Shown: positions 1-13,979 of the stretch, piece by piece
Position numbering within the stretch: position 1 is the stretch's first letter
Layout: each line of letters begins with the position of its first letter
Origin: a virus
Lineage: Duplodnaviria; Heunggongvirae; Uroviricota; Caudoviricetes
IMG/VR virus record: IMGVR_UViG_3300029705_000018
DNA length: 13,979 nt
Direction: 5' to 3' (one strand)
The notes under the pieces: generated by a model
Seen by the model: only the letters and a program-made list of their open reading frames with translations
What the model was told of the DNA's origin: nothing
Databases searched by the model: none
Position numbers and translations under genes: made by a program

Positions 1-330
1 ACTTCCACTTTCAATATCTACTGGATTACCATTAATATCTTCAGCGTAATTATTAGGATTTAATTTTACAACTTCTACTCCATCTTTCATAAGAACGGGA
101 TAATGTCCGAAAAATTCATCCCAAGCACTTGCGCCCGCAGACATTTCGCTAGCATCATCCTCATAAGAGCAACAAGTTAATGGATCTGAATTAGATAAAT
201 CAATAACAACAGTCATAGTCTTACCAAATGCTTTATTATATAATCTTACTAATTCATCTTCAATATGTTCTACATGAGAAGCACACCACTTATCTACTCC
301 ATCTTGAAGATTCATTCGTTCATAACTCAT
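1..330 (-). CDS. Putative tail-fibre/virion protein, N-terminal 110 aa (runs off the left edge)
   Basis: ATG at 330 with SD GGAGAG (340-345); open frame to position 1: MSYERMNLQDG...VVIDLSNSDPLTCCSYEDDASEMSAGASAWDEFFGHYPVLMKDG... The IDLSNS-P...AWDEFFGHYPVL segment resembles Firmicutes phage tail-associated proteins (recognition from memory). Not in the ORF track. Confidence 0.75.
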   Translation of the reverse strand, partial: MSYERMNLQDGVDKWCASHVEHIEDELVRLYNKAFGKTMTVVIDLSNSDPLTCCSYEDDASEMSAGASAWDEFFGHYPVLMKDGVEVVKLNPNNYAEDINGNPVDIESGS

Positions 331-336
331 TTATTT

Positions 337-765
337 TCACTCTCCTAAAATAAAATCACCAAGTAAACCTTCTCCAAGTAAAGAAGTTCCTCCAGTCAAA
401 GCAACTGTAATTATCTAGCCATTTTGAATTGAAAGAGAATAAGGCTAATTTGTTATTGAATCAATAATAATTAATGACTTTGCGGAACGAGTAGTTACCA
501 TTCCATTTTCATCAATAATAACATATTCATTGGGATTACCAATAATTTGATTCTATTTTTGATTCCAAGAATCTCTTTCTCCAACTTGTAAATGCACTTC
601 CTAATTATTAATATGATTATTTACATATTCAATATCAGCTTTAGTGTCATCAATAGCATTGATAATATTTACTAAGGTATCATTATTCGGATAGTCCTAC
701 ATATTAATTTTAGACCATAAATAAATAAGACCATCAAAGTCTAAAAATGATTTTGTTTTAGACAT
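337..765 (-). CDS. 142-aa virion-associated protein containing five in-frame TAG (Gln) codons
   Basis: SD AGGAGG then ATG at 765; TAG at 697-699, 601-603, 553-555, 445-447 and 415-417; TGA stop at 337-339. With TAG=Q it reads MSKTKSFLDFDGLIYLWSKINMQDYP...HINNQEVHLQVGERDSWNQKQNQ..., which matches the common phage fibre motif HxxNxxVHxxxxERxxWNxKQ. Confidence 0.85.
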
Positions 766-783
766 AGAACTTCCTCCTTATAT

Positions 784-812
784 ATTTTAACATAAAAATT
801 TTATAAAGTCAA
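784..812 (-). promoter_or_regulatory. Sigma-70/sigma-A-type promoter with extended -10
   Basis: TTGACT (812-807), 17-nt spacer, TG-n-TAAAAT (789-784); upstream of the 765 ATG. Confidence 0.7.
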
Positions 813-813
813 T

Positions 814-853
814 AAAAAAAGGGAGAGGGACAGTTATTTTATCCCTCTCCCTT
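814..853 (-). terminator. Intrinsic terminator after the 867-2096 gene
   Basis: AAGGGAGAGGGA / TCCCTCTCCCTT 12-bp stem followed by a T run on the minus strand. Confidence 0.85.
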
Positions 854-866
854 AAATTATTTTAAA

Positions 867-2096
867 TTAAGCGTTAGCAATAGCAGCTTCAATTTCAGCA
901 GTAGTTAAAGCAATTACTCTAGTATTAATTTCATTATCAGTATATGCCTTAGCATCAATTAATGCTTGTGCGGCAGCACCGTATGCATCATAAGTATTGG
1001 CGGGAATAGTATCCTGCTTCTTTGCTAATTCCTCATCAACATAAGTCTTATCGGCCTTTTTAGCAATTTCAGTAGCATTAGCGCTAACAGCATTCTGACG
1101 AGCAGTAACTTCAGCCTCTAAATCAGCCTGAGAAGCCTTTGAAGCGATAGCGTTAGACAATTCAGTCTTATCAGCAGTCTTTAGATAATCGCCTTCAACA
1201 ACAGCCAAACGACTATCAACGCCATTAATAGCATCAGACAATTCAGTCTTATCAGCAGCTTTTAGATAGTCATCTTCAACAGCCTTAACACGACTAGCCA
1301 AAGCAGTTAAATCAGCAGCCTTAGCATAATCACCAATAGACAAAGCAGTAATAGCGTCAGCAACATAAGCGCTAACAGTCTTATCACCAGTATCAACCTT
1401 ACTCTGCAAAGCTGCAATAGCTTCATTCATTGCAGAAGCATCATCTGGATGATCCTGAATCCAAGCAGCGATTTCAGCTAGAGTATCTAGAGACTCCTTA
1501 GCGTCCTCTGTGATTAACTGCTTAGCCAATTCTTCGTTAGCAATGGCACGAACAGACTTACCAGCGTCATCGCCCTCTAGAGTAGCAACACGACCAACTA
1601 AAGCAGTGTCATCATAAGTAGCAGCAGCCTGAGCGTCAGCGATCATCTGTACAACAGTCTTACCATCAGCAACTTCACCGACCAAAGATTCTAGTGCGTC
1701 AACTTCACCCTGTGCAGTGACAGCCTTGTCATCAGCAGCCTTTGCGGCAGCAGCATTAGCTTCTTCTGCAGCCTTAGCACGAAGAATTTCAGTATCTAAA
1801 GCAGCTTTAACAGAAGCAGCAGACTCAGAAGAACCACCATTAGCAGCATTTAGAGTTTCTTCTGCTTTCTTGTTAATATAAGCAACAATAGACTGTTGAT
1901 CAGTATAACCTTCTGGAATTTCACCAACATAAGAACGAAGATCTTCAATTTCTAATCCACGAGCAGTAGCCTCGCTTGCAATAGCTTCCGCAATTGCCTC
2001 ATCTCGAGCAGTAGCTTCAGCAGCAATTTTTTCAGCGATCTTGGACCATAAAGTACTTACGCCCTATTGGTCTAAAAATTTCTTTAAATCAGCCAT
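867..2096 (-). CDS. 409-aa Ala-rich coiled-coil virion/tail-fibre-like protein (true start 2096, one TAG at codon 11)
   Basis: SD AAGGAG then ATG at 2096: MADLKKFLDQ(TAG)GVSTLWSKIAEK... The frame is open from there through the tracked 867..1685 ORF. It contains the fibre motif LDTLAEIAAWIQDHPDDASAM and a 27-aa internal repeat. Confidence 0.85.
1155..1258. repeat. Intragenic direct repeat, 81-nt (27-aa) period
   Basis: agacaattcagtcttatcagcag is identical at 1155-1177 and 1236-1258 (YLKxADKTELSxAI twice). Confidence 0.85.
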
Positions 2097-2126
2097 TTTT
2101 ATTATCTCCTTTATTTTTTATTTTTT

Positions 2127-2588
2127 TTATTCGCAAATCTCAAGAATTTCTGTATGAGTTAAAGGAACTAATTTATTGAATAATTCTTGAGCATATGCCT
2201 TTGTAGCGTATTCTTCCAAAGCAATTTCTGGAATCTCAATTTTATTTAGAGCTTCTTGTAATTGTTCTTGAGTAACTAAGTCACTATCTACAAGCACTTC
2301 ATACTCATATAGCTCTTCATTCCATTGATATAACTTTTTCTCTTGGAATGCTTTATAGATGACATTTACATCACCAATTGCAGGAAAATTATAATGAGTA
2401 TTAGCATTAATAACTAATACTTTATCTTCTCCAAGATACTTTAAATCCAACCATTCATTGACACCGTCTCCAATTTTTAATTTACCAGTATCAATTTCAA
2501 ATCCAGGCTCACCAGGGGCTAAAACAGGATTTAAAGTGATCCAACTTGAAGCTTTACCTCTTTTTAATTGAATTGTATATGTAGCCAT
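2127..2588 (-). CDS. Virion protein with an Mtd_N / hyaluronidase-type N-terminal domain
   Basis: SD GAGGAGG before ATG at 2588; TIQLKRGKASSWITLNPVLAPGEPGFEIDTGKLKIGDGVNEWLDLKY is the Mtd N-terminal signature (IQLRRG...NPVL..GE.G.E.DTGK.KIGDG...W..L.Y). Confidence 0.8.
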   Translation of the reverse strand: MATYTIQLKRGKASSWITLNPVLAPGEPGFEIDTGKLKIGDGVNEWLDLKYLGEDKVLVINANTHYNFPAIGDVNVIYKAFQEKKLYQWNEELYEYEVLVDSDLVTQEQLQEALNKIEIPEIALEEYATKAYAQELFNKLVPLTHTEILEICE

Positions 2589-2603
2589 ACTTTTCCTCCT
2601 CAA

Positions 2604-2894
2604 TTAAAAAGGATCAGAGCCATCAATAGAGCCGCCGTCATAAATAAGATCACCAGATGGGGGATTATTTCCACCAGAATTACCTCCAGAAGAGCTTGAC
2701 ATACAATATGGATTAATTTCAATCCATTGCTTAGAGCCATTTAACATATAATATTTAGAACTACTAATAATAAAAATAGTGCTACCAGGAGTTAATCTAT
2801 TTTTATCTAATTGTTTTAAATCATCAATAGTATCTAAATCAAAATGCTTAATACCATATGTTATATGACCACTATTTGAATGAATATTAACCAT
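2604..2894 (-). CDS. 96-aa hypothetical virion-associated protein
   Basis: SD AAGGAGG before ATG at 2894 (MVNIHSN...); DTIDDLKQL...PGSTIFIISSSKYYMLNGSKQW motif, Gly/Ser linker, C-terminal IYDGG. Confidence 0.75.
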   Translation of the reverse strand: MVNIHSNSGHITYGIKHFDLDTIDDLKQLDKNRLTPGSTIFIISSSKYYMLNGSKQWIEINPYCMSSSSGGNSGGNNPPSGDLIYDGGSIDGSDPF

Positions 2895-3116
2895 TATAAC
2901 CCTCCTTTTTATGTAAGTAAATATCTTCATAATATTATAAAAAATTCATTGAGCATCTTAATACTTTTAGTCCAAAAATTTCTAAATCACTTTTTACTTT
3001 TGGGTTTTCGGCACTTTCGACTGGCACCGACCGGAGCAGGTTATCTGTTATATTCGGCCAAAAAATGGTAATATTTATCTAAAAATTTTTATATTTTATG
3101 AAAGGAGAGTGTTTAC

Positions 3117-3851
3117 ATGAAAATTATTACTAATAGAAATCACTCATATTTTATTAATGACTTGACCACAGCTGAACTCGGCAGCATTATTTTTGATACT
3201 GATGAAAATAAAATGTATATTATGTTAGAACCTGGTGTTCTAACTGAAATTGCTGCTGAAGATGTTGGTGTTGAAACACTAGAAGCTTTGACTGAAGCAA
3301 TTGCGGCTGGCGGTGAAGTAGTTGTTTCCGCAAGTATTGATGCTCCTGCTGGATTTGCCGTTACCGCAGACACTACTGTTGTAAATAATGGTGAAATCAC
3401 CATTAAAGAAGATACTGAAGGTAACGGTGTATTTACTGTAACTAATGGTACTTTAACTCTAGATGGTAAAGGCACTATCAATGGATTGGGTAATAATGAT
3501 TGGAGTATGGCCGTATGGGCCAAGGAAAATGGTAAAGTAATTATTAATAATGGTTATTTTACTAATGTTGGCGCTAAATCTGTTGAAGATTCTGAACATT
3601 TTGACTTAATCTATGCTTCTGGAAATGCTCAAGTTGAAATCAATGGTGGCGAATTCAAGTGCGAGACTCCTAAGTGGACTCTAAATATTAAAGACAAAGA
3701 CCGTGCGACCGCAAGCATTGTCGTTAAGGGTGGTAAGTTTCACGGCTTTAATCCATCTGATTGCGCAAGCGAAGGTCCAAATACTAATTTTGTAGCTCCT
3801 GGCTATAAAGTGGTTGAAGAGAATGGCGTATTCACAGTAATGCCAGAATAA
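3117..3851 (+). CDS. 244-aa putative beta-helix surface/adhesin-like protein
   Basis: SD AAGGAG; repeated beta-strand/Gly motifs (GTLTLDGKGTING, GKVIINNGYF, AQVEINGGEF, SIVVKGGKFHGFNP). It is the only plus-strand gene supported in the window. Confidence 0.75.
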   Translation: MKIITNRNHSYFINDLTTAELGSIIFDTDENKMYIMLEPGVLTEIAAEDVGVETLEALTEAIAAGGEVVVSASIDAPAGFAVTADTTVVNNGEITIKEDTEGNGVFTVTNGTLTLDGKGTINGLGNNDWSMAVWAKENGKVIINNGYFTNVGAKSVEDSEHFDLIYASGNAQVEINGGEFKCETPKWTLNIKDKDRATASIVVKGGKFHGFNPSDCASEGPNTNFVAPGYKVVEENGVFTVMPE

Positions 3852-3856
3852 AAATT

Positions 3857-3893
3857 AAAAGGCTGAGATAGAAATTCTATCTCAGCCTTTTTT
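3857..3893 (+). terminator. Intrinsic terminator (possibly bidirectional)
   Basis: aaaaggctgagataga-aat-tctatctcagcctttt followed by a T run. Confidence 0.9.
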
Positions 3894-3903
3894 GTTTTTC
3901 TAT

Positions 3904-3934
3904 AAAAAAAAATCCCCTCTCCGAAGAGAGGGGA
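3904..3934 (-). terminator. Intrinsic terminator after the endonuclease gene
   Basis: TCCCCTCTC-TTCG-GAGAGGGGA followed by T9 on the minus strand. Confidence 0.9.
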
Positions 3935-3996
3935 AGGATTCGAGATTACTTGATAACGGCGTAACGCTCGCTATCCAGCTTCTGCGGCCGTGCCGA

Positions 3997-4749
3997 TCAA
4001 GAGATTGGTAAGTCAGGCTCACGCACGAGATATTTATCGCCCATTATCATTTCTAATGTAATTTTATCTTTTTCCCAATATGGGATACGAACCAATGGGA
4101 TATTATGGGTTAATGCATATTCATTTTTAACAGCATCCCTTTGTTTTTGTAATTCTAATCCACCCCACTTATCAACACTATGATAATGTTGTTCTCCGTC
4201 AAATTCAATAAGGCGTACTATTTTATCATTTTCAACAATAGCAAAATCAAAACGACTTTTTGGCAAATCTAAAAATACATATTCCTCAATGAAATTAATA
4301 CCTTCAAAGATTAAACAATTTAAAACATTGGTCGCACCAACTGAACGATGATAACAGCCACAAGAAACGGTTCTATTTTCATCTTTTCTGCGCAATTCAT
4401 GGCCTCGAACTTCAATAATTTTTCCACAATCGCATTGACAAATCCAATATAATTCTCCGCCATTTCCTTTGCGCTCACTGCGTTGTTTAACAACCAATTT
4501 ACCAAATCGTTTGTTTAACATTTCTTCTTCACTTTTTTGGTATTTTGCTTTTCTTAATTGCTCTTGACGATAGCAACCACAGCTCGATATATCACCATTT
4601 CTCAATGAGATACTTTTTACACTTTTTATTGTGCCACATTCGCACTAACATATCCAATAACTGCCACCAGTTGTTTTTCTATTTTTATCTCTCTCTAAGA
4701 CAGTTAATTTACTAAATTTTTGATTTGTTAAATCTATTAATTTAGACAT
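3997..4749 (-). CDS. 250-aa putative homing endonuclease: two Cys-rich (WxCxCxCG...SCGC) DNA-binding repeats plus a C-terminal PD-(D/E)XK (DUF559/Vsr-like) nuclease domain
   Basis: SD AAGGAG then ATG at 4749 (MSKLIDLTNQKFSKLTVLER...YWIC(TAG)CECG); the second repeat reads YWICQCDCG; the C-terminus has RFDFAI...LIEFDGEQHY...RDAVKNEYA...LVRIPY. Confidence 0.8.
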
Positions 4750-4819
4750 TACACTCAACTCCTTCTATAATATATAAGGAATCTTTTGGAATATTAAATC
4801 TGTTTTGTCCAGAAATAAC

Positions 4820-4851
4820 AAAAAACCCGCCTCGCCGAACGGCGAGACGGG
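4820..4851 (-). terminator. Intrinsic terminator after the DUF2828 gene
   Basis: CCCGTCTCGCCG-TT-CGGCGAGGCGGG followed by TTTTTT. Confidence 0.9.
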
Positions 4852-4861
4852 CCGGCCGCAT

Positions 4862-6373
4862 TTAGCCGATAACCTCATAGCGAGGAGAGTCCAACTTCTC
4901 CATCATAAGATCCCAGCCAGTTTTGCCAGAAAGAATCTGTTCAAAAATACTAGGACTCATACCAGAAACATAAGAAATGTCTCTTACTCCAATATCTTCA
5001 GGGATATTGTTCTGTCTTGCCTGAACGTTCCAGTAGATAAGCTTAGGCATACGGTACCCATGACGAGCCCACTTATCTCTAATAGACTCCATCAAGGTCT
5101 GAGGGTTCCAGGATTGACGACCATAACCATGACCAGTTCCTGCATCAAATTCCATATCTGACAGAATTAGAATGTTCTGAGGCAGCTCATCCTGGCCGCA
5201 ACCATTATTCAGAGCGGTCTGCAGCAACATATCGAAGGTGGCTTCGATGTTGGTGCTCTCACACAGGTTGGTGCGGTAGATACGATAGACCTTGTCGCAG
5301 AAGTCTACGCCGCTGGTCTCGATCAGCTGAGGACGAGTGGAGAAAGATACGTAGTGGTTTGCGAAGGGGCCGTTAGCACGCTCGGCGCAGTACAGACCCA
5401 GGGAAATAGCTACGTTCAGAGGAGTTGCGTCACCGCCGTACCAGGTCATGGAAGCGGAGGTATCAACAACAGCCAGACCATTGAAGGACTTGCCGTTGAA
5501 GTAATCCTGCAGGTTCTCCCAGTACTTGTTCACCATCAGACGATCGGTGTTATCGATAGGCAGATGGCAAGCACGCAAAGCCTTGGAAACAACCTCGTAA
5601 GGATACAGAGCCTTGGCGTTAACCTTGGTGGTAGTATCCTTGGCGAAAGCCTCGTAGGTCTTGACCTCGGGATTGCGCTTCATACGCTCAATGTCGTGAC
5701 GAGCAAAGGCGTTCTTGTACTTGATACCGGCCTTAGAAGGGATCTTATCGAACTCGATCTCATCCCAACGACCCTCGGACATCAGACGCTCCAGGACGTT
5801 GATGCGGGCACGCAGAACAGACAGAGTCTTACGGTACTGCTTGGGGGTCATGCCAATGAACTTACGAACCTTGGCAGCAGTCTTCTTAGTCTTCACAGAG
5901 GAAGTGTTCTCAGAAGGCATCCACTTACCCAGCAGAGAAGGGGTCTTACATTGGACGTCCAAAGCCAGCTGATGTTTGACGATGTTCAGTGCGTCAGCCT
6001 CCAGAGGAGTACCGATGAACACGAACAGGTCATCCCATCGACCGAACTCAGGGACGTGAGTCAGGTTACGACGCATAGCGTCAGTATCGTAGGAAGCCAG
6101 CCACTTAGTAGCGACACGGAAGAACCGGCGCTCACCCTGGCCACCGCGCACGTCACGGATGTAGAACAGACACTTCAGAGCGTAAGAAGGATTCTCGTCG
6201 AAAGCCTTCTTAAACAGGAAGATAACATCTTCATCGGTGCGGGTACGGTAGGCCGCACCCATAGCGAACAGGTCCATCAGACCGTCCATGGTAGACTTAT
6301 GAGTCAGGGCACCATTCTCAGTGCGAGTGTAGTTAGAAGCGGACTTCATACCTTCCAGAAAAATATTGCTCAT
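4862..6373 (-). CDS. 503-aa DUF2828-family (TROVE/Ro60-like) protein with a C-terminal vWA domain
   Basis: TENGA, LFYIRDVRGGQGER, PEFGRWDDL and KWMPSE motifs of DUF2828; MIDAS motifs VVDTSASM and ILSDMEFD; SD AGGAG; noticeably higher GC than the flanks; no TAG codons. Confidence 0.8.
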   Translation of the reverse strand: MSNIFLEGMKSASNYTRTENGALTHKSTMDGLMDLFAMGAAYRTRTDEDVIFLFKKAFDENPSYALKCLFYIRDVRGGQGERRFFRVATKWLASYDTDAMRRNLTHVPEFGRWDDLFVFIGTPLEADALNIVKHQLALDVQCKTPSLLGKWMPSENTSSVKTKKTAAKVRKFIGMTPKQYRKTLSVLRARINVLERLMSEGRWDEIEFDKIPSKAGIKYKNAFARHDIERMKRNPEVKTYEAFAKDTTTKVNAKALYPYEVVSKALRACHLPIDNTDRLMVNKYWENLQDYFNGKSFNGLAVVDTSASMTWYGGDATPLNVAISLGLYCAERANGPFANHYVSFSTRPQLIETSGVDFCDKVYRIYRTNLCESTNIEATFDMLLQTALNNGCGQDELPQNILILSDMEFDAGTGHGYGRQSWNPQTLMESIRDKWARHGYRMPKLIYWNVQARQNNIPEDIGVRDISYVSGMSPSIFEQILSGKTGWDLMMEKLDSPRYEVIG

Positions 6374-6460
6374 AATTTAATTCTCCTTTTTCTCATTGAT
6401 TCCTCTTGGACAAGAGGAAAATTTTATTTTGTATTTCTTATCTCTTTACCTTACAAATAT

Positions 6461-6489
6461 ATTATATCATATTTTTTTTGAAAAATCAA
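6461..6489 (-). promoter_or_regulatory. Conserved phage promoter copy
   Basis: TTGATT (6489-6484), 17 nt, TG-A-TATAAT (6466-6461). Confidence 0.8.
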
Positions 6490-6495
6490 ATATGA

Positions 6496-7596
6496 TTACA
6501 TTGCACTGGACTTATCGGTATTGCATCGGCGGCACAGCATCTGACAATTGGACTCAATTGTCTTACCGCCCTTAGACCAGGGAATGATATGATCGGCGTG
6601 CATGGAAGTTCGAGCATAGTGCTTGCCGCAGATGGGGCAATAACCCTTCTGCTTCTCATAAACACGACCCTTAACTGCTTCGGGGAAAGTTCGAATACTC
6701 AAACACTTTTCGTCACCGCTCAGAACGTAGGCATAAACACCCTTTCTCTTGGTGACTTCTTCATCAGCCATCAGCTTGCTGACCATTTCTTCCAGCTCGT
6801 CGGGATCAAGATCTTCTTCACCGAATTCATTATACAACAGACCCCACTGGACACCCTTCATATCTTTACGATAGTTAGGGAAAGTTTCCTTTACCCAGTT
6901 CATTACATTCATAAAATAATCAACCAGGTGTTTTGCATTTTCATCCAGGTGATGCTGAGCCATATACTCAACAATATGTTCTTTACCACCAGAAATCCAA
7001 GTCAAAACAGTCTCCAGAAGATCCTGTCGATTAGGAGTGCCAGTCATATAATCGGCCGCAATCTGAGAAGCGGGGCAGTTGGTCTTAGAGAAAAACTTCT
7101 TTGCAGAAGTAAGCCAAGCGCCAGTAAAGTTGACATTTCTTAGCTCCTGGTCATTCAGCTTTTCGCCGTATGTATTAACGACACGGAACCATTCCATCTG
7201 TTCCTCTTTAGTACCTTCGCAGATATAAACAGATAACTCGTAGTTCAGAAAATCTTCATAACGCTCGGGATAAGTCTTCTTCCAGTTATGGATATACATA
7301 TCCTGGAAGTTAAAACCACCAGTAGCGAAAGAACAAATGGAAAGAGTTCTCTGCTGGCCATCAAGCACCTCAAAGGTACCATCGCAGTTATCGACCCAAT
7401 ACATGGTATTCAAAGGAAAGCCATGCATAACTGTATTGATAACAGCAACCTGTTGATCAGGTTTATAAATGAATTCTCGCTGATACTTAGGGCGTACATT
7501 TAACTTGCCGCCATAAGCTACAACGCCATTCTCTTCGTCATTTTCATATCCTGCAATAATTTCTCGAATAGCAATCTTCTTCTCGGTAATCTTCAT
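6496..7596 (-). CDS. DUF262 (ParB-like, GmrSD-type) plus C-terminal HNH endonuclease
   Basis: PKYQREFIY, VLDGQQRTLS, FRVVNTYGEKLN (DUF262 motifs); CPICG...HADHIIPWSKGGKTIESNCQMLCRRCN (HNH). Start taken at ATG 7596; the track's GTG at 7605 is possible. Confidence 0.85.
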   Translation of the reverse strand: MKITEKKIAIREIIAGYENDEENGVVAYGGKLNVRPKYQREFIYKPDQQVAVINTVMHGFPLNTMYWVDNCDGTFEVLDGQQRTLSICSFATGGFNFQDMYIHNWKKTYPERYEDFLNYELSVYICEGTKEEQMEWFRVVNTYGEKLNDQELRNVNFTGAWLTSAKKFFSKTNCPASQIAADYMTGTPNRQDLLETVLTWISGGKEHIVEYMAQHHLDENAKHLVDYFMNVMNWVKETFPNYRKDMKGVQWGLLYNEFGEEDLDPDELEEMVSKLMADEEVTKRKGVYAYVLSGDEKCLSIRTFPEAVKGRVYEKQKGYCPICGKHYARTSMHADHIIPWSKGGKTIESNCQMLCRRCNTDKSSAM

Positions 7597-7627
7597 CCAT
7601 ATCACCTTTCCTTATCTTTGTATATAT

Positions 7628-7656
7628 ATTATATCATATTTTTTTATAAAAATCAA
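7628..7656 (-). promoter_or_regulatory. Conserved phage promoter copy
   Basis: TTGATT (7656-7651), 17 nt, TG-A-TATAAT (7633-7628). Confidence 0.8.
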
Positions 7657-7691
7657 AAAAGTCCTTTATAATTAAATTATAAAGGACTTTT
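7657..7691 (-). terminator. Inverted repeat/terminator between the methylase and nuclease genes
   Basis: aaaagtcctttataat-taa-attataaaggactttt, a 16-bp perfect inverted repeat. Confidence 0.75.
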
Positions 7692-7694
7692 ATT

Positions 7695-8885
7695 TTAATA
7701 CAAATAACTCATATCCATAGAAGTTCGCTTAATTAAAACTCGTGCAAAAATCTTCTTACCATTTAAATACAAGCTGCCGCAGCCAAAACAAGATTTGTCA
7801 GAAAAAGAAGAATTTGCAATCAGCTCAAACTGATCAAGACAGTGATGATTAACATATGTGATGGGAACTGCCATTACACCAGCATAATCAGAAGGGATGT
7901 TTTCTACTCTACCCACCAAGATAATATCAGAATTATCCAAAGTTGGATATGACTCTCTCTTATTAGTATCAGAGTAATAGGTCGCAGTTAACATCAGAGG
8001 ATCATCTCTCCTGGAAACCTTAAGATTGGTATACCAGGAAACTGCAGGAACTTTACCAATTTTATTACCGTCTTCATCGATAATATCACTCTCGTAATCG
8101 TCGGGCATGGTAAACTTCATAGTAGCATTGGTTTTATAACCATACCACATATTACCCATCTTGAAATTGTAGAACACATTTTTCAAATTGATAGAAGTGT
8201 TATTACCAAGGATTAAAAATTTCTTCTTATGATCCATCAGTAAGTCAATTAATTTATTGAACTCACTAAAAGGAGGATTCGTGATAACAATATCACATTT
8301 ATCCAGTTCTTCAATGCTCTCATCAGACAGGAAACTACCAGTGCCCTGCAAAGGAGTTTCGATAATCACAGAGGGGTCACTGTCTTCCACAGTATACTTC
8401 ACAGCCTGACCTTCTGGAGCATAAGAAATGCCAACCAAACGGGTTAAGCCAAAAGCATCAAAATTCTTGAAGAAGTAAATAAAGAAATTACTATTCGGAC
8501 TGTCATTACAGTTACAGAAAATAGACTTGCCATAAAATTGCTGCTTATAACGGAAACATTCAGCTTCAATCTCGCTCATAAGAGTATAAAACTCATTCTT
8601 TTTAGCTTTCTTGGCTTCATTGCCCTTTGCATTAGTGCAACCCTTTTTGGATTCAATCTTATCCATCTCTAAGAGTTCATCAATGTTTTCAACAAAACCG
8701 TATTTAACCGGAGTACCGGCAATCTTATACATATAACCGCGAGTGACAATACCATTTAAAGTTGCGGCACGGATCGTCTCACCGCTCTTTGCGCTCAGTT
8801 CTGCTGCGCTAAACACGCGATCCTTAAAGTGCTTGAGCGCCAGATCAAACGCATTTTGACCTTTTTCAGTAAAATTACTAGGCAT
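7695..8885 (-). CDS. Adenine-specific DNA methyltransferase, EcoRI family, with an ~85-aa N-terminal extension
   Basis: AKKAKKNEFYT, GKSIFCNCND, GTGSFLSDES and DIVITNPPFS (motif IV), YAGVMAVPIT; SD AAGGAG. Confidence 0.85.
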   Translation of the reverse strand: MPSNFTEKGQNAFDLALKHFKDRVFSAAELSAKSGETIRAATLNGIVTRGYMYKIAGTPVKYGFVENIDELLEMDKIESKKGCTNAKGNEAKKAKKNEFYTLMSEIEAECFRYKQQFYGKSIFCNCNDSPNSNFFIYFFKNFDAFGLTRLVGISYAPEGQAVKYTVEDSDPSVIIETPLQGTGSFLSDESIEELDKCDIVITNPPFSEFNKLIDLLMDHKKKFLILGNNTSINLKNVFYNFKMGNMWYGYKTNATMKFTMPDDYESDIIDEDGNKIGKVPAVSWYTNLKVSRRDDPLMLTATYYSDTNKRESYPTLDNSDIILVGRVENIPSDYAGVMAVPITYVNHHCLDQFELIANSSFSDKSCFGCGSLYLNGKKIFARVLIKRTSMDMSYLY

Positions 8886-8916
8886 CTATACTCTCCTTTT
8901 TTTTCATTATATGTAT

Positions 8917-8945
8917 ATTATACCATATTTTTTTATAAAAGTCAA
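8917..8945 (-). promoter_or_regulatory. Conserved phage promoter copy
   Basis: TTGACT (8945-8940), 17 nt, TG-G-TATAAT (8922-8917). Confidence 0.8.
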
Positions 8946-8947
8946 AA

Positions 8948-8974
8948 ATGAGCGACACAATCAGTGTCGCTCAT
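8948..8974 (-). terminator. Intrinsic terminator overlapping the end of the 8961-9215 ORF
   Basis: ATGAGCGACAC-TGATT-GTGTCGCTCAT followed by T residues. Confidence 0.75.
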
Positions 8975-9215
8975 TAACCATCTTAAAATACTCTTTATAC
9001 TTTCGATTCATATGAGAGCGCGCGGACCAATATCCGGGAAAAATATCCCATTCAAGAGCATCAGAAACCGAACTTCCTCGATGATCACTGGGGCACACTT
9101 CAACTTTCCAGTTACCATGCTCTGTGCGGTTCATGATAATCACATACATGACGGGACCATCCGGCCCATGTCCGTGCCGCACATACTTCACTTTACTCCA
9201 TCTCATTTCCTTCAT
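8961..9215 (-). CDS. Hypothetical protein (~84 aa)
   Basis: Open frame directly after tRNA-Cys, with AGGAGG nearby; the start may be the second ATG (MRWSKV). Confidence 0.6.
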   Translation of the reverse strand: MKEMRWSKVKYVRHGHGPDGPVMYVIIMNRTEHGNWKVEVCPSDHRGSSVSDALEWDIFPGYWSARSHMNRKYKEYFKMVNERH

Positions 9216-9233
9216 CCTCCTGGATTCATAGTC

Positions 9234-9307
9234 TGGAGGCAGCGGTCAGATTTGAACTGACGATTAGGGTTTTGCAGACCCCTGTGTTACCACTTCACTA
9301 CGCTGCC
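9234..9307 (-). tRNA. tRNA-Cys(GCA)
   Basis: GGCAGCG/CGCTGCC acceptor, U73, encoded CCA, loop CT-GCA-AA, T loop TTCAAAT. Confidence 0.95.
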
Positions 9308-9319
9308 ATGGGGAGGCTC

Positions 9320-9562
9320 TTATAGAACCTCGGGATTATTACGGAAGAACTTATGGAAATGTTGTTCATCCTCGGGAAGAGAGCAGAACAATTCCAAGTT
9401 ATCTCCATTCTCTTGGAGCAATTCTCCAAGAGCGATATACTAAGAAATAACAGACTTCAAATTGAACTTATTGCCCTCTTGGTCTTCCAGCCACACCTGT
9501 CCCTTACACTTGGACACAGCGAAACGGAACTCCATGATTTCTTTTGAATTAGTTAATCTCAT
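9320..9562 (-). CDS. 80-aa small Clostridia-type protein (possibly HPr-like), one in-frame TAG
   Basis: SD AAGGAG then ATG at 9562: MRLTNSKEIMEFRFAVSKCKGQVWLEDQEGNKFNLKSVIS(TAG 9440-9442)YIALGELLQENGDNLELFCSLPEDEQHFHKFFRNNPEVL, TAA at 9320. I recall homologues reading LKSxLSQY at this position (not verified). Confidence 0.75.
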
Positions 9563-9692
9563 ATAAATCTCCTTATCTCTGAGGTTGTGCGGCGACCATC
9601 CTTCGCTCCGCACCCGGACGCATTTAACTTTCACAGCGCCAACCATCGGATATTCCACGACTTGACCGACAAGCCTTTTCTTGCAAGAAAAC

Positions 9693-9769
9693 TGGTGGGC
9701 CTGTTCCGATTCGAACGGAAGACTAGGCGGTTATGAGCCGCCGGCTCTAACCAGCTGAGCTACAGGCCC
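9693..9769 (-). tRNA. tRNA(CAT), probably Ile2 (lysidine type) or elongator Met
   Basis: GGGCCTG/CAGGCCC, A73-CCA, loop CT-CAT-AA; the G1-C72 pair excludes initiator fMet. Confidence 0.9.
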
Positions 9770-9776
9770 GTGTATA

Positions 9777-10043
9777 CTACATACAACCAGTGCGACGAAA
9801 TTTTGTATTGGACTTTGTGGTGATTGATTTGATAGTAAGTTCGCCAGGAGTGCGCTTAAAGATTATGCGATAATGCTCCATCTTATAGCGATACAGGTCA
9901 TCTTCCATACCTCTTTGGATTTGTTTGAGAGGTTCAATATGACCTGTATTATTTTGAATATTTGTCAAAGCCTTATTCAATTTTTTAGCTGTAGGCTTAT
10001 CAGCCTTGTCAAGCACCTTTTGTGCGGCCTTGGCAATTACCAT
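9777..10043 (-). CDS. RelE/ParE-superfamily toxin-like protein (88 aa), no adjacent antitoxin gene
   Basis: Pattern AKAAQKVLDKADKPTAKKLNKAL...GHIEPLK...LYRYKMEHYRIIF...LTIKSI matches the RelE fold consensus; SD GAGG. Confidence 0.65.
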   Translation of the reverse strand: MVIAKAAQKVLDKADKPTAKKLNKALTNIQNNTGHIEPLKQIQRGMEDDLYRYKMEHYRIIFKRTPGELTIKSITTKSNTKFRRTGCM

Positions 10044-10065
10044 AAATAATACCTCAAAGTTTTAT

Positions 10066-10519
10066 TTATTGCCCTTACTTGATACCGTTCAAGCGGACTT
10101 CAGAGGACGGGCAAACCCCTCAGACTTTCTGCGCTGGGCGTCATCTACACCCCAAACCCACACATCCGGGACTCTTCTCGGTTATCGCGCGCTTCCGACT
10201 ATGTTTGCTTAGCCATAGCAGCATATTCCCTTTGCTGATTTGCGCTTCCCTATGCAGGGAACGACTTCGGCTACATTGGCTCAGAAGCCTCATTCTTTCT
10301 AGGAGGTCATGCCATCAGCACCGCATGAGGGTTTCAGCTTTACCCACAAGCAATCAATAATCTCTATGCAGAAATCATTGGACAGTTTTTCACCCATTCA
10401 AGGCGTAGTCATGGATAAAAGCTACCCCCTCATTACTTGGGCCTGACAACTCTGGTAGTGGCTCCACAAGCACTCCCATGACGAGTCCTTGCTTCATCGC
10501 CGCCGCATTCCGCGGGATA
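10066..10519 (-). ncRNA. Candidate large structured ncRNA (~450 nt; ROOL/GOLLD-like)
   Basis: No SD-led ORF; many hairpins, e.g. TTCCCT-GCAT-AGGGAA (10246-10261), ATTTCT-GCAT-AGAGAT (10360-10375), CCTCAT...ATGAGG, CTATG...CATAG, GAGG...CCTC, CTTGA-ACGGTA-TCAAG; lies in a tRNA cluster. Confidence 0.6.
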
Positions 10520-10520
10520 A

Positions 10521-10666
10521 TGGTCGGTAGCCTTGGACTCGAACCAAGGCCCACAGAACTCACTAACTTACGCACCTTGCCTTGCCGTGTATCCGGATTG
10601 GCCGCACCGATGTTACATAAGGTTTTGGAACTGTTTATTCAGATACCCTACACTGAATCACTACCG
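10521..10666 (-). ncRNA. 146-nt tRNA-like RNA with a 74-nt insert in place of the anticodon loop (possible intron-containing tRNA-Trp(CCA))
   Basis: Acceptor CGGTAGT/GCTACCG + A + CCA; D stem TTCA/TGAA; T arm CTTGG-TTCGAGT-CCAAG; anticodon stem ACAG/CTGT enclosing 10630-10557. Confidence 0.75.
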
Positions 10667-10669
10667 ATA

Positions 10670-10748
10670 TGGTCCGCCCTCTGGGACTCGAACCCAGAAC
10701 CCCTTGATTAAGAGTCAAGTGCTAACTAGCCAATTGAGCTAAGGGCGG
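10670..10748 (-). tRNA. tRNA-Lys(CTT)
   Basis: CCGCCCT/AGGGCGG, A73-CCA, CTTGA-CT-CTT-AA-TCAAG. Confidence 0.9.
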
Positions 10749-10753
10749 ATAAA

Positions 10754-10918
10754 TCAATCATAAAGGATTTCAATATTATGGTACTTACAATATTCCAACC
10801 AGCATTTATAACACTTGTGCTCACGCTCCCAAGGTTCATAACAAGTGGTTGCTACGGTGCAGAAACAAATAGTCGGACAACGGCCCGCATCTATTTCTTT
10901 ATCAATATTGATTCCCAT
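10754..10918 (-). CDS. 54-aa Cys-rich hypothetical protein
   Basis: SD GGAGGA then ATG at 10918: MGINIDKEIDAGRCPTICFCTVATTCYEPWEREHKCYKCWLEYCKYHNIEILYD, TGA at 10754. Below the track cut-off. Confidence 0.65.
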   Translation of the reverse strand: MGINIDKEIDAGRCPTICFCTVATTCYEPWEREHKCYKCWLEYCKYHNIEILYD

Positions 10919-10929
10919 AATACTGTCCT

Positions 10930-11245
10930 CCAAAAGGATAAATCAAGAAGCCAGCTGAACCTCTTGGATTTTTACAATAAGCACATAATCGGACGCCTCT
11001 CCAGTGCAACCTCAAGCGGCCTGTCACCCAACATTAGCTTTATGCCGGGACTGTCCTTCTGCACTCTAGCACAATATCGCGCTACCCTTTGCTTTCTTAT
11101 TGTCAAGTTTACTCTTGGTGAGTTTCTCGGTCGTCCTCACTCACAACGGCAATACTTATTGCTTGGTCATCTCTATTTTACGGCAGTCGGATGGCTAAGT
11201 GCCGGTAAGCAGTAAAGAAATCAGTAATTTGTTTCTTCCTTTATC
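10930..11245 (-). ncRNA. Candidate ~300-nt structured ncRNA or long structured leader with its own promoter
   Basis: Nested stems: CGGCA/TGCCG, GCAAT/ATTGC, GTGAGT/ACTCAC, ACAATAAG/CTTATTGT, AGTGCA/TGCACT, CCCGGCAT/ATGTTGGG; no SD-led ORF. Confidence 0.5.
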
Positions 11246-11255
11246 TTACATAAAT

Positions 11256-11284
11256 ATTATATCATATTTTTTTATAAAAATCAA
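11256..11284 (-). promoter_or_regulatory. Conserved phage promoter copy
   Basis: TTGATT (11284-11279), 17 nt, TG-A-TATAAT (11261-11256). Confidence 0.8.
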
Positions 11285-11437
11285 ATATGATAAAAACAAC
11301 GAGAAAGGCTAATCTTAGGGCTTAGGTCGGGTCTAATTTCTAGACACCCGATTGCCACTTAGTCCCTACTGTAAAACCTTACTCGTCCCAAAAGGCGGTT
11401 CTGAGGAATTTCTCCCGTGCGCAAAAGCAGAACCGGT

Positions 11438-11514
11438 TGGTGCGCCGGGCGGGGCTCGAACCCACGACCCCCTGCTTAAAAGGCAGGTGCTGCTACCGAC
11501 TGAGCTACCGGCGC
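11438..11514 (-). tRNA. tRNA-Lys(TTT)
   Basis: GCGCCGG/CCGGCGC, A73-CCA, CCTGC-CT-TTT-AA-GCAGG. Confidence 0.95.
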
Positions 11515-11529
11515 ATATAAAGAAAAATT

Positions 11530-11553
11530 GGGCGGAGTAGATGCCCTCCGCCC
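11530..11553 (-). terminator. Terminator-like hairpin just upstream of tRNA-Lys(TTT)
   Basis: GGGCGGAG-GGCATCTA-CTCCGCCC followed by AATTTTTCTTT. Confidence 0.5.
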
Positions 11554-11556
11554 ACG

Positions 11557-11650
11557 AGGCACTAAAAATAACTATGTAAAAGGTTTTTTATATTTTGATC
11601 GTCTAAAATGTAAAATGTCTTTTTCTTGTTATTATTTGCTGGATGTGCCT
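11557..11650 (-). repeat. Stem-CAGCAA motif element, copy D
   Basis: AGGCAC-AT-CCAGCAA ... AT-rich interior ... GTGCCT. Confidence 0.65.
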
Positions 11651-11824
11651 ACACAAATAAATATATGATTCTCTCGTTCGTTTATATCAGTTTCTGGGCG
11701 ATGATGAGTGTCGAGAGCCTCACCACCAAGACTTAATAAAATTACTTTGAGAGAACCGAAAGAGTTTTAGTAAAAAACCATTCTTCTTTCTTGATCATTA
11801 AAATTGTATTTGATAAAATACGAT

Positions 11825-11880
11825 AGAGCTACCAGATGTAGCGATTTTGCATTATGCAAAGTTGTTTGCTGTATGGCTCT
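11825..11880 (-). repeat. Stem-CAGCAA motif element, copy C
   Basis: AGAGC-CAT-ACAGCAA ... TTTGCA-TAA-TGCAAA ... GCTCT. Confidence 0.65.
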
Positions 11881-12000
11881 CATTGAAATTTCTTAACCTT
11901 ATTTGTCGAAACCACTACGCTCAATTTCGACTTTAGTGATGCATCGAGTGGTAAGTTTTTATCCTGCCGGCCCAGTTCAACAATCTGGGATAGTTAAGAA

Positions 12001-12075
12001 TGGAGCGGGATAAGGGAATCGAACCCTCCTATCCTGCTTGGAAGGCAGGCGCACTAGCCGATGTACTAATCCCGC
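12001..12075 (-). tRNA. tRNA-Gly(TCC)
   Basis: GCGGGAT/ATCCCGC, U73-CCA, CCTGC-CT-TCC-AA-GCAGG. Confidence 0.95.
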
Positions 12076-12165
12076 ATCGAAAAGGTGGGGCACTCCGAGG
12101 AATGCCCCCGAGAAGATAGGAACTTAAAGAAAGGGGAGAAGATTTTCTTTTTTCCTTGTATTTAT

Positions 12166-12194
12166 ATTATACAAAAATTTTTTTGAAAAATCAA
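12166..12194 (-). promoter_or_regulatory. Conserved phage promoter copy
   Basis: TTGATT (12194-12189), 17 nt, TG-TATAAT (12171-12166). Confidence 0.75.
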
Positions 12195-12195
12195 C

Positions 12196-12495
12196 TCATT
12201 TGCGAATGTACCAACGACAATATTCTTGATATGCCTCATTGCGATCAGGATATGGCGCATAACGCCATTCCCATTCATGCCATCTTTTGACGAGACGCTT
12301 CCAATATTGCTCAAAAGAAGTGCCGACTGTCTCATAGTCGCAAATCAAATAATCGTGTAAAACTTTTTTATAAGCCTTACCCTTTGCGGAATGCTCGTCG
12401 ATGGGAAGACGGCGGATTTTATGGTTGGAATATCTTTTGAAATACTTGTCCTTCTTATCCCCGGATCGGGGAGTGTGCTTGTAGGACCTACTCAT
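12196..12495 (-). CDS. 99-aa basic hypothetical protein
   Basis: SD AAGGAGG; MSRSYKHTP... open frame to TGA. Confidence 0.8.
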   Translation of the reverse strand: MSRSYKHTPRSGDKKDKYFKRYSNHKIRRLPIDEHSAKGKAYKKVLHDYLICDYETVGTSFEQYWKRLVKRWHEWEWRYAPYPDRNEAYQEYCRWYIRK

Positions 12496-12574
12496 TTACT
12501 TCTAACCTCCTTTTGTTGAAGTTAGAAGACAGTAAACCTCCACATTGGACTCAGTCCTTTCTATTTAAGATTCG

Positions 12575-12661
12575 TGGTCCCGGCGACCGGACTCGAACCG
12601 GTACGGTGTCGCCACCGAGGGATTTTAAGTCCCTTGTGTCTACCAATTCCACCACGCCGGG
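12575..12661 (-). tRNA. tRNA-Leu(TAA)
   Basis: CCCGGCG/CGCCGGG, A73-CCA, AGGGA-CT-TAA-AA-TCCCT, long variable arm. Confidence 0.95.
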
Positions 12662-12670
12662 ATTTAGACA

Positions 12671-12762
12671 AGGCTCTTGATAGTTTGTAGGACTCGAACC
12701 TACTAAAAATTTTGTACAGAAAAAATTTTATTATCCAAGTTTAAGACTTGCTGTAAGAGCCT
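12671..12762 (-). repeat. Stem-CAGCAA motif element, copy B, containing a T arm and tRNA-like loops
   Basis: AGGCTCTT-ACAGCAA ... AAACTTGGATAA ... CT-GTA-CA ... GTAGG-TTCGAGT-CCTAC ... AAGAGCCT. Confidence 0.7.
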
Positions 12763-12790
12763 TTTTTATTTCCTTATCTCTTATGTATAT

Positions 12791-12819
12791 ATTATATCAT
12801 TTTTTTTTATAAAAATCAA
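12791..12819 (-). promoter_or_regulatory. Conserved phage promoter copy
   Basis: TTGATT (12819-12814), 17 nt, TG-A-TATAAT (12796-12791). Confidence 0.8.
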
Positions 12820-12831
12820 TTACGATCTCTT

Positions 12832-12906
12832 TGGCAGCGGCGGTGAGAATCGAACTCACATCCGAGGTTTTAGAGACCCCTGTCCTGACCTTTGAACGAC
12901 ACCGCA
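12832..12906 (-). tRNA. Amber-suppressor tRNA(CTA), Gln-type
   Basis: GGGGT-CT-CTA-AA-ACCTC anticodon arm (anticodon at 12873-12871); U1xU72 mismatch and G73 resemble tRNA-Gln; encoded CCA. Confidence 0.92.
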
Positions 12907-12918
12907 GTATAATAAATC

Positions 12919-13979: not shown

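What the first reader, a model, noticed from the sequence alone, without database searches (positions are those of the whole stretch)
10066..10519. ~450-nt ornate non-coding RNA with twin CU-GCAU-AG hairpins
Seen: a long, GC-richer, ORF-free tract with many stems. Two separate hairpins share the identical cap CTGCATAG (10246-10261 and 10360-10375), and the UGCA in it is self-complementary, so kissing-loop or multimer contacts are possible. Established knowledge: ROOL and GOLLD RNAs are large phage/tRNA-cluster-associated RNAs that form multimeric assemblies. Assignment to either family is unverified.
Basis: partly seen in the sequence, partly recalled or inferred. Interest (0 to 1): 0.72.

Follow-up and report, generated by a model that had tools for sequence, protein, structure and literature searches.

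The report
Modular drum-like RNA in phage tRNA array
The gene-free tract is a real, conserved folded RNA on the minus strand of a large gut or rumen phage, built from swappable modules whose invariant core resembles the known but unexplained 'drum' RNA; it is not ROOL or GOLLD, and what it does is still a matter of inference.

Summary
Window 10068-10501 is non-coding, and both hairpins with the shared cap exist. On the minus strand, the strand of all 39 tRNA genes, the cap reads CUGCAUAG.

Neither ROOL nor GOLLD matches, although both models score strongly on a related contig searched as a control.

I found seven other contigs carrying parts of this RNA. They show it is a chain of modules:
- A: a 117-nt, almost invariant, probably pseudoknotted 5' core.
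- B1: an optional insert holding twin hairpin 1.
- B2: a three-helix stem.
- H2: twin hairpin 2, variable.
- C: a 170-nt 3' domain.

Paired changes in other contigs support helices in A, B2, H2 and C.

Module A gives weak matches in both directions with the Rfam drum family (22.3 bits against a cut-off of 43). In one contig it lies directly behind a true drum RNA.

Closely related phages lack the RNA, and it sits on either side of a RelE/ParE-type toxin gene.

My best reading is an accessory, trans-acting drum-class RNA cut out of the tRNA transcript. It possibly dimerises through a GC-rich self-complementary loop and possibly counters an RNase toxin.

Earlier notes of this scan report divergent drum copies in the tRNA islands of other phages.

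The parts
10502..10520 (-). Linker between the CCA end of the neighbouring tRNA-shaped RNA (10521-10666) and module A. It holds a window-specific small hairpin (CCGC GGAAU GCGG, 10503-10515).
   Evidence: Sequence. This stretch is not conserved in any homologue (alignment A5, columns 1-6).
10381..10501 (-). Module A, the drum-like 5' core.
- P1: 10499-10501 with 10460-10462.
- J: GAUGAA.
- P2: 10483-10492 with 10466-10475.
- Invariant P2 loop GUCAUGG.
- Candidate pseudoknot: 10478-10482 with 10408-10412.
- P3: 10443-10446 with 10381-10385.
- Inner hairpins: 10423-10427 with 10413-10417, and 10401-10405 with 10391-10395.
   Evidence: Present in 7 of 7 contigs that cover this part, at about 90-100% identity. 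Of the modelled cells, 98.8% are paired against 34-48% when partners are slid. Seven pairs change on both sides, and the covariation score is 0.208 against 0.092 in shuffles (0 of 500 shuffles reach it). The Rfam drum model scores it 22.3 bits. The module-A model R1 scores a true drum 14.2 bits over the same layout.
10326..10380 (-). Module B1, an optional insert. It holds twin hairpin 1 (10356-10379, GCAU loop 10366-10369) and the hairpin GGGU-AAAGCUGAA-ACCC (10329-10345).
   Evidence: Found only in the window and L023; absent from L008, L025, L026, L029 and L032. Between the window and L023 the hairpin-1 stem has three paired changes while the GCAU loop is kept (sequences).
10268..10323 (-). 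Module B2, an extended three-helix stem.
- CGGU/GCCG: 10320-10323 with 10268-10271.
- UGGC/GCCA: 10311-10314 with 10277-10280.
- GACCUC/GAGG..UC: 10303-10308 with 10284-10291.
- Apical loop CUAGAAAGAAU.
   Evidence: Present in 5 contigs: the window, L023, L025, L026 and L032. UGGC/GCCA becomes CGAC/GUCG in L026. With hairpin 2 included, 94.2% of cells are paired against 35-53% when slid, and 5 pairs change on both sides.
10246..10261 (-). Twin hairpin 2 (UUCCCU GCAU AGGGAA), with the loop at 10252-10255.
   Evidence: A hairpin stands at this position in 5 contigs, with different stems and loops: GCAU in the window and L023, AAUUAA in L025, ACUUUAA in L026. The closing pair changes from U-A to C-G in L023.
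10068..10237 (-). Module C, the 3' domain.
- Ca: 10219-10237, invariant loop AAGGGAAUA.
- Cb: 10199-10218.
- Cc: 10178-10198, stem UCGG/CCGA, with the self-complementary run GCGCGCG at 10186-10192 in its loop.
- Cd: 10136-10153.
- Ce: 10103-10121.
- Cf: 10077-10094.
- Candidate pairing of the Ce loop (UUGCCC, 10109-10114) with the 3' tail (GGGCAA, 10069-10074).
   Evidence: Present in the window, L023, L008 and L006. Of the modelled cells, 92.6% are paired against 37-45% when slid, and 6 pairs change on both sides. The Cc stem changes G-C to A-U in L008. The Cc loop is self-complementary in all four contigs: AUCGCGCGAU in L023 and AUCACGUGAU in L008. In L023, Cf is replaced by a different hairpin sequence at the same place.
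9777..10043 (-). Neighbour, not part of the RNA: an 88-aa RelE/ParE-fold toxin ORF with a GAGG ribosome-binding site at 10052-10055.
   Evidence: Pfam ParE_toxin 25.1 bits (cut-off 23) and PHROG 1213 'RelE-like toxin' E=1.7e-9. There are 86 homologues.
10521..10666 (-). Neighbour, not part of the RNA: a tRNA-shaped RNA ending in CCA. Trimming of its 3' end would define the 5' end of the RNA studied here.
Evidence: Sequence. It is 94.6% identical in L002-L005, which lack the tract.

Best explanation
Window 10068-10501 (minus strand) encodes an accessory, modular non-coding RNA of large TAG-recoded gut or rumen phages.

Its functional core is module A. This is a 117-nt, nearly invariant and probably pseudoknotted domain, and a divergent relative of the drum RNA motif (Rfam RF02958). 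The core is followed by add-on hairpin domains (B1, B2, H2, C) that are swapped, lost or replaced between phages.

No promoter or terminator was found beside the RNA, so it is probably transcribed with the tRNA array (inferred). Its ends would then be made by the tRNA-processing enzymes: 3' trimming of the upstream tRNA-shaped RNA, and, in relatives, RNase P cleavage of the tRNA that abuts its 3' end (inferred).

It most likely acts in trans through the invariant loops of module A, as a protein-binding antidote or decoy RNA against an RNase-type toxin or defence. The GC-rich self-complementary loop of hairpin Cc may pair two copies.

How firm each step is:
- Shown: the RNA is real, it is on the minus strand, it is modular, and its helices are supported by paired changes.
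- Probable: kinship with drum.
- Inferred: processing, dimerisation and function.
For: Reality and strand:
- Seven other contigs carry parts of the RNA, always in the tRNA orientation.
- The antisense ORF is non-coding.

Modularity:
- L008 has A+C only.
- L025 and L026 have A+B2+H2 plus a different 3' module.
- L032 has A+B2 plus another tail.
- L006 has a D-like module followed by C.
- L029 has a true drum followed by A.

Accessory status:
- Close relatives that keep the flanking genes lack the RNA: L002-L005, L009 and L016-L021.
- The genome holds a single copy.

Kinship with drum:
- The drum model scores module A 22.3 bits (E=0.0036 for this genome), matching P1, GAUGAA, P2, GGA, P1', AGRGUU, P3 and GAAAAAC.
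- Model R1, built from module A, aligns the true L029 drum over the same layout (14.2 bits, E=1.4e-4 in a search of 460 nt).
- In L029 a true drum (67.7 bits) and module A stand in tandem.

Processing:
- No promoter-like or terminator-like site lies between 10044 and 10520.
- The conserved 3' end lies within about 3-6 nt of a tRNA 5' end in L008, L023 and L025.

Dimerisation:
- The Cc loop is self-complementary in 4 of 4 contigs. The step from L023 to L008 is a symmetric double change that keeps a 10-nt self-complementary run, at positions too close together to pair within one hairpin.
- Self-complementary loops and kissing loops are established contacts in natural RNA multimers (PMC12990946).

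Toxin link:
- The RNA lies next to the RelE/ParE-fold ORF in 3 loci, on either side of it.
- Weinberg et al. 2017 report that drum RNAs are associated with a nearby protein gene on either side and in either orientation (PMC5737381).
Against: - The drum score is below the family cut-off (22.3 against 43 bits). Module A of L029 was not reported at E<=10, so the match is fragile. The 3' terminator typical of drum is absent.
- The pseudoknot in module A has no paired-change support, because all its positions are invariant.
- There are few homologues: 7 for module A, 5 for B2 and 4 for C. They are related to one another, so the covariation figures rest on few independent events.
- There is no expression or end-mapping data.
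- The toxin link is weak. Four or five loci have the RNA without the toxin gene in the sequence available. At least ten toxin-gene loci have neither this RNA nor a drum match. Adjacency may only reflect a shared cargo slot between tRNA-Lys and tRNA-Met.
- The double change in the Cc loop is a single event, which I estimate has a chance probability of about 0.07.
Confidence: 0.55

Rival explanations
1. One reading: one large ornate RNA of about 450 nt that, like ROOL, GOLLD or OLE, self-assembles into a multimer through kissing loops. The twin CUGCAUAG hairpins would be the contacts.
For: - The setting in a phage tRNA array is the same as for ROOL and GOLLD. L029 carries ROOL, GOLLD, drum and module A in one array.
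- The modules lie only 2-4 nt apart, which fits one continuous chain.
- Several loops carry self-complementary runs: UGCA twice, and GCGCGC in Cc.
- The identical twin caps are unlikely by chance (P about 0.007), and the GCAU loops persist in L023 while the stems change.
Against: - No ROOL, GOLLD or OLE match on the tract.
- No long-range helix or multistem junction is supported; every supported helix is local.
- The modules occur independently. L008 lacks both twin hairpins yet keeps A and C.
- GCAU cannot pair with GCAU.
- The UGCA run is lost in hairpin 2 of L023.
Confidence: 0.17
2. A cis-acting partner of the adjacent RelE/ParE-fold toxin gene. It would be either its 5' leader controlling translation or a dedicated RNA antitoxin. 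That would be a type III-like pair with a RelE-fold toxin that has no protein antitoxin beside it.
For: - In the window and L006 module C runs straight into the ribosome-binding site and start codon of the toxin ORF. There the upstream 190 nt are better conserved (94%) than the alignment that runs on through the ORF and tRNA-Met (88% overall).
- No antitoxin ORF flanks the toxin gene in the window.
- Unchecked notes of this scan say canonical drum RNAs sit in front of a PBECR4 nuclease gene, a family named for the Barnase-EndoU-ColicinE5/D-RelE fold.
Against: - In L008 the RNA lies downstream of the toxin gene.
- L023, L025, L026 and L032 have the RNA without the gene in the sequence available.
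- L007, L009, L010-L015 and L016-L021 have the gene without the RNA or any drum match.
- There are no tandem repeats of the ToxI kind, and no terminator between the RNA and the ORF.
Confidence: 0.15
3. Several independent small RNAs (A, B2+H2, C) that merely lie side by side and are processed apart, as the tRNAs of the array are. The 450-nt tract would then have no function as a unit.
For: - The modules recombine freely between phages.
- All supported helices are local.
- Other notes of this scan describe similar chains of small RNAs in phage tRNA islands (unchecked).
Against: - The gaps between modules are only 2-4 nt and no processing signal is evident.
- Wherever its 5' side can be read, C (or its D-like relative) follows a drum-type module: 3 of 4 C copies, with L006 cut off by the contig end.
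- B2 always follows A directly.
Confidence: 0.1
4. Non-functional spacer, a decayed gene remnant, or a permuted tmRNA (as ARAGORN proposes at a relaxed threshold).
For: - ARAGORN at 80% stringency calls a permuted tmRNA across 10000-10618.
- The RNA is dispensable in close relatives.
Against: - Paired changes support helices in three modules, and module A is near-invariant across contigs whose flanks differ.
- No Rfam tmRNA model matches.
- The proposed tag frame carries a 1-nt indel in L023, and its peptide was 'not identified'.
Confidence: 0.03

Closest known systems
drum RNA motif (Rfam RF02958; Weinberg et al. 2017, PMC5737381)
   Same: - The 5' half has the same layout and the same conserved letters: P1 (GGC/GCC), GAUGAA, a variable P2 hairpin, GGA, then AGRGUU, and a P3 that closes just after GAAAAAC.
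- In both, the P2 loop can pair with the interior of P3. For drum this rests only on my reading of the L029 copy and the consensus line.
- Both occur in phage tRNA arrays. In L029 a true drum and module A stand in tandem.
- The function of drum is unknown as well.
   Different: - It scores 22.3 bits against a cut-off of 43.
- The interior of P3 is different and longer, with two hairpins and another pseudoknot sequence.
- It has no Rho-independent terminator.
- It carries 170-320 nt of further modules (B1, B2, H2, C) that drum lacks.
ROOL (RF03087) and GOLLD (RF02032) RNAs
   Same: All are non-coding RNAs of phages and prophages placed among tRNA genes. Self-association through loop contacts is possible here too.
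   Different: - There is no sequence or structure match.
- This RNA is a chain of local hairpins, without the multistem junctions and long-range helices of ROOL and GOLLD.
- Its modules occur separately.
Bacteriophage T4 species 1 and species 2 stable RNAs (rnaC, rnaD) in the T4 tRNA cluster
   Same: They are small stable RNAs of unknown function, encoded inside a phage tRNA cluster and matured from the tRNA precursor transcript (from my own knowledge and note e1-5399092).
   Different: They are unrelated in sequence, much shorter, and not modular. No drum-like core has been reported for them.
HIV-1 dimerisation initiation site (DIS) kissing loop
   Same: A hairpin loop displays a GCGCGC-type self-complementary hexamer flanked by purines. 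The window loop is AAGCGCGCGAUAA (comparison from my own knowledge).
   Different: This is an analogy, not homology. Dimerisation has not been tested here, and the loop is longer (13 nt).
Type III toxin-antitoxin RNAs (ToxI/ToxN and relatives)
   Same: A structured RNA lies next to an RNase-type toxin gene that has no protein antitoxin, in a phage-related setting.
   Different: There are no tandem repeats and no terminator between RNA and toxin. The toxin has a RelE/ParE fold rather than a ToxN fold, and the RNA and the gene are often found apart.

Membership tests
ROOL (RF03087) | Covariance-model score at or above the gathering score of 99.1 bits | tested here: not met
   No match even at E<=10 on the 501-nt tract. 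Positive control: ROOL scores 306 bits on L029.
ROOL (RF03087) | [quoted passage not shown] | tested here: not met
   Consensus folds of the modules give only local helices. No long-range closing helix is supported.
GOLLD (RF02032) | Covariance-model score at or above 150 bits | tested here: not met
   No match at E<=10. Positive control: GOLLD scores 162 bits on L029.
drum (RF02958) | Covariance-model score at or above 43 bits | tested here: not met
   The window's module A scores 22.3 bits. Module A of L029 is not reported at E<=10. The true drum on L029 scores 67.7 bits.
drum (RF02958) | Core layout: P1 - GUUGAA-type joiner - P2 hairpin - GGA - P1', then GGGUU and a P3 closing after GAAAA | tested here: met
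   The alignment to the drum model covers positions 1-112 with these letters matched. Model R1 aligns a true drum over the same layout (14.2 bits). P1, P2 and P3 are supported in alignment A5.
drum (RF02958) | Rho-independent terminator at the 3' end (PMC5737381) | tested here: not met
   No terminator-like site on the minus strand between 10044 and 10520. Module A is followed directly by B1/B2 or C.
drum (RF02958) | Association with one particular protein domain encoded nearby (PMC5737381, supplementary text not available) | tested here: inconclusive
   A RelE/ParE-fold ORF is adjacent in 3 of 8 loci. The other loci have T5orf172 or PD-(D/E)XK-like ORFs or only tRNAs beside the RNA. The PBECR4 link claimed in earlier notes was not tested.
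tmRNA (including permuted forms) | Match to the Rfam tmRNA models, and a conserved tag reading frame | tested here: not met
   No tmRNA model matches on the tract. ARAGORN's relaxed call has an unidentified tag, and the frame carries a 1-nt indel in L023.
Type III antitoxin RNA (ToxI-like) | Tandem direct repeats upstream of the toxin gene, separated from it by a terminator | tested here: not met
   No tandem repeats, only 11-12-nt chance-size direct repeats, and no terminator.

The most novel reading that the evidence does not exclude
The RNA is a phage-borne antidote or decoy of the drum class. Its invariant pseudoknotted core would bind and silence a BECR/RelE-fold RNase. That RNase would be either the orphan RelE/ParE-type toxin next to it or a host drum-linked defence nuclease. 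The RNA would act as a dimer held by a DIS-like GC-rich kissing loop. This would be a new kind of RNA-protein toxin-antitoxin or counter-defence pair, and it would give the orphan drum family a function.
Probability: 0.15. Interest if true: 0.75.

Novelty: new variant of a known kind. Interest (0 to 1): 0.45.

Why it matters
Drum is one of the widespread bacterial RNA motifs that Weinberg et al. (2017) singled out as likely to do something biochemically sophisticated, and it still has no function.

This work adds a divergent, extended form of drum that phages carry inside tRNA arrays, sometimes in tandem with a true drum and beside ROOL and GOLLD. That gives a natural set of variants showing which parts are indispensable (module A) and which are add-ons.

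The position beside an orphan RelE-fold toxin gene and the self-complementary loop give two cheap bench tests: toxicity rescue and dimerisation.

It also shows that 'ORF-free, hairpin-rich' tracts in phage tRNA islands tend to be chains of small modules rather than single giant RNAs. That matters for how such regions should be annotated.

Tried and rejected
Family assignments rejected:
- ROOL, GOLLD, OLE, RNase P, tmRNA, group I/II introns and T-box: no Rfam match on the tract at E<=10.
- Permuted tmRNA, proposed by ARAGORN at a relaxed threshold: no model match, and the tag frame is not conserved.
- tRNA with an intron spanning the tract: ARAGORN with introns allowed finds none.
- A resemblance I noticed by eye to RNase P conserved regions (GAGAAGAGUCCCGG, UAGAUGA...CAGAAA): no model match, and the order of the elements does not fit.
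- A kink-turn or C/D-box reading of the B2 internal loops: the letters are not conserved in L026 and L032.

Coding rejected:
- Minus-strand frames are closed under the standard code and with TAG=Q.
- The antisense 93-aa ORF is not under coding selection.

Homologue searches that found nothing or little:
- blastn against the phage collection found nothing.
- Four exact-pattern scans of viral contigs for motifs of the tract found only L006/L022.
- Two scans of genome contigs found nothing.
- The metagenome scan gave two true and two chance hits.
- phmmer of an antisense pseudo-protein against 1.84 billion representatives added nothing.
- The productive trick was to look up spurious antisense ORFs in the protein collection.

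Other checks:
- No canonical drum in five related phage records.
- No drum or module A near the toxin homologues of nine other loci.
- blastn of the L029 drum against phages and plasmids, meant to check the claimed drum-PBECR4 link, found nothing.
- No enrichment of 4-nt self-complementary runs in loops overall, by rough count; only Cc stands out.

Full report
**Setting.** The window is the first 14 kb of a 138.8-kb IMG/VR phage contig. The contig carries 39 tRNA genes, all on the minus strand, including a CUA suppressor tRNA. Earlier notes of this scan describe the phage as a roughly 200-kb gut or rumen phage.

Read along the minus strand, the flagged tract lies in this order:
- tRNA-Lys(CUU), 10748-10670;
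- a tRNA-shaped RNA ending in CCA, 10666-10521;
- the tract itself;
- an 88-aa ORF, 10043-9777;
- tRNA-Met, 9769-9693.

The ORF has a RelE/ParE fold: Pfam ParE_toxin 25.1 bits against a cut-off of 23, and PHROG 1213 'RelE-like toxin' at E=1.7e-9.

- All three minus-strand frames are closed by all three kinds of stop codon.
- The only sizeable ORF is antisense (10079-10360). Against an 87%-identical homologue its substitutions are spread 15/18/15 over the codon positions and it has 1-2-nt indels, so it is not coding.
- G+C is 0.48-0.51.
- Both hairpins exist where stated. They share an 8-nt cap that reads CUGCAUAG on the minus strand. The stems are 11 bp and 6 bp.
- Such twins arose in 0.74% of 5000 dinucleotide-preserving shuffles.

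**ROOL or GOLLD?** No. Rfam 15 gives no ROOL, GOLLD, OLE, tmRNA, RNase P or intron match on the tract, even at E<=10 on a 501-nt search. The search does work: on the related contig L029 it scores ROOL at 306 bits, GOLLD at 162 bits and drum at 67.7 bits.

**Homologues.** The tract is missing from several close relatives.
- Four phages keep the tRNA-shaped RNA at 94.6% identity but lack both the tract and the toxin ORF (L002-L005).
- L009 has the tRNA-shaped RNA followed 24 nt later by the toxin ORF.
- L016-L021 have the toxin ORF without the tract.

Parts of the tract turned up in seven other contigs:
- L006/L022: the 3' 190 nt at 94% identity, directly upstream of the toxin ORF.
- L008: the 5' 118 nt joined to the 3' 170 nt, lying downstream of the toxin ORF and ending 3 nt before tRNA-Met.
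- L023/L024: full length at 87% identity, between tRNA-Lys(UUU) and tRNA-Cys, with no toxin gene.
- L025, L026 and L032: the 5' core and the middle stem, each with a different 3' part.
- L029: the 5' core directly behind a true drum RNA.

L023, L025 and L032 were found by looking up spurious antisense ORFs in the protein collection. Exact-pattern scans of the viral, genome and metagenome collections found little more. The family is therefore rare in the data reachable here.

**Anatomy (minus strand).**
- Module A, 10501-10381, is present in all seven contigs that cover this region, at about 90-100% identity.
- Module B1, 10380-10326, holds twin hairpin 1 and a second hairpin. It occurs only in the window and L023.
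- Module B2, 10323-10268, is a three-helix stem found in five contigs.
- Twin hairpin 2, 10261-10246, marks a position that holds a hairpin in five contigs, with varying stems and loops.
- Module C, 10237-10068, occurs in four contigs.

The modules sit 2-4 nt apart.

| Module (alignment) | Cells paired | Paired when partners are slid | Pairs changed on both sides | Covariation score vs shuffled mean |
|---|---|---|---|---|
| A (A5, 7 sequences) | 98.8% | 34-48% | 7 | 0.208 vs 0.092 (0 of 500 shuffles reach it) |
| B2 + hairpin 2 (A7, 5 sequences) | 94.2% | 35-53% | 5 | 0.267 vs 0.139 |
| C (A6, 4 sequences) | 92.6% | 37-45% | 6 | 0.248 vs 0.162 |

The sequences are few and related, so these figures rest on few independent events.

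The conserved G-U pairs, the tRNA orientation in every locus, and the fold z-scores (-1.6 on minus, +0.3 on plus) place the RNA on the minus strand. All supported helices are local. I found no long-range closing helix.

**Module A and drum.** The best Rfam match on the tract is drum (RF02958): 22.3 bits against a cut-off of 43, with E=0.0036 for this genome.
- The alignment covers the whole model. It matches P1 (GGC/GCC), GAUGAA, the P2 hairpin, GGA, P1', AGRGUU, and a P3 closing after GAAAAAC.
- In the other direction, model R1 built from module A aligns the true L029 drum over the same layout, at 14.2 bits and E=1.4e-4 in a 460-nt search.
- In L029 the true drum and module A stand head to tail.
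- The invariant P2 loop GUCAU can pair with AUGAC inside P3 (10478-10482 with 10408-10412). By my reading of the L029 copy and the consensus, drum allows a pairing of the same topology. Because every position is invariant, the pseudoknot in module A has no paired-change support.
- Against membership: the score is below the cut-off, module A of L029 was not reported at E<=10, and the 3' terminator typical of drum is absent.

I rate common descent with drum at about 0.6, and I file module A as a divergent variant rather than a member.

**The twin hairpins.**
- Hairpin 1 belongs to the optional insert B1.
- Between the window and L023 its stem has three paired changes while the GCAU loop is kept.
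- In hairpin 2 the closing pair changes from U-A to C-G and GCAU is again kept. The loops therefore seem constrained in this lineage.
- However, GCAU cannot pair with GCAU.
- The UGCA self-complementary run is lost in hairpin 2 of L023. L025, L026 and L032 have other loops there, and L008 has neither hairpin.

They are decoration, not the core.

**A better candidate for RNA-RNA contact.** This is hairpin Cc (10198-10178). Its stem changes from UCGG/CCGA to UCAG/CUGA in L008. Its 13-nt loop holds a GC-rich self-complementary run in all four contigs:
- window: GCGCGC;
- L006: CGCGCG;
- L023: AUCGCGCGAU;
- L008: AUCACGUGAU.

The difference between L023 and L008 is a symmetric double change at positions that would enclose only 2 nt. 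It cannot be a pair within one hairpin, which points to pairing between two copies. This is one event, with a chance probability I estimate at about 0.07. Self-complementary and kissing loops are established contacts of natural RNA multimers (PMC12990946).

**Transcription and ends (inferred).** No promoter-like or terminator-like site lies between 10044 and 10520. The nearest minus-strand promoter-like sites lie upstream of tRNA-Lys(CUU). The RNA starts 19 nt after the CCA of the tRNA-shaped RNA. In L008, L023 and L025 its conserved 3' end lies within about 3-6 nt of a tRNA 5' end. The tRNA-processing enzymes would therefore define its ends. In the window it would run into the toxin mRNA unless it is cut.

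**Relation to the toxin gene.** The RNA lies beside the RelE/ParE-fold ORF in three loci: upstream in the window and L006, downstream in L008. Each also occurs without the other:
- the RNA without the ORF in L023, L025, L026 and L032, in the sequence available;
- the ORF without the RNA, and without any drum match, in L007 and L009-L021.

All of these lie in the same slot between a tRNA-Lys and tRNA-Met or tRNA-Cys, so adjacency may be shared cargo space. Weinberg et al. report that drum is associated with a nearby protein gene on either side. Unchecked notes of this scan name that gene as a PBECR4 nuclease. I could not test this. I therefore keep the antidote or decoy function as the preferred but weakly supported mechanism.

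**Verdict.**
- This is a real non-coding RNA on the minus strand.
- It is not ROOL or GOLLD.
- It is a modular, accessory, drum-like RNA with newly defined add-on domains.
- Its function is unknown; the antidote/decoy and dimer ideas are testable.
- Earlier notes of this scan report divergent drum copies and chains of small RNAs in the tRNA islands of other phages. The general picture is not unique to this window.

Noticed in passing
window 11298-11387 (-); also L008 1765-1852, L009 2078-2165, L017 1-191: Partial matches to the 3' part of OLE RNA (RF01071), just above the gathering score: 52.9 bits against 50, model positions 436-595. In L017 the match reaches 56.9 bits over positions 354-616 and is cut by the contig end. 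It lies in the 690-nt gene-free gap between tRNA-Lys(UUU) and tRNA-Lys(CUU), so these phages may carry an OLE-related RNA.
   Followed up: no
window 12920-13027 (-) and 4862-6373 (-): A sub-threshold YrlA (Y RNA-like) match of 40.8 bits (cut-off 69) lies right after the CUA suppressor tRNA. A 503-aa DUF2828+DUF7788 protein is encoded 6.5 kb away. Weaker YrlA-like matches recur in L007, L009 and L029.
   Followed up: no
window 9777-10043 (-); L007, L009-L021: The RelE/ParE-fold toxin ORF is embedded in phage tRNA arrays, has 86 homologues, and has no antitoxin ORF beside it in the window. In L010 and L012-L015 it is flanked by 113-126-nt matches to the tRNA model, which look like tRNA-shaped RNAs with inserts.
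   Followed up: partly
L029 (JAEIGA010055792.1) 1-6016: One 6-kb tRNA array holds ROOL (1366-2015), GOLLD (5003-5494), a true drum (215-325) and module A (96-222), together with 14 tRNA genes.
   Followed up: partly
L026 2508-3194 (-); L007 2388-2912 (+); L023 25-447 (-): Endonuclease-type ORFs lie next to the RNA or the toxin gene: a T5orf172/MUG113 ORF with an HTH in L026, and PD-(D/E)XK-like ORFs in L007 (by eye) and L023 (weak, 17 bits). This fits a recombination-prone cargo slot.
   Followed up: no
window 6496-7605 (-) and 7695-8885 (-): A GmrSD_N+HNH nuclease gene and an EcoRI-type adenine methyltransferase gene lie just downstream of the tRNA array.
   Followed up: no
L025 805-917 (-), L026 3212-3324 (-), L006 1-82 (+): A further conserved module ('D') has the form CCRGAG..hairpin..CYGG-GGAAGARGAUG..GAGUGUUUGCCUACUC..AAAGGCU. 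Its 3' part resembles the 3' part of module C, with GCCU/AGGC in place of GCCC/GGGC. In L006 it precedes module C.
   Followed up: partly

What the first reader, a model, noticed from the sequence alone, without database searches (positions are those of the whole stretch)
10521..10666. tRNA-shaped RNA with a 74-nt structured insert replacing the anticodon loop
Seen: an intact acceptor (C1-G72, A73, CCA; Pro-like identity), D arm and T arm start 3 nt after the CCA of tRNA-Lys(CTT). The insert starts TTCCAA and folds (AAC-TTATG/CGTAAGTT, CATC/GGTG, GTG-CGG/CCG-CAC). Removing 67 nt (10624-10558) at the canonical 37/38 position would give the loop UU-CCA-AU, i.e. tRNA-Trp. The junction resembles an imperfect bulge-helix-bulge (UUCC/GUGA, one mismatch). 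The insert is too short for a group I intron. So this is either protein-spliced, archaeal/eukaryal-style intron use in a phage, or an unspliced tRNA mimic or decoy.
Basis: partly seen in the sequence, partly recalled or inferred. Interest (0 to 1): 0.8.

Follow-up and report, generated by a model that had tools for sequence, protein, structure and literature searches.

The report
Unspliced tRNA-shaped phage RNA
A large gut or rumen phage encodes a very strongly conserved 146-base RNA with a tRNA body but a 74-base folded arm where the anticodon loop should be. It is most likely a non-decoding tRNA look-alike used as a stable carrier or partner RNA, not a tRNA with an intron.

Summary
On the minus strand (10666 to 10521), 3 nt after tRNA-Lys(CTT), lies a 146-nt RNA with a 7-bp acceptor stem, D arm, canonical T arm, A73-CCA and a 74-nt insert.

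It is real and selected:
- Eight full-length copies at 94.5% identity or more occur in other phage and metagenome contigs.
- Homology starts and stops at the RNA's own ends.
- It is better conserved between two phages (94.6%) than their true tRNAs (80-91%).
- Stem substitutions keep pairing, apart from one A.C intermediate.

The intron reading is poorly supported:
- With the insert cut out in any of 8 registers, ARAGORN still finds no tRNA-Trp.
- The core is non-canonical (G8; bacterial tRNA-Trp needs G73, this has A73).
- Body and insert never occur apart.
- The insert is about as conserved as the body.
- No splicing endonuclease or RtcB gene is in a 98%-complete carrier genome.
- RNA-library contigs hold only the unspliced form.
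- Both phages also carry a normal tRNA-Trp.

Best reading: an unspliced tRNA-scaffolded small RNA, matured like a tRNA. Its partner is unknown; a Ro60-fold protein gene lies 1.5-4 kb downstream. The closest known kinds are T4 species 1 RNA and YrlA-type Y RNAs. The scan had noted this RNA before in another genome.

The parts
10521..10666 (-). Whole 146-nt tRNA-shaped RNA (RNA position p = 10667 minus the window position)
   Evidence: Sequence. Full-length copies at 94.5-95.9% identity in 8 other contigs. Model R1 scores them 181-185 bits.
10660..10666 (-). Acceptor stem, 5' strand (RNA 1-7)
   Evidence: 7/7 pairs with 10525-10531. Changes C70>U and C67>U in other copies give G.U.
10521..10531 (-). 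Acceptor stem 3' strand (RNA 136-142), then A73 and the encoded CCA (RNA 143-146)
10638..10657 (-). D-like arm: UUCAG / CUGAA with the loop UGUAGGGUAU, preceded by G8 A9 (not U8)
   Evidence: The change A13>G keeps the pair as G.U.
10631..10635 (-). 'Anticodon' stem, 5' strand (RNA 32-36)
   Evidence: Pairs with 10552-10556. G36-C111 becomes A-U in L085/L088. A32.G115 becomes A-U in L087.
10552..10556 (-). 'Anticodon' stem, 3' strand (RNA 111-115)
10557..10630 (-). 74-nt insert domain (RNA 37-110). It begins UUCCAA and holds the tandem GGCAA GGCAA.
   Evidence: About as conserved as the body: 9 variable positions in the 67 nt that splicing would remove, against 7 in 79 nt of body. No Rfam family at E up to 10.
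10565..10624 (-). Outer insert helix with a bulged C (RNA 43-51 with 95-102), enclosing the second helix (RNA 55-58 with 91-94) and the apical region
   Evidence: Pair 50-96 is seen as U.G, C-G and U-A. Pair 49-97 is seen as A-U and G.U.
10591..10598 (-). 8-nt palindrome AUCCGGAU (RNA 69-76). The second allele, ACUCGAGU, differs at 4 linked positions and is still self-complementary.
   Evidence: The four changes always occur together (L010, L086, X15 record 1).
10532..10548 (-). Canonical T arm: CUUGG-UUCGAGU-CCAAG (RNA 119-135)
   Evidence: Invariant in all copies.
10670..10748 (-). tRNA-Lys(CTT) immediately upstream (3-nt spacer); probably co-transcribed
   Evidence: ARAGORN and Rfam. No terminator-like site lies between them. 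A promoter-like site is at 10946-10917.
4862..6373 (-). Context only: gene for a Ro60-fold (TROVE plus vWA) protein, 4.1 kb downstream on the same strand. A possible but unproven partner.
   Evidence: phrog_850, DUF2828 and DUF7788. AlphaFold2 model with mean pLDDT 78. The top 13 Foldseek PDB matches are all Ro60/TROVE, best E = 3.7e-8.

Best explanation
This is an unspliced, non-decoding small RNA built on a tRNA scaffold.

Inferred steps: it is transcribed as part of the phage's polycistronic tRNA array, directly behind tRNA-Lys(CTT). Its intact acceptor/T-arm/D-loop 'elbow' and encoded CCA let the host tRNA machinery cut it out (RNase P at the 5' end, 3' trimming) and keep it stable.

Shown: the anticodon loop is replaced by a 74-nt irregular helical arm whose sequence is conserved almost base for base.

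Inferred: that arm is the working part, a docking surface for a protein or another RNA, and the tRNA body is a handle. My split within this reading:
- about 0.25: a Y-RNA-like partner of the Ro60-fold protein encoded downstream;
- about 0.2: a decoy or sponge for a host factor that binds or cuts tRNA;
- about 0.1: self-association through the 8-nt palindrome;
- the rest: unknown.

Shown: it is an accessory, recombining module, present in some phages of the group and absent from a complete relative.
For: (1) It is a discrete module. In other contigs, homology to the window begins at 10666-10670 and ends at 10520/10521, with unrelated flanks. This is seen in RNA-library contigs (for example X27 record 16, 1990 nt) and in the alignment with flanks.

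(2) Conservation is extreme. The element is 94.6% identical between the window phage and the L010 phage. Their orthologous tRNAs are 80-91% identical and the Ro60-like gene is 68%. The insert varies about as little as the body.

(3) Body and insert never separate. Exact-pattern scans of IMG/VR with the 3' body, the 5' body and the insert all return the same four contigs. There was no hit in GTDB genomes or in cultured phages.

(4) It is not a decodable tRNA.
- ARAGORN finds nothing at its default threshold after excision in any of 8 registers, and only nonsense folds at a lowered threshold. All 39 real tRNAs of the genome are called.
- The Rfam tRNA model gives no hit at E up to 10.
- The core has G8, two nucleotides between the D and anticodon stems, and a 3-4 nt variable loop (sequence).
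- The discriminator is A73, while the phage's true tRNA-Trp has G73. Both carrier phages have a canonical tRNA-Trp(CCA).

(5) There is no splicing apparatus: no tRNA_int_endo or RtcB in G000 or in the 98%-complete carrier G001. At 67-74 nt the insert is too short for group I or II introns. No ribozyme family was hit.

(6) Metatranscriptome contigs from three studies contain the full unspliced element and no joint across the insert.

(7) Precedent in the same phage group: tRNA-shaped RNAs whose anticodon arm carries a CAGCAA-type module (L037, L009), and a YrlA-like element in this window.

(8) A Ro60-fold gene lies 1.5-4.1 kb downstream on the same strand in all five contigs with enough flank.
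Against: - CCA sits exactly where an anticodon would be. Excising 67 nt leaves a formally correct 7-nt loop with U33 and A37.
- Related phages, and this genome, hold more canonical tRNAs with 67-75 nt inserts: Tyr in this genome, Trp and Gln in L026. Some splicing route may therefore exist in this group.
- The RNA evidence is from assembled contigs, which may include DNA carry-over and cannot show a rare or small spliced product.
- Only four distinct sequences were available for the pair count, so covariation is not statistically significant (239 of 500 shuffles do as well).
- The insert's fold is no more stable than shuffled sequence.
- Against Ro60 as the partner: the RNA lacks the terminal Ro-binding stem and the GNCGAA(N)G motif of YrlA. 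Only 3 distinct carriers were found among the 80 Ro60-like loci kept, plus the window's own genome. The complete genome G003 has the protein without the RNA.
Confidence: 0.65

Rival explanations
1. It is an intron-bearing tRNA with anticodon CCA. The 67-nt insert would be cut out at position 37/38 by proteins (a host or phage endonuclease plus the phage's RNA-repair ligase and kinase set) or by an unrecognised small ribozyme. The result would be a second, perhaps regulated, tRNA reading UGG.
For: - Excision leaves the loop UUCCAAU, closed by a covarying G-C/A-U pair.
- CCA and the loop are invariant.
- Other tRNAs of this phage group carry inserts of similar size in the anticodon loop.
- 'Enigmatic', highly conserved introns are reported in Lak megaphage tRNAs (PMC6784885).
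- Earlier notes of this scan, which I did not check, report Rnl2-type ligase and kinase genes elsewhere in this genome.
Against: - The spliced product is not called as a tRNA in any register.
- It has G8 and A73 instead of U8 and G73.
- No bulge-helix-bulge; no EndA or RtcB.
- The insert is about as conserved as the exons, and the whole element is more conserved than true tRNAs. A protein-spliced intron would not be expected to be.
- No intron-less allele was found.
- No spliced joint in RNA contigs.
- A canonical tRNA-Trp is already present.
Confidence: 0.15
2. The insert is a new small self-cleaving or self-ligating ribozyme. It would cut the tRNA-like RNA into halves or remove itself.
For: - Near base-for-base conservation of a 74-nt domain with many unpaired invariant nucleotides.
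- Small ribozymes such as theta/HDV-like ones are known next to tRNAs of gut phages.
Against: - No hit to any Rfam ribozyme family at E up to 10.
- No hammerhead (CUGANGA...GAAA) core in the sequence.
- RNA-library contigs run through the element uncut. This is weak evidence, because contigs do not show ends.
Confidence: 0.07
3. It is a decaying tRNA pseudogene disrupted by an insertion, with no function.
For: Non-canonical core. Not called by tRNA finders.
Against: - It is the best conserved segment of the whole 14-kb window against L010.
- Substitutions in stems keep pairing, apart from one A.C intermediate.
- It sits in several different genomic contexts with sharp borders.
Confidence: 0.03

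Closest known systems
Bacteriophage T4 species 1 and species 2 small stable RNAs (rnaC, rnaD; NC_000866 70908-71171)
   Same: - Encoded inside the phage tRNA cluster, a few nucleotides from a tRNA (rnaD lies 1 nt after tRNA-Arg and rnaC 6 nt after rnaD; here 3 nt after tRNA-Lys).
- About 120-140 nt long.
- rnaC has a canonical T arm and a terminal stem, with long hairpins in place of normal arms.
- Function unknown.
   Different: - No sequence similarity.
- T4 rnaC has no encoded CCA.
- It does not keep a D arm plus a single extended anticodon arm.
- A different phage group and host.
YrlA-type bacterial and phage Y RNAs bound by Ro60/Rsr (Rfam RF02553; Chen et al. 2014, PMC4201824)
   Same: - A tRNA mimic with T arm, D arm and acceptor-like stem, encoded near a Ro60-fold gene.
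- M. smegmatis YrlA is cut by RNase P and receives CCA.
- The anticodon-arm position carries a non-tRNA module.
   Different: - Topology: in YrlA the 5' and 3' ends form the Ro60-binding stem and the acceptor is a closed hairpin. Here the ends are the acceptor.
- No GNCGAA(N)G motif.
- No RF02553 hit on the candidate, whereas a separate element at 12920-13027 does hit.
- Not present in most phages that carry the protein.
'Enigmatic' tRNA introns of Lak megaphages (Devoto et al. 2019, PMC6784885)
   Same: - Short inserts in tRNA genes of gut phages that use an alternative genetic code.
- The insert sequence is near-identical across samples.
- No known splicing mechanism.
   Different: - Lak cases were called as tRNAs once eukaryotic settings were used, and alleles with and without the insert exist.
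- Here the body is not a callable tRNA, and no insert-free allele was found.
Engineered 'tRNA scaffold' RNAs, in which the anticodon arm is replaced by an RNA of interest
   Same: Same architecture and the same presumed logic: the tRNA body gives processing and nuclease resistance, and the anticodon arm carries the cargo. This comparison rests on my own knowledge.
   Different: Those are man-made. This one is natural, and its cargo is unknown.

Membership tests
Canonical tRNA (Rfam RF00005) | Scores above the family threshold (29 bits) or is called by tRNA finders | tested here: not met
   No RF00005 match at E up to 10 over 10400-10800 apart from the neighbouring tRNA-Lys. ARAGORN is negative with and without the intron option.
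Canonical tRNA (Rfam RF00005) | 7-bp acceptor stem, T arm with a UUCRANY loop, D loop with GG, 3' NCCA | tested here: met
Canonical tRNA (Rfam RF00005) | 7-nt anticodon loop on a 5-bp stem, and the conserved core (U8, A14, 4-5 nt variable loop) | tested here: not met
   74 nt lie between the stem strands. The core has G8, 2 nt between the D and anticodon stems, and a 3-4 nt variable loop (sequence).
Intron-containing tRNA-Trp | Removing the insert gives a recognisable tRNA with the identity elements of bacterial tRNA-Trp (CCA anticodon, G73) | tested here: not met
   ARAGORN finds nothing at its default threshold in 8 excision registers and never a Trp fold at lowered thresholds. The discriminator is A73, while the genome's real tRNA-Trp has G73.
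Archaeal/eukaryal protein-spliced tRNA intron (bulge-helix-bulge) | Two 3-nt bulges on opposite strands, separated by a 4-bp helix, at the splice sites | tested here: not met
   The fold has a 2x2 internal loop (UU/UU), then 3 bp with a bulged A, then an asymmetric loop.
Archaeal/eukaryal protein-spliced tRNA intron (bulge-helix-bulge) | Splicing endonuclease (PF01974) and RtcB ligase (PF01139) available | tested here: not met
   None in G000 or in G001 (98% complete, carries the RNA), G002 or G003. The host genome is unknown.
Archaeal/eukaryal protein-spliced tRNA intron (bulge-helix-bulge) | Spliced junction present in RNA | tested here: inconclusive
   No joint across the insert in contigs of 4 RNA-library runs. 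Contigs cannot show rare or small RNAs.
Group I intron in a tRNA anticodon loop | Catalytic core P3-P9, about 200 nt or more, and a match to Rfam Intron_gpI | tested here: not met
   The insert is 67-74 nt. No Rfam hit.
YrlA / Y RNA (RF02553) | Encoded close to a Ro60/TROVE gene | tested here: met
   A Ro60-fold gene lies 1.5-4.1 kb downstream on the same strand in all contigs with flank. The whole tRNA island shares this synteny.
YrlA / Y RNA (RF02553) | The 5' and 3' ends pair into a Ro60-binding stem carrying the GNCGAA(N)G motif | tested here: not met
   The ends form the acceptor stem. The motif is absent; the nearest string is GGCAAG (sequence; motif taken from PMC4201824).
YrlA / Y RNA (RF02553) | Binds Ro60 | not testable with these tools
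   Needs immunoprecipitation or gel shift. The complex predictor takes proteins only.
T4 species-1-type stable RNAs of phage tRNA clusters | Non-tRNA stable RNA with an acceptor-like stem and T arm, encoded a few nt from a tRNA in the cluster | tested here: met
   Position and architecture, compared with T4 rnaC and rnaD. This is an architectural class, not a homology family (no similarity).
Known self-cleaving ribozymes (hammerhead, twister, pistol, hatchet, HDV-like) | Match to the family model or core motifs | tested here: not met
   No Rfam match at E up to 10.

The most novel reading that the evidence does not exclude
The insert is a genuine intron, removed by a protein-dependent cut-and-rejoin pathway not known in bacteria or their viruses (for example an anticodon-loop nuclease plus the phage's Rnl2/kinase repair set). 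This would make a conditionally produced second CCA-anticodon tRNA. The other 67-75 nt inserts in tRNA-Tyr, Trp and Gln of this phage group would then be spliced the same way.

A second novel reading is also not excluded: the RNA pairs with itself through the 8-nt palindrome, and the two alleles AUCCGGAU and ACUCGAGU act as pairing-specificity types.
Probability: 0.12. Interest if true: 0.85.

Novelty: new variant of a known kind. Interest (0 to 1): 0.5.

Why it matters
Large gut and rumen phages carry long tRNA islands whose 'gaps' turn out to be full of conserved RNAs. This one shows that a tRNA body can be reused as a self-processing, stable scaffold for a different RNA module, as engineers do with tRNA scaffolds and as T4 species 1 RNA and Y RNAs hint.

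It is the most conserved stretch of its neighbourhood and moves between phages as a unit, so it must give a benefit. Finding its partner (the Ro60-like protein, a tRNA-targeting defence nuclease, or itself) would assign a function to a class of phage RNAs that has been unexplained since the 1970s.

It also warns annotators that 'tRNA with an intron' calls in phages can be non-decoding mimics.

Tried and rejected
- **Known RNA families.** Rfam at gathering and at E up to 10 gave nothing on the element.
- **ARAGORN with introns of 0-400 nt.** It does not call the candidate. Most of its 80 'intron' calls in related loci are two adjacent tRNAs merged.
- **Distant homologues.** Model R1 over 1.4 Mb of related loci finds only near-identical copies plus ordinary tRNAs at 32 bits or less. 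blastn against cultured phages found nothing. GTDB genomes gave no exact match to the 3' body.
- **Insert-free or body-free relatives.** Short-word blastn of exons and insert separately found none.
- **Homology between this insert and those of the genome's interrupted tRNA-Tyr or L026 tRNA-Trp/Gln.** None is evident, and the insertion sites differ: 37/38, 32/33 and 33/34.
- **Membership of the 'closing stem plus ACAGCAA' family of this window.** The candidate lacks CAGCAA. Its nearest string, ACGGCAA, is within chance expectation.
- **Thermodynamic support.** Not significant: z = -0.69 for the whole RNA and -0.15 for the insert.
- **Covariation statistics.** Not significant with four distinct sequences.
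- **In silico dimer folding.** Uninformative, because any stem can swap between two copies.
- **Profile search of the Ro60-like protein against PDB sequences.** No hit. Only the fold comparison found Ro60.
- **TROVE Pfam search of the contig.** Negative, because the protein is too diverged from that model.
- **Depth in RNA libraries.** Not used as a measure of expression, since the data are contigs.
- **Literature searches** for DUF2828 and for T4 species 1 RNA returned nothing useful.

Full report
**1. What is there**

All tRNA genes of the window lie on the minus strand. Reading 10666 to 10521 on that strand gives a 146-nt RNA. RNA position p equals 10667 minus the window position. Its parts are:

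- a 7-bp acceptor stem (CGGUAGU / GCUACCG; C1-G72, U7.G66);
- G8 A9;
- a D-like hairpin (UUCAG / CUGAA) with GGG in its loop;
- two unpaired nucleotides;
- a 4-5 bp stem, (A)ACAG / CUGU(G);
- 74 nt between the strands of that stem, beginning UUCCAA;
- a 3-4 nt variable region;
- a textbook T arm (CUUGG-UUCGAGU-CCAAG);
- A73 and an encoded CCA.

It starts 3 nt after the CCA of tRNA-Lys(CTT) (10670-10748). Every detail in the finding is correct, including that removing 10558-10624 leaves the loop UUCCAAU. ARAGORN, with or without the intron option, and the Rfam tRNA model do not call it.

**2. Context**

The window is the start of an IMG/VR virus contig of 138.8 kb, estimated 67% complete. The contig has 39 canonical tRNAs, among them a normal tRNA-Trp(CCA) with G73 and an amber suppressor tRNA(CTA). 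Public runs that hold it are animal gut, faeces and rumen samples.

The tRNA island also holds other odd RNAs:
- a YrlA-like permuted tRNA mimic at 12920-13027;
- a partial OLE-like match;
- orphan T arms;
- outside the window, a tRNA-Tyr with a 67-nt insert.

The 503-aa gene at 4862-6373 (phrog_850, DUF2828 plus DUF7788) folds like Ro60. The AlphaFold2 model has mean pLDDT 78. The 13 best Foldseek matches in the PDB are all Ro60/TROVE proteins (best E = 3.7e-8), including Ro60 of Thermus phage phiLo and Deinococcus Rsr.

**3. Is it real and selected?**

- Exact-pattern scans and blastn found full-length copies, 94.5-95.9% identical, in four IMG/VR contigs and four metagenome contigs.
- Patterns taken from the 5' body, the 3' body and the insert each return the same four IMG/VR contigs. 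Body and insert therefore always travel together, and no insert-free allele turned up.
- It is single-copy in G000 and in G001, which is 98% complete. It is absent from G003, a complete relative with terminal repeats. It is therefore an accessory module.
- Between the window phage and the L010 phage the element is 94.6% identical. Orthologous tRNAs are 80-91% identical and the Ro60-like gene is 68% at the DNA level. The element is the best-conserved segment of the whole window.
- Homology begins and ends at the RNA's own termini. L010, L085, L086 and L088 have a different 5' flank and a different 3' flank. L087 combines their 5' flank with the window's 3' flank.
- RNA-library contigs likewise match only 10520/10521 to 10666/10670, with unrelated sequence on both sides.

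**4. Structure**

Four distinct sequences were available for counting, and the laid contigs add further variants.

- All changes in the acceptor, D and insert stems keep a standard pair (G-C to G.U, A-U to G.U, U.G to C-G or U-A).
- The closing pair of the 'anticodon' stem changes on both sides (G36-C111 to A-U in L085 and L088). L087 has an A.C intermediate there.
- The A32.G115 mismatch becomes A-U in L087.
- With so few sequences the shuffle control is not significant (239 of 500 shuffles do as well).
- The fold energy is not better than that of shuffled sequence.

One feature stands out. RNA 69-76 is the palindrome AUCCGGAU. The other allele, ACUCGAGU, differs at four positions, is again perfectly self-complementary, and the four changes always occur together. 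A hairpin within one molecule cannot use these pairs. Possible explanations are pairing between two RNA molecules, a site read at the DNA level, or a templated mutation.

The apical fold has competing registers, because GGCAA is repeated in tandem.

**5. Intron or mimic?**

Against an intron-bearing tRNA-Trp:

- (a) After excising the insert in any of the eight registers that leave a 7-nt loop, ARAGORN finds no tRNA at its default threshold. At lowered thresholds it finds only nonsense folds and never CCA/Trp. It calls all 39 true tRNAs of this genome, and even the interrupted tRNA-Tyr.
- (b) The core is non-canonical (G8, extra junction nucleotide, short variable loop). The discriminator is A73, whereas the phage's tRNA-Trp has G73, the base that bacterial TrpRS requires (established knowledge).
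- (c) The junction is not a bulge-helix-bulge.
- (d) No splicing endonuclease or RtcB is encoded in G000, G001, G002 or G003.
- (e) At 67-74 nt the insert is far below group I or II size, and no Rfam ribozyme matches.
- (f) The insert is about as conserved as the 'exons'. A protein-spliced intron would not be expected to be.
- (g) Both carrier phages already have a canonical tRNA-Trp.
- (h) Contigs from four RNA-library runs in three studies hold the unspliced form, and none joins across the insert. This point is weak, because contigs do not report rare or small molecules and may contain DNA.

For an intron:

- The formally perfect loop after excision.
- The invariant CCA.
- More canonical tRNAs with 67-75 nt inserts exist in this genome and in L026.
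- 'Enigmatic' conserved tRNA introns are reported in Lak megaphages (PMC6784885).

**6. Most likely mechanism**

I read it as an unspliced, non-decoding RNA on a tRNA scaffold.

- Inferred from architecture and from the known substrate rules of RNase P and tRNA 3' processing: it is co-transcribed with tRNA-Lys. There is no terminator-like site between them, and a promoter-like site lies at 10946-10917. It is then cut out like a tRNA and stabilised by the tRNA elbow.
- Shown: the 74-nt arm is under near base-for-base constraint and moves with the body as one unit.
- Unknown: what the arm binds.

A Y-RNA-like role with the Ro60-fold protein is attractive, for three reasons:
- Bacterial and phage Y RNAs are tRNA mimics encoded next to Ro60, and mycobacterial YrlA is cut by RNase P and receives CCA (PMC4201824).
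- The gene lies 1.5-4.1 kb downstream in every context with enough flank.
- Relatives have tRNA-shaped RNAs with CAGCAA-type modules in the anticodon arm.

The candidate fails the defining Y RNA features, however: it has no terminal Ro-binding stem and no GNCGAA(N)G motif. It is also missing from most phages that carry the protein, including the complete G003. A decoy for a tRNA-binding or tRNA-cutting host factor, or self-association through the palindrome, remain open.

**7. Comparison with what is known**

- The closest architectural precedent is T4 species 1 and species 2 RNA: stable RNAs of unknown function, encoded a few nucleotides from a tRNA in the T4 tRNA cluster. Species 1 has a T arm and a terminal stem. 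There is no sequence similarity to the candidate.
- YrlA-type Y RNAs share the tRNA mimicry and the Ro60 neighbourhood, but not the topology.
- Lak phage tRNA 'introns' share the puzzle, but those genes are callable tRNAs with insert-free alleles.
- I found no Rfam family and no paper describing this RNA.
- Earlier notes of this scan had already recorded the same 146-nt look-alike in another genome, as well as similar tRNA-shaped RNAs elsewhere. I used them only as leads.

**8. Verdict**

This is a real, strongly selected, mobile, undescribed member of the broad kind 'tRNA-derived small stable RNAs of phage tRNA clusters'. Interest is moderate (0.5). It would rise sharply if splicing, a defined partner or self-assembly were shown.

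Noticed in passing
window 12920-13027 (-): A YrlA-like RNA: T arm, closed acceptor-like hairpin and D arm in permuted order. RF02553 scores 40.8 bits (E about 1e-7), below the gathering score of 69. The outer Ro-binding stems do not fit the model. It lies next to the amber suppressor tRNA(CTA).
   Followed up: partly
window 4862-6373 (-): A DUF2828/DUF7788 protein (phrog_850 'RNA-binding protein') folds like Ro60: the top 13 PDB matches are all Ro60/TROVE. The Pfam TROVE model and PDB sequence searches miss it. More than 8000 relatives exist in metagenomes, and 175 viral loci encode one.
   Followed up: yes
window 10383-10502 (-): A second discrete conserved module lies just downstream of the candidate. 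RNA-library contigs of two runs match exactly this stretch, with unrelated flanks on both sides (X27 record 14, X28 record 19). There is a weak Rfam 'drum' match (20-22 bits).
   Followed up: no
window 11298-11387 (-): A partial match to the 3' part of OLE RNA (RF01071, 52.9 bits against a gathering score of 50) in whole-window scans. It was not reproduced when only 11200-11560 was scanned. It is 84% identical to L010:8229-8298, where it sits just upstream of the candidate's copy.
   Followed up: partly
G000:C1:16799-16952 (-), outside the window: A tRNA-Tyr(GTA)-like gene with a 67-nt insert before position 32/33. Its D loop has no GG and its T loop reads UUUGAGU. Its T arm and 3' end resemble those of the candidate.
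   Followed up: partly
L026:4073-4220 and L026:14044-14193: Related phage: a tRNA-Trp(CCA)-like gene with a 71-nt insert after U33 (C8, A73), and a tRNA-Gln(CTG)-like gene with a 75-nt insert. Both inserts are closed by a long terminal helix.
   Followed up: partly
G000:C1 25851-25912, 25936-25996, 12683-12699, 19062-19078, 26862-26878 (-): Canonical T-arm motifs outside annotated tRNAs. Two of them close into roughly 70-nt tRNA-like units without CCA.
   Followed up: no
window 12832-12906 (-): An amber suppressor tRNA(CTA).
   Followed up: no
L010:8483-8653 (+): In the L010-type context a 56-aa cysteine-rich ORF with a good ribosome-binding site starts 16 nt after the candidate's CCA. The window has a different downstream sequence.
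   Followed up: no
L037:2184-2305 and L009:9182-9310: tRNA-shaped RNAs ending ACUA whose anticodon arm carries a GUCAGCAA or GCAGCA string. They resemble the 'closing stem plus ACAGCAA' RNAs of this window (13054-12919, 12762-12671, 11880-11825, 11650-11557).
   Followed up: partly
window 3997-4605 (-) and 6496-7605 (-): An HNH or homing-endonuclease-like gene and a GmrSD_N plus HNH gene flank the Ro60-like gene. An EcoRI-type adenine methyltransferase lies at 7695-8885.
   Followed up: no
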